Source of the DNA: Yuukianura sp. NJ FZ-2021
Taxonomy: Eukaryota
Assembly (NCBI GenBank): GCA_046563655.1
Contig: CM102288.1
Coordinates: forward strand, 3,038,001-3,102,000
Direction: 5' to 3'
DNA: 64,000 nucleotides
Numbering within the stretch: position 1 is the first letter of the stretch; each line of letters begins with the position of its first letter. The position numbers and the translations under genes are program-made. The notes below the pieces were generated by a model. That model worked only from the letters and a program-made list of their open reading frames with translations, was not told where the DNA came from and ran no database searches. Of this stretch, positions 1 to 64,000 are shown piece after piece.

Positions 1-52
1 GTCACGACCGTAACATTAAAAACATTATGTCTTTCAACTTTTCGTCGCTCAC

Positions 53-3000
53 CGGTCCTATATTGAAGGGCGAATTGCCATCTCTAATAAGCTCAGGCGG
101 AATGGAATCACTAATTCCTGGAACTAAATCCTTGCTTGCACTCGTCTTATAGTTTATGAGGGTATCACGGTCATAAACTATTCTACCCTTCTTGACTGGT
201 TCTCCTGATTCATCACTCTCCATATCTCCTACAAAAAGATATCCATTAATCGTAACATATTTAATTAACATCTGTGTATAAAGTAATAAAATATAACAAG
301 TTTTCACTAACCTTCATGCAATTCACCTTCTTCTATGTCGTCGTCTCCCATTCCTTCGTCAATCTCGTTTCCGCCATTGGTAAAAATAGGTTCAATTTGA
401 GCAGAATCAACGGCCGTAATCTTCAACTCCTCCAGTCCTTTTTCCACTTTGCTAATTTCATCTTCCGTTTTCAGTTCTGAGTTGGTTGGAGGAGGTCGGA
501 TCTCTTCTGTCTTAACGACAGGGACTTCTGGGACAGGCACTGATGGTTCAGTTTCACTGTCAATGGAAATAGGAGAAGGCTCTCCGGACTGCTCACTAAC
601 AACCTCTGGAATCTTTTCTGGAGTACGCTCAATGTATTTCTCAATTGGTTCTGGAGAAATTGAAGCCATTGAAAGATCCTGGAAAAACAAAAAACAAAAC
701 TAAAAACTCTTCCTCCACTTTTCTCAAAAACTGCTTTTTTTTTCAAAATTCTCTTACCAAAAACTGATCTCCTCTCCCACCACTCTGTGGCGTGGATACA
801 ACATTGTCTGTATTGTTCATTTCCTCTTCAGTCGTTATCGATAGGAGTGAAGTTTCTTCGGCCTGTTTACTCACTGCCGCCTCGTGACCAAGGTCAGAGG
901 TGACAATGGGGGGCTGTAGAGGCTCAGTCTCAGCTTCAAGGTCAGGGACGGAGCCCCCTTGGGGTTCACCTCCAATCGGCTGCTGTTCCTTTGGAAGTTG
1001 TGACGGAAGACTCGTCGATGTGTCCAGTTTCTCTGGTTCACCCATGGTGGTGGGTTCTTGGGAAATATTGGTAGGTGGAACTTGGGGGTGGGTGAAGGCA
1101 GGCGGGGCAGAGGCGGCGACAGTCACTGGTGTCTCCAAGGCAACAGTTGCAATAGCGGGAGTTTTTGGATGTAACGGTGCTGGAGGATGTCCAGTCACTG
1201 TGTGGGCGTCAGGGGTGCTATGCGATCGACCTACGAAAAGAACAAAAAACAAACATTAGTATTCATGAAGCTTAGCAAATTCGTAGTTTCGACGTTTCTT
1301 CAAAAACGTTTTCAAAATTCCTAAAATCAGTTCCTCCAGTCGCTCAATTTCAAAAATCCCACACAAGTTATCAATTCTTAACAAAAACACTTTTAACTTT
1401 CCACAAAAAAACTTTACCTTTGCCCCACTTATCTCTAGGCCTTCCCCTAGCATGAGGCATTTCGTTATTCCTCGAAACTCTCAAAATTTTAAAAACTCCA
1501 CTTCACAGTTACTTTTTACACCAAAAACCGCTACTCTAAAACCCAAAACTTTACTTCAAAAAATTTCAAATTCAAAACCGAAAAACTATTTTTTGAGCAA
1601 TCAAAATTCAAAGTGCGACGTCTTCTGAATCATGCTTTCCCTTTTGAATCTTATTTTTAGCCCCCTCTTCCTCTTCTCTATTTTTATCCTTAACCAAATC
1701 CATCCAAGAATTCAAAGCACTCCGTTCAAAATACACCACTGACTAAAAAACTAAAACCGAAAAGATGCAAGTAGTGGGATATTCCCCGAAAAAAAACTTT
1801 TCAAAAAAAGTTCTTACTAACCCTGATTATTCCAAACAGCATAACACTTTTTGAATCATTTCAAAAAACTCTAAAATTTCGTCTCCTCCAGTACTTTTAA
1901 ATATGTCTCACCCCTCTTCTCCTTTCCACTCTTCTGACCCATGATTAGTACTTGTACTTGCAAGCAGGTTTCAAAAAAATTAAAAAGTTATAATAAAAAC
2001 TAACCGGAACCACAAAAACCTCACTTCCTTATACACCACCACTCAATTGTCAAAGTCGATAACTGTAATTAATTAGTACTACGCTTTTCCCATTGACTAA
2101 AAGTTAAAAGTTGCTAAAGTTAAACGTTAGGCCACTTTTTAACAACCTAGTCTTAACTTTCTTTTTAATTAAAAGTAAGAGATTAATGGAAATATTAAGC
2201 ACCGGCAGTTTCTAATCTTCAACTAACTACTGCAATGTGCTTCACTGCTAATCCTCACTTCTCATCCATCAAGTATCCAAGTATCCTCATTGCATATTGG
2301 ATTAAAATGGCATGTGAGATGATCAGACAATGGACATGGACCATCCCAGGCTCTCGTGGGACACAAGATAACCTTATGATCACCACCTTGTACCACCCAT
2401 TCACAGATACGATTTGGACATCCATTGGCACAAGAGTCTCTTACCAATCTGGTCCAACCAAATAAATGTGCAGCTAGATCTCCTCTCTGCCCGTGGCCAT
2501 ATGACTCCTCACATCAAAATCCTATTTCCACATGTACATTGTAACAAAACAGGTCGGGGGAACTTTAAACCAGAAATTGCAGCAGAGCCAAATGCGTTAT
2601 TGCATAATGTGACATTTGGGATGCGGCAAGACGTCGTGGCCAACCAATGAGGGACTTTGAGGGATATGGGAGGCTACAGACTTACTTAAGCTGTGGTCAA
2701 TTCGCGATTAGCAGCAGCCTTTGGCCGGTCATAACTTCCTTATACTCAACATTCCTACTCTTAACGCGTCAAGGACGATTAACTTTCTTATTTACACAAA
2801 AACCGTAACCAAATGCTTCTGCGGAACCATTCTTCTAGTACTTGGTTTTTGTTTTTCAAAAAACCAAAAACAAACTAACCGTTAAAGATTAAACTTATGG
2901 ATTTTGGATTATGACTCATGCAGAAAGCAGAACTGACCGGCAAAATTCTAAAATTAGGAGAAATGTGACTCACTTGAAGTATCATCAGCAGCAGCAGTAA

Positions 3001-4540
3001 TCCGTTGAAAGAAATCTGATTTGGCTTTGTTTTTGCCTTGACCATCAGCTGGAGGAGCCACAGGGGCAACTGACTGTGGTTCATCATGAATCATCGCCGG
3101 TTGACTTTGACCGAAAGCCGGAGGGACTCCATCGTAAGCGTTTTGGTCATCATGTCCACCCTGTCCACCACCATGCATATTTATGTCTTCTGGAAGGCTA
3201 ACCGGCTCTGCTGTTGGTTGAGGAGAGGATGAAGGAGCACGGTCGGAACCAGCATTTGCATCAATCACGGCTTTACCTAAAGTCACAAATTAATTTAAAT
3301 TGTAGATTATTGAAATTATAGAATTATAGATTATAGATTATTGAAATTATAAAGTCATAGTCGGTATAGATTATACATTTCTGAAATTATAAAGTCATAG
3401 ATTGACAATGAACGTTATTAGATCTTCCAGGCGTAGAACTTTTACCTGTGGCGGGGTCAGTTATGAGCAGGATTCTCTTTTTCTTAGGGACGGGAAGTTC
3501 TCGTGGTTGTTCTTGTGCCGGCATGGAAGCATGCGTCACTAACCCTCCAGGGATCACGGCCGGTTGCATCAAAACACTCTGTGCTGGAGCAGGAGTCAAT
3601 TGAGGCTGATGTCCTTGAACTGCCACGGGATGGGCTGCATGTGACTGCTGAGTTGGTTGCTGCTGCACAGGCATTGCCGCTGGAACTCCGGCTCTCATAT
3701 AGGCCACGGCTGGCACTGGTTGTGCATGAGAAGGATGTGGTGGATAAAATGCCGGTTGGCCATGATGCATAGGATTCTGCGGCTGCTGTGATGCATTCTA
3801 ACATTAAAATTAAGTTGTGAATTAAATTAAAATTACAAACAATGGATCAAAAATGAAGGCAATTCAAAATTGCCTTCAAATTATCAAATTCAAAAGTGAA
3901 AGTGAAGTTTTTATAATTACCTGGTAGTAGTTAACTGCACTGGCATAGGCAGCAGCATTATAAGCATTTATCTGTTGCTGGGCCTGCGCATAGAGGTGCT
4001 GTTGCTGTTGAGGAGTAACATATTGTTGGCCTTGTGGATACTGCGGATTGTACGGAGTAGCAGGATAGGCTGCTGGATATCGAATCATTTGCCCTGGTGG
4101 TCCAGCACTTTGAATGATGTACGGCATTTGCTGTGGAAAAATGTAGCCAGAAGCAGCAGCCTGCTGCAAGTTCTGCGCTCGAATGGTCACATTTGTTCCA
4201 GGCTGATGCTGTGCTGCTTGGTTCTGAGTTGGTTGTTGTTGCTGATTTGGTTGATGAGTCGGATGTGGATGTCGTTGATGGTTGCCTGTACTTTGTCCAC
4301 CAGGTTGTCGCGGATAGTTTCCTCCACGGTTTCCACCGCTGCTGTATCTCTGCGGCTGCTGCATTCCGTGGGGTTGATCTCCCTGTAAACAACAATAAAG
4401 CAAAGTAAACGTTTACATATCTCTACAAATCCAGTGACAGATTTAGGTTCTTAGATTTAAGTTAATTATAAATCATAATGAAGCTGAATTACTAAATTTA
4501 CCTCCATTTGGGAGTGCGAGAGATAGTAGTCGCTATTCAT
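53..4540 (-). CDS. eIF4G: Eukaryotic translation initiation factor 4G, N-terminal portion (gene continues beyond the left edge)
   Basis: Spliced ORF from ATG 4540 (MNSDYYLSHSQME). Exons ~4540-4502, 4382-3921, ~3798-3446, 3276-~2969, ~1230-757, 678-312, 228-53, all with GT-AG boundaries. Q/P-rich N-terminus; KKKRILLITDPATG resembles the eIF4G PABP-binding segment; YDRDTLI (155-175) fits the YxxxxL-phi eIF4E-binding motif. Homologous to the MIF4G-containing gene at 10273-14766. Confidence 0.9.
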
Positions 4541-7500
4541 TTTTTAAAATTCCAAAGAATTCTACCACCATACACCAGCAGAAGAGCAGTGTCTCCCCCT
4601 CCCCCACTTCACCCTTCACAATCTCTACCAAAGAAAGATTCCTCATTTCATTTTTCGCAATAAATTAAAAATTTCATCCCAAATTATGAAATATTCACTG
4701 CAAATAACACAACGTGTTTGTTAGGAATAAAGCAAACTAAATTCTTAGAAAAAGAAAACTTGTTAAAAACAACGTTCGAGTGAACGTCGACGTCGTTCAA
4801 CAAAACAATCAAAGCACAATCGTCGTTAAAAGTGGACATAAAATTGGGAATCTTTTAAGAAAATTAGTCTTTTAGTTAGTACAATATTAGGCGGGAAATT
4901 GATTTGATTATACTATGAAGTAAGATATTGGACAAGGAAATCCTGTATTTGTTGGTCGTGTAAGGTTAACGTCAAGCTACCGCCCATCAATCACAGACGT
5001 CGTAAATACTTGCACAATGAACAGTTAAAAGGAGCTAACGGTAAGGTTAGGTAATCCCCGAAATGCTGCCAGTATCAACTTACGGTACGCGGGATGTTAC
5101 TTTGTCACGTCAGATGTTGTCGAAATACTGTCCAAGTTCAACTTAATTCCTCCAACAACTGTCGACTTCGTTCAATGAATGTTCCAAAAGCGAGTAGAAA
5201 TACTACAAGGCCTGAAGATTTGTTCCATGTTTCTTAGCAAGTATTCCAACTTGCTAGTATACTTAAAGACATTACTTCCTCCTCCTTTGGTATTGTCGGC
5301 TTCCAGGCTGTAAATACAAATCAAAAAGTCAAAATTACTAACGGTACTTTCATAATAACTCAACTTACAATCTCTAAGTATGTCAACTACTGACATACTT
5401 GGTCACTAAATATGTTGCAGTTGCACCAAAACTTACAACTCCTCAAAACATGACTCATTTTCACTTATCTAGAACGAACTGCTGACCCAAACACCGTTAC
5501 CCACTAAAATAATACTTCCGGATAATGGATCAGCAGTTCTCTATCTCTAAACTGTCAATTTAAGCTAAAAGTTAATTGCGAAATACATACCCGGAGGGGC
5601 TGGTGCCGTGTGGTTGTCCACTTCCGTTTTCCAACCTACCCTACCTTTCGGCGACCTAACCTACCTTACCGTAAGTTAACTCCTAACTTGTCACTATCGA
5701 TTTCTACTTGAATGTAACCTAATTCGCAAAGTATGTAAACTAATTAACTTGATGGGTAATTAACTCAATTAAGTTGAGAAAGTAGTGTAAAAGTAAAAGG
5801 AACCACACACGAGAGAGGTGAGTGTAAAACAGAAGGGTATTTTTGCTCTTCTTTTTCAATTCTCATTTGAAAAGAGGGGAAAAAGGGGCAGCACATTTGC
5901 CATAAATAAAGAGCAGCGCAAGCAAGGAGCTGCGAAGAGCAGCAGCGGCGTCTGAGTATGACGAGAATTCGGCAAAAATAACACGAGATTCCGCATGCTG
6001 CCGGCAGGTGGGTCTCCCTCCTTGTCAAAAAATAAGTGGGGTCGGCCTAATCGTCGTCGGGGGACGGACGAAGGGGGAGGAGGCAGCAAGGGCCAGCATG
6101 AACTGCAATACTCAACGAGCGGCCGATACGTCAAGAAGTCAATGACCTTCGCGGTCAACTGCGGTTGCTTTTGTATGACGTAGCGTCTGCTCGCTGCAGC
6201 ATTTCTTTGTATGTCGTAAAACCGAAGCGATGCCGCTCCGATTTTTCGGGGTTTAGCATTATAAGGTCCTGCCGGCGGCCGATACTTTTTAGATGCGTGA
6301 ATCTCGTGTCTTTTGGCTTGAATTGTCAAAATCAGGGCCCCTTGGGACTTGGAATGCTTGCTGGTCCCTTTCCCCCGTGCCAATACCAGTATCATAGCCA
6401 AAGATAGAATCTGCATTGAAGCCTAAAATACTTGAGACACGTGGGAAGTCATAATGTAAACCAGGGAAAGAATAGTCTGAAAGAAATGATAGGTTATGTG
6501 TACCTCTTTTTCTTGATTTGTCGTATTTCATGCAGTGCAAATTGATGTTGTGTAGAAGCATATGGGTAGATATGCGTAAGGTGGTATGCGCTGAATGATA
6601 GTCGGGTGACGTGAGGCGAAGAAAGTAATTTGGCAAAGTCACTCGTAGTCGTACACGAAGAAGATTTTTCACAGTCAGCCGAATTCTTCCCGCAAAATTT
6701 TCAATGTCCTGTCCCCGTCATCAGTAGGTGAACCACTTGATTCTTGAATCGAATAGTCATACGAGTTTTCACAGAACAGCAGATTAACAGTCTCTTTCGA
6801 TCTCAAGTGTTTAATGTGAGTGGAGACAAACCTAAGCAAAAGATGGAAAATTAATTAACTCCAGTGTTTTCCGACAACGAGCGGTAATAAATTCTCGTAA
6901 TTAGAAACTACTCGACTTATAGAGTTCATAGCAGTACTTACCTTATTTATTTGCCTTTCAGGCCAAGGAACCAAACTTACGTACTGGACTACTGAAGTGA
7001 AGAGAACGACACTACTACGCGATCAGTAGAACGATGATGTCGGAAGACTCGACTTCCGTCGATCCTGGTAAGTGTACGTAACCTCAAGTACGTCAGCTGA
7101 ATCGGATCACCTGATCCGATGATGATTACGTCAACGTAACGTTTGCGATACGGTCAATGTCAAGTTTTAAACGAGCAAGCGGCATGGCAGTGTCTCCTTC
7201 AAGTTGAAGAGAAAACTGACGACTGAGGTCAACGTACTGCGTAGACGGCATAAATGTAACTGCGGCTTTTGTGAACAAGGAGCGCGAGCGGCAAAGTACA
7301 CGAAAAGGGGAGGGAAAAGGAGGGCATTTTCAATTTTGAAAATGACAGCAGAAGATGAGCGTCATTTTTTAGCCAATCACAACGCTTTTACCACGCGACT
7401 TTTTTAAGCCAATTCTACTAGTATTGAAGAAGGCCGCTTGGCGCCTTATTTAAATTTTCAAATTTTGGAATACCTTTGTTTACATTACAAAAATTATAAT

Positions 7501-7626
7501 CAGCTGACTGATCAGGAGGATCAGATAAGAAAAGATTAATTGAATGATTGGTTTTTAATTAATTGACGTTTAGTTAATTAATTGGGTCTGCTTGTTGTTG
7601 AATTCAGTGGAGTGGATTTACTGACA

Positions 7627-8348
7627 ATGTTTTCTGTTCCAGCCAACGAACCAAATGTTGTGACCAAGTTCTTTCGATCGATATCGGTCCGGTACCAGTC
7701 ACTGCTAGACCACTGGACGCCGCATGTCAGGTCACGCTGGGTCTTCGCCGTCGTGCTGATTCTGATCTTCGTTATTCGTATTCTTATTGCTCAGGTAAGG
7801 CATTGATGAAGATACTTGCAACAACTACGTGATGATGAAGGAATGCTGGGAAGTTGTTTGATTTTCATGTTATTGCAGGGTTGGTACATCGTTACATACG
7901 CTCTGGGAATTTATCATCTGAACCTCTTTATTGCCTTCCTTACACCAAAAATTGATCCTGCTCTGGATTACGAAGGTAAATTGGCCTCCTATTCGCAAAA
8001 TTTAGAAATCTAAATGATGCTGTTGCTAACTGTGTTCATTTGTGTAACTTTCTAGACGATGGACTTGGTCTCCCAACACATACATCACGGGAATTCCGCC
8101 CGTTCATTCGTCGACTTCCCGAGTTCAAGTTTTGGTTGGGCATTGTGAAGTCTACGCTAATCGGACTCTTCTGTACTATGTTCGACTGCTTCAATGTTCC
8201 CGTCTTCTGGCCCATTCTAGTTATGTACTTCATCACTCTCTTCTGCATAACAATGAAGAGGCAAATTCGTCACATGATAAAATACAAGTACATTCCGTTT
8301 ACACACGGAAAACCCAAGTATCAACAGGCCCCGACCCTAGGAACATGA
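7627..8348 (+). CDS. RER1: Protein RER1 (Golgi-to-ER retrieval receptor)
   Basis: Three exons ~7627-7794, 7879-7975, 8055-8348. Hallmark Rer1 strings [75 protein letters not shown]. Confidence 0.97.
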
Positions 8349-8814
8349 ATTAAGTCAAGAATTCAAGAGGAAACACTTAAGTCCCCCTTCGAGCTGGTCC
8401 TCAATTTAACATCTAATTTATTCATTAATCACCAAAACATGTATAAGCCAATCCTATTCGATCCAAATAATTTAGCCTGTTGATTTACAATCCAACGATG
8501 GAGTATAGCATACGAAACGAAGAGTGGAATTTATGTAAACATAAGTACTATAATTTAGCACTTTAATTTTTGGTTCAGTACTAAGAGAAGTTCTTTTCAT
8601 CGTCATTTTGACACTTACGGAAGATTTTGAATTTAGCTAAATTAGTGATTTTCTTAATTCCATAGTTTTTGTTTTTGTTTCTTGCTAAAATGGAATAAAA
8701 ATCAGACTTTATGAATTAACTTGTTTTAGGCGTCAATTTGTTACAAAGGACGGGAAAAGTACATGTCCGACAAATCATTACAGTAGGTCTAATATTTGAA
8801 GCTGAACAATTCAT

Positions 8815-10200
8815 AATTTTGTCTTCGGTCAATTGAATTTGCAAATTTTCTTGGTACCCAGTTATTACCACGAGGCTCAATAGTTCAGGAAAAACGAGGC
8901 GTGAGAATTGAAAATTGTAATGGATTGATAACTCACAGTGTTGGTGGATAGTGGATATTAACTTTTTCGGCATTTCATCCACGGCTGGATATGCAGTGGA
9001 AGAAATGGAGGAAATGGATGAATTAGGGGCGGAGCTTTGCCCGCGGGGTTTTAATTAATTAAAATAGAAAAGGCTTAAACAATTCAAAATACCGTACAAA
9101 AACGAAGGAAATATCGTTTTTGTATGGCTTTTAAATGAATAATTAATTTTAACGATAAAAGAAACTCTTTTTGCTTTTATTTTGTAATTTTAAATTTGAA
9201 TTTTTTCTTGGTCTTTCGTCTCATCGATTCCTCGTCCAGGTTTTCAAGCATCTTTCGCTCTGTGTAGAATGATCGGTTTCGTTTGAATTGTGACTGGAGG
9301 TCGATTTCCTCCTGGAGGTTGCGGTGGAATTTGAAATGGACCTCGCATAGGTTCCCAGCCTGGTCCTCCCATAGCTCGCATTCGAGACCGCGGAGGCTGC
9401 AATGACAAAAGAACATTGCCAAAAATTCAATTTCTTCTTCAATTTTTTTCACTTGCCCGTCGTATGTTGTAAGACGAATTGCCATCTCTAATAAGCTCAG
9501 GAGGAATGGAATCAAGAATTCTTTTATCTAACTTGCATGCACTCGTCTTGTAGTTTATGAGTGTGTCACGGTCATAAACTATTCGCTTCTTGACTGGTTC
9601 TGGTTCTCCGGATTCATCACTCTCCATATCTCCTACAAAAAGATATCCATTAATGTAACATATTTAATTAAATAACATACTTATATAATAATAAAATACC
9701 AACTATAAAAAAAGCGGTTTTGCTCACCTTCATCATAGCATTCATCGTCTTCCATATCTTCATAGCCCATTCCGTCGTCAATCTCATTTCCGCCATTGGT
9801 AAAAAAACGTTCAATTTGAGCACATTGAGCAGACAGTTTCATTTTGGCCGTAATCTTCAAGTTCAACTCCTCCAGTTCTTTTTCCACTTTGCTAATTTCA
9901 TCTTCCGTTTTCAGTTCTGAGTTGGTTGGAGGAGGTCGGATCTCTTCTGTCTTCACGAATGGGACTTCTGGGACAGGCACTGATGGTTCAGTTTCACTCT
10001 CATTGGAAATAGGAGAAGGCTCTCCGGACTGGGCACTAACAACCTCTGGAATCTTTTCTGGAGTACGCTCAATGTATTTCTCAATTGGTTCTGGAGAAAT
10101 TGAAGCCATTGAAAGATCCTGGAATCAAAAAATAAAAATAAAATAATAACCTCATTCTCCAATTCAAATTTAAAATTCGAAATTTTCACTCTTACCAAAA
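8815..10200 (-). pseudogene. Partial eIF4G duplicate (third unit): eIF4E-binding exons plus a pre-MIF4G exon with a stop; pseudogene or truncated 4E-binding protein
   Basis: ~10118-9728 and 9632-9457 are close copies of eIF4G exons 678-312 and 228-53 (YDRDTLI retained at 9556-9576). After a putative GC-AG intron (9456-9397) comes PPRSRMR...IILHRAKDA*KPG, with TGA at 9246-9244 in place of the conserved W of the eIF4G AWKP motif. A frameshifted remnant IEPRGNNWVPRK...PKTK lies at ~8815-8885. Confidence 0.8.
8936..9170 (+). mobile_element. Truncated copy of the hAT-type MITE found intact at 45016-45414
   Basis: Begins CAGTGTTGGTGGATA and shares CATTTCATCCACGGCTGGATATnCAGTGGAAGAAATGGAnGAAATGGATGAAT...GGGGCGGAGCTTTGCCCGC with ~45045-45120. 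No right TIR seen; right boundary approximate. Confidence 0.8.
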
Positions 10201-10272
10201 ACAAATCATTATCCAATCTTATCCTTTATTTATCTTATTCTTCTTCTAGTTAATTTTTCATAAGGTTAAGGT

Positions 10273-13200
10273 TTAAATGTTTACTTCAGTTGGAAGACGA
10301 TCGGCTCCTTGAGTCTTTTTATAAAGCCCTTGCACCACTGCTTCTGAAAATCTATGTTTCAGTTTCTCCAGCACTTTTGAAACAAGATTTGTCCAAGTAT
10401 CGCCAAGGTCCTCTTCGATTCCTTCGCCCAACCGGATCAACCAGCCCAAGTCTTCTTCGTCCACAAACACTTCCGTTAAGCACGTTGCCAAGTAGGACGT
10501 TGCCTATAAAAACAAATCAAAATCAAAACTTTCTTCGACACAATTTAGAAATTTTACAAACTGAACTTACGAGTGGAGCATCGATTTCAACATCAGGAAG
10601 TAGCAACAGGATTCCGTCTTTGTCTCTGTCTTTTAGTGACTGGATTACCTGCCACAAAAGTATTTCATTAGATTTTTGAAAAGTTCGAAAAAACTTATTT
10701 TTAGAAAACTTTGAATTACTTGAGCTTTGGTTATTTTGTCAGCTTTAATTAAACATTTAATGAGGCCTCCAGCAGTCTTTTCATCATCTTCCTTGCTCAT
10801 ATCGCAGACTCGTGTGCAGAGCTCATTTACAAAGTCCAGTCGTCGATCTCCTACAAAAACAGAAAAAGAAAAGTTTGAAAAAACACTTTTCCAAAAGATT
10901 TTTTTTTTAAACTCGAAATAGTACCTGGAAATCTCTTCTCTATCCAATCAAAGTCAACTTTCTTGACACTGCGAAACTCTTCAAAGATTTGCTTCACAGC
11001 GTCCTTGGGATCAAAATCTTTGATTTGTTCTGGCGGTTGTTGAGGAGTTGGTGGCGGTGTTTTTCTCGTCGTCATCGTCAATGGTGGAGGTACCCTTGGA
11101 CTTCCAGAATTACTGTCTTTCGTTGGAGTTTGTGGTCTTGAAGACTCCCGACTACTGTGTGATGATGGGCTTTTCGTTTGCGGAAGTGCTTGAACAATCG
11201 CATCACGGGAAGGAGGTGGCAGTGGACCATCAGAAGACTCGCGACCAGCACTGAAACGAGGTGGGAGTGAACTGCGTGGCGGATATCCTGATCCACCTCC
11301 TCTTGCAGATTGCATTCCCCAAGGACCACCGCCAGGAGCCAACTTCGGCAAGTCTCCACTACTGTCAGGCCCAGTCTTCTTGGGAGCAGCGAAGAGAGAG
11401 TACTTTTTCGCTGAAACGCTCATCCATTCGTCAGTTTTCTTTGGAAGTGGGGGTCCACCTATTGGTCCACGAGGAGACGAAGCTGGAGGAAGACTCATCA
11501 ATTGCTTCTTCTCTTCTTGTTCCTCTCGAATTATCGCACGTCGAACTTCCTCTTTTGTCTTTGGCGCAGTTAAATCTCTCCTGGGTACCCAGCTACCGGC
11601 ACGAAGCTCAACCACTTCCTGTAATAATCAAAAATTCATGTTTCGAAGTTAAAAATTTAAAGAAAACGAGTAATTTCCGACTAAACTAACGAGTAAGGCA
11701 AATCTGATTCTGGAAGAATAGGTCCTGTCGTCACTGAGGGCTCTGAGTTTAGTAAACGTATTGTTCATGAAGTTTGGATCTGGCATCCATTTTGATGGTG
11801 GAGTTCTCTTGATCTTCATGGTTTCTATCACTTGAGCAATATTCTCTTCCAGCCTCTGTCCAACAGTTGTCAGGAGCTTGCATAGACACTCCACGCTCTC
11901 CTCGTCGCCACTAGAAATTAACATATTGACACACTCGATCATGATCTTTGGAGTCAACATTTGAAGTTTAAATAGTTCTCCGATAAATCGCACATTCGCT
12001 GTGCTACGCCATTTAGCGAGGAATCTGGAAAAAGAAACGAACAGCATTCAAAAATTTCAGAAGGGGTAGGCGAACGTCGTTCATTGTTTAAATCACCTTT
12101 TCTCTTCAATTTCTAATTTGATAGCTAATTTTTGGTTGTATTGGACTTCTGTTTCCAATTTTTCCTGTAGTATTTCCACTTCCTCTTCGATTGAGCTTTT
12201 TTCCTGAAATTCCTTACGACATTGGTCCGTAATCTTCTTTCGGAAAATCTTGGAATTGGCAACGGGCGCTTTACTATGAACTCTGTGAACCTGAAAACCA
12301 ATTTGGATAAATGAATCAAAAGTGAACTTGCAAACGTAGAGTAACATTTCGCAAAACAACAATTTACAATTTTTGCGTATATAGCCGAGAAGGACGGATC
12401 GTTCATGACTTGTTCAAAAACCACAGAAATTACAGCACCAATTCTTCCAGCCGTTACTTCTTCAGCCTCTGCCCTCTCCGTGTCCGCATCACTTCGATTC
12501 TCAGGTTTCTTGACCTCCTCTTCTAGCATAAGAAACTTTTCCAGCTAAACAAAAAAGTCTAATTGAATTCTGAGTTTAAAACAGAAGAGCACACAAAGAA
12601 AAGAACCATCTTAAAAAACACTCAAAAATGAAAGCTACTTACCAACCTGTCCAAGTTCGCTAGATTCTTCGCTAATTTGTTCAGAATTCGCTGAGCACTC
12701 TTCTTCATCTCCTACTCAGACAAAACAAAAATTTTAAGTGACTCCATACAAAATAACAAAAATAAAGATTTTTAACAACCTCGATGAGAATCTGCTCTTC
12801 TTTTATCGTGTCATAAATATTGATTCCCCTCTTCCAACGATCCTCTGCCTCGTGTAAAGTGTCCGGTCCTCTCTGAATTGTCACAGATCGATTCCCCTCT
12901 TGACGATCAGGTAGAACTTAAAATTATTTATTATAGAATTATAGATTATTATGTGTGTATATCTTGCTCTGGTGTAGAACTTTTACCTGTGGCGGTTGAA
13001 GGTTCATCATCAGCAACAGTAAGCCGTTGAAAGAAGTCTGCTTTGGCTTTGTTTTTGCCTTGACCATCAGCTGGAGGAGCCATTGGGGATGCTGTCCCAG
13101 GGGTAGAACTTTTACCTGTGGCGGTTGAAGGTTCATCAGCAGCAACAGTAATCCGTTGAAAAAAGTCTGCTTTGGCTTTGTTTTTGCCTTGACCATCAGC

Positions 13201-14766
13201 TGGAGGAGCCATTGGGGATCTTGTCCCAGGGGTAGAACTTTTACCTGGGGCGGTTGAAGGTTCATCAGCAGCAACAGTAATCCGTTGAAAAAAGTCTGCT
13301 TTGGCTTTGTTTTTGCCTTGACCATCAGCTGGAGGAGGCATTGGGGATCTTGTCCCAGGGGTAGAACTTTTACCTGGGGCGGTTGAAGGTTCATCAGCAA
13401 TAACAGTAATCCTTTGAAAGAAGTCTGCTTTGGCTTTGTTTTTGCCTTGACCATCAGCTGGAGGAGCCATTGGGGATCTTGTCCCAGGGGTAGAACTTTT
13501 ACCTGTGGCGGTTGAAGGTTCATCAGCAGCAACAGTAATCCTTTGAAAGAAGTTTGATTTGTCTTTGTTTTTGCCTTGATTATCAAGTAGACGAGCCATG
13601 GTGGATCTTATTCCAGGCGTGGAACTTCGACCTGTGGCTGTTGAAGGTTCATCTGGAACAGCAGTAATTCGTTGAAAGACGTCTGATTTGGCTTTGTTTT
13701 TGCCTTGACCATCAGTTGGAGGAGCCACAGGGGCAACTGACTGCGGTTTATCATGAATCATCGCCGGTTGATTTTGACCGAAAGCCGGAGGGACTCCATC
13801 GTAAGCGTTTTGGTCATCATGCCCACCCTGTCCACCACCATGAGCATTTATGTCTTCTGGAAGCTTAACCGGCTCGGCCGTTGGTTGAGGAGAACCTGAA
13901 GGAGCATGCTCGGAACCAGCCAATGGTGTCACGGCTTTACCTACAGTCATAAATTAATTTCAATTACACCTTACTGAAATAATAGAATTATATTTTCTTT
14001 AAAAGTTTTTATTCCCTGAAGAAGGACATAGATCATTGTCCGAAAGCTTGGATCTTTTTGAATAAAGATTTAAAAGTTAAAACATCAACTGGCCATATTC
14101 CGATCTAAAATGCAACTTAATAGAATTATATGTTATTGAAATTATACACAGATTATTATATCTTCTTCAAGCGTAGTACTTTTACCTGTGTAAGGGTCAA
14201 ATATGGTAAGGAGTCTCTTTGTCTTAGGGACGGGAGGTTTAACTGCACTCGCACAGGCAGCAGCATTATAAGCATTTATCTGTTGCTGGGCCTGGGCATA
14301 GAGATGCTGTTGCTGTTGAGGAGTAACATATTGTTGGCCCTGTTGATACTGCAGATTGTACAAAGCAGCAGGATAGGCTGCTGGATATCGAATCATTTGC
14401 CCTGGTGGTCCAGCACTTTGAATGATGTACGGCATTTGCTGTGGAAAAATGTAGCCAGAAGCAGCAGCCTGCTGCAAGTTCTGCGCTCTAATGGTCACAT
14501 TGGTTCCAGGAGGCTGATGCTGTGCTGCTTGGTTCTGAGTTGGTTGTTGTTGCTGAGTTTGTTGATGAGTCGGATGTGGATGGCGCTGATGGTTGCCAGC
14601 ACTTTGTCCACCCGGATGTTGATCTTCCTGTAAGTAATAAAAAATCAATGTCAAGTTTTTAGAAATTCAGTGACACAGAGTTAGATTCTTAGATTTAAGT
14701 TAATTATGAATCATGATCAAGCTAAATTACTAAATTTACCTCCATTTGCTGTTTGCTTTTCGTCAT
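10273..14766 (-). CDS. Divergent eIF4G paralogue: PABP-binding-like motif, 6x43-aa repeat, MIF4G and MA3; no eIF4E-binding exon, no W2 domain
   Basis: Twelve exons join in frame without stops: 14766-14740, 14627-14186, 13940-12987, 12916-12780, 12711-12643, 12544-12368, 12291-~12097, ~12024-11691, 11618-~10926, 10850-~10721, 10648-10571, 10503-10273. MIF4G motifs RILNKL, FSAIYAKI, FRKKITDQCRKEF, NVRFIGELFKLQML, DEESVECLCKLLTTVG, RIRFALLEVVELRAGSWVPRR, then an MA3-like helical domain. Confidence 0.88.
12970..13725 (-). repeat. Coding tandem repeat, six copies of a 129-bp (43-aa) unit
   Basis: GT(A/G)GAAC recurs at 12974, 13103, 13232, 13361, 13490, 13619 (exact 129 spacing). Unit encodes PPADGQGKNKAKADFFQRITVAADEPSTATGKSSTPGTRSPMA. 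Confidence 0.97.
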
Positions 14767-15499
14767 CGTCAGTAAGGAATTCAACAAACAAGCATGGGTT
14801 GTGTGCAAACAGTAAAGTTAAATTGAATGTAAAAAATTTTTTTCCGGGTTGCGTTGCGTTAACATCTCCAAATCTGTCCCACACTCTAAGTCTAAACACT
14901 TATTAAAGGTTTTTCAACCTTTTTGTCAACCCAAGTTATAGTAAGCGAAATTCTATTATGTGTCAAACCGAATTGATAAGATGATGAGGATGACTCATCA
15001 TCACTTGATGAGTGAGCACTTCTTTTAGCAAGGCGAAATGCCAAGCAGCTTGGCCCAAGCTTGGTCCTAAAAGCAAAAAGAGTTGTTCAACTTCACTTCA
15101 GCGCATGTCCGTGTTGTGATTCGTTCTTCCGTTTCCATTTTCCTTAAGAAAAATTTCGAATGCCGCCTAAATTATCAGAATCAAAAAAGCTTAGAAATAC
15201 AAATTAAAAATGCATTAAAAATGTATTTAAAAAGAGTTTGGACGCCAGTGTCCTTAGCAACCGTTTGTTTTGCAACACGCTTAGAGCATATGACCTGTCA
15301 ATAACTTCCTTGGCCGAAGAAACACTAAAATCCAGACGGAAACCCAACGCAACAACAACGCCTTGACTTCTGCCTCGGTTTTTTAGTCGTTTCCTATTGC
15401 AATCTATCATCACTAGTAATTACTTTATCATATGTACTTGTCAATCACCTTAACTAATTTCGCAAACAAGTAAATTTTTGTTGATTTACAAGGTCGGAA

Positions 15500-18489
15500 A
15501 TGTCGTGGTCAGAAGGATATCAGAAATCACAACTACGGCGTCCAACGACAGCTACTACGGCCTTGTGTCACCCACATAAGAAACCTGGAACAGGATGCAG
15601 AAGGGACGATGCTGGTCAAGCACATCGTATGATGCTGGCCAACGGAACACGGTCAAGGCCGATGTCTAGTTCACCATATTCGATTCCTCCAGTTTCTTAC
15701 AGCCATTCAAGTCCTCCATCCAAGTTGGACCTGAAGAAGGAATACGTTAGGTTTTGTCGCCTTTATGGCAGTGAACCACTGGACATTGTCTCTGAACCAC
15801 TGGACAAGGCTACTCAATGTCAAGGGACCAGGGGGTCACTGGTTGTGGATCTCAAGGGTCGGGGCCTTCGTGGAATCGATTGCATCGCACTCGGGAAAAT
15901 CCTGGCGCTGGATCCTCCTATCACGCATCTCAACCTCAGTGACTGTCTATTACTTCCGCAGGGTTTCCAGGTATGATGTAACGCTAAAATTTCAAAAGTT
16001 CAACAATGTTTTCAAAACACAAACTAATTTTCAAATTTTTGAATTTTGCAGGCACTGATTGATGGTCTGTGCAAAAATGTACCGCTGCGGACGCTAGAGC
16101 TTCGTGGAAATAACATCCAAGGGGCCATGACTTCCTGCCTGGGAAAACTTCTCAAGTCGAACACTCCTCTCCGAAGGTTCGGAACTTCAAAAATCTGAAT
16201 TTCGAAAACAAAATTTCAAAAATACTGAAATTTTTTAAATTTGGACTGTTTTTCTAAATCCAATTTTTCTCACTTTTAGTCTTCTGCTAGAATGGAACTG
16301 CCTCGGCCTGTCTCCAGAGCCCTTCCTGCTTTTCTGCGAAGGGCTAGCAGTGAACCAAGGGCTGGAAGTCCTTGACCTGCGCAACAACCAACTCTCAGCA
16401 GAATCTGCCATTCAACTGGCCAATGCTCTCCGTAAAAACAAAACCCTGAGAGACTGTGACCTCCGGTGGAACTCCATTGGGATTTCTGGAGCCAAGGCCC
16501 TTTGGGAAGCCCTTCGCTTCAACTTTTCCTTGGTCAAACTCCCTCTCGGTGGAAATTACATTCCAGACGAAGTACTCCAGTGTATTGAACACTGTTTGCA
16601 GCAACAAAGTGAACGAGAAGCCATGATGGAAGAATACTCACGTCGAACTACTCTTCTTACGCGCCAATTACAAAGGACTGAAAAAGATCATGTTCAAGAA
16701 ATCAATACAATCGTGTCTGTGTTTGACGCCGAAGAAGAAGAATACAAAAAAGAATTACTGTAAAATCATTTTTTCTAAAGATCATCGGAGTCTTTTCATT
16801 TTCAACATTTTAAAAATCTCTGTTCCAGAGAAAGCCACCAGCAGATTCAAAAATTAACCAATCAGCTTCGCGCTGAAACGCTGCGATCGCATTCATTCGC
16901 CCTTCAGCTCGAAAAGTTACAAGCGTCTGTTCAGTGCCTTACTGAAAAAGAAGAAACGCTTCAAAAGGCGCTTGAACTCAAAGAACAACATTCGGAATCG
17001 CTGCAGGTTTCTTGAAATTTCAAAATTCGTTTCAGAAAATTCAAAATTTCAGACTTTGTTCCTTTAGGCGCTGATGCAAGAAGACGTTAAAAAGTACAAA
17101 GCAACTTACGAAACTAAACTGAAAGTGACGCTGGAAGAGCTGCAAGAAAAATGTAAACAAATCGAATCGCTGCGTGAGAAATCCAAGAAATTAGAATCCG
17201 AATTGGAACAGAAAAATCTATCAGCGTCAGACGTTGAAAAAGAACTGGCAAAAGCTCTATACTCACTAGAACAAGATAAGGCCATGTACGAAGGTAAGGT
17301 CAAGGTCACTTTGATTAATCGATTAATGTTAAGTTGACCTTTGACCTCTGACTTTTTAACTTTCAGATCGTCTCACCCAAGAAAAGGAAAAATGGGCCCA
17401 ATGGAAACAAGAAGTAGAGTCAAGTGAACGCCGTGAAATTCGGAATTTGGAAAACGAAATTCAGTCTATTCAGCAAACAATGATGAACCACATCAAGACT
17501 GTTGAAAAAGCAAAAGCAGACGCTGAAGAAGAAATTCGAAACTTGAAAATTTCATTTGTAACGCTCAAAACTGAAGCAGAACAAGAACAGAATCAACTAC
17601 GGCTCAAATTGAAATCGGAATTGGAGTCTACCGAAAAAAGTCACTCCGCACAAGTCAATTTGCTCAGAGAACAAATTCAGACACTGGAAAACGAATGCGA
17701 AATTTCAAAAAGTCAAAATAGAAAACTGGAAAGTGAAAATTCTTCACTTCAGAGACAAACTGAAAACCTACGTCAACAGTTGACACACCTTGATACGGTA
17801 CTACTCAAAATTGCAAAATTCCAATATCTGACTGCTTCAATTAATCGATTAATTGCTTGTTTTAGGAACTGAATGAAAAGGATTCAACGATTAATCAGTG
17901 TTTGGCAAGAGCTAGAGCCGAAGTACGTGAACAGTTGGAACAACTGGCTAAAGAAGAATCGACCAATAAACAACTACGCTCTCAAAATTTGGACTTACAA
18001 GAACAAGTAATTACGTGCATTTAAAAAAAATCAATTTCGAAAATTCAAATTTTCAAAAATTGTTATCAAATTTTCTAAGGTGGCGGTACTAACAGTGAAG
18101 CAGAGCAGAGCTACACAGGAAAAGAACGCAGAAGTTGAGCACTGGAAAGCTCAAGTTGAAAGACAAGAAGAGGAGCTTAATCGAATCAAGTGCGAGAGAT
18201 TCAGTGACTTAAAACAAAATCGAAAATTTTCATTTTCGAATTATGAAAATTGAGACTATGAATTTTGAAATCCTATTTTAGGGAAGAAGACATGCGCAGA
18301 GCCGGATTACTCCATGAAGCGTTTTTGGCTTACATGCGTTCCACTGCGGCGGCGACAGGACTACCACTGCCCTACTCTTACTATCCAATGTTGAATCCTG
18401 ACCGAGATCCGAAGGCTGCAAGCACATCAGCCGGTGGCGACGCTCCAGTTGGAGATCCTGCCACAAATCATCCTGAACCAAGTCAGTAA
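15500..18489 (+). CDS. LRRC45: Leucine-rich repeat-containing protein 45-like (LRR plus long coiled coil)
   Basis: Multi-exon. RI-like LRRs (LNLSDCLL, LELRGNNI, LLLEWNCLG, LDLRNNQLS, DLRWNSIG, LGGNYIP) in the order known from LRRC45, followed by about 350 aa of coiled coil. Confidence 0.88.
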
Positions 18490-18569
18490 ACTGACAAATC
18501 ATTTTTTCCTAGAACAGAAACAACAATACTAATTAAAAAACCAAAAACAGAAATCTAGACGAATGTACA

Positions 18570-18629
18570 GATGCTGCCGGACAAAATGCTGTCGAGCAGC
18601 ATCCACAGAAAAGTTTGTCCGGCAGCATC
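18570..18629. repeat. Perfect 16-bp inverted repeat with nested inner stem
   Basis: GATGCTGCCGGACAAA (18570-18585) pairs with TTTGTCCGGCAGCATC (18614-18629); inner ATGCTG/CAGCAT. Confidence 0.9.
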
Positions 18630-18919
18630 GACATCCGACAAGTAGTATAACTTCATTTGACGTTTCGAATTTCGGTGTCTTTATAATTAAAAATACCCTT
18701 GAGTTTCAAATTCATCACAATCAAACATCAATAAAAGCGAACCATAACTGCATCCGAATTTTGAATTTCTGTGCGCGGGTATTTTCAATTTCTTTAAAAA
18801 ATTCAAATCAGCACCAACCAACAGTCCGCTTCAACAGTATTGGAGAATGGTGGCAGTAGTTTCAGTTTCCTTATGGCACTTTGCACTTTCTGCCTTGAAA
18901 ATGCTGGCAGCACTTTCAC

Positions 18920-21900
18920 TTACACTGTTTCCACCACTCCTTTTTTCCTCCTTGTTCCACCAGAGTTCAAGGTAGGAGCACTAGAAGAATTCAGAGTTAC
19001 AAATGAAGTTTCTGATTGTGGAGTGGACACTGGGGGTACATGAGAACTTGACTGACTTTGGTTTCCAATGGACTCCATACTGGCATCTCTACTTCCTCCA
19101 GAAGATCGACTTCCTTCTAGTAAGTCTAAACTTAGGCGATTCGGACTCGCTGAACTTCCAGCACCCATGCGAGTTCCGTCAGTCGCTGATCTCGTTGAAG
19201 TCAAATGCCGTCCGCGTGGGTTTCCGATGGTTCCTAACGGAATTTCCTCTTCCTGAATTGAGCCGGATCGGGACACTATGGACGGTGAACCATCTCTTGA
19301 CCTCCTTCGTCCCAAATCTGACAAGTTAAATTTTTAGACCCAATTATGAAAAAAATATCAAGTAATTTGTAATTTTACGTGGTGGTTGATGTGTGCTGAG
19401 GCTTGTGTCAGTCTTAACTGCGATTGCTACTCCTGGTAACGTTCTACTAATGGGCGTATAGGTTGGACGGTCCGAACGATTGACAACTCTGCCTGTAGAA
19501 ACGTCCAAATTCAAAAAAAATTGAGTAAAACTAGCATTAACTGAAACTAACTGATAACAAATTTCTTACGATTTGGCCTTCTCATGTTCAACGGTGGCGA
19601 AGGGGTGGATCCTGTGAGGTCAAGCAGTTTCGCAATTAAGTGGAGCTTTCCTTGTCGCGCTTTGTGCTTCCCCTTCACTAGCCTGGAAAACAAACACGCC
19701 GTATAGTAAAAACAACTTTCACCTTCAAATCTGGTGCCAACTTATTGCAAGTTTCGTTCATATCCATAGTTACCTAGAAGCTACCAAAACCAACCTCTGT
19801 TTTGCTGCCATGCACCGGATGTTGTCATCAAATAAGAACTTGGCAACCAGCAGTGGGCCTTTAGCTTGTGACCCGCGTTGACTCGTTGGAGAAGTTTTGA
19901 CTGTGATATGTAAACATCGCGAATCGTCTTTATCCCCCAGTACTTCGATATCCTTTAAAAGTAAAAAAAATATAATCATAAGCATCAGTTCAAATTAAAG
20001 GTGTCAATTAGAACAAAAGTGCTCTCGCTGTAAATAATGGCACAAACCTGAAGAAACCCCACAAACTTGACAATTCCCCAACCAATTTGTTTGGCACAAG
20101 GATCCACCAGTAAGAGTTGAAAGACATCCAAGACTAGAAACCTTCTTATTCTCGTACTGTCGGTAATCACAACGCACGAAAGCATATCACTATTGGCTAA
20201 TTCAAAAAAATCGGCATTTCAACTTATAATACTGTCAAGTTATGGCATGAATAATGTATATGGTGTGAACTTACTAAGATCCAAATGGTCATCTATGTGG
20301 ACACAATTCTGGGGATTCGTTAGTGGCAAAAACTTTTCAACTTCGTTGCGAAGTGTCAGAGACAGTTTTCTCAGGATGAAGTAAACACGAATTGAGCGTC
20401 GACTCCGCTCCACCTGAACAAAAAAAAATTCAATATCCCACCGCTTTTTACGTGAAAATTTCACAGGTTGGGTTGTAGTTGTAGTAACACAGTAACCTCT
20501 CCACATGGCAGTCGCTTGTCAAATGCAATGCCTGTGAGGGGTGATCCGACCGGCGGAAGAAGTAGGTTGGAGTCCATCATCAAGTGCTCTATGCTCAAAG
20601 TTTTACTGCCAGACATTTCCAGATACTCGTCTTCAAATACTTCTAGAAACAGTTCATCCAACTTGTAGTAATTTTGAAGTAGAAGAATGTTCTCCTCTCT
20701 TGCTCCCTCAATCAAAGCTAAATGCCCATCTTCCAGTGCACTTGTAGTTCCATCCGGCATCACAAGTCTAAGCAGTAGTGAACTCAGCAGTTGTAGAGTG
20801 ATAACCCGAACTTTGCTCTCTAAGTACAAAAATTCAGCAAAAATAACACACGAGTTGCCTTATTCTAATGTTAGCTTAGCCATTCTTTGAATCAGCTGAC
20901 CATATTTTACGGAGAGACAAATGATAGCGACGAGTCGATCTACTAAATGGACATTGTACGGCGGCCTCTTCACCTCTTCCGATCCATCTCCAGAATCACC
21001 ATAGAAGAATGCGTTGATCAGTTCCGCATCAATTCCTAAACACAAAAAATCAGACGAATTTCAGGAACTCAACTAAAACAATGTGATTCGTCAAACGTTT
21101 CCTGCCAAACTAATAACATTAACAAAAATTTAGCAACTACAACGTACCGTCTGAGCCGGAAATGCCAGCACAAGAAAATTACAAACAGAAATTCAACTTA
21201 AGGACTACTAGAATCACTTTTTTTAGTAACTGTGGCTTACCTGCATTATCATGCATTGCATGAAGGAAACAAAGTGCAAAGAGCGCTGCATAGTCGTTCT
21301 CCGAAGCATCCAAAGAGTTCAGAATCGCTGCCAAAATGAGTCTCTCTGACAAATCTGTCACGTCTGGATTCTTTTGATAGTATAGCAATTCTAGAAGTTT
21401 CAGTTTTTCTTGAGTCGTTTCCGAGGAAGATGAAGATATTCTGTCCTCATCTATTCCATTTGTATCTTCAGCTCCAGGAAGTTGGGGAGAATACTCAAGG
21501 TCATTGGATATTGACGACTGAGTTGAAGTAGTTGAACAGGAGAGGCGTAGTTTCGGTGGACTCACTTCAGCCTTAAATTCAAATACACTTTCGTTTCCAT
21601 TGATCAAGATGTTGGCGAGGAGTCGAACCAGAGGGCCATGGGTCATTATTAGAAAAACTTGAGACAGAAGAAACAAAGCCAAAATACTGCTCACTTTCGA
21701 TGAATTTACGCCAGCCTATAAAAAAAATTACGAACATGGGATCAATGCAATGAATATTAACAGATTCGTCATAGATGAACTATGTTTTTTGTTGTTGTTG
21801 TATGAGTTGCCATGTGCTGCTTACTTCCGATGTGCTGTTTCCGCTCTTGTCTAAGGATGCAACGTATAGTGGTATAAATAGACGATGAAGAAGGTGTTCC

Positions 21901-23199
21901 GTAAGAACTTGGTTCAGAGAATCGATTTTTAGACACAAAATATCGTTTAGATAGTGGAGGTGATCTAGATGCTGACAGACTAAATCAGCCAGTTTGATCC
22001 TTGCTTGTTGTCTATGACAAGAAAGAAATCGTTGAAAACTAATAGTAAATAAAATCACGTTAATTATATTGAAAGTTATTGTAAAACTTACTCAGCGTTA
22101 TCCCGGATTGCAGCATCCAGTTCGTAGACGTGATTACCAATAAACCAGACTAGATTTGAAAAGTATGGAGCTGCTGTTTTGTCTCGGATAAACTTGAGCA
22201 TTGACTTATCATGAACTTTGTAGACGTTTAGTGTGAGAGTCCGCACTGCAATCCTCACCATACTTTCGCTGTTGTTAAAAAACTTGATCGCTTCAGTATA
22301 GAGTGGAAAGTCATGCGTATGCTAAACAAAAAAAAATGTTTTAGTCAAGGATTGACGCTGTCACTGCAGGAGCAGGAGATGAAGAACTGACTTACCTCAT
22401 TATAGAAAAAATGGATAGTATGAGAGTTGAGTTTAAGTGACAAAGTTTTAAGGAATGAAATGTAGTAGGCCATGACCTAAATTGCAAATTATTAGTGAAA
22501 ACCCACGATACTGCTAATGTTGGAATTGATTAGAGGAAAGGGTTCTTACCTCTTCGTCAGAAAAGTCAAACTTATGAACTATGATAGAGTTAACGTGGTT
22601 GTTGGAGAGAAGGTAATCTGAAACGATTAGAATCAGACCAAAGTTTTAGAAAATTTTGAAAAGTTGGTTTCCATTCCCATTATGACTAGACATGATCTTA
22701 CAAAGCGACGTTTCATTCCGAATGTTTTCAAACAGGATGTTCAGCGTCTGAAGGAGTTGGACACAGACGTAGCTGCCACACTTCTGCTTCATAATTTTCA
22801 GAAAGAACGACAACATGTTCTTCTCCAGAAAAAAACTGAAAAAAAAAAACAAATGAAGGAACGTAGCAAAAACGTTTGCAAACCAATCAATTAAAACCGT
22901 TATTACTCAAAAACTGTTGAATCATTCTGATCCCCCCATATGAGAATTTCTGCTATTGAGCGCAGTGTCTCCACCAATAAGCCACGATTGTTCTCGTTCA
23001 CTGTTTGATTCTTGGACAAGACGTTGTACAGGTATCTAAATCAAAAGTAATTGAATTAGAAACAAGAATTCAGTGCTTACTTAATCAGATTAAGTTAATC
23101 TTAAATGATAAGAATTCCTTACTTCAGATGTTCCAGAGAATGCGGATTTTTGGGTTTCCATAACCCACCACTCCCAAACCAACTGCGACTTCGAAACAT
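18920..23199 (-). CDS. CLEC16A: Protein CLEC16A homologue (ema / gop-1 family, FPL domain)
   Basis: Starts MFRSRSWFGSGGLWKPKNPHSLEHLK; contains LVETLRSIAEILIWGDQND, FFLEKNML, QLLQTLNILFENIRNETSL, IEDDSRCLHIT-like and FLFDDNIRCMAAKQRL segments; ends ...VVETV*. Confidence 0.95.
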
Positions 23200-24142
23200 A
23201 CTGAAAAAGTAAAATCTGGACCAACTAAACTATATAGGTCAACTCCAAGTACTCTGTCAAGGTCAAGGACGAATTGCGAATTGCAAAAACGTAAATTCTA
23301 AGTCACTCAAACAATTTCTCAATAAAGGTGTACTACACAAATGAAGTAGGAGTGTAAACATGCGTATATCGTGCCTTCTATTTTACCGTCTTGTAATTGT
23401 ACTTCCATAACTTGAATTATCAATTAATTGATTACACAAAGAAAATAACAAATTGTTTCCTTCTTTTTACAACCCATTAACCTTGTTCCAGTAAATTCAC
23501 AAAAGACAAACAAATGAATTTGAAAATTAAGTTTACATAAACTCTGGTTGTACTAGTCGTTACCAACCCACACTACGCACCCATTCATTACAGCTGGGCA
23601 AAGGTAACACAATTAATTACACCAATATTTAACGAAACTCTGATTAATTGTGAATTTATGCTGTTAATTCCCAATAAACTTGTGATTCATCAATTTAGTT
23701 TTAATACTAAACATCAAGAAATGGTGAAGATTAAACTTCTACTTGCAAAATATGGTTTGAGAATACATTTTTCAATTTGAGAGTTAAAATGCTCTGAGCA
23801 ACAGTATAGGGAGAAATTGAGTTGTAGATTCTAATTTAGTTAAATTAAATACTGGAAAGTACTGGTGACAGACAACACAAAATGGTTATACAGAAAGACA
23901 CAGTTGTGGGTGAAGTTGTGACAATGTTATGGTAGGGTACTCTCACGACAATAAATAACATTTACACATTAAATTACTGATGGTAAGTTAGGATACTGAT
24001 GGCATTGGGTTTGACTGATTTGTCTTTGGGGTAACTGAACATTTAACGTAATTTAAACCTAGCTTAAACTCAGATCGGTGGGTGGAATGAGTTTTTTTTC
24101 TTCTAATAAGTGATGAGTGATGACCTTCCAGAGGCTGATTGA

Positions 24143-25649
24143 TTAGTCCTCCAGTGTCACATTTTGAAAGAGGAAGGACATGCTCTCTCGAAACTGTGTC
24201 CCTGGAACAGCACAAAACATTAGGAGTTAGTATAAGTGATAGCAATCAATGAATCTAGTCAGTGAAATTTACTTCGAATGGACTCGCTAATCAGTGGGCT
24301 GATGTCCACTGTCTTGATTTTATGACACTGTAACTTTTGTAGATCATGCGGCACTGAGTTTGTCACCACAATCTGGAACAGAACGATTAACGAACGATTA
24401 GACTTGTGTTTCTGAGAAATCGTGGTGGAAAATATGGATAACGTACCTCATCAATTGGCGATGCTTCCAAGAGTCGTGGAGCATCTGAAGAGAGCAGTCC
24501 ATGAGTAGCCAAAACATAAATTTTACAAGCTCCACGTTCTTTCAGAACTTCAGCGGCAGCTACAAATGAAGTTGCGTCGTCAATCATATCCTCCTACAAT
24601 CCAAAAGTTGACAGCAGTTAATTACCTAATTCAATTATTTAAGGTAACAAAGCTATTGGTTCATAACGGACTTACAACCATGATGGCTACACGCCCTCCG
24701 ACATCACCGACGACATTGAGAGATGGTCTTTCTTTAGCAACTGGAGTGCTGGGAATGCCGATCCCGCTTCCAACGTCCAATGTTCCAGTTCGCGGAACAT
24801 TCGGTGGTGACGATCGGCCATCGACTTGGTCAACTTCACATTCCTTTAATTCACCCAGAATAACAGCAATTCCAACTCGTAACCTCTCTGCATACGAAGT
24901 TGCCTTTTTAGCTGAAGAAGGATTTCTGGCTACGATCACCGAGTTCTTGTAATCCGGAATCTGAGAGAGCGATAAGGAGGGTTAACGGCAAATTCGATGT
25001 ATTTTGAGATCAATTACTTACATTGTTCTGAATATACTCCAATAAAAATGGAGATGCTCGTAGATTATCTAGTCTACAGTCAAAAAAGCCCTGAATTTCC
25101 TTTTGATGCAAATCCACGGTAATGATATGACGAAATCCCGCTTTGACGAGCAATTTTGCCAGTAGCTTCGTCACGATGCAGCCGCGTTTTCGCATTCTGC
25201 CTGTAATGTTGAACATAATTTTAGTCTCACAAAGCAGATGTCAAGAAAACATAGTTGTCCTTACATTGCTTTGAATATGGTAGGTAAGGTATCACACCGA
25301 CAATGTTCTTAGCTGAAGAAGTTCGACAAGCATAAGCCAAGACCAGCATTTCCATGATGGAGTTGTTGACATTGAATTGAGAGTCTGATCCTGTTTGAAT
25401 GATATAAACGTCCTTGGCCCTTACAGAGTCTCCAATTACCACTTGCGTTTCTGAATTGGACTTGTTAGTAACGTCACAGTTTCCAAGCCGCACTCCCAGC
25501 CGTCTAAGGTCAAAAAAGTTCATACTTTTGTTAATAAGTTAATTAAGTAATACTCAATTGAAAGTAACGATTGTCCCTTACCCTGCCACAAGATTTGCCA
25601 GTTCCGGATGAGAGTTACCGGTGAGGACAATGAATTCTGAAGAATCCAT
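24143..25649 (-). CDS. PRPSAP2: Phosphoribosyl pyrophosphate synthase-associated protein (non-catalytic PRPS family)
   Basis: [44 protein letters not shown], the VDGRSSPP insertion typical of [18 protein letters not shown]-terminus [14 protein letters not shown]. Confidence 0.93.
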
Positions 25650-26119
25650 GTTCTAGTAAATTTCAATTTGTTCACGCTTTCTTCAATTATTCCAATTGTA
25701 TCTCGGCGGACAAGAATGATTGATTTAATCGATTAAAGCAAAGACGTCGATGACGATGGACTCGCTGTCTGTCGTCTCCTTTGTGTCTATCAGCTGCGCT
25801 GATAAGAAATACCAGTCAGCACCTCTTGCTAGCGTCAGCTGACACAGCTACCCGTTATTCAAGTGAGGCCCGCAGTCAACGGTACTTACTCATTTTACTC
25901 TTTGTGTGGGACTGGATTATTTTTGGGGGTGTCTAAAACTGGGACCCGCACATTAGCGAAATAGGGAATGAAGAGTAAATGTAAACTCTCAGGTGAATGA
26001 GTAACATTTCAGCAAGGCGAACTTCGTTAGATTTCCGTGTCTGGGGAGTTAATATCTGAGACGTTTGGACAAAAAATCATAAAAGGTGAATTCCTGTTGA
26101 ACTGTTAGACATGATTGAA

Positions 26120-26290
26120 TTGCTAAAAATTCAACTGAAGTATAACTTTTGGACGTACTAGATTTGCTAAAAAATAAACTAAAGAACAACTTTTGGACGT
26201 GGTTGATTAGATGAAAATTCAACTGAAATCTAACTTTGAGACGTGGCTGATTTGATGAAAATTCAACTGAAATCCAACTTTTGAACGTAC
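26120..26290. repeat. Degenerate minisatellite, about four copies of a ~43-44 bp unit
   Basis: Recurring AAATTCAACTGAA...AACTTT(T/G)GACGT...GATT units in the PRPSAP-CLCC1 intergenic region. Confidence 0.75.
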
Positions 26291-26822
26291 ATAGTTGCAG
26301 TTGATTTGATGACAAGACAATTAACCTTCTGAACATTTTAAGTCGTCCTAGGTTTAGTCACCCCCCAGCATGCCGCGAATTTTTTGTTTACATTTTAAAA
26401 TTTATTAAGTTTACGTGGACAGATGAGATGACTCATTGTTTGGGTTTGTGCTGGTTTGAAAAAAATTAACTTATCTTCTTCAGAGGTTATTTTATTAGTC
26501 ACTGCTCACCGAAGCGTTCTAGGTCTAATAAGTAGCGTCATGTTTTTTTAAATACAAATCGGAATTACATCCTCCAATCCCAATGTGTTGAAGAAATTGG
26601 CTCTGGAACTGGAACGAAACAACGGAAGTGGTACATGAATTTAATTAATTTATTTTTATTTTTTTTTTAAATTGACTTCTTTCTTCTTTTTTTTTTACCG
26701 AAAACACTGTTCATTTTTCAGGATGGTTTTCCTTGTCTGTGCTGCTTCGGAAGATACAAAGATGCATCGACAGTGATGCTTAGACGTTTTAGTGCTGCAA
26801 AAGAAGATCACTAAAAGACAAA

Positions 26823-28809
26823 ATGAAATTCAACTATCTCAGTTCAGTGATAATTATATCTTTTTTAATATGCTGCATACATTTTCAAAGTTCAGATTGC
26901 AGACTGGATAATGATGACTGCGAGGATGACGACGTGGACCCCCATGACATGGGATCTTACTCACACACTTCGAAATGCAATCGATCACCTCCATCGGGGG
27001 CTAGGAGAGGCAGTTATCGCCGATCTGGAAATGCTTACCACGAGAGAGAAGTAGAGGAGGTCGTTGTCAAAAGAGCTGTGTATCTTAGCACTGGTCATCC
27101 GCAAATCAGTCCTGACAAGTTGCATCACCATAGACATCCACCCGAGAGGTTGCTCGACTTTGAAAACAGCAGACACAATGAGGACAGTGCATTCACTGCC
27201 AAGCTAAAGCACGACGACAGACAAGAGCAGTATCGCGGTGTCGGAGGAATGCCGATAGTTGAGTTCACTGAGGAAACGACGAAATACAGTCGACATGAAT
27301 GTGTTTGTCCCACCATTGACCAAGCACCACTCATGACTTATATTCGAAGAATAGTTGGATCCCTCATGGATCAAATGGGAGTTCATGTAAGTTGTTAATT
27401 ACTAAATTACAAATCAAAATACTAACTAAACTAATGTTTATTTCAGAATCATCACTTTGGCCCTGATGAAACAATTACAATCGACCTACAAGGAGAGATT
27501 TCTTACAAATCGTATATGGATTTAACTCTGTTTTTGTCCTCTACTGAAACCGATGTGGAGAAATCACTTACGATGATTCAAACTGTGTCCGAAATCATGT
27601 CTAACTTGATACACCCGAACTCACCAGTGGAGACGTTGACATTTTCGTATGAAACGATTCAGTTCAAATATCCGTTTCTCTTAACTCCAAAGGTGAAACT
27701 TCATTTTTCGAAATCTCCTTTGCAAAAGAACATGATAAACTCATCCTTACATTCTTTTTTTGCAGTTCTGGCTAGCCGCGTTTTCAGTTGGCTTGTTGGG
27801 ATTCACCATTCTGGTTTTGTGCTGTTTGATTCTCTATGCTCGGCACTCTCCTACAAAACTACTGACGTACTCCTCCATGTTGTTTTTTGTGGCTTCCTGT
27901 GTCTGGATTTATTTTGAAAATTACGAAAAAGCAATTGCCGAGAACGCATCACGTTTACAACAGTTTGACTCTATGCCGCGGGACTGTCAACCCCACACTT
28001 TTTCATATTGGGAACTCTTCACATATTTTGTTCGAGTTGACATAATGGGATGTACGTAAAATATTATTTAAAGTTAAAATTAATGTTAACCTTATGATTA
28101 GTAATCACTTTTTTCTGCACCAGATGAGAACCAATGTGATCAATACTATCGAGAGAGCTCCGTTGATCCCTTCTATCGCTACACACCAGTAGAGGCTATT
28201 TCAGAAGCCGCAGCTCGGTTCATTTTTCATCCTATGGGATACATTGGTTCGAAAACAGGAGATTTCTTCAAAGAATTCTCCAATGTCTTCCCTTGGTGGA
28301 TGCGGCCTGTCGTTTTGATTCTTGTATTCCTGACGGTCTTCTTCAGCCTGTTCCCCTACAAAATCAAAACGCCGTTCCTATCAATCGAACCAGCCTACCG
28401 CCCGGCGGAACCAATTCAGCCTCCACCACCACCGCTCCAGCCCCAACTCCAGGATGGTCCACAAGCGGAACCCCGCCCTCAAATTATCGATGTACCGAAT
28501 ATGATCGTACCTCTGCATACATTAGATGCTGCCACGGATACAGATGACCTTGAAGATTTTATACGACAACAACAAGCTGGAAATGACGAAGTACCTGTTC
28601 AACCCCCTCCGCCACCAATCGTCTCGTCTCCGTCAAGAGCTCAGCATCTCTGGAGACTGTTGCTTCCGCGATTTCAAGAATTCTGTGATGTTTGCTCCAG
28701 GATATTAAAATTTCTTCTGTGTTTACTTCGAGAGATACCGACAATACCACAAGAAGGTGTCGCTAATCGTGTCCCACATCCCAATAATGCTCCAGAAAAT
28801 TACCACTGA
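26823..28809 (+). CDS. CLCC1: Chloride channel CLIC-like protein 1 (CLCC1/MCLC family)
   Basis: Signal peptide, VDPHDM motif, two TM segments, then YEKAIAE...C...W...NQCDQYYRESSVDPFYRYTPVEAISEAAARFIFHPMGYIGSKTGDFF...P..PV and a third TM, matching the CLCC1 conserved core. Confidence 0.8.
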
Positions 28810-29154
28810 TTTGTTATAGTTAATTGATACTTGCCCAGTATTGGTGAAGGGAGCTTACTGTGTTGCTTGGCGTGTGTGTGGATTGTCTAGTGCAACCGCC
28901 ACAACCTTCAACAGCTGATTCCCATGTTATGGATTCGGTCTTGTCTATTTCTTTCTCTTTTGACTTGTATTTTTAATTTGAAGTAGTTAATTAAGTTGAT
29001 TAGTTGCTGGTTGCTGTTACATTAACCGGTACTTACTGAAAAAGGTGTTACTCATACGGGCACTGGCACTACTTGCTGACTGGGTTGTTAATTCTTAGAA
29101 TACTGGACAAGTATTACTTACTTCTACTTTGGTCTTCGGCTTATCCGGTTCAAA

Positions 29155-29928
29155 ATGGTATGAAACTGAAAGCATTTCACTCATTCACTTCGATTAATGG
29201 ACTTTTACGATTAGTTTTCTTGCTTTCGCTGTTGCCGTTTCACCATTGAGTCAACGCTTTACATTTTAAACGTTAATTAATTACTTAGGGAGTAAGGCTG
29301 TAAATGGTTAATAGAATTTATGTGACTTTGAATTATAATCATGTTATGTTTTAATTAATGCATTCTTCGTTGGTTCTTTTCAGTTGTTCTTTTCCTTGTT
29401 CAAATCCCTCATCAATGAACAAGTTATTGTGGAACTCAAGAGTGATTTGGTGTAAGAATAAACATCTCAACATCATTTCGTACGGTGTAACAGTGGTACA
29501 TTTTTTACAATTAATCATTTTTAAATTGTAGGATTCAGGGGACGATTCATTCTGTAGATCAGTTTCTCAACATTTACCTGACCAACGTCAAAGTCGACGA
29601 GGCTAACGTCCAAGCTGTTCCAAGTTTGGTAAGGAAATGCTTCTATTCACGATTCGCAAATACTTTGGGATTTGGGAAGCATTAACCCATGAATGCAATT
29701 AACCCATGAAACCCATTTGTTTTCTAGACTCTCTTGGATACTTGCTTCATCCGTGGATCTATGGTTCGTTATGTGCAAATCTCTCCGGAAGCAGTGGACT
29801 TGAAGCTCCTTCGGAATGCTACTCGGTTGGAAGCTAAGATGGTAGTTGAAGAAACTTCCACTGATTCATCAGCAGAAGAATCAGCCGAATCAGACTTAGA
29901 TTCTCCTCCGGAACCCATCCCAGCGTAA
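29155..29928 (+). CDS. LSM2: U6 snRNA-associated Sm-like protein LSm2-like, divergent, with acidic C-terminal tail
   Basis: Probable ATG-only first exon (ATG|gtatga at 29155), then LFFSLFKSLINEQVIVELKSDL / IQGTIHSVDQFLNI / CFIRGSMVRYVQ...VDLKLLRNATRLEA; exons from 29384, ~29533, ~29729. Confidence 0.85.
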
Positions 29929-30616
29929 AGAAGATGTCTCTCTGCTTAATTAACTGACTTAATTAATTTAACTTTGTTAGATTTTGTATTAACTGTTGTC
30001 TCTGATGTTTCCAACTTGAAGTGTCCAGAAGGTATACATACGCTCAGGTACATGCTGTAAAGACTTTAGTTTTTGTTATGGAGGGAGGATACTGCTAATC
30101 ATTCCTTAGATGTTGCCGAATTAAAGACACTCCAACCAATTAGATTAATCGATTAATCATCATCAGTTTAATACTATTTTGTTTATTTCTTTCGACAGTA
30201 GTATTCTGTTTAAGCGTCTTTCTCTTCAATTTGTTCTAAAGTTGATCTAAAAACTCACGTCTATACGTTTTTGTTTTTCCTATACAACTTTTTTTGGTAA
30301 TTAGAATCAAAATCTAAACTAAATAAATCTAAATCATAGAAATGTAAATGCGATCCACACCGCAGCAGTATCGTGAACAGTATTATGCTTAAACAGCATC
30401 AATCAGCTGAGACCTTAACTTTGAAAAGAGGAAGCTTGAACAAGGAGTGATTTTGAGTAATGATTTCTAAAATAAGGATTCTCTCCAGTCCAAGGCAAAT
30501 CTTCATCCAAGTATTCCGAAGTATCGAACTTCGTCACAACATCATCGTCAAAGCTGCATCTTCCTCAAGTTGTCAACACTGGCAAGTATTGGCAGCATCC
30601 GGAGCTGTGAAGGAGG

Positions 30617-33600
30617 TCAAAGGTGAGCCAGGATCTGGACTTGATTGTTGCTATTTGTTGTACTTTGGAGAGGATGCTGCTGCTGTTGCTGTTGTTGGTC
30701 CCAGACTAAACTGTTTTGACTCCCCGACACCGTGACGATGACGGAATCTCTTCCAATGACTTGACTCGAGTCAGTCGTTTGAACAATTCGAACTAAGTTG
30801 CCGTCTTTACACTTGTTCCCAGTCTCCTCTCCTTCAAGTCCCCCCACAGAGAGCTCCGTTCTATGTTTCTCTGAATCTTGGAGTTCATCTAAGGGATGTC
30901 TGGACTCCTTGGCTGCTCTGTCCTCCTCTGACTCCTCAAGTTCCCTCTCCATGGCCCACCGTTCACCCATCTCCATTTCAACATTCACTTCCATGACAGT
31001 GACAACTGGAGAGAGGTCACCACTTCCCAGATCTTCTGACCCCATCACTTCCCGACTCCCTGGAGAGTCTCTTCTCCTGTCTCTTGGTCCCACATGTTCC
31101 CTGCCTTCGTCAGTTCCAGCCGCAAAGTCTGAGCAACCTATTCGACTTCCATAACTTGGCGGTCGGCTCAACTCCACTTCCGTTCGCGAAATTGTCGCCG
31201 GCCTGTAACAAAAAACAACAAACTTTCGTTTTCAAAATTTGCAAAAACTGGTTGAAATAAGGTTTAGGCTGAGTAATTGTACCCGCAGCCGCCAAATTCA
31301 AAAATCCAAACCAAATTGAGTTTTGTTTACCTCATGAGTCCATTGTTATATGGTCGATATGGCGGAGGTGGTTGTGGAAGAGCCGCTGACACGTCTCTCA
31401 GATGTGTCACATGCGGAATGTTTGGATTTGATCTCTCCAATAGTAAAAGTCTTAGTCGATACTCTTGCATCGACGCTTGGTACGATGGAGGCGGAGGTCT
31501 ATACTGGAAATCCGGATAAAGCATTGCTAAAAACCACAAAAACATATGAAATTTTCGAAGTTTCTCCCAAATTTTTGTAAATTTTGCAAAAAAAAAATAA
31601 ATAAATAAAAATAAAACTTACCTGCATAAGGATGATGTGGTCTACCATAACTAGGTGGCAGTCTGGGTACAAAGACTCTGTTTGGCTCACTTCCGCCGTC
31701 TCCTCTGGACATTCCAGCTCGTCCAAATCCCAACATGGCACGACACGACGATGATCCGCTCTCATTGGCCGTCAGCCTCCACGCTACTGCCGAAACTGTT
31801 AGCAGCACTACCCCAACCCCTGAAATCACAACTACACAAAATTAACAAAATCACAACTTTCCAACTCTTTTGCCAAGGTCAAATTGATCTTAACCGACCT
31901 ATCATGAGCAGAGCCAAGGTCAAATGCTGACTTCCAGCAGAACGGGCTGCTCCGAGCGCCGTGCCTGCCACGGTGCAACAAATCCCTATCGCTGCAATGA
32001 CCACTATGAACCAGCGGATTGACACGGCCTGCGTCGTCTGCAATTCAAACAAAACATGGTTCATTTGACCTTGTACATAACACGTTTTGTACAGTATTGC
32101 TCAAAAGTATTTAATTAATGTTGTTACACTTACCGACATTCCGCAACATGACTTTGGCTCTTCCTCTGACGCATATGGAATCCCACGCAACGATCGGAAG
32201 GACCTAAAGTATCAAAAAAAATCAGGCATAACAAAGTATCCACCACGAACTTTCCATTTTAACTTAAAAACACTCTCAAAATGTCGAAATTTGACCAAAA
32301 ATCGAAAAGTCAACAACCTTGTGTCCACCCAGTTTGAAAAACATAACAATTCCTTCATCTTCTTTATCCTAAAAATATAACCTAACTTTTCATTCAAGCT
32401 TAAGGGGACATAGGACCCTTAAAAATTGAAAAGATCAACATCCTTGTTTAGCTTATTTTTTTCCATTTTCAAAATTTCAATTTCAGGATGTTACTTTTGA
32501 AAATTCTGAACAAGTTGGGCCATGCAGCCTCCCAAACAGCTAAGCATCCCCATGAATAAAATTTAGTTCCTAAGGGCTCCCTTCACCAAACTTCAAAGAT
32601 TCTATTCACTTCTGCGTCCAGAAAGGACCGGACGAGCGGACTTATTTTAAGAATCTTGAGAGTTGAACCATGAAGGGGACCCCTTAAACCACGACAAAGA
32701 CGCACCCTTAGACATTTTATATTTTAAAAGGAGGGTGAATTTGAGAACCCAGAACATCTTCTTTGTGTTAGAGGTCAAAAGAATAAGGGAAGAAACAAGG
32801 TCAGGAATACAAGTGAGTCTTCCCATCTTTAAAAGAAGGAAGAAAAAATCTCTTTTCTCGCAGGATGAGAAAGAAACGGGTTCTTCTTCCCAGCTTCATC
32901 TTCTCTTTTCTGCATCTCTCAAAATTTAACACAAGAAGGGGAGTGAAGCTAAGCAAAAGCACAGCAAAAAGCAAATGCTTCCTTACAACTTACAAACCAT
33001 TTGACCATGAACACAAAAATCTTTTTCTGCCCCTTTGAGTAGTCTTTCTTTTGCTTTTTTCTGCTTCTCATTCTTCATCTTCCGAAAAAAGGAGGCAGGG
33101 AGAAGATGAGATTGGAAGAAGATGAGGAATTAAGAAATCGGAGCCCTTAAGGCTCCTTTTTTTTTGTCCAAGTACCTTATAACTTTGAGGAGACCTAAAA
33201 ACATAAGCTATCCAGATCCAGTTACATATTCGTCTTGAAGTAAAGCATAAGTGTTAGTCATAGGCGGCTAATCATAAAATACCATAACGTTTTCAAGTGA
33301 TTTACTCCATACGCAACCCATTATCATCCTCCCTCATCCGCATAAGAGTTTCAAAATTCAAAGAAAATTTTTTTTCAACTTGTCAGTTCTATTTCGTAGT
33401 CTTTTTCACACGCATAAGGCATAACTAAATCAAATCAGAAAAAAAAACTCATTTTTTACACAATTTTCCATTGACTCATCTCCCAAATATTCTTTTTAGA
33501 AATTGAATAAAATTTGGGTGATTTCAAATTGAAGTCAACCAAAATCTGAAACGATTCCCTCTTGAGAATACCTAATTTGGAAATTTGTGAAGGCAGTCAA

Positions 33601-36112
33601 TTAATTGTGTCAAAAGAGACGAAAAAAAGGTGAAACTTTTCACTTTTCCCAAACCAATTTTCAGTTTCTTAAAAAAATTTCAAATTAGTACTTTAAAATT
33701 ATACTAAAAAGTGAAACAACACAAAGGCAAACCACAAATCTCATCATTTTGATCACTAAAAAGTAAAAGCCCTCTCCCTCATGACCTAACCTCACACAAA
33801 AAATTATTTAACAAGATTTCCAAAACTGACATTCTGATCTTCCTAAACGTCAACCAATAAAAGTTTTTACAAACCAAAGCTCATAAACGGCGTGCTACAT
33901 TGTATTTTTTAACTGGAATCGAAAATATACCAAATCAAATCTCCAACTTTTTAGCACAAAAATTTTAAAAATCAACTTGTTTGTAAAAACAAAAGTCAAT
34001 TTGATTCCAAATTCAGAAAATTCGTAATTTTCTTCCAATTCAGCCTGAATGTTCAACCCCAAATTTTGCTTAGCATATGGAAGGAAGTACATAAGTACCT
34101 TATTTTGTGGACAATGAAAATCGACAAAACCTTATTCGAATTTCAAAATCTGTTTGTCACTGTACCTGAACCAACAATAAGTTTTGAAAACGAGCGGAAC
34201 CAAATTTTTCATCTGGATATTTTGGAGATGAAACTAAGAACAGAGATTGAAATGCTGTGGTGCGTGTGTCTCTTGTGAGAGACTTTGCAGGTGACATGAC
34301 AGACGAAGTAGTGCTCAAAGAGGTTTGGATTTGGACATGGACAGAAAGCGGAAAAGGCAGATGTGACATTGCACGCTCCCTACTTTCATATTTACTGTGT
34401 TCTAAAAATGGTTTTCAAAACCAAAAAAGTTGAGAAAAAATTTCTGGTGGTTGAACTCGATCGTGTTTGTTGTAAAAACGTCCTTAGGAAAAACCAAGAA
34501 AAACTAGAACACAGAAAAAACAAAAAAGAAACTGAAAATCATTTCCATTTTCAGAATTCTAAAACGTGTTTTCAAAAAGTTCCAAGAATTTCAGAAGCTG
34601 AACCAACTTTGTTGCAATTTTCAAGTTTTTCGAAACTTTATAGTCTAGACTAAAAAAAAAGACTCAATGTAAAACTTTCTCCATTTTTATACTAATTAGC
34701 ATTTAGTTTCTAAATTAGTGACTTTTTTATGCATACCACAACCACTAAATTAGAGACTATAATTTCAGTCTATAATTTTATGACTATAATTTCAGTTTAT
34801 AATTTTTATAAACTATAATTTTAGTCTATAATTGAAGTACAATTAACAATTAAAAGACAAAGACTTACCTTCGCGTGTGTCTCGTTACGGACGTAGGTGG
34901 ATGTGGGTCTGGTGGCGAAAAGTGATATCTGAGGGGCTGTGGGTGGGGCGGAGGAGAAATGCAGGTTGGTGGGACACTCCTTTCACGCCGTTCTCCCGCC
35001 GTGATTGATTCGGTACACTGCGGCGGTGGCAACGGTTGGCCCACAACAAATGGCACAGTTCCGGTGGAAGTTGGTGGAGATGAGCACGGCGGATGTCCAT
35101 GTCTCCGTCCACTGACTTCAGATGAAGGTAGAGTAGAATACGGTGGTGGAGGTAGATTCAGTAAATCTGGCAGTCCTAGACTGGTCCCACCGGCGCCACT
35201 ACTCGGTGGGGCATCTGTTGGTGGGTCATCTGTTGTCAGTGCTGCTCCACCGAGTCGTTCCGACCGTTCCCGAAGCCTGCGTTCTCTCCTCTCCCGCTTT
35301 CTCAGTTCTCTGTTCCTGGTGGGTGCTGGGGGTGGAGCATCTTCAGTCTGTGCCTCTGTCGAGATGAGTGTTCTGGCAGTAGTTTCTACTGGAGGTGCTG
35401 GAAATATTGGTGAAATGGCTGCTTCTCGGACTGAAATCGGTGCTGCTACTGGCGGAGATGGTACTGGCAGTGTGACACTGTTTCGACCCCACCGTGACTG
35501 AGATTTGTGGTGCTGCTGACTTCCAGACGGAGTAGGGACTGCTGATACTGGAATGGTTGTGACCCCAGGGGGTTGACCTCCTGCGTCTACTCGTATCTGT
35601 GTAGCATTTGAATGTTGGTTGGGCATTAGTGACCTTGGGACATGAGGCAGACCATATTTGTGGAAAGGAGGATGTTGCTGTTGTTGTACTTGCTCACGAT
35701 CAGATCCATCCAACTGAATAAAGACTCCGCTGAGACTCAGTTGTTGATTTTTTGAGTTTCCTTGATGATACGAGTCAGTGGTTAGGTTGGCAGTATTAGT
35801 GGGAGAACAGTATTGAGAAATGAGGACAGGCGTTGGAGTTTGGTTGTTGTTGGGTGTAATACTGCCAGTATGGCCTCTCCGTCCTCTCGTCATTCTCATC
35901 GGTGGTGGGGTTGAATGTAAACTGCCGTTATTAGTACTCGACTCTTGTACTGATCCTGCAGAAGGAGTAGTTGCCTGTGATGTTGTGACGATTCTGAAGT
36001 TGGTTTCTGGACCACTTGATCTCTTGCCAACTGGGGATGGGGAACTCATAAAGTCACTCCATTCCCTCTCACCGTCAACCTCCATCGTTCCTGTCCCAAG
36101 GTCAATTCCCAT
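30617..36112 (-). CDS. Uncharacterised membrane protein with two adjacent TM helices and multiple PPxY motifs
   Basis: Exons ~36112-34869, ~32203-32134, ~32038-31899, ~31830-31622, ~31525-31331, ~31203-30617. Hairpin TM pair (IRWFIVVIAAIGICCTVAGTALG; LTLALLMIGVGVVLLTVSAVAW), YPDFQYRPPPPSYQASMQEYRLRLLLLER, C-terminal VQILAHL*. Start codon uncertain. Confidence 0.75.
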
Positions 36113-39100
36113 GGAATGACGATGTGACCTTGAGGCAAGAACGTCTTCTTGGACAAGTGACCTTGGCTACCTTGAGACTCTTCTGGAATTACAACATGAG
36201 AGAAAACTAAGCACACACAATCACCATACACTGCCCAATTGGGTAATTGTAAAGAGTCAGTTGCAATTAGAATCCTCTTCACGTCCACGCACGCTCTCCA
36301 CAGTTCCCACACTCATTGAAATTAATTATTCACGGGGCAAGGTAAAAAACATTCCAGAAATTGGGCTTGTTCTGGTTCCAGGAAGTCCATTTCGCAGCGC
36401 TTTCACAAAACTGCTTTTTTCTAATTCATTTTTTCCAGTGGTTTTCTTCCGTCAGTTGATGATGATGACATGAATGGTTGCAGAGTAGAAGGAGATTCAT
36501 GGGCACTTTGTGTCACTTCAGAGATTCATAAACATCAACACTGCAAAAATCAAAACGAAATCAATCATAATCCTTCCCACTTGACATTCGACACTCTTTT
36601 TGCCAATAGACTTAAAAACTATACCAGAACCAGAATTGTAGTACCAGTACCAGTATCATGCCAGAACCAGAATTAGTTATACCAGAACCAGAATTGGACT
36701 TTCAATTAACTCTTGCTGAAAATGGAACAGACAAGGGGTGAAGTTTAGTAAAAGTTCCAGTAATTACACTCAAGGTTAGTCAGAAAACTAAAAAAATTGA
36801 AATTACAGTGCAATTCTCTGCCTGACTGCACAAGATCTGAAGATCCAATCATCATTTAGAGAAACTCAAATTGAAATTATGATTTTACTTTTAAAAGAAA
36901 AGTAGGCTCACTGAAACTTAAATTTCAAATGCAGAACTTGTCCCTGAAAACTCCGATTTCCGTTTGAACATGGTGACTAAACCTGAGGAGAAAGATTGGT
37001 TATGTTTCATCCCTTTGAAAAATCGATTCAACGATCAGTAAACCTTAGGGGAAGGCATAGTAAGGTAGACTTTACTCCCTTTTGCCTCCAAGACGAAACA
37101 AAACGTTAGCTGTGCAAAAGTTGCTGAAATAATCGATTTTTGAACAAAGGTTTCTTGGAGATATACCAAATAACGTCAAGCCTCAGGGACACTTTGGTAC
37201 AACTTTAGAAATGAGTTGGACTTTTTGACTAAAAGGTTCCTCTCTCTTCTAAAGTTTTCACATTTACGTTGTAACTTTGAAAACTGCACAACATTTGAGA
37301 GTGTTTGACCTGGAGAGCGAATCCGGCAGTACTTTGGTGCTGGTTCTGATAAAAATGACTTTTTAGAACAAACAACAAAGGGATGCATGCAGATGAGTCC
37401 CACTGAAGAGTAGAGTAGGGTAGGAATAATTACTTAAAACTCAACCTTGTACGTACCCATTTGTCGGTGTGAAGATGATTTTAGTACTTTTAGCTAGTAG
37501 ATTTTAGTAGATTTAGCATCACTGACTCATGGCAATGTTCGACACTTCACAAAAGCGTTTCCAGTGCTCACTTTGATGCCCATCCTGACCGTATTTTGAC
37601 ATGTTTAGTTTCGTGTTTAAACTTAAACACAGTGTTTGTAGTTTATGTGACAAATCTTGTGCTTCCTCCCCGTGTCTGCACTGAACTGAAATGAAGAAAG
37701 GACCAGCTTTAGGGGAGAAGTCTAAAGAATGGTGTCTAATGGATGTGGAGATGGCAGAATCGAGACTTGCCTTGCGTTAGTTCAGTAGGGGATTGCGATG
37801 TGATGCGATTGCGATGTCCCTCTTCATTCCCCGCTGTTGGCTGTATTTTGTACTTGTTATACACGCTCTTATAGCGACTTGCAACCAAGTAGTAGTGACT
37901 TGGGAAGTTTAGAATGTAGCGTAGCCATATCTGCCAGCATTAAACTCCTTATGGCCCGAAGCAGGAAGGAAGAAATGGAATCTCTATGACTCGGATTTTC
38001 TGTACTCCTCTGTAAAAGGTTTATAGGATAGCTCTACAAAAGAGAAAGAAACAATTAATCAAATGCACAGCTCCTCTTTAATTGATCAACATTCGGCTAT
38101 ACAAGCCGTCAGGTATACTACGCAAGTTTAACGATTACGACGGTACGAAAGTTTGTAAAAGAGTGACTTACGTATTCTCGATTACCTTTTTTTACCATGT
38201 GTGTACAAGTCCATGGATTAATAAGTAATCGCCATGCTGGAATTGAAAACCCATGATAATTTGCTAATCCAAATATTGGATGTTAGTAAGGAAGGCCCCA
38301 GTTTCCGTCTTCGAACTTTCGTAACAATAAATCGATTGATGGCTATCGCTTTTCAAAGGTCAACACTTACGTTTTTCCAGAAATCCAAATCCAGTAATCG
38401 TATTCGTAATCGTCTGCCTTTCTTAAAAACACAATTAATAATTATTGTGTTTGCATTTGATTGATTGAACAACATAAACAGCTGATGCAAAATTAAAACG
38501 ACATGTTCGCGTATTGACGAAAATTGAACCAATCAGAAACAACAATACAAAAGGTAAACAAAAATGGCCGCCTTCTTTTTGACAAAAAACATCAGGGGCA
38601 CATTGAGACTACACAAAAAATTTTTTAGAACAATAGCAAAAAAAAAATACACAGTACTTATTTTCCCCGCAAATTGTAAAACTAATTCATTTTTTTTTAT
38701 TAAGTAACAACAGTTTCAGTTGATTCGTTGTATTAATTTTTCAATGTTAATCAAACAACTTTACAAATTTCCTGAATGAAGAATGACGAGAATTCACAGG
38801 AGGTCAAAGTTTATTTCAAAAGAATTTACTACAAAATTTTTGTCAACGGTGTTAAATTATGACTTTTTTGTCCCCTATTTTCCAAGGCGTCACTCAAATT
38901 CATTAAGCATTCAACCAACACATTACGAATGTAATTTTCCAAAACCCAAAACGTTTTGGTTGTAAAATGCTGAATACTGATGTTGCTGATGAATGCTGAT
39001 GCTGGATGCTGATGAATGGTAAGGTGATATTTAAAAACGAGATAAAGTTAAGAAGGTGATGAAGGTTAACTAGGGTACAAGAAGTTCAGAAAAGATCATT

Positions 39101-40807
39101 TCGAATACACAGCTCATCAAATTTGAGAAGATGAACTCTTGTCATGGTTGACAGCTCGGATGAATGGGTTTTTTGGTTTACAATTTTTGCACCCAAAAAA
39201 TTTCTGCTCCATTTGACATCATCTCTGCCTCTGCTGTACTTGTTGACTTTTTGCGAAATTGAAAATGGTTTGGGAGCATTTTTAGATTAGAGCTAAAGCA
39301 CAAGCTTTTGAGCAAGTCCAAAAACCTAAGCAAAAGTTCCATTGAAGCTTTTAATAGTTGTTAATGCTGATCCTGCGGTTTCGTTTTAAAAACTTTTTAA
39401 ACTCATTTTCGTTCGTGGTGGTGTGGTGCGGTAAGATAAAGAAAAAAGTTGAAGAATTGAACCACCGACTTTTCCCGTGACCTACTTTTTTCTCCTTCGC
39501 TTGCACCACTCTCCACCTTCATCTTTCACCCGCCGCTTTCCCTCCCACACAGCCCCGTTTTTGCCAACAACTTTCTCTACCTTTCACTGTTCACATCTTC
39601 CATTTCATTTTGTAAGCTTCTGAAGAATGTTAAAACCTAACTTATTCGTCCTAGGCTTAGCCTAACCTATTCCAAAAGTCGTCACCACACTCAACCAAGC
39701 GTTGAAAAGTTGACCTTGGGTTCAAAGGAAATCGAATCCAGGGCACATGCTTTCACCGTCGCCAGAGAAAGACGGAATGACCTTGGCTCAAAAAAAAATT
39801 TTTTTTTCCATTTACAAAACTGCGCACGAGAAACGACTTTCACTCTGTCGCGTTCCACTTTTACAGCAAAAGCTAGAAAAAAGTGGTGAAAGTCGAATTT
39901 TTGAAATATGTAATGCTACTGAAATTCAAATAGCTTTTGAGAATTTCAAAATTATGAGTTATGGTTATGGTAGAATTTTGATTTGAAACTTGGTCCTAAT
40001 TTCCTGTTTGTCGTGTCTCAACAACCTCAACCTCATCATCACAAGTCCTTCAAACTATAAATATAACTTTAATGATAATTAACCTCAGCCCCCCTCCTGC
40101 TTCTGGGGAACTTAAAACCTAAATGAGTAAAGTCGTGAAGCCCAAAAGCCAAACTTTACTAGTCTCTCCTCGTCTTCTGAATAAATTGTAAAAGGTTTAA
40201 CGTTAAAGTTGATGAGATTGGAAGGAGATTTGGTGTTTTGGGTTATTGTTTGCGTAAGAGAGGAGCTCAACGAAGGAGAAAGAGCAGCCATTTCTTACGC
40301 AACTTCACTTTGTAATGGAAGTAATTGTAAAGGTAATGCCTTTAATCCTTCCTCTTTGCTTAATAGTTAGTCTTAACACGTTATAACTTCTTTACACGGT
40401 CAAGGAGACAACTAGAATACAATGGGCAGAAAGAGGGGCAGTCAAGTGTGAGAAGACACAAGGCACGACCGGTACAACCTGAAACAACGTTAATTTTTAT
40501 CTCCAAATTCACGTCAAAACCAACATGGGGTTTTGACGTGTCATGAACAAACGATTGGGGACGTTGTTATTTACACAAGGTTTCAAAGTTTTGGCAAACT
40601 TGCTTAACTTTAACTCAAAACGTAAACGTGAATTGAGAAAAATAAAAACTAAAGTCCGGGTAGCCCTGCAATTTCGACTTGACTGCCTCCATCTCTATCA
40701 ATTTTTAAAAACGATCAATTTTTAAATTTTTAAAGTTGCGGAAATAAAAAAGAAGTGGGAATGGACCTTGCTGGACACTCTGCAGTGATTTTGAAATCTG
40801 CTGACGA

Positions 40808-41495
40808 TTAGCCAGAACAACCACGGCAGCCACAGTGGACACACTCGACGACTTTGCCCTAAGAAGAAATTAATCGATTAATCCTTTCTTGACAATTAGT
40901 TATAAAGAGATTGATGGTTTGACCATACCTCCTCTAGTTTACTCTTTGGAACCCGGCAGATGCAGTTGGTTCCGAAGTTGGTGTCGCGGGATTGTATACA
41001 TCGAAGGCAGCAGAGGTTTTCGTAGCCTTGCTTCTTCCATTTGGCAATAAGATTTGCGTCGGCTATCTTTTCCTTCAGGCAGTAGTCATACAGTTCTAAA
41101 AAGAAAACAGAAGATCATGAATTTCTGTAACTTGAACAAAGAGTAAAAAGTTTAAAAACTTTACCTTTGCTAATGGCTTTACGTCTGTAGTACAAGTCGT
41201 AAACGTATCGAGACCTTTGATGATGGATCTTGAAAACGGGCCACAGCGATTCCACCTTACGCTTCCCTTCATGTGGTTCGGCTTCAGCTGAAACAATCAA
41301 GAACGAAGTTAGTGAGGAGAAGTTGACAAGATCAATCAAAAACAGATTCCGCTCTTTGGACTAGGCAATTTAGCGACGCAGAACGTTGACCTTCACCTTA
41401 CCTTCTCTCATTTTCTGTTCCAACTCTTCCAGTGTTGGTTCAATCAGTTCCCATCCTTCTGGAGGAGGTTTGCGACTTCGCTTTACCTTGGGCAT
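40808..41495 (-). CDS. BUD31: Protein BUD31 homologue (G10)
   Basis: Four exons: [31 protein letters not shown] / [25 protein letters not shown] / [17 protein letters not shown]...CICRVPK / [13 protein letters not shown]. Confidence 0.98.
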
Positions 41496-42414
41496 CTCAA
41501 ATATCCTGATTAATCTCTCGCTATTTGAACTGCAAGAAGTTGCGGTCAGAGGTCACAGTGTGAATTCAATGTCCACCTGCAAACAAAAATGGATAAAACA
41601 GGGCAACTAAAACGTAAACTAAAACTCGAAAAAATTGAAATGACTATCTAATGTTTTACACCTACCCACTCAGAAATTGATATTCAGTACTCAACGTCCC
41701 CGCCCCCGCTGTAACCTATCCAATTAACAAGATTAACTAACGTTAATTCATGAAATTTTAATCGAACAATTAAAAATTAAGTTTTGAATTCGAATCCGAA
41801 CGAAATTTTGAATTTTTTTAGGCAAAAATGAAATTCGAGGATTATGGATTCAAAATAATATTTTTCCCGCTTTCTGTGGCAAGTTGAGAAGATTAGAAAG
41901 AAATATTTACGCGGAAAATTTAAAATTATCCACTGAACAATTCGACTTGCCACATTTCTTACAAAAAGTTTTCTCAAGCACCTATTTGAAAAAAATACGG
42001 CAAGTTTAAATTTCGCTCTCTTTCGACACAATGTGACGTCACGACTTGCTATGCTTTTGCATTGCGGTTGTTTCAGCTGCCTGCTTACCGTTACGTTTTC
42101 TTTTTGCATAGGAAATTGTTCGTCGGTTGTCGCTAACTGGACTAACCTAACGTGGTTATATTCTTATCTTTGTTGAGGTTGTCGTAATTAGAAGTGATCA
42201 GTTGATCAATTAAACACTCGCCAGTAAAGTGGTGTCAGAGGCGCAGGGAGAATTGCTGCGTAGTAATTCATGCCCCGGCGGAAAGTCTTGGTTTCTCAGG
42301 AGTTACACGTAAGCTAAACTGCTTCTTCACGCTACGACTAATCTAAATTCATCTGTTCATCGTTCTTCAAAACCCCAACTTCTACAATCTACACCAGCAC
42401 ATCCTCGTACGAAG

Positions 42415-45400
42415 ATGATGCAAATGCCTGGAGGAAGAGCGCTACGGCCAGGTACGTTGAAAAGGTCCTTTTTCATTGATTCATTTGGTGTATAAATTAT
42501 AACATTATCAGTGGAAAGAATGAACAGGATGGATGTTCAAAATTAAGTTCTGGACCATTACTCTTTAGGATTTCAACCCCAACAGCATATGACGGCGTTT
42601 CGTACGAAGAGAGACGTAGATCAACATGTCGAACTCATTTGTAGACAGGACCTGTCTGAGAAAGAAGTAAGTTCAATTAAGCAGACGATAGAGTGAGATA
42701 AGACATGTGGTTCTATGTTGTTAATTGAATCGGATTTTATCTTTACAGAGAAGTCTGAGATACTACAGTATTGCGAGGGCATACGCAAGTGTACGAGAGT
42801 TCCCATTGGCCAAGCGGTTCTTGCAGTCATACATTGAAGCTAATCCCACTTCTCCTGGACTAGCGGATGCCTACAAAGTCATGGGAGATGTATGTTTACC
42901 AAAACGTTTGAATGACTTAAGCAGATTCATTTTATTTAAATGTTATTGAATTCATTAGATCTTGACGGATACGCGGGAACATGAGGCTGCCTTAGAATCT
43001 TACAAAAAGAGTTATGACATTACTCCAACTCGCATAACCCTCAATCGAAGTAAGTTGTAGAAACTAACATCCAGAATGGGCGAGCGTTTGTGTCTTACTT
43101 GCTTTTTTTGTCGTTTTTTAGTCTGTGATCTCTTAGCGAACGGATTTGGTGAAAAGGAAACGCCTGAAGCCAGAAATGCATGGTTTACAAAACAAAAGAC
43201 TGCTTCCAGTCAAGCCGTTACGGAGTCCAGCATGCGCCTAGCTCAACAACGGCCAGAGCCACTTATGGGCTACACTTTTCCTGTGTCTCAAGGATCCTCT
43301 CCAGGCCAGTACTTTCATACAATGTCTCCAACCGTGCCGGTCAACTTCAACGGCCAACAAGATGGTAGCCAGCAACAAAGGACCACCCCTCAACGGCCTG
43401 GCAGTGCAAGAGGTCAAGGTGACATCACTCCGCGTAACCTTCTGAGTCAACTACAGCCGCAGGTCAATGGAACACAAGAGGTAGAGGCCCGCTTGAAACA
43501 GTTGGAGCTTAAGGTTGCTGAACAACATGAAAATGGGATGGAACAGGTCAATCAGCAACTGGAAAAATGTCTAGAAAGGATGAACCAGCAATTTGAAAAA
43601 GTTATGGAAATGGCGCAGCAAGAGAAAGGAAAGATTGGCAGTCAGCAGAAGTTGAATGGTCAAGGCGACAGCGGTACTCATAAGTTGGAACAATCACAGA
43701 AACTTGTTGAAAACAAGTTGCTGGAAATCCAAAAGGAAATGATTCAAAAGTTACAACAAGTTCAAGTTTCAATTGAAACGAAGATTGATTGCGGCTTTTA
43801 TAAGATGAAGAAAGAAATGAATGAAGAATTAGGCCAAGCACAGAAAAATACAGCCTCAGCTATGGAAAGCATGCAGAAGTCTGTTGAAAAAAATCTTCAG
43901 GAGTTCATCAAAGCTGAGCAGGTAACACAGAACATAACTTTTAGTCAACAAGTAATTGAATTTCGATTATCAATTGGTAAAGTTTATGGCGGTTTTGAGT
44001 TAAATGAGTAATGTCGTGTATTTTTATCTAATCTTAGTGTAAGATGTTCAAGGACTACGCTTATCCTCTCCTGGATCAAATCGACGCCAAACAAGCATCA
44101 GCATCCAAGGTCGAACCCAAACCTGCGCCTGTGCCAGTTGCCCAGTCGAAACTTCCAGAACAACCGAAAGCGGCTTTATCCGATTCCAAGCTAAGACTTA
44201 CCGAGCCGAAGCTGAAACTGGAAGAATCAAAGCCGAAACTTGCTGAGCAAACCAAGCAGCCCGAGCCAGTGAAACCTCTAACAGAAAAAGTTGTCAAAGA
44301 GGCTGAAAATCTAAGCAAGATGAAAATTGCTGAAACGAAAGCGACTCCTGCTCCGTCTGTTCCGGCGTTTACTTTCCGATTCAACACTCCTGCTACAACT
44401 GAGGGTGGTTTTCATGCTTTGGCTAAAGCAGCAGAAAGTAATACTGGATTTGGCTTATTCAATCCGAGTAGCAGCACACCCAAGACGTCTGATATTTTCT
44501 CACAACCAATTGGTCCAATCTTTGGAGTGAAAACTCCAACCTCCTTTACTGAAAACAACAAAACTTCTGAAGCTGATCACGACGAGTCTGCTGAAGAATT
44601 TGAGCCTACTGCTGAATTTACTCCGGTGATTCCACTTCCTCCGCTGGTTGAAGTCGTCAAAGGAGATGAAAATGAAAATGTGGTTTACGAAGTGAGAGCC
44701 AAATTGCTTCGACTTCATGAAGATGAAAAAGAAGGGAAGAAGGAGTGGAAGGAAAGAGGACTCGGGAACATCAAGATTCTGCAAGACAAAGATCGACCAA
44801 CCAAAGTACGAGTTGTGATGTGGAGAGAACAAATTCACAAGTTGGCTTGCAATCATCGCATTCTCAAGGACACGAAGATTGAATTTTTCAATAACTCGGA
44901 CAAATCGCTGATGTGGGTGGCAATTGATTTTGCTGATGGAGAGCAATCGGAGGAAATCTTTGTCTGCAAATTTGGAAAGCCGGAACAAGTAAGTAGAATT
45001 TTTAAAAGATTTAACCAGTGTTGCTGGATATCCACTTTTTCGACATTTCATCCACGGCTGGATATCCAGTGGAAGAAATGGACGAAATGGATGAATCCAA
45101 AGGGGCGGAGCTTTGCCCGCAGGGTATGCATAATTTGATATTAAAGGTCGGAAAGAAATCAAAAACAATGCAAAAATAAGCGGAAATCGTGCTAAAATAT
45201 GTTCTAATAGCAAAACCAATTAAGCAAAAGCGGTTTAAATACTTAATTAAAGTATTTACTATTATTTAATTTAAATTTATTTGAAATTGGAGCTGATTTC
45301 CTCAACTCAGCTGATTTCGTCCATCCACCGTCCAGTACGACCCCATTTCATCCACTGGATATCCAGTGGAAGTGGCAATTAAGCCACTGGACGTTTAAGC

Positions 45401-48400
45401 ATCCAGCAACACTGGATTTAACCAAACCAAAACAAGGTTTTTAAGAAATTTTAAGTACAGTTTTAAGTCTTATTCCAACATTGTCTTTATTTTAGTGCAA
45501 AACCTTCAAGGAACACGTCGATCGTCTCGTGGAGCTTATCAACAACTCGCCTGACGAAGAGGCCAGTCCAGTAGCAGCTTCAAAAATTCCAGAACAGCCA
45601 AAACCGAAGGAAGTATCTGTGCCGCTGAAACCGTTGTCTGAACTTTTCAAAAAGCCAGAGGGAACTTGGACTTGCAATGCTTGTTATGTCCAAAACAAGC
45701 CTGATGTACTGAAGTGTGCGAGTTGCGAAACGCTGAAACCAGGAGTTGACCCCAGCAGCATTAAAAACGACGAAGCGATCTCATCCAGCAAAGCTGCTCC
45801 AGCGCCGTTTACATTTGGATTCACTACACCACAAGACGGAGGGTTTCAAAGTTTGGCCAAAAGTGCTGCAGGAGGTGGCTTTACATTCGGTGGCACGGGA
45901 ACCAACATTTTCTCAAAACCTATCACTCCAATGTTTGGCACTCCTGCGTCAACGACATCAGCTGATACTAGCAAAACTGATGCTGATCATGATGAGTCTG
46001 CTGAAGAATTTGAGCCTACTGCGGAATTTACTCCAGTGATTCCACTTCCGCCGCTTGTTGAAGTCGTCAAAGGAGATGAAAATGAAAATGTTGTTTACGA
46101 AGTGAGAGCCAAATTGCTTCGACTGCATGAAGATGAAAAAGAAGGGAAGAAGGAGTGGAAGGAAAGAGGACTTGGGAACATCAAGATTCTGCAAGACAAA
46201 GATCGACCAACCAAAGTCCGAGTTGTGATGTGGAGAGAGCAAATCCACAAGTTGGCCTGCAATCATCGCATTCTCAAGGATACGAAGATAGACTTTTTCA
46301 ATAACTCGGACAAATCGCTAATGTGGGTAGCAATTGATTTTGCTGATGGAGAGCAGTCTGAGGAAATCTTTGTCTGCAAATTTGGAAAGCCAGAACAGGT
46401 AAGTCAAAAGCAGCAATACGAGAGTTTTGAAATCAATTCTTAGTAACTTTCTAAAAACCAAAACGTAAAGCTAAATTGTACACATTTCTTCATTTTAGTG
46501 CAAAACGTTCAAGGACCATATCGATCGTCTCGTGGAGCTAATCAACAACTCGCCAGTCGAGGAAACTACTCCAGTTGCAGCTTCGAAACTTCCAGAATCA
46601 AAATCTGTGGAAGCAACGAAACCAGTGCCAGTTCAGACCCCGTTGTCTGAACTTTTCAAAAAACCTGAAGGAACTTGGACTTGCAATGCTTGTTATGTCC
46701 AAAACAAGCCTGATGAGCTGAAATGTGTAAGTTGCGAAACAGTGAAACCAGGCGTTGATCCCAGCAGCATCAAAAAAGTTGAAGCGATCTCAACGACCAC
46801 AACATCAGCAGCACCATTTGCGCCTCAATTTACCTTTGGATTCAACACACCAACTGATGGCGGCCTAGGTGGTTTTCAAGCGTTAGCTAAGAAAGCAGAA
46901 GGAGGAACTGGATTTACTTTTGGTGCTAGTACTGGATCAAATATTTTTTCGAAACCAATCACTCCGATATTCGGTACTCCGACGACTGCACCAGAAACTA
47001 GTAAAGGAGATGGTGACCATGATGAGTCCGCTGAAGAATTTGTGCCTACTGCTGAATTTACGCCAGTAATTCCACTTCCGCCGCTTGTCGAAGTCGTCAA
47101 AGGAGATGAAAATGAAAATACAGTTTACGAAGTTAGAGCAAAATTGCTTCGACTGCATGAAGATGAAAAAGACGGGAAGAAGGAATGGAAGGAAAGAGGA
47201 CTTGGGAACATCAAGATTCTGCAAGACAAAGATCGACCAACCAAAGTTCGAGTTGTGATGTGGAGAGAGCAAATTCACAAGTTGGCTTGTAATCATCGTA
47301 TTCTCAAGGATACGAAGATAGACTTTTTCAATAATTCGGACAAATCGCTGATGTGGGTGGCAATTGATTTTGCTGATGGAGAGCAATCTGAAGAAATTTT
47401 TGTCTGCAAGTTTGGAAAACCGGAGCAAGTGAGTTGAATTTTTAAAAAATTAACAAAAGAAAAAGTTTTTTCTAAGTAAAATTTTAAGACTTCACTTATT
47501 TGCGAAATTATCTGATTTCAGTGCAAAACGTTCAAAGAACACATTGAGCGCCTGGTGGCTCTAATCAACAACTCACCAGAAGAACCCAGTCCGGTGGCAG
47601 CATCAAAAGTTCCAGAACCAAAACTGGCGGAAGTATCAGAGTTAGTGAAGCCGTTGTCCGAACTATTCAAAAAACCAGAAGGAACATGGACTTGCGACGC
47701 CTGTTATGTCCAAAACAAGCCTGATGTGCTGAAGTGCGCAAGTTGCGAAACGCTGAAACCTGGAGTCGATCCCAGCAGCATCAAAAAGGACGAAGCGATC
47801 TCATCCAGCAAAGCTGCTCCACCGGTACCTCAGTTTTCTTTTGGATTCAATCCTGCCAACGTCGGTGGTTCTCAATCTCAACCGTCATTGGCTCTCGCTC
47901 CAAGTGCTTCTGGTTTCACATTTGGTGGTACTGGCAGTACTGGGGCCAATATTTTCTCAAAACCTGCCCCACCGGTGTTTGGCTTTCCACCAGCAGTGGA
48001 TACTGGCGTTGCTACTAAAAAAGAATCTCCAATCACTTCTCAAGTTCCAGAAAAGGAGGAGTGTTCCACAAGCTGCACTGGATGTATTGGATGTGATCCG
48101 GACAAGTTTGATTTTAGCAAATTGGAAAATCGGAAAGTAGCGGAAGACTATCCTGAACAAAAGATGACACCGGAAGAATTTAGGAAGCATAATGAACAGA
48201 AGAGCAAGGACAAACTGGCAGCATTTTCATTCTCTTTCCCAAATGCTGCTGCTGCTGGAAAAGCACCAGAATCTAAAAGTACTGGAAGTACTACTGTTCC
48301 TACTGCTGCTCCACCAGTACCAGTATTTTCTGGTTTTGGAGGCACCAATTCCTTTGCTGCTCCGACACTTCCTGTGTTCCAAGCGCCCGTGTTTGGAGCT

Positions 48401-49445
48401 GTACCTGCCCCTTCCTTTGCGTTTGGATCTTCTGGCTCATCATTCTCAACTCCACCGACTGCCGCAGCAACATCAACTCCAACTGCCTCTGCTTTACCGC
48501 AGCCTCCAGTACCGGATTTCAGCTCGAAGCCCTTAAGTACCCCACCGAGGACACAGGCCCCTTACAACGTTGAGGATTCTTACAACGAGTATGATGAGTA
48601 CGATGATGATGATCCGGTTTTCGAAGGGGTCGGGAAATTGCGCTATCGTAAACACGGAGAATCTGGTAATTAAAAGTTTAACAAGTTAATTAGTAAGTAT
48701 TTTGAAAACTTACAAGCTTTAAAAATAATTTCGAAATCTTATTTTCAGAAATGCGGGAACTTGGATTGGGATTGGTTTGCTTATCTTATGATTCGGATAT
48801 TTACTGTAATCGGTTCACATATTTAGAAGAAACTGAGGATACTCCGGCAGTTGATCATGTTATTTGTGCTGATACGCAACTGAATGTGAGTCAACTTTTC
48901 TCAAAAAAAAATGATTTTTTTTTTCAAAAACTGATATATTTTTTCAAAAAGTGATATATTTTTTTTTTTCAATTTCTGTGTTTTTTCAATTGAAGGCGTC
49001 GGGTGATAAGGAATTCTATTGGACGGCGTTGATGGAATCCGATTCTGGACATATGGAACGAATGGAACTTGAAGTGACCTTTGACAACAATGAAATCGCT
49101 GCGGATTTCATGGACCGTTGGTCTGATGTAAGTTTGAATTCAAAATTACAAAAACAGTTTTTTCACTTTTCAAAAGTGGGGTTTTTACACTTTTTCAAAA
49201 GTTTTCAAAAGTGGGGTTTTTACACTTTTTCAAAAGTGGGGTTTTCAAACTTTTTTAAAATGTGTTTTTTACACTTTTTTTTTTTCAAAAAAACTTACAG
49301 CGTGAGTGGTTGAAGACGAAGTTTGTTTGTTTTCGTTTTGCACCGGATCTTAAACTTTGAATTTTGGTCTGTTTGTTTTTAGAGTACAGACATGGCATCT
49401 CAGGCAAACATGACTGAAGCTTATTTGGAGGAAGAGGGAGAGTAA
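42415..49445 (+). CDS. Nup358: RanBP2/Nup358-like nucleoporin, shortened: short TPR, coiled coil, three near-identical RanBD1, three RanBP2-type zinc fingers, FG repeats, degenerate C-terminal RanBD
   Basis: N-terminus FRTKRDVDQHV...RSLRYYSIARAY; RanBD FTPVIPLPPLVEVVKGDENE...RAKLLR...WKERGLGNIKIL...MWREQIHKLACNH x3; ZnF WTC(N/D)ACYVQN...C..CET x3; FG/FxFG linkers; CTGCIGC motif; last exon 49383-49445. Confidence 0.88.
45016..45414. mobile_element. Non-autonomous hAT-superfamily MITE (399 bp) in a Nup358-like intron
   Basis: Perfect 14-bp TIRs CAGTGTTGCTGGAT / ATCCAGCAACACTG; perfect 8-bp target-site duplication GATTTAAC (45008-45015 and 45415-45422); subterminal repeats of (C)TGGATATCCA; no transposase ORF. 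Confidence 0.93.
49160..49275. repeat. Intronic short tandem repeat (~25-bp TTTTCAAAAGTGGGGTTTTTACAC-type unit, about four degenerate copies)
   Basis: Repeated TTTTCAAAAGTGGGGTTTT blocks visible in the last intron of the Nup358-like gene. Confidence 0.8.
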
Positions 49446-51296
49446 GGTTTGCAGTGCAAAGGAGTTGAAGTGTAACGTTTAATTTCACAATTAATTAATG
49501 AATTAGTTATTATACTATGAATAGTTTTGAATAAGTGAGTTCTAAAGTTGAAGTAATCACTTACTAATTGAAATGTTGTACAGTTAAAACAGAGGAAAGA
49601 ATACCCTCGTTGTCTATTTTTTCGTGAAAGAATAACTTTATAGCTCACTTCATTATAACAATGTTCCTGTTATGTACTATTGAACAGGAAGGTGGCCATT
49701 TGAACTCGTTGGATTTCCCAATTTTTTTATTTCATTAGTTCTATTTAATAAATTTCAAATCCTTCTGTATAAATTAAAAATTTCAAACCCCGAAATTTTG
49801 AATTTTGAACACTCAGAATTGAGCTAACTCAGAATTGTACTAGGCGGAAAAGCTTCCCCGCACGCTATCCTCCTTGTCTAATTGCTCTTGAATGAAGTTT
49901 TTGAGTTGACTCACTGCTCGCTCAAGGTCAAAGGTCACCTGTAAACATGATTACTCATGACGAACTTAATGAGTTTTGTCTTAATTACAACTGAAGAGTT
50001 AATTACTAAATTGCTTCCTGATTTAGTAATTAATGCTTCCGGGTATTCCGGAATGTCTACCCAGCGTTATCTTTGGTTTTCGTGTTAATTTCCTAATCAA
50101 AACTCCACTTTACTTTTTAAGTGGAATTTCAAGTTGAAACTTTCAACACGTACTGAACTTATCCTCGTGATGATGCCGGCAATTCGTGCCAAAAGTACTT
50201 GACATGAGTAAAAAGCATAAGTTACGACTAACTATAACCTACTTTTGCTTTGGTTATGCTTTAGCTCATGCTTTTGCGCCTTAGGTTAGGCTGTTTAACC
50301 TTATCAACTTTGACTTATTAGGAAAGTCTTAAGCGTCAAATCATCAAAGTGTGAAAAAGTGAAGTGGTTTTCATATTTTAGTTTTTGAATATGTATGATA
50401 TAGGTAAACTTAAGCTAAGTATTTGGCGTCGTCCTCTGTCATTACTCATTTCTTTTCGAAGGGAAACTGACTCATGCCTTTTTCCGTTGTAAACTTGTAA
50501 ACCTACTTCAGTAGAAGCCTAAAAGCACTTACGGAAGGGTTTAGTTCCTTTAAAAATACTAAACTCGAAACATCCAACTTCGTTTTTGGACAGTTTCAAA
50601 ATTTTTCAAAAGTTTCAACGGTCAAAACTTGTTTTCAGAGTTTGGGAAGGTTTCAAGGTGAGTTGATCATATTTTGAAAACTGAATTATGGATTATAAAT
50701 TATAATTGTGAATTATAAATTATAATTATAAATTATAATTGTAAATCATAGTGAGTACTGGTTCACACGTGTTGCGGATGAGAGTGAAAGTGTAATCTTA
50801 ATTAATTATGCCAACAGGTAGGATCACGCAAGAACTAACAACAGAAGCTACTTGACGAGCTCAATTGAACAAATTGAGAAATCAAGAAAGTTTGGAAAGC
50901 TTCACTTCAGCAGCATTTTCAAGCCCATTTTTTTCAAAAGTAAGTTTTTAATAATTTTTTTTCAATTTTTTCTTTTGTACTTGACTAAATAACTTAAACT
51001 CCAACGCCCACTTCCATTTTTCACTTTATAACTTTTAGTACTTTGAGGCCTTAATTCCCACTTTTTCCTGCTCATTGAGCTGAATCTCTTCAACTTTGAG
51101 AAAAATCAAGTAAACTAAAGAAGCTTAAATGTTCAAAAGACTTAACTTTCTTTCTTCATAAAAAGTGCTAATTACAATCAATTTACCTCAAACTCGTTTT
51201 TTAAGAGAAATGCAAAGATGATTAGTAATTTGTTTATGTTTTTGCAGGGGGTGATAAGTTCTTGGGAGGTTCAAGGATCCAAAAGGGCCAAGGGCA

Positions 51297-52748
51297 ATGG
51301 CAAACACAAAGTCAGATTCAGATTTAGCAGAGATTTTGGAGAAGAGGCATCAGAGATCAGAGTTATCCGAGGAAGAGGCACAAGTGACCCTTGACCTCGT
51401 CGAAAGTCAGCGCAAAGAGACGGACTGGAGCAAAATGATGAGCCGCAAGGAAGTCAAGGAGTATCGCACCTTCTTTACCAAGTACGTAACTTAATTTTAA
51501 CTTAACTAAACTAAAGTTAGTTAAAAATAATTCTAATTAACTGATTAACTTTATATTTAAAACCTAACAAAACGATAAACGAAAACGCCGCAGAATCTTT
51601 TTTTAATGGCCAGGGGTACCTTTTTTTTCGAAATTAATTTTCAATGGCATTAAACTTTTCCAGCAGCTATTAATTTTTTTTCAAAATTAGTTTTAAAAAG
51701 CAGTTTTTCAATTGAAAATAATTTTGTTTTTAGATTTTTTTAAGTTGAATTGTTTGGAAACTGCGCGTAAACAATACGTCCGTTGAAAGTGAAAGCGGAA
51801 GTGGAAAAACAAACAAGATGTTACTGAACTCTTTGTTGTAAAACTAACCAAATCCAATGGGAAACAACACAAACTTTTTGTTGTTCCGATTTCAATTGTT
51901 CTCATTTCTATTGTTAAACTTTTGTATTTAGATTTGATCAAGATCGTGATGGATTTTTGGATTTGGCGGATATGAAAAGGATGATGGAGAGTCTTGGTGC
52001 ACCACAAACACATTTGAGTCTCAAAAAAATGATTCAGGAAGTGGATAGAGACGGAGACTCCAAAATATCATTCAATGAAGTAAGTGGAAAAAGTTTATAA
52101 TATTAAAACGAATTATTATAATTAATATTTACATAGACTACATCTAATTAGTTCCTGGGAAAAATTAAGTAAAAAAAATTAATTTGTAAGATGTAGACGC
52201 CACACGCTGAAAAATATTAAGATTTTTTCAGAGTTTATTGCTGCTTTTATTTTCGTTTTTCCATGTGCGGCGTATAATTTGTGCCACTTTTTAGTAATTC
52301 GTTGTAATGGTTTTTCCCGTTAGATTTACATTTCTTTCCTCATTTCAAAAATATTTCACGTTTTTTATATTTTTTTCAGTTTTTGTTGATTTACCACAAA
52401 GCCCGAGCTGGTGAGTTGGAAGAAGAGTCTGGGCTGAGTGCCTTGGCCAAACTAACGGAAGTCAGTGTCCAGGAAGTTGGTGTTGACGGAGCCAAAAATT
52501 TCTTCCAAGCAAAGGTACAAAGACAAACCAAAACTACCAGGTTTTTAATGTTTTATTACCAATTTCGTAAAAATTTATGACCTAAAGTGACATTTTTTCT
52601 GTAGATTGAACAATTGAAAGCCCAAAGTAAATTTGAAGAGGAAGTAAGAAAGGAGCAAGAGGAAAAACGGAAAGCCGAGGCTGAAAAGAAGCAAAAAAGA
52701 CTGGAATTTGCCAAGAAGCACGCTCTGTTTGAACAAGTCACGCTCTAA
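51297..52748 (+). CDS. EFHD2: EF-hand domain-containing protein D2 / swiprosin-1 homologue
   Basis: Four exons; FDQDRDGFLDLADMKRMMESLGAPQTHLSLKKMIQEVDRDGDSKISFNEFLLIYHKARAGELEEESGLSALA...VDGAKNFFQAK plus a C-terminal coiled coil. Confidence 0.95.
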
Positions 52749-53484
52749 GTACTGCTTTTTTAAAAACAAGAACTGAACACTCAAGAAATGGAGAATTTAG
52801 CAAAAAGAAAAAATGGAACAGGGCAAAAAGTGCATTATATATAGATATTCCGTAATTCCGTAAGTCGTAATTAACTTTATCTCATTCTCATGCAATCCAG
52901 AATCTAAAACTTCTTAATTTAATTTTTATTTTGAGCTGCAATTAATTAAAATTTAGTCAATTATGTTTAATACAACCGTTTCTCAAATACAACGTAAAAC
53001 AATTGAATTTGATTAAAAAATGGCTGTAAAGTGACAATTTTTTGAATTTTGTTATTTCAAGAAGTTTGGGTTTGAATCTGTGAATTTTATGAAGTGAGGC
53101 AGTGAATTCGGCAGGATGCGGATAGGGGATTATACGGAGCGAAAAGGGCATCCCCTCCTTTGATTTTTTTGTTGAGTGGGAATGTTCTTGGCGGAAAAAA
53201 AAATTGAATGAAGAGGGAGGGAACCTTTTTGAGCCGCATAATTCCCTTTCAGCTTTTGACAAAATCCTGACAGAAGGACAGAACTTTTATAAACTCCACA
53301 GCAAATATTTTGGGAAACAACAATAATCCAACATTTTGAAAACGTTTATATCTCTGGCATCTGGAACGTAATCTTTCTCATTAATCGATTAACGACACCA
53401 CACAGGAGACCACGTAAGCTAAACGTTTTATTTTAACTTTATTAATCAATTAATTAATTGGTTTATCTGAATAGTTACAGGAAA

Positions 53485-54708
53485 ATGGCGGAACAAGAGA
53501 CACCGTACGCACCCGGCTGGGAAATCTTCCCGGAAGATCCGAATGTACCCGAGAGGCCATTGTTTGTCTACAACGATTCGCCGTTACCCCCCGATATGAC
53601 CTTGGAACGACAAAGGGAACTGTTTGATGAAATGAGTACGTGCTTACTAATTATTTGTTCATAAATATCGTAGGTAATTGATCTGTGAAGAATGTAACAC
53701 GTTTTGTCCATTGGTTTAGTTACCCAAGCCACAAAGGAGGAGCTCCAAACCCGACGTCGTCCGACGGAGCCACTTCGACCTCAACGTCCAGCCCATGCGA
53801 CGTTCCTGCCCTCGGCGACCAGTGCTGCCCCTCCATTTTACAATTTCCAAGATGGGAACGCTCAATACTTCGATGCTGTCGAGGTCAAAAGTGCCAAGTA
53901 CATTTCCGTAAGCAGAAGCTCAAGATAATAGTATTGATCGATGACAAGGTAAAGGTTATGAATGCAGTTGTCCACTTCCTGTTTACTTAATTCTAGGTGA
54001 CAATTCGCAGCTCTTTGCAGAAACTTTGTGACCTGGAGTACGACATGACGAAGTGGTACAATGACTTTTACTTTGGCAACAAAATGTACGAGAGAAAGAA
54101 CTGGACGAGGGTACTAATTGGAGGATTCTACGCAGCCTACATTCCAAGACTAGATAGATGGGTCAGGTATTTGTAATCATGAACATTGAAATGACTTCCC
54201 GCATTCAACACATAAACTAACGATACGTTTCCAGAGCTTGGGTGTGCGACGTCGTCTACGCTGACAAGTTGCCCGATTACAAAGCCGGTGCCTACGAAGT
54301 GTTCATGTATTTAATTGACTACGGAGTTGCAGACATGTGTCCTCGACGTTATCTACTTCCCCTGAGAAAAGAGGATGCAGTGCTTCCATTTCAATCGTAC
54401 ATCGCTTCGATTCAGCGTAGGTATAAAACCTTACCTTATTCAATTAGTTTAACAAAAACCATCCATTGTTTATTCAGACAAGTCCGATGCTGAACTCACT
54501 CCCACGCAAGTCGAAAAACTGAAAAATGAATTTGAGGGGAAGTCATTCCGTGCGTCAGTTTTGAGGACTCAGACTTTGCGTGACCTCCCGTTCCAAGTTC
54601 TCGTTGTGAAGTTGCATAAAACTGCTAAGGTATTCCTATAGTCTTGATTTCTTAAACTATTAAAACCGTCTGGAGTTGAGTTAAGCCATTTTCTTCTCTT
54701 AGAATTGA
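53485..54708 (+). CDS. Small protein with a single extended Tudor domain
   Basis: Spliced translation gives IGGFYAAYIPRLDRWVRAWV...VFMYLIDYGVADMCPRRYLLPLRKEDAVLPFQSY, the extended-Tudor pattern (W-x-R, IDYG, L..L....LPFQ). Last exon and stop uncertain. Confidence 0.8.
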
Positions 54709-54999
54709 AGAAACTGAAGTCCAGCAACTTTTCAGCGATTAATCCCCAGTAACATTCCGTTGAAGATTTTGGACCTAAACTAGAAGAAACTTATGCAGGT
54801 TAAGTATAAATTAATGGACTAACTTTTACAGATGAGCTAACTATTGAATAATTTTACTCATTTAATGTTTACGTTGAAAGTGAAAACTTAAAAAGTATTT
54901 ATACGTAATACTTAAGCGTTAAAGGTGGAATTAAAGGTTATAAAAAGAATAAGGGAGTGGAGTAGCTGACCTCTTATTGCTTCCTGAGTTTACTTGACC

Positions 55000-56315
55000 T
55001 TACTGGAAAGTATCGTCGTCTTCAAGTGACTCTTCGTTTTCCATTGGAGGTCGATATCTGGAACACAACAAATTGAATGCAAAAAATTGCAAGGTTAACT
55101 TTTGATGAATTGATTTGAACTTACAAGGGACTGTCAATGTTATTCTCCTGATTTCTGCACTTTTCAAGTTTTCCTTCCAGTGCAGTCACTTCCTCTGCTG
55201 ATGATTTGAATTTGTATTTCTTGACCATTGATCGAATTCCCTTCACCGACTCAATGACAACTGGGAGCCTTTCGGGTGGAATGAGATTCGTGGCGACGTA
55301 GCTGTCAATTGTAATTTTTCGTTTGCTTACACTGTGTAGGACTGCAGCCAGAGCAATCTGAACAGGAAAAAAGTTTATAATAATAATAAGTACTATAATT
55401 ATAATAATTATAACTCTGTTCCTTACCTGCGAAGGGGCATAGAAGAATATGGCATCGGTGAAGAACACTTTTTCCAGAAACTCGTTCACGCCTTCCATGA
55501 TTCCATCAAATGGAGCGTTGATTAGTAATTCGGGTGCTTTCATCTCCAGGTCGACGAGTAACCCGGTTACAGGTCGATATGGATTATGGATCGTGAGGTG
55601 GAACTTTAGGGCACAGATGAGCGGAAATTCGTTGTTGATGACGACTTCACGTACTCTTGGGCGAGACTTCTCATCGATATTGAGTAGGAATTCATCGATG
55701 GACACATTAAATTCTTCGATTTTGCAGGCCAGGAAGACGCACGTTAGGCTAAAAGTAATCAAACACAAATCAATCATTGATATTTAGGAAGTTAATTGTA
55801 ATTCGGTTGTGAATTATGCCCACTTACAAAATGTCTTTGGGATGGTAGTTCATGGCGGAGCTATTCAAGTAAAATCTCTTGTAATAATGAAATGCCGTTC
55901 CAGTAACATTGGGCGGTAGTGGAGGACGAAAGCTTTTGCAGAATTTGAGCATCTGGTGCTCGTACATTGCGATAATTCGTTGCTCCTCTTCAAACGTGAG
56001 GTAAAATGTTGTATCGTCTGGAGCTTTCTGAAATAAAAATCGGCGGAATTATGTCAAATTAAACCAAAGTTAATCTTAAGATGCTGAATTTGTGAATGCT
56101 TACCCCATGCATCGGTCCAAAGGTCTCGACATACTCTTTGTACGTTTCCAGTCTAATTTTCTTTAAAATATCCGGGTCCTCTGGATAAGGTGACACATAA
56201 AGGTTACAATTCACTCACAGTAAAATCTTGTATTAGATTAGAATCCTAAAAATTAGTTTTTAGACCTACTTGGAGAGAACGTCCAGTGCTTCCGTTGTGT
56301 ACTCGTTCCAAACAT
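55000..56315 (-). CDS. CCNH: Cyclin H
   Basis: MFGTSTQRKHWTF start; FCKSFRPPLPPNVTGTAFHYYKRFYLNSSAMNYHPKDIL; LTCVFLACKIEEFNVSIDEF; LKFHLTIHNPYRPVTG; APSQIALAA; KLEKCRNQENN. Confidence 0.95.
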
Positions 56316-56884
56316 ATTCGTCAGGAGCCGCTAATATGACATAAATCTCTGCACCAACGTAAATTACTTGATCGATTAATCGATACACCGTTGATTAGTT
56401 AATTTTAATTAACCTTCAGCTTTTGTTTGACAAAAAACAAAATAAAAATAATAATAGAAACAGCTGATGAGCGCGAGTTGAAATTTCAAATTCAAATTAT
56501 AAAAAAAAACTTTCCCGCCTTCATATAGAATTAAAAATGCAAACAAGTTCCGGCGCGATTTTCAAATCGGAAATTCCAGAAAAGGTGAAAATGATGAAAT
56601 GAGTGAAAACACTGCTTACTGCATTGCCGTTTGTCAGTAGCCCACAGCTTAAATTTCGATTATCCAGAACGTATTAAATCACTGTTCACTGGCGACTGTT
56701 TGGTACTAACTTAACTGACATCACTTTAAGTGCACTTTAAAGCAATTATTAATCTTCCGTTCCTGCTAGTTACCGGTAAATCATTTTTAGCGGAAGATCA
56801 GCGGTGCGAAAAGAAAAGCGAAAGAGAGTAACCAGCTTGCCTTTCTTCCTGTTTCGCGCTACCTTTGGCAACTGAAACAACAAT

Positions 56885-57835
56885 ATGCCAAGAGGTAAGT
56901 AGTCTCATTGTTAGAGATATAAAGTGTCACACCACTTACGTATATTTTGTATTATGTTACAGGAAAGTACGTTAACCATAAAGGAAAGAGTCGCCACTTT
57001 ACGAATCCGGATGACCTGGAACGGGAGCGGAAGAAGGAGCTGGAAGCGCAGCGAAACAAGTGGAGGGTGAGGCTTATTCAAACAAGCATTTGCTAGTAAG
57101 ACTTACTAATGCAAGCATTTTTCATTTAGAACAAGAAAGAAAGTGATGAAGACGAATCTTCTGATGAGGAACAACCCACTGCTGCTGGTGCCGGCAAGAA
57201 ACCCGTAGACGGAGGGGATGAGTCGGGATCTTCTGAAGAATCCGAGTCCGATGAGGATGATGGCAGCGTACGTTTCTACGTATACACCTAAACTTCAGAA
57301 TTTAAGTCACATTTGAATTAATTGAACACATGTTTTTACAGAAAAAGAAGAAAGGAGTTGAAGGACTAATTGAAATAGAAAATCCCAATCGCATCATCCG
57401 TAAACCCAAGAAGGTCAAGGACACTGTCAAGGTGGAGGACGACGATGAAGGAGGGAGTGGGGATGAGGCCGGAGCTGCGGGTGGTGCGACATCTTCCAAA
57501 CCCAAAGTTACTATCGCGGCGTCTACCAAGCCTGAACTTTCTCGTCGTGAACGTGAAGAGCTGGATCGTCAGGTACTAAGCGAAGCCTCATTTTGTTCAA
57601 ATTGTTCCAAGTTTTTCGAAATTGAACGTTTTTCAATTCTTAGAGAGCAAAGGCTCACTACCAGAAACTTCATGCGGAGGGGAAGACAGACGAAGCGAGG
57701 GCTGACTTGGCTCGCCTTGCTTTAGTCCGGAAGCAGAGGGAAGAAGCTGCTAAGAAGCGTGAAGAAGAAAAGAAAGCCAAGGAAGCAGCAGTGGAGGCCA
57801 AGAAGGAAACAATTGGGAAGGCACTTGGCCGATGA
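56885..57835 (+). CDS. PDAP1: 28 kDa heat- and acid-stable phosphoprotein (PDGFA-associated protein 1)
   Basis: [73 protein letters not shown]. Confidence 0.96.
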
Positions 57836-58808
57836 GGCTTGTCCAAGCATTTTCTTACTCCTAATTTCTGTAAGCTTGCCATACATGAGCCCTACCGCTA
57901 ATTGAATAATAATAAGGATTATTATTATTAAATTAATTTTCCAATTAGCCAGAAAATGTATATTTCATTATTCAACTCTCCAATATTTTCCATTTTTCTC
58001 CAATCCTGCTGCTAGTTTCTGCAAATGAAATTAAGAAAGCAGACTTTAAAATGCTCTCAGAATCCTCAGAATTAACTAAAAATTTATAGTTTTCAATACA
58101 AATTCAACAAAATAAATGCAATTTAATGAACTACTCCCACTTGCCTCGCTATTTTCATGTTGATATCAATCTTCCCTTTCAAAATTCCTTAAAAATCATC
58201 TGGATTTATTTCCCTTAGAAATGTAATGTACCAAATTATTTTTTGACTTCCATATAAAAGTTAAGCCTCAACCTGTTTTATCATAAGGTTAATACTTGCG
58301 AATCTATCATAATTTCTTCATAATAACACTAACAAATCAAAATCAGATCACACAGGATTAATCCTTCTCATTCGATTACTTAACAAAAAGATAGATCTGG
58401 ATTGGTGATTCACACCTTGACCTTAGCTAACCTACTGTTTTCGGAACATGCTTTTCTTCAATATCAAATTCAATCAAGAAATGCATGCCAGAATACTAAA
58501 AGTTGCTAAAATCTAACTTAACATTATCTAACGTGACATTAGCTAGAATACGAAAGTAAAAATACTTCAGAATCCTAAACAAGCGCAGATTTAAAATCCG
58601 AAAGTTCTGTTCCAGGAAAATACTGGCAGCGTAAGATCTAAAAAGCTTCCCTCCACCCTGCTTGTCCAATGGACACTGTTGATTCAGCATTATACTCAGC
58701 TTGCAATAATGTTAGTGAAGTACTTACTGATTTAACGGCATTTGTCGGAGTGAATTCAAGTTATTGTCGCATTCTGGATCTTCTAACGGTGGGTTAACCT
58801 CCACAACG

Positions 58809-61800
58809 TCAATTGTTTCTGTTGATGGACATCATGGCCTTGGCTACTCCGTTCATTCCTTCCTTCCTAAGTGCACTGTATAGAACTCCAAAAGTTGCTC
58901 TTTTTGGAAACTTCTCCTTCCAGCTAAGCAGTACTTGGAAGAACAGTTCCCGAGTTCCACCATGACGATGAGTTACTTCTATGTTGATTAAATTGTTCTC
59001 TTCGAGCCACAGTGTTCGTCCAAGACTCTTCCAGCCGGTTATGTGTTCCATCAAGGCAGAAATCTCCCATAAATAAGATTGTTCTAGTTTAGTATTATCA
59101 CATCTGTTGAGTAACAAAAGTATATGATTAATCAATGTCAGTGCCTTAAAATGTTAAAAGTCTACTAGTATTGAATACCTTCGATGGATTGATGAGGCCG
59201 TCGTCTCCGATTTGGCAGTTCTTGCTATAAGGGCAGCTTTGTTACCATTTTCTTCATCGGAAGCCTCCTTGATATCCACGCTATCAGAACTGTCTTCGTC
59301 ACCCTCATCACCAGCAACAGGAGTTCGAGTCCTAGGCCTCTTCGGTTTTGAACATAACGCTGCCCGATTGAGACTCGGGTTTGATCGTTTCTTAGATGGA
59401 CCAGCTCCGGCTAACCCGGAATCTTGCGAAGTCTGAGTGCCTGTCACATCACAAAGAAAAAAACAATGAAAACATGATACACTATGGAAAAGATAGCGCA
59501 GCAGTATCAAGATTTACCAGAAGTATCCGAATCGCTTCCCATTCCGCCAACGCCGTTATAAGCATCTCTAGGTGTCATGGACCCCCTGCCAGAAGATCCA
59601 GTAGATGACCTTGACTGTCGACTTGGAGAGGGAGAGGCTCCGCCTGGAACTTTGAGCTCTCTGTTGACAGTGTACAGAGCCATCACAAATTCATCTGGAG
59701 TTCCTCCTCGGTGTTGGTACATGTTGACCATTGCTACAAATGGATTCTCCGCGTTCTAAACAACAGTTCAAACAAATGAACCAAAATCGTAACAGTCTAA
59801 CGTAAATGTTGCGGTCATAGGTCACTGTACGCTTACTTTAAAATGCTTCTTGACTTCTTGCTTTGTAAATCCAATGTGATGTGCAAACACTTTCCAATTG
59901 TCACCATCCAGAATGAAGAGTCCAGTAGCCAGTTCTTGCAAAGCAACAATGCTCCACCTTTCGTCTCCTCCTCCAGGCGTCTTCTCGCCTTCATATCCAG
60001 ACTGCCAATATAAGACAAATCATGATTCATTATCTTTTAATTAGCGTCAGCTTAATTAAACTTTTAATTAGTTAAAAAATGTTTCCTACCTTTTGCAAGT
60101 TGAATTCAAACAACTTCTCTCCCGGTTTCCCGCCGTTCTGCCTATTCACGATCACTTTTCCAAAAGGTCCACGATCTATCTGTTTGTCCGGTTTAAATCT
60201 AAGGAAAAGCATTTAAAATTAACGCTTCCACTGGATGCTGCGCAATACTAAGTCATTTTGGAATTTGGATTGAAAAAATTCAAAAATACTTACTTGCAGC
60301 AGTACTGGAATTCGAAGTCTCTTCCACGGAAATCTGCTTCCTCTTTCACCAATTCCGGATCTTCTCCAGCATCTTCATCTGCTTCAAAGTAGGCGCTCTT
60401 CAGTCTCACAAAGATTTTTCCTGGACGAACAAGCTTAGGTTTCATGGAAGCTCCCACTTTGTATCGGTAATTGGTGTGTTCCGGCAGTTTCTTATCACTT
60501 CGGAAACAAATGACTTCTAATCCAAATCTACTGCCTTCTCCAGTAGCCGCTGCTTCCTCCATATTGGCTTGACACTTCATGGAAAACGACACGAAAGAAT
60601 GAAAGTAACTCATTCCTACTCGAGCTTCATACAAACTAGCAGAAATCAAGTCCCACACGATTTTGAAGAAACTGAAGTGTGCTACGGTGAAACTGGCAAC
60701 CGTTTGTATTTGATTTCCACCATGTCTCACACGGCGTAGGCTCAGATCGACTTCGATTCGTTCCCAAGCAGTTTCTTCGTCAGGGCCAGTAGAGCTTTGC
60801 CAAACTTGAAGCTGCGCTGAAGAACCGAAGATGCTGACAATTTCATCGTAATTAGGAATTGGAAGATCCACTCGGACTAGATCCGGAAAAAAGTCAAATC
60901 CGTGGGGTTGAAGCATCACCTAGAAAAAAAAATGAATAAAAATTATGATAATTATAAATTATAAGGACTATAGTTATAGATTTTCAAACTATTTCAACCA
61001 GAATTACCGTAATTTTAACAACTTACGATAGGGGATGCTAAAGGTAGATCAGCAGGATGGCCAGTCGCATGTGACCTCATAAACTCCGCAACATGCTGCT
61101 CAGTATCCAGAAAAACGTTAGCTTTTGCTGTGATGTCCTCCTTCAACGACCCCCGTGGAAAGTCAATCTCAATCCATGGAACTTCCGGAACGATCAGTTT
61201 CCCGCCAATTCTTGTCCTTATTTGTTTCTGTGCTTCAATTCCAGCCTCCCTTATCACAACAACGTAAGAACGAAATTCGAACGTTTCAAAAGTAATTCGT
61301 CCACCTTCCAGTGATATGTTCGACTCCTCCAGGAGTGTCCAGTTCATACAAGGATTTCGGTCAGGATGAAATTCCTGTCGACTTTCTGCTTGTAAACAGT
61401 AGATCTTATCACCAGCTGACGGAAGTTGAATCAATGGAATGCTGACAATGGCAGGATATAAGGCACAGAATTTGGTTCCAATTGGCTCCAGCGTTACGGT
61501 GTCACTGGCTCCAATTAGGCGTAGGCCATGTTTCAGAAAGGCTTCTTTCAGAAACAGCGATTCGTTTTTGGTGGAAATCTGGAATGGACAAGGTGGCTCC
61601 GCCGGGACATGCAGGCGACGACGTCGTCGAGGTATTGCTGGAGAGGAACGATGGTGGCTTACAGTCGGATGTTCTGGAATATCCGGAGGTAATTGGTATC
61701 CTTGAAGAGGAATGACAATGTGCACACCATTTTTGGACAACCACTTGCATCCAACGTCTTTTGCACCACTGAGATTTGAAATGTCAAGGTATGAGCTAGA

Positions 61801-62721
61801 ATTGGCACTCCCTGAATTGCTTCTATCGTCGACCCAAACACTTTCAAGCTGTTCTGATTCATTCAAGACGAGAATGACATCAGGAGACTCCGACTCTGCT
61901 TTGGGCTGTGGATCTTCATCGTCCCATGGGCCTGGTCCATGATTAGCCAGATTCTCAGGACTTGGAGGAGAAGCTACTTCGTCAATATCACTCAAGTAGC
62001 CTGGTGACAGCATTTCTCGATGTTGCTGAGACGTTACGGTGGATGATACAGCGGCGCTGTGTTTCCTAATTCTTCTTCTCATCTTCGACTGAGGTCCCAC
62101 TCCACAAGAATCTTCCGACAGAGTTCCATAATCTGATGATCCAACGCTGACAGTATCTACATTTGATGCTTTAGACTTGGACGGTTTAAGATCCACCCCT
62201 GGCAAGGTTTGACTCGACGGAGGAGTTGGTCCGTAACCACTGTCGTCGCTCGTTACGCTTAAATTGAGTCGTGTAATTTCTTTGGTCGGAGCCTCCACCT
62301 TGCTGATTAGCCGTAGAGAACGTCGTTGTTGACGATGATGGTGGTAGGAGGGAACGAAAGGTAAATCCAGTAATGGGACACATGAATTGGGATGCGGCGG
62401 AGGCGGATTGGACCAGAATTCTTCATGCTGCGGTACTAATCCTGTTCCGATTTGATTAACATGCTGTTGTGTTGCTGTATCTTCAATATCATGCGGAAAC
62501 GATGCTTCTTCATCAAAAGGTGGCAGAAATGGTCCTGGTTGATTGTCAAAATTAAGTGACTTCCTTGCTCTAGAAGTTCCTCTGCCACGACGACTTTCTT
62601 CGTTCCTTGGTCCTCTACTACTAGTCGAGCTACTGGAAGCAGCTGAAGTTGGCCGGGAACTGGAACGTCGTCCGCGGAGATGTCTTTCAGTTGACGCAGG
62701 TTTATCGCTTGGGGTACTCAT
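58809..62721 (-). CDS. ZU5-ZU5-UPA-death domain protein (PIDD1/DTHD1-like) with long disordered N-terminus
   Basis: ZU5-like segments (SDTVTLEPIGTKF...VSIP; GGKLIVPEVPWIEIDFPRGSL...ASPIVMLQPHGFDF...VRVDLPIP), HFSFF motif, UPA-like beta region, C-terminal death domain (WKSLGRTL...FFQVLLSWK...TFGVLYSALRKEGMNGVA). Confidence 0.8.
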
Positions 62722-63858
62722 GATTTAGCCCAATGTTCTTGATCTTCTCCTAACAACAAACAAACAAGTGTTAGTTAATCACGAATTAAATTCAATGGTC
62801 TGTAATTGTATTTACCAGTACCGAATGGGTCATTCTTCAATCAAGAAAGATGAATCATCGTTTTCGATTAATCTAAACCTAGTTTGTCTGTCGGTCCCTT
62901 TAAATTTTAAAGTGCTGTAAAAATAAGTCACTGTCACCTTCAATTTACGTTTAATAACCCGCTGGACTAACGGAATGTTAAAAATCACATGGTAAAAGTA
63001 CCGTTAGCCGTTAAGATTAACGTCAAACTAAAGATAAACAAGAAACAGCAGGGCAGTTAAACGATTTTGTTTTGATTTTGATTTACAAATTGGTAATTTG
63101 AATTTTGTACCAACGCTCTCTTTGCCCTTGCAAAATTAGGTTGAGGGTATTCAGAACATGAGGGGAAACCTCTGCACCGAAAGTTCAAAATCTTCCCCGA
63201 TGTTGCAATTTTTACCAAAATTCCTTCATTTTTAACTGCAATTTTAACTTTACATACTCTTCAGCTAGAATTAAAACTTCAATTGCAAAGTTTTATCAAT
63301 AGGAAACTTGCAAGTATTTCTAAAATTAAGCATTTTTGCAAACACATTGAAATTGAACAATATTTGTCCCCCCTTAAATTCCGAAAACGAAGCCATCGCC
63401 ACCTATCGATTGAAAATCGACATTTTAGACTAAACAATTACAATTGCTTTGGGCTTACCGCAACCGATGGTGGGGCAGCCTCAATAATAAACCGTCAATA
63501 AAAGCTATGGCCTCGAATTTGCAGTAACGTTCCTGATTCAGGGAATTCTGAAAAGATAATGGGTTAAATGTCAAGGTCAAGCTCGAACTCACTCACTGTC
63601 ACTATTTACTAACAACTAATTCAACGAAGTAACGAAAAATGGAAGTATCGGGTAGAGAAATGCTGCAGTGGTCGTACGTTGTTGTGAGCCTTCGTGTTTG
63701 AATGACGACACTCGACGTTCTACTGACAGTATATGACGCTTTGACTCCGAAGTGCAGTTTCGGACAGACCTCAACCGAACCCAACAATCCGAACCCTGTT
63801 GCCGACTTTTGCATTCCCGACACATGCCATGCCATGCCGTGCTTAGGATTTGTGGCAC

Positions 63859-63969
63859 CATAACCTAAAATGAATTCAACAAATTAATTTAAAGTCTCAT
63901 TGATTTATTAATTACCGCAACCCCATTTGTTTTTTCTTCATCTTCTTAGCCGTCTTTGTCTCCATATCT
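63859..63969 (-). other. Possible final coding exons of a gene entering from the right edge
   Basis: tttgcag acceptor and CG|gtaatt donor flank an exon open in only one frame (HFEDMETKTAKKMKKKQMGLR), which would splice to LWCHKS*. No family recognised; left boundary approximate. Confidence 0.3.
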
Positions 63970-64000
63970 TCAAAGTGGTCTGCAAACATAATCTTAAAAA

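What the first reader, a model, noticed from the sequence alone, without database searches (positions are those of the whole stretch)
9244..14766. Complementary 'split' eIF4G pair: a 4E-blind scaffold followed by a 4E-binding-only unit
Seen: the 10273-14766 paralogue is an open 12-exon ORF with a PABP-type motif, MIF4G and MA3. It lacks the three exons that in the canonical copy lead to and contain YDRDTLI, and I found no YxxxxL-phi before its MIF4G. About 160 bp past its stop, on the same strand, lie copies of two of those exons. From ATG 10109 they splice (10109-9728, 9632-9457, 9396-9244) into a ~236-aa ORF with an intact YDRDTLI that ends just before MIF4G would begin. Established: eIF4G forms lacking the 4E site (DAP5/eIF4G2, protease-cleaved eIF4G) support eIF4E-independent initiation, and proteins with only YxxxxL-phi act as 4E-BP-type competitors. 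Inference: the pair could be a co-regulated switch that sequesters eIF4E while supplying a cap-independent scaffold.
Basis: partly seen in the sequence, partly recalled or inferred. Interest (0 to 1): 0.85.

Follow-up and report, generated by a model that had tools for sequence, protein, structure and literature searches.

The report
Rearranged eIF4G copy, displaced eIF4E site
A springtail-like animal carries a scrambled extra copy of the translation scaffold eIF4G whose docking exons for the cap-binding protein now lie behind the gene, in frame, so they may form a new tail, a separate small protein or mere leftovers, and only RNA data can tell which.

Summary
On the minus strand, 14766-10273 is an intact 12-exon, 1155-aa eIF4G paralogue (P). 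It has a MIF4G domain and an MA3-like region but no YxxxxL-phi motif anywhere. 163 nt past its stop lie copies of canonical exons 6, 7 and 8, which give a 236-aa ORF containing YDRDTLI.

- P's homology to full-length orthologues ends exactly at ...LPTE, at GAA|GTAAAC (phase 0), three codons before its stop. The next acceptor (10119|10118) is also phase 0, so splicing would give one 1391-aa protein with the eIF4E module at the C-terminus.
- The short ORF's stop is TGA at a conserved Trp codon.
- Its second intron has a GC donor where the canonical copy has GT.
- The host looks like a springtail, a group in which operons are not expected.

Selection signals are mixed. Overall Ka/Ks is 0.62, with 12 short-unit-derived versus 4 canonical-derived residue changes. 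However, the 27-codon eIF4E module has 0 residue changes against 5 synonymous ones, and all 5 coding indels are in frame.

Best reading (0.4): one rearranged gene with a displaced, in-frame eIF4E-binding tail, possibly alternating with a 4E-blind form. Rivals: debris (0.33), a separate small gene (0.1). No transcript data exist for the junction.

The parts
10273..14766 (-). Paralogue P: 12 exons (14766-14740, 14627-14186, 13940-12987, 12916-12780, 12711-12643, 12544-12368, 12290-12097, 12024-11691, 11618-10925, 10850-10720, 10648-10571, 10503-10273), 1155 aa
   Evidence: Gene model with GT-AG at all 11 introns and an open frame. Intron positions match L001 at five junctions. One RNA contig of run X1 on 10924-11090 carries 9 further letters that equal the start of exon 10, so the junction 10925|10850 is spliced.
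11691..12024 (-). Exon 8 of P, core of the MIF4G domain
   Evidence: Pfam MIF4G, E 1.1e-20, 74.7 bits.
12974..13727 (-). 129-bp (43-codon) tandem repeat, 5.8 copies, inside exon 3 of P. Each unit joins the tail of canonical exon 4 to the canonical exon 3/intron 3 junction
   Evidence: TRF: period 129, 92% matches. blastn to canonical 2974-3066 and 3421-3454. The frame is open through all copies.
10279..10284 (-). Candidate donor GTAAAC after codon GAA (phase 0), three codons before P's stop, at the exact end of homology to full-length orthologues
   Evidence: PWM score 3.9 bits; 3 of 17 true donors score lower, and 15 of 144 exonic GT decoys score as high or higher.
10119..10284 (-). 166-nt candidate intron, or alternatively P's 3' flank. 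It contains AATAAA at 10230-10225 followed by a T/GT-rich stretch. Its last ~95 nt are the tail of canonical exon 5 plus intron 5, with donor and acceptor intact
9728..10118 (-). Copy of canonical exon 6 (ATG at 10109); acceptor in phase 0
   Evidence: 340 of 367 aligned bases identical to canonical 678-312. Three indels of 6, 15 and 3 nt, all in frame.
9457..9632 (-). Copy of canonical exon 7, with YDRDTLI (9576-9556) and the conserved downstream block DSIPPELIRDG (9513-9481)
   Evidence: 146 of 173 bases identical. Module: 0 of 27 residues changed, 5 of 81 bases changed.
9397..9456 (-). Intron with a GC donor (G|GCAAGT); the canonical copy has GT here
9244..9396 (-). Copy of canonical exon 8 up to TGA (9246-9244), which replaces a conserved Trp codon
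9190..9243 (-). In-frame homologous remainder of exon 8 after the stop; the exon's natural donor is gone. AATAAA at 9181-9176 follows
1..4540 (-). Canonical eIF4G, exons 1-7 (4540-4502, 4382-3921, 3797-3446, 3276-2974, 1230-758, 678-312, 228-53). 724 aa open frame that runs off the window start

Best explanation
P and the downstream unit are one rearranged gene, not two. A complex DNA-level duplication of the canonical eIF4G copied the gene from inside exon 1 to the intron behind the MA3 exon. That copy lost its internal eIF4E-binding exons and its C-terminal domain, and a second piece of the same gene (tail of exon 5 to exon 8) was placed directly behind it. The retained donor after ...LPTE (10284) and the retained exon 6 acceptor (10119|10118) are both phase 0. 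Splicing them would give a 1391-aa scaffold in the order PABP-type block, six copies of a 43-residue repeat, MIF4G, MA3-like region, then the bipartite eIF4E-binding module at the C-terminus. This is the same domain order as Mextli. Use of the AATAAA at 10230 inside that 166-nt intron would instead give the 1155-aa 4E-blind form. Shown: the anatomy, the frame compatibility, an intact ORF and intact splice sites, constraint on the eIF4E module, and that P itself is spliced. Inferred: that the junction is used, that both forms exist, and that the tail binds eIF4E.
For: (1) P's alignment to full-length orthologues P0003 and P0007 stops at RLPTE, and those proteins run on for about 125 aa. No remnant of that domain is in the window (best tblastn E 1.7). 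(2) GAA|GTAAAC sits exactly there in phase 0 and the next acceptor is phase 0, giving an open 1391-codon frame. The chance of matching phase is about 1 in 3. (3) The donor resembles P's own donors (GTAAAT twice, GTAAAA twice) and 3 of 17 true donors score lower. (4) All 5 coding indels between the short unit and the canonical copy are multiples of three, against 1 of 6 in the adjoining introns (one-sided Fisher 0.013). At least 3 of the 5 are derived in the short unit when polarised with L001. (5) The eIF4E module has 0 of 27 residue changes with 5 synonymous base changes, against 30 of 153 elsewhere (p 0.009). A neutral branch would be expected to show about 4.8 replacements there, P(0) 0.008; this uses my rough share of replacement sites. 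(6) Ks to the canonical copy is alike for the short unit (0.153) and for P's N-terminal exons (0.170, 0.175), which fits a single event. (7) P is under selection: 0 stops where about 13 would be expected if neutral (rough), and an RNA contig is spliced at 10925|10850. (8) The unit is the last minus-strand feature before the convergent Rer1 gene, with AATAAA 63 nt after its stop. (9) Mextli shows that a MIF4G-like domain followed by C-terminal eIF4E-binding motifs exists as a known protein layout; the paper cites an earlier report that Mextli promotes translation (PMC4573856, passages read).
Against: The donor is weak: 3.9 bits, and 15 of 144 exonic GT decoys score as high or higher. A well-formed poly(A) signal (AATAAA at 10230 plus a T/GT-rich stretch) lies between P's stop and the acceptor. 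Outside the module the short unit evolves about neutrally. Pairwise Ka/Ks is 0.62, residue changes are 12 short-derived against 4 canonical-derived (12 ambiguous) of 175 sites, and the EEGELHEG block conserved in the canonical copy and L001 is lost. With outgroup-conserved positions only, the module test is weaker: 0 of 23 against 12 of 75, p 0.063; within exon 7 alone, 0 of 23 against 4 of 16, p 0.022. Part of the module was delimited using invariance that includes the short unit itself. One splice donor has changed from GT to GC, and a conserved Trp codon is now a stop. Gene conversion from the canonical copy could mimic constraint; about 90 nt of exon 6 are identical. Whether the canonical gene has an intron after the LPxE codon could not be checked, because that part lies outside the window and no genome is held.
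Confidence: 0.4

Rival explanations
1. Duplication debris. P ends at ...LPTEVNI* and is polyadenylated at the AATAAA at 10230. It acts as a 4E-blind, PABP-motif-bearing scaffold that is functionally like IFG-1 p130 or DAP5. The copied exons 6-8 behind it are an untranslated by-product of the same complex rearrangement. They are either decaying or were constrained only while they were still part of a fuller copy.
For: AATAAA plus a T/GT-rich stretch 40-70 nt after P's stop. Weak candidate donor. TGA at a conserved Trp, a GT-to-GC donor change and loss of the exon 8 donor. Short-unit branch near neutral overall: 12 against 4 derived changes, Ka/Ks 0.62. One stop in 255 codons is compatible with neutrality: about 2.6 expected, P(<=1) 0.26, rough. 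4E-site-less MIF4G paralogues occur in another springtail: Orchesella dallaii P0002 (on a contig of the same length as canonical P0007's, probably the same one) and P0009.
Against: 5 of 5 coding indels are in frame against 1 of 6 in introns (p 0.013). The eIF4E module has 0 of 27 replacements with 5 synonymous changes. Of the 12 splice-site dinucleotide bases of the three introns, the only change is the one that still allows GC-AG splicing. The junction with P is in frame.
Confidence: 0.33
2. The downstream unit is an independent gene, translated from ATG 10109 into a 236-aa eIF4E-binding protein that competes with eIF4G, co-regulated with a 4E-blind P.
For: Intact 236-codon ORF with both the canonical motif and the downstream conserved block, which starts 14 residues after the motif. 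Its own AATAAA lies 63 nt after the stop. The constraint signals listed above apply here too.
Against: The ATG is an inherited internal Met, 9 nt behind an inherited acceptor, and the outgroup L001 has no Met there. Only 163 nt, made up of old intron and exon tail, are available for a promoter. The best named relatives are springtails, where spliced-leader operons are not known (recalled). It is not a member of the 4E-BP1-3 family: Pfam eIF_4EBP 13.5 bits against a cutoff of 24. Acidic N-terminal blocks that are conserved in canonical eIF4G are decaying.
Confidence: 0.1
3. Assembly artefact. The order P then exons 6'-8' results from mis-joined contigs among near-identical eIF4G copies and repeats.
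For: The locus holds paralogous sequence at 83-94% identity, a 129-bp tandem array, and a dispersed repeat at 9000-9102.
Against: The short unit differs from the canonical copy by 27 of 367 and 27 of 173 exon bases and by five indels, so it is a distinct locus. The junction region carries recognisable intron 5 sequence contiguous with P's flank. No read-level test was possible.
Confidence: 0.05

Closest known systems
Canonical springtail-type eIF4G (window 4540-1; P0003; Orchesella P0007 and P0008; metagenome locus L001)
   Same: Same N-terminal PABP-type block, the KNKAKxDFFQRIT block, the MIF4G domain with identical intron positions, the MA3-like region, and an identical YDRDTLI / DSIPPELIRDG module.
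   Different: In P the module is not between the N-terminus and MIF4G but behind the gene. Canonical exons 3 (most of it) and 5 are gone, one block is amplified about sixfold, and the roughly 125-aa C-terminal domain is missing. MIF4G identity to others is about 8-10 points lower than L001's.
4E-independent eIF4G forms: C. elegans IFG-1 p130 (PMC3164730, passages read) and DAP5/eIF4G2/p97 (recalled; search listing only)
   Same: If P ends at its annotated stop, it is an eIF4G scaffold without an eIF4E site.
   Different: p130 comes from an internal promoter of the same gene and lacks the whole N-terminal part. DAP5 is an old separate gene that lacks the N-terminal third. P is a young duplicate (Ks 0.17) that keeps the N-terminal PABP-type block and loses the C-terminal domain instead.
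Mextli (PMC4573856, abstract and passages read)
   Same: Domain order: MIF4G-like domain first, then canonical plus non-canonical eIF4E-binding motifs at the C-terminus. The paper cites an earlier report that Mextli promotes translation.
   Different: Mextli has a KH domain and an unrelated origin. P has none in Pfam scans of its exons and derives from eIF4G itself by exon rearrangement.
Small eIF4E-binding proteins (4E-BP1-3, and yeast Caf20/p20 from search listings)
   Same: The 236-aa ORF would carry only a YxxxxL-phi motif plus a downstream conserved block and no scaffold domain.
   Different: No family membership (Pfam eIF_4EBP 13.5 bits against a cutoff of 24). It is derived from eIF4G exons. 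Independent expression is not shown.
Orchesella dallaii MIF4G-only paralogues P0002 and P0009
   Same: eIF4G-derived proteins without YxxxxL-phi in a springtail. P0002's contig has the same length as canonical P0007's and is probably the same contig.
   Different: They are predicted models only. P0002 has three or more MIF4G cores in one model. No displaced eIF4E module was seen in them.

Membership tests
eIF4G (canonical scaffold) | MIF4G (HEAT-1) domain | tested here: met
   Pfam PF02854, E 1.1e-20, 74.7 bits, cutoff 30.8. 60% identity to L001 over about 320 residues.
eIF4G (canonical scaffold) | YxxxxL-phi eIF4E-binding motif N-terminal to MIF4G | tested here: not met
   No match in 1155 aa. 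The motif lies only in the exons behind the stop (9576-9556).
eIF4G (canonical scaffold) | MA3 (HEAT-2) domain | tested here: inconclusive
   No Pfam hit on single exons. The region aligns to the stretch of P0003 and P0007 that scores 18.9 and 22.1 bits, below the 23.2 cutoff. The spliced protein could not be handed to Pfam.
eIF4G (canonical scaffold) | C-terminal domain after MA3 | tested here: not met
   Orthologues run on for about 125 aa after LPxE. P stops three codons later, and no remnant is in the window.
DAP5/eIF4G2-type 4E-independent factor | Orthology to the old eIF4G2 lineage; no N-terminal PABP/4E third; MIF4G, MA3 and W2 present | tested here: not met
   P is a recent duplicate of the local canonical gene (Ks 0.17; shared lineage-specific MIF4G insert). 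It keeps the N-terminal block and lacks the C-terminal domain.
4E-BP (small competitive binders) | Canonical YxxxxL-phi plus a non-canonical motif about 15-30 residues downstream | tested here: inconclusive
   YDRDTLI is present. The conserved block DSIPPELIRDG starts 14 residues after it. That this block contacts eIF4E is inferred from its position and conservation only.
4E-BP (small competitive binders) | Expressed as a free small protein; sequence membership in eIF_4EBP | tested here: not met
   Pfam eIF_4EBP E 0.068, 13.5 bits against a cutoff of 24. Expression could not be tested.
Mextli | MIF4G-like domain plus KH domain plus C-terminal 4E-binding motifs | tested here: not met
   No KH hit in any exon of P or the short unit. 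Only the domain order is alike.

The most novel reading that the evidence does not exclude
One gene with a built-in switch. Competition between polyadenylation at 10230 and splicing of the 166-nt intron would decide whether the paralogue is made as a 4E-blind scaffold or as a scaffold that holds eIF4E by a C-terminal tail, a permuted eIF4G. Cap dependence of a dedicated initiation factor would then be set by 3'-end processing rather than by proteolysis, an alternative promoter or 4E-BP competition.
Probability: 0.15. Interest if true: 0.75.

Novelty: new variant of a known kind. Interest (0 to 1): 0.45.

Why it matters
eIF4G's parts are always drawn in one order: PABP site, eIF4E site, MIF4G, MA3, C-terminal domain. 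It is not known how much that order matters. Here nature has taken a young copy apart. The eIF4E site has been removed from its place and set behind the gene in frame, a conserved N-terminal block has been amplified sixfold, and the C-terminal domain is lost, yet the 1155-codon frame is kept open and the gene is spliced. If the tail is used, it is a natural test of whether an eIF4G works with its cap anchor at the other end, as Mextli's layout suggests. If it is not used, the locus is a datable example (Ks about 0.15-0.17) of how a 4E-independent eIF4G form arises by exon loss. In either case the claim rests on one assembly and needs RNA data.

Tried and rejected
- Nematode-type operon with SL2 trans-splicing at the 10119 acceptor. 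This was my first idea, from the TTTCAG-like acceptors and the ~100-nt gap after AATAAA. I dropped it when the best named relatives proved to be springtails. The Rfam scan of the window found 0 families, so no SL RNA gene.
- RNA evidence. Only one run was offered (X1, contigs of a sediment metatranscriptome, share 0.06). Of 4 records laid, none lies on 9244-10503, so nothing can be said about the junction or the short unit.
- Whole genome. None is held, so the canonical gene's 3' half and its intron positions could not be read.
- Protein searches. Exon 6' against 1.84 billion representatives gave 1 hit, P0001, which is the exon of L001. Exon 7' against longer proteins: 17 candidates, none at E <= 0.01. 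The third protein search was not used, because a hit on junction-spanning fragments seemed unlikely.
- The metagenome scan gave a single locus (253 pattern matches, 1 confirmed), and it has the canonical exon order. No relative with a P-type arrangement was found.
- ESM Atlas on the MIF4G exon only confirmed MIF4G.
- Earlier scan notes: nothing for this genome or sequence. The hits by words were giant-virus eIF4G notes and are unrelated.
- Automatic exon chaining: one search found no path and one search found a wrong 8-exon path. Both were replaced by the hand-checked model.
- An old-paralogue origin for P's core was considered because P exon 4 and exon 8' are only about 55-65% alike (129 of 234 aligned bases). 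I rejected it as the main reading because P shares a lineage-specific MIF4G insert with L001. Fast evolution of P is the simpler account.
- Literature: searches found no eIF4G with a C-terminal eIF4E site or a split pair of this kind. These five searches are the only basis for saying it is not in print.
Full report
WHAT IS THERE. The window is eukaryotic, with short introns. Its first 4540 bases (minus strand) hold exons 1-7 of a canonical eIF4G: 724 aa, open frame, running off the window start. YDRDTLI lies in exon 7. Further up the same strand, 14766-10273 is a paralogue, P. It has 12 exons, all 11 introns are GT-AG, and it encodes 1155 aa. Exon 8 gives a clear MIF4G hit (E 1.1e-20). The last three exons align to the region of orthologues that gives sub-threshold MA3 hits. 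P has no YxxxxL-phi motif anywhere. A contig of the only available RNA run (X1) lies on 10924-11090 with 2 mismatches in 167. It carries 9 further letters equal to the start of exon 10, so P, or a very close allele, is transcribed and spliced. 163 nt after P's stop come copies of canonical exons 6, 7 and 8, preceded by intron 5 and about 15 nt of the exon 5 tail. The region is 83.4% identical over 719 columns; exon 6 matches at 340 of 367 bases and exon 7 at 146 of 173.

- The second intron of the short unit has a GC donor (G|GCAAGT) where the canonical copy has GT.
- The stop at 9246-9244 is TGA at a Trp codon conserved in all six relatives examined. In-frame homology continues about 17 codons beyond it to the place where the exon's donor used to be.
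- The ATG at 10109 is an internal Met of the canonical exon, and the outgroup lacks it.
- P is truncated at its 3' end. Its alignment with full-length orthologues P0003 and P0007 ends at RLPTE, and they continue for about 125 aa. No trace of that domain is in the window.
- At exactly that point the DNA reads GAA|GTAAAC in phase 0, and the next acceptor downstream, the inherited exon 6 acceptor at 10119|10118, is also phase 0. Removing this 166-nt interval gives one open frame of 1391 codons, with the eIF4E-binding exons as a C-terminal tail.

ORGANISM AND RELATIVES. The best named matches of the MIF4G exon are springtails: Orchesella dallaii, O. cincta and Folsomia candida, at 49-52% identity. 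In that search 512 proteins had E <= 0.001 among 703 candidates, and 120 were listed. A 3617-bp metagenome contig (L001) from a related species carries exons 5, 6, 7, 8 and the MIF4G exons in the canonical order, with the same intron positions. P shares with L001 an insertion in MIF4G that the other relatives lack. P is 60% identical to L001 but 42-53% to the others, always lower than L001's own values. P is therefore a young, fast-evolving duplicate. Ks to the canonical copy is 0.170 and 0.175 for P's N-terminal exons and 0.153 for the short unit, which fits a single event. P is a mosaic:
- Its homology with the canonical copy starts inside exon 1.
- Most of exon 3 is deleted.
- A 129-bp unit, built from the exon 4 tail plus the exon 3/intron 3 junction, is repeated 5.8 times in frame.
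- Exons 5-7 and the 5' part of exon 8 are absent.
The genes between the two copies (Rer1 on the other strand and an unassigned minus-strand gene) are not duplicated. This was therefore a complex DNA-level rearrangement. It was not retroposition, because introns are kept, and it was not a simple tandem duplication.

IS THE DOWNSTREAM UNIT ALIVE? The evidence points both ways.

Signs of relaxation:
- Pairwise Ka/Ks to the canonical copy is 0.62.
- Of 175 aligned residues, 12 changes are derived in the short unit, 4 in the canonical copy and 12 are ambiguous. This puts the short branch near neutrality.
- An acidic block conserved between the canonical copy and L001 is lost.
- There is a nonsense codon at a conserved Trp and a GC donor.

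Signs of constraint:
- All 5 coding indels (6, 15, 3, 3 and 3 nt) are in frame, against 1 of 6 in the adjoining introns (one-sided Fisher 0.013).
- The 27 codons of the eIF4E module (the YDRDTLI block plus DSIPPELIRDG, which starts 14 residues later) have 0 replacements and 5 synonymous differences, against 30 replacements in 153 codons elsewhere (p 0.009).
- With outgroup-conserved positions only, the contrast is 0 of 23 against 12 of 75 (p 0.063), or 0 of 23 against 4 of 16 within exon 7 (p 0.022).

Part of the module was delimited with help of the short unit's own conservation, and gene conversion could mimic constraint, so these figures are suggestive rather than decisive. The synonymous differences do argue against very recent conversion of the module.

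HOW IT MOST LIKELY WORKS. I commit, at 0.4, to a single gene whose eIF4E-binding exons were displaced to its 3' end and are joined in frame to exon 12. The candidate donor is of the type P uses elsewhere, but it is weak: 3.9 bits, 3 of 17 true donors score lower, and 15 of 144 exonic decoys score as high or higher. The 166-nt interval also contains AATAAA at 10230 followed by a T/GT-rich stretch. A 1155-aa 4E-blind form ending there is therefore equally easy to imagine, and the two may alternate. A scaffold with MIF4G first and eIF4E-binding motifs last is a known layout: Mextli has a MIF4G-like domain, a KH domain and C-terminal canonical and non-canonical motifs, and the paper cites a report that it promotes translation (PMC4573856, passages read). 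Metazoan eIF4G is described as binding eIF4E through canonical and non-canonical motifs (PMC6061780, abstract in the search listing). This is why I read the conserved downstream block as the second contact, but that is an inference.

RIVALS.
- Debris behind a 4E-blind P (0.33). It explains the stop, the GC donor, the poly(A) signal and the near-neutral rate, but not the in-frame indels or the untouched module.
It needs a promoter in 163 nt of old intron, in an animal group without known operons (recalled).
- Mis-assembly (0.05). It could not be tested.

COMPARISON WITH WHAT IS KNOWN. 4E-independent eIF4G forms are established. C. elegans IFG-1 p130 comes from an internal promoter and lacks the N-terminal eIF4E region (PMC3164730, passages read). 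DAP5/p97 is the other classical example (recalled). P is not a member of either: it is a recent duplicate that keeps the N-terminal block and loses the C-terminal domain. Another springtail has predicted MIF4G-only paralogues without the motif. One of them lies on a contig of the same length as its canonical gene's, probably the same contig, so loss of the eIF4E site in eIF4G duplicates may recur in this group. Five literature searches found no eIF4G with a relocated eIF4E site and no split pair.

VERDICT. The finding is a real and unusual rearranged eIF4G paralogue. The 'complementary pair' description is accurate as anatomy, but the 'co-regulated switch of two genes' is the least supported of the live readings. 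It is a new variant of a known kind. Interest is moderate (0.45), because everything beyond the anatomy hangs on one untested splice junction in one assembly.

Noticed in passing
window 12974-13727 (-): In P, a 43-codon unit is repeated 5.8 times in frame. It contains the block KNKAKxDFFQRIT, which is single-copy and conserved in the canonical gene, L001-type relatives and P0003. It also contains an exonised copy of the canonical exon 3/intron 3 donor, so each unit carries a CAG|GTAAAA donor look-alike. This may be avidity for an unknown partner, or a source of alternative splicing.
   Followed up: partly
window 550-1083 (-), canonical exons 5-6: One RNA contig of run X1 (about 95% alike) joins 1083 to 550, skipping 532 nt. 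These are 325 nt of exon 5, the 79-nt intron 5 and 128 nt of exon 6, i.e. 453 exonic nt or 151 codons, in frame. The ends are not GT-AG. It could be an allele with a deletion, an odd splice or a chimeric contig.
   Followed up: partly
P0002, P0007, P0009 (Orchesella dallaii proteins): P0002 is a 1439-aa model with at least three MIF4G cores and no YxxxxL-phi. Its contig has the same length as canonical P0007's, probably the same contig. P0009 (452 aa) also lacks the motif. Springtails may repeatedly spawn 4E-site-less eIF4G copies.
   Followed up: partly
window 14740-14766 versus 4502-4540 (-), and 15485 onward (+): Homology between P and the canonical copy begins only at the last ~9 nt of exon 1 (CAAATGGAG|GT). 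P therefore has a different 5' end and first codons. It lies head to head with a leucine-rich-repeat gene, possibly sharing a bidirectional promoter.
   Followed up: no
window 43061-48670 (+): Four consecutive units of about 1 kb, each with a RanBP-type zinc finger and/or a RanBP1 domain (Pfam E 1e-9 to 1e-31). This looks like a RanBP2/Nup358-like gene with tandemly repeated modules.
   Followed up: no
window 9000-9102 and 45073-45176; also 8961-9023: A dispersed repeat (76% over 106 nt) lies directly behind the short unit. An X1 RNA contig matches 63 nt of it, with unrelated sequence on both sides. It may mark the end of the inserted segment.
   Followed up: no
window 1231-2973 (-): Canonical intron 4 is 1.7 kb long, where the other introns are 60-170 nt. 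It holds several overlapping ORFs of 60-90 codons on both strands around 2200-2650, possibly an inserted element.
   Followed up: no

What the first reader, a model, noticed from the sequence alone, without database searches (positions are those of the whole stretch)
12970..13725. Coding repeat built from an exon end plus an exon/intron junction: a ladder of in-phase 5' splice sites
Seen: each 129-bp unit fuses the 3' end of canonical exon 4 (ADGQGKNKAKSDFFQRIT...CTTCAA, ~2970-3060) to the canonical exon 3/intron 3 junction (CCGCCACAG|GTAAAAGTTCTACGCCTGG, ~3425-3455). Former intron sequence is therefore now coding (GKSSTPG). Five units keep CAG|GTAAAAG and the first keeps CAG|GTCGAAG, all in the same phase as the acceptor at 12916. 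Inference: donor choice could yield in-frame isoforms with one to six repeats, tuning the spacer between the PABP motif and MIF4G at the position where the eIF4E-binding region was lost.
Basis: partly seen in the sequence, partly recalled or inferred. Interest (0 to 1): 0.72.

Follow-up and report, generated by a model that had tools for sequence, protein, structure and literature searches.

The report
Coding repeat in rearranged eIF4G copy
A duplicated translation-factor gene carries six copies of a splice signal, but the one RNA sample available uses only the last, so the repeats become a protein repeat instead of the proposed ladder of isoforms; the copy's cap-factor-binding exons have moved to the gene's end.

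Summary
The sequence observation holds: six 129-bp units, each joining the end of parent exon 4 to the parent exon 3/intron 3 junction, give six in-phase donor-like sites. The proposed isoform ladder is not supported. One public run with spliced contigs joins only the last donor (12987) to the 12916 acceptor. A k-mer simulation predicts exactly the observed 70-letter overhang only if no other donor contributes much; rare isoforms could still be hidden. The likely mechanism is a tandem duplication across a donor in a short-intron genome, where the donor nearest the acceptor wins and the other units become a 43-residue repeat. Human junction-spanning minisatellites (F7, CBS, LMNB2) do the opposite. 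Two corrections: (1) the eIF4E-binding exons are not lost; they sit behind the MA3-like region, are spliced in RNA and keep YX4LΦ, but their link to the upstream exons is not shown. (2) The unit holds a helix-like motif kept in other animal eIF4G proteins, yet the units show no selection signal (pN/pS 1.0). Verdict: a new variant of a known kind, in an expressed, rearranged eIF4G duplicate, probably of a springtail-like animal.

The parts
12974..13727 (-). 129-bp tandem array, six distinguishable units, coding a 43-residue repeat inside copy exon 3
   Evidence: units 1-5 differ pairwise by 3-24 of 129 letters
13626..13634 (-). donor-like site 1, decayed (5 of 9 consensus positions); no use seen
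13110..13505 (-). donor-like sites 2-5 (GT at 13502, 13373, 13244, 13115; 7 of 9 consensus positions, same 9-mer as the used site); no use seen
12917..12986 (-). 70-nt intron from the last donor; spliced in run X3; derived from parent intron 3
   Evidence: joint 12916/12987; alignment and 0 of 500 shuffles reaching the score
12987..13940 (-). copy exon 3 (954 nt): parent exon 4 body followed by the array
14186..14766 (-). copy exons 1-2; exon 2 fuses parent exon 2 to the end of parent exon 3 with the PABP-type motif. The start codon is my choice and untested
12780..12916 (-). copy exon 4: strongly diverged version of the parent's pre-MIF4G exon end (21 of 44 residues identical, dS 1.28)
   Evidence: spliced on both sides in X3
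11691..12711 (-). MIF4G exons of the copy
   Evidence: Pfam PF02854 E 1.2e-20, over cut-off, on one exon; dN/dS 0.30
10285..11618 (-). linker and MA3-like region; the name is given by position and Pfam did not detect it on single exons
10119..10284 (-). chimeric intron: first 89 nt from parent intron 16, the rest from parent intron 5; phase 0 at both ends; splicing not shown
9242..10118 (-). relocated block of parent exons 6-8 with an intact YX4LΦ eIF4E-binding motif, a GC-AG intron and a stop where the parent has a Trp codon
   Evidence: joints 9396/9457 and 9631/9727 in X3, no other letters in the two listed pieces of that contig
2974..3066 (-). source of the exon-derived part of the unit: end of parent exon 4, with the conserved helix-like motif
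3421..3454 (-). source of the junction part of the unit: parent exon 3/intron 3 boundary
1..4540 (-). 5' half of the parent eIF4G gene; it continues left of the window (L005) to a 1584-residue frame

Best explanation
The array is a coding minisatellite made by tandem duplication across a splice donor in a young, rearranged eIF4G duplicate. Inferred history: a second copy of the exon 3 end and intron 3 start was placed right after the exon 4 end. A 129-bp stretch spanning that new donor was then amplified to six units. Shown for one sample: the last donor is spliced to 12916 and the units stay in the RNA. Inferred mechanism: introns here are short, so splice sites pair across the intron and the donor nearest the acceptor wins (70-nt, 23% GC intron against 199-715 nt, 40-45% GC). 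The other five donors are passengers, and the oldest is decaying. The product is one main protein with six 43-residue units between the PABP-type motif and MIF4G. It most likely acts as a flexible linker that happens to repeat a conserved helix motif. Low-level leak from donor 5 is compatible with this reading.
For: Run X3, listed as 'DNA?', shows joints at 11 of the 14 introns I modelled, so I read it as RNA. Joints 12544/12643, 12710/12779 and 12916/12987 share depth 32.8, and the last has a 70-letter side. A k=31 graph of copy plus parent mRNA gives exactly 70 letters with the last donor only, and 3-23 letters if any one other donor is added. The break at 70 comes from a word shared with unit 3 and absent from the parent. 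That side differs from units 1-5 at 3-10 letters. Depth in bin 12819-13019 (21.4) is fully explained by that contig. 30 of 31 modelled introns are under 250 nt, median 79, GC at most 0.39. Short-intron proximity rule: PMC9225289, passages. The copy's exons show dN/dS 0.17-0.30 against the parent in exon 2, MIF4G, linker and MA3-like parts.
Against: One sample, contigs rather than reads; contigs drop rare variants, and 5 of 20 joints were not shown. My simulation has no graph simplification, so an isoform at a minor share could have been removed. Donors 2-5 have the same 9-mer as the used donor, and donor 5 would give a 199-nt intron, still under 250. The 31 introns include paralogous pairs and come from two genes only. 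dN/dS is pairwise and cannot say which lineage was constrained. The history is reconstructed from one assembly.
Confidence: 0.75

Rival explanations
1. One reading: internal donors are used at appreciable or regulated levels and give isoforms with one to six repeats.
For: Donors 2-5 are identical in their 9-mer to donors at parent 3445, copy 14185 and 12986; all isoforms would be in frame. Human 6-16 and CBS minisatellites use up to three donors (PMC1557585, Introduction).
Against: No such joint among the 15 shown; the contig overhang and bin depth fit the last donor alone. Donor 1 has decayed to 5 of 9 positions.
Confidence: 0.12
2. Splicing inside the array: AG|GT of one unit pairs with AG|GT of a later unit (intron gain by tandem duplication), or 45-nt mini-introns are removed from each unit.
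For: Every unit holds AG|GT, and a CAG lies 45 nt after donors 2-5. The mechanism is described in PMC3443670, passages.
Against: These AGs have T fractions of 0.18 and 0.24, against a minimum of 0.41 in 31 modelled acceptors; the shortest modelled intron is 60 nt. No such joint among those shown.
Confidence: 0.04
3. The repeat was kept by selection because it multiplies a binding helix (for example for PABP), giving a multivalent eIF4G.
For: A pattern [DENV]Fxx[RQK][IV] lies 15-135 residues after the PABP-type motif in 18 of 50 distinct eIF4G regions, against 0.7% in shuffles. Units 2-5 keep it and unit 6 has a conservative change. Yeast eIF4G1 binds Pab1 RRM2 through a helix, BOX3 (PMC9537944, passages).
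Against: pN/pS among units is 1.00 for the 84 nt before the donor and 0.86 in the motif (21 and 8 variants). Unit 1 has lost the key Phe. The pattern was written after I had seen some of the hits, and many rows are related flies. The fold of two units is low-confidence (mean pLDDT 52.7). Homology to BOX3 was not tested.
Confidence: 0.2
4. On the side question: the relocated eIF4E-motif block is not joined to the MA3-like exon. The copy then ends after four more residues and cannot bind eIF4E, and the block is a separate transcript.
For: No X3 contig is laid across 10118/10285; the contig that starts the block has 79 letters that lie elsewhere. Read-through gives a stop after 4 residues and a poly(A) hexamer at 10230. 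Two of the three relocated exons have dN/dS near 0.9.
Against: Donor and acceptor are intact and in phase. The block is spliced in X3 and needs an upstream start. Both flanks are identical to the parent for 68 and 85 letters, so an assembler cannot resolve this junction. The motif exon has dN/dS 0.34, p 0.035.
Confidence: 0.25
5. The array is an assembly artefact.
For: No listed contig spans the whole stretch, and runs X1, X3 and X4 may come from the assembled sample.
Against: All units differ from one another, unlike duplicated assembly errors. Unit-6 letters are joined to exon 4 in a spliced contig.
Confidence: 0.02

Closest known systems
Minisatellites whose unit spans an exon-intron boundary: human F7 IVS7 (37 bp), CBS IVS13, 6-16, LMNB2 (100 bp), PDGF (PMC1557585: abstract, Introduction and passages read; the primary papers on the other genes not read)
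   Same: A tandem unit spans a donor and reiterates it as identical pseudo-sites; one site dominates.
   Different: There the most upstream site (sometimes the next one or two) is used and the repeats stay in the intron. Here the most downstream site is used and the repeats become protein.
Intron-centric proximity rule under intron definition (PMC9225289, passages)
   Same: With short introns the donor nearest the acceptor is preferred, as seen here.
   Different: That work is on competing sites in general; here five competitors arose at once from a repeat, four with the same 9-mer.
Intron gain by tandem genomic duplication of AGGT (PMC3443670, passages; PMC4974935, search listing only)
   Same: The duplicated segment carries AG|GT in every unit.
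   Different: No splicing between units was seen; the duplicate is kept as coding sequence.
eIF4G (parent gene in this window; Orchesella eIF4G P0005, P0006 at 51% over the MIF4G exon)
   Same: PABP-type motif, MIF4G, MA3-like region and YX4LΦ motif are all present.
   Different: Six-unit repeat; parent exon 5 and most of exon 3 are missing; the YX4LΦ exons lie after the MA3-like region; the last three parent exons are absent. In 76 of 81 relatives of 900 residues or more the motif precedes MIF4G.
Mextli (PMC4573856, passages)
   Same: MIF4G-type domain first and eIF4E-binding motif at the C-terminus, if the relocated block is joined.
   Different: No KH domain; the copy derives from the neighbouring eIF4G at 79-94% DNA identity. 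A look-alike layout, not a member.
Yeast eIF4G1 BOX3 helix that binds Pab1 RRM2 (PMC9537944 and PMC3169606, passages)
   Same: A short helix-like conserved element in the disordered N-terminal region near the PABP site.
   Different: Sequence homology and binding are untested here; the resemblance is a lead only.

Membership tests
Junction-spanning minisatellites (F7 IVS7 type) | Unit spans an exon-intron boundary | tested here: met
Junction-spanning minisatellites (F7 IVS7 type) | Donor reiterated in identical form | tested here: met
   5 of 6 sites share the 9-mer
Junction-spanning minisatellites (F7 IVS7 type) | Upstream donor used, repeats intronic | tested here: not met
   last donor joined in X3
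Junction-spanning minisatellites (F7 IVS7 type) | Repeat number varies between individuals | not testable with these tools
   one sample of the organism, contigs only
   rare use cannot be excluded from contigs
Intron gain by tandem genomic duplication | Duplicated segment holds AGGT | tested here: met
Intron gain by tandem genomic duplication | Duplicate is spliced out between two AGGT sites | tested here: not met
   no such joint among 15 of 20 shown; T-poor acceptors
eIF4G | MIF4G domain | tested here: met
   PF02854 over cut-off
eIF4G | YX4LΦ eIF4E-binding motif | tested here: met
   intact at copy residues about 1300-1306; weak eIF_4EBP match E 0.07
eIF4G | That motif on the same chain as MIF4G | tested here: inconclusive
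   junction 10118/10285 not shown
eIF4G | Motif placed before MIF4G | tested here: not met
eIF4G | PABP-type motif in the N-terminal region | tested here: met
   profile from relatives scores the copy at E 1.6e-4, the parent at 2.3e-8; 7 of 19 residues differ from the parent
Mextli | KH domain after the MIF4G-like domain | tested here: not met
   no KH match in 11 of 15 copy exons scanned; the region aligns to the parent eIF4G throughout
Mextli | C-terminal eIF4E-binding motif | tested here: inconclusive
   depends on the unshown junction
BOX3-like PABP-binding helix | Helix formation | tested here: inconclusive
   helices predicted over the motif at mean pLDDT 52.7
BOX3-like PABP-binding helix | Binding to PABP RRM2 | not testable with these tools
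BOX3-like PABP-binding helix | Sequence homology to yeast BOX3 | not tested
   no yeast sequence was in hand

The most novel reading that the evidence does not exclude
A working, naturally re-ordered eIF4G: PABP motif, six copies of a conserved binding helix, MIF4G, MA3-like region, then the eIF4E-binding motif at the C-terminus. It would have reached a Mextli-like layout independently and bind PABP multivalently. Its repeat exists only because short-intron splicing ignores five good upstream donors. The re-ordered chain alone I put at about 0.7; the added binding role brings the whole to about 0.2.
Probability: 0.2. Interest if true: 0.72.

Novelty: new variant of a known kind. Interest (0 to 1): 0.45.

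Why it matters
It is a natural test of how a spliceosome chooses among identical donors. The outcome is the reverse of the human F7-type cases and fits the short-intron proximity rule. The same mutation, a tandem duplication across a donor, would then lengthen an intron in long-intron genomes but create a protein repeat with new sequence in short-intron genomes. The host gene adds a second testable point: whether eIF4G still works with its eIF4E-binding motif moved behind MIF4G. The repeat also points to a conserved, apparently undescribed motif in the animal eIF4G N-terminal region.

Tried and rejected
Run search: no RNA holder listed by record; I laid 4 of the 5 runs (X2 left out) and X3 proved to have spliced contigs. 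Run X5 (organism B) has no cover over 13020-13622; that is no evidence on whether it has the array. Contig depths rise from the 5' to the 3' end of the copy, which would fit one transcript, but contig depth cannot rank parts of a gene, so I did not use it. No X3 cover over the intron 10119-10284; also not used. Homologue search with the repeat exon: 0 hits among 7999 candidates, weak evidence. Atlas: no usable hit. Pfam on the repeat exon: 3 matches under cut-off, taken as chance. A profile of 11 relatives' N-terminal regions did not find the helix motif because its spacing varies. Selection on the units: none detected. Complex prediction of one unit with this genome's PABP RRM2 (locus L021) was not available, so binding stays open. 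A third gene copy: not found in the assembly (2 candidates scored each). The translations printed were off by one base and were not used. Parent exon 18 was mis-set and corrected; its intron was left out of the 31 counted. Earlier scan findings: none. Paper searches for the same arrangement: 0 papers; nothing on point in the listings.
Full report
Setting. The window is G000:C6:3038001-3102000 of a 98.7-Mb assembly in 22 contigs. It holds two eIF4G genes on the minus strand. The parent starts near 4540 and runs out of the window; with locus L005 it gives a 1584-residue frame in 19 exons. The copy lies at 14766-9242. The nearest named relatives are Orchesella eIF4G proteins at 51% over the MIF4G exon, so a springtail-like animal is my inference.

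Observation. The array is real: period 129, 5.8 copies, 92% matches. Six donor-like sites lie 129 apart; five share the 9-mer of the parent's exon 3 donor and the first has decayed. Each unit joins about 93 nt of the parent exon 4 end to about 36 nt of the exon 3/intron 3 junction. The 70-nt intron after the last site is itself a copy of parent intron 3: 0 of 500 shuffles reach its score. The ladder and its phase follow from the duplication and are not independent signs of function. An open frame into the intron is common: 9 of 18 parent introns read open for 27 nt or more.

Which donor is used. No run was listed as RNA. I laid 4 of the 5 listed runs. X3 shows joints at 11 of my 14 modelled introns, so I read it as RNA; some of those joints come from parent-like contigs. 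The only joint shown to the 12916 acceptor starts at 12987, the last donor, with depth 32.8 and a 70-letter side; 15 of 20 joints were shown. I simulated the k=31 graph of copy and parent mRNA. With the last donor alone the unbranched path reaches exactly 70 letters into unit 6; adding any one other donor cuts it to 3-23 letters. The break at 70 is caused by a word shared with unit 3 and not found in the parent, which fits the inner units being in the RNA. The depth of bin 12819-13019 is fully explained by that one contig, 21.4 predicted and observed. So in this sample the last donor dominates. Limits: one sample, contigs that drop rare variants, and a simulation without graph simplification.

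Why the last donor. Of 31 modelled introns in the two genes, 30 are under 250 nt (median 79) and none exceeds 39% GC. The last donor gives 70 nt at 23% GC; the others would give 199-715 nt at 40-45% GC. Under short-intron recognition the donor nearest the acceptor is preferred (PMC9225289, passages). Human minisatellites that span a junction do the opposite: F7, LMNB2 and PDGF use only the upstream site, and CBS and 6-16 use two more (PMC1557585, abstract and Introduction). Splicing between units, the intron-gain route of PMC3443670 (passages), is unlikely: the inner AGs have T fractions of 0.18-0.24 against at least 0.41 at modelled acceptors. That intron definition is the cause here is inference.

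The host gene. The copy's order is parent exons 1-2, the end of exon 3, exon 4, the array, a diverged pre-MIF4G exon, exons 9-16, and then parent exons 6-8. The last block carries the YX4LΦ eIF4E-binding motif intact (motif as defined in PMC4573856, passages). So the region was moved, not lost. The block is spliced in X3, including a GC-AG intron of copy-specific length, with no other letters in the two listed pieces. Joined, the copy is a 1391-residue frame. The link between the MA3-like exon and the block is not shown: no X3 contig is laid across it. Its flanks are identical to the parent for 68 and 85 letters, which an assembler cannot resolve. Read-through would stop after four residues. 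I put the joined form at about 0.7. Against the parent, dN/dS is 0.26 in exon 2, 0.30 in MIF4G, 0.29 in the linker, 0.17 in the MA3-like part and 0.34 in the motif exon. It is 0.92 and 0.88 in the two other relocated exons, and 0.64 (p 0.2) for the block as a whole. In 76 of 81 relatives of 900 residues or more the motif comes before MIF4G; 3 also have a pattern match after it. MA3 is a label by position; Pfam did not detect it on single exons.

What the unit codes. The exon-derived half holds a motif also seen in P0001, Orchesella P0005, cockroach, termite, bug and some fly proteins. A six-letter pattern occurs after the PABP-type motif in 18 of 50 distinct regions, against 0.7% of shuffles. 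I wrote the pattern after seeing some hits, the 50 include the parent and the copy, and many rows are related. Yeast eIF4G1 uses a helix, BOX3, to bind Pab1 (PMC9537944 and PMC3169606, passages); that this motif is its counterpart is a recalled resemblance, untested. Against a selected role, variants among units give pN/pS 1.00 (21 variants) and 0.86 in the motif (8 variants), and unit 1 has lost the key Phe. The fold of two units shows helices over the motif at low confidence.

Novelty and verdict. Donor-repeating minisatellites are known; the downstream-wins, coding outcome is a variant I did not find in print. A re-ordered eIF4G duplicate was not found either. The library lacks most subscription papers, and I read no supplements. 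What remains is a clear natural case of donor choice and an expressed, rearranged eIF4G copy. Interest 0.45.

Noticed in passing
window 12780-12916 and 9205-9396: The copy holds two versions of the parent's pre-MIF4G exon end: one strongly diverged (dS 1.28) in the normal place and one about 90% identical at the 3' end. Neighbouring exons have dS 0.05-0.41. The diverged one may come from an older duplicate or have evolved fast.
   Followed up: partly
window 12121-12290: Runs X1 and X3 carry a version of copy exon 7 that departs strongly from the assembly (joint 12121/12205; 18 other letters at 12273/12369 in X3), and X1 also has the assembled version. A divergent allele or an unassembled copy.
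   Followed up: partly
window 13920 (loose end in X3): A spliced exon 3/exon 4 junction unlike both assembled genes; no third copy was found in the assembly.
   Followed up: partly
window 13960 and 12921 (run X5): A contig of organism B joins sequence like the 70-nt intron directly to sequence like the end of the intron before copy exon 3, as expected if both come from one parent intron 3.
   Followed up: partly
window 8952-9206 and 45025-45176: A small high-copy element begins where the relocated block's likeness to the parent ends; a second copy lies at 45025. It may bear on how the block moved.
   Followed up: no
window 9397-9456: GC-AG intron where the parent has GT-AG; it is spliced in X3.
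   Followed up: yes
window 43061-48670 (+): Long exons with about 1-kb tandem modules and Cys-rich motifs that recall RanBP2/Nup358; the name is recalled and untested.
   Followed up: no
L022 (G000:C8, around 15010700-15011500): Another MIF4G gene, about 34% identical to the parent; no eIF4E or PABP pattern in frame within 10 kb. Possibly a DAP5/NAT1-type gene (recalled label).
   Followed up: partly
window 26116-26290: 44-bp repeat, 4 copies, 76% matches.
   Followed up: no
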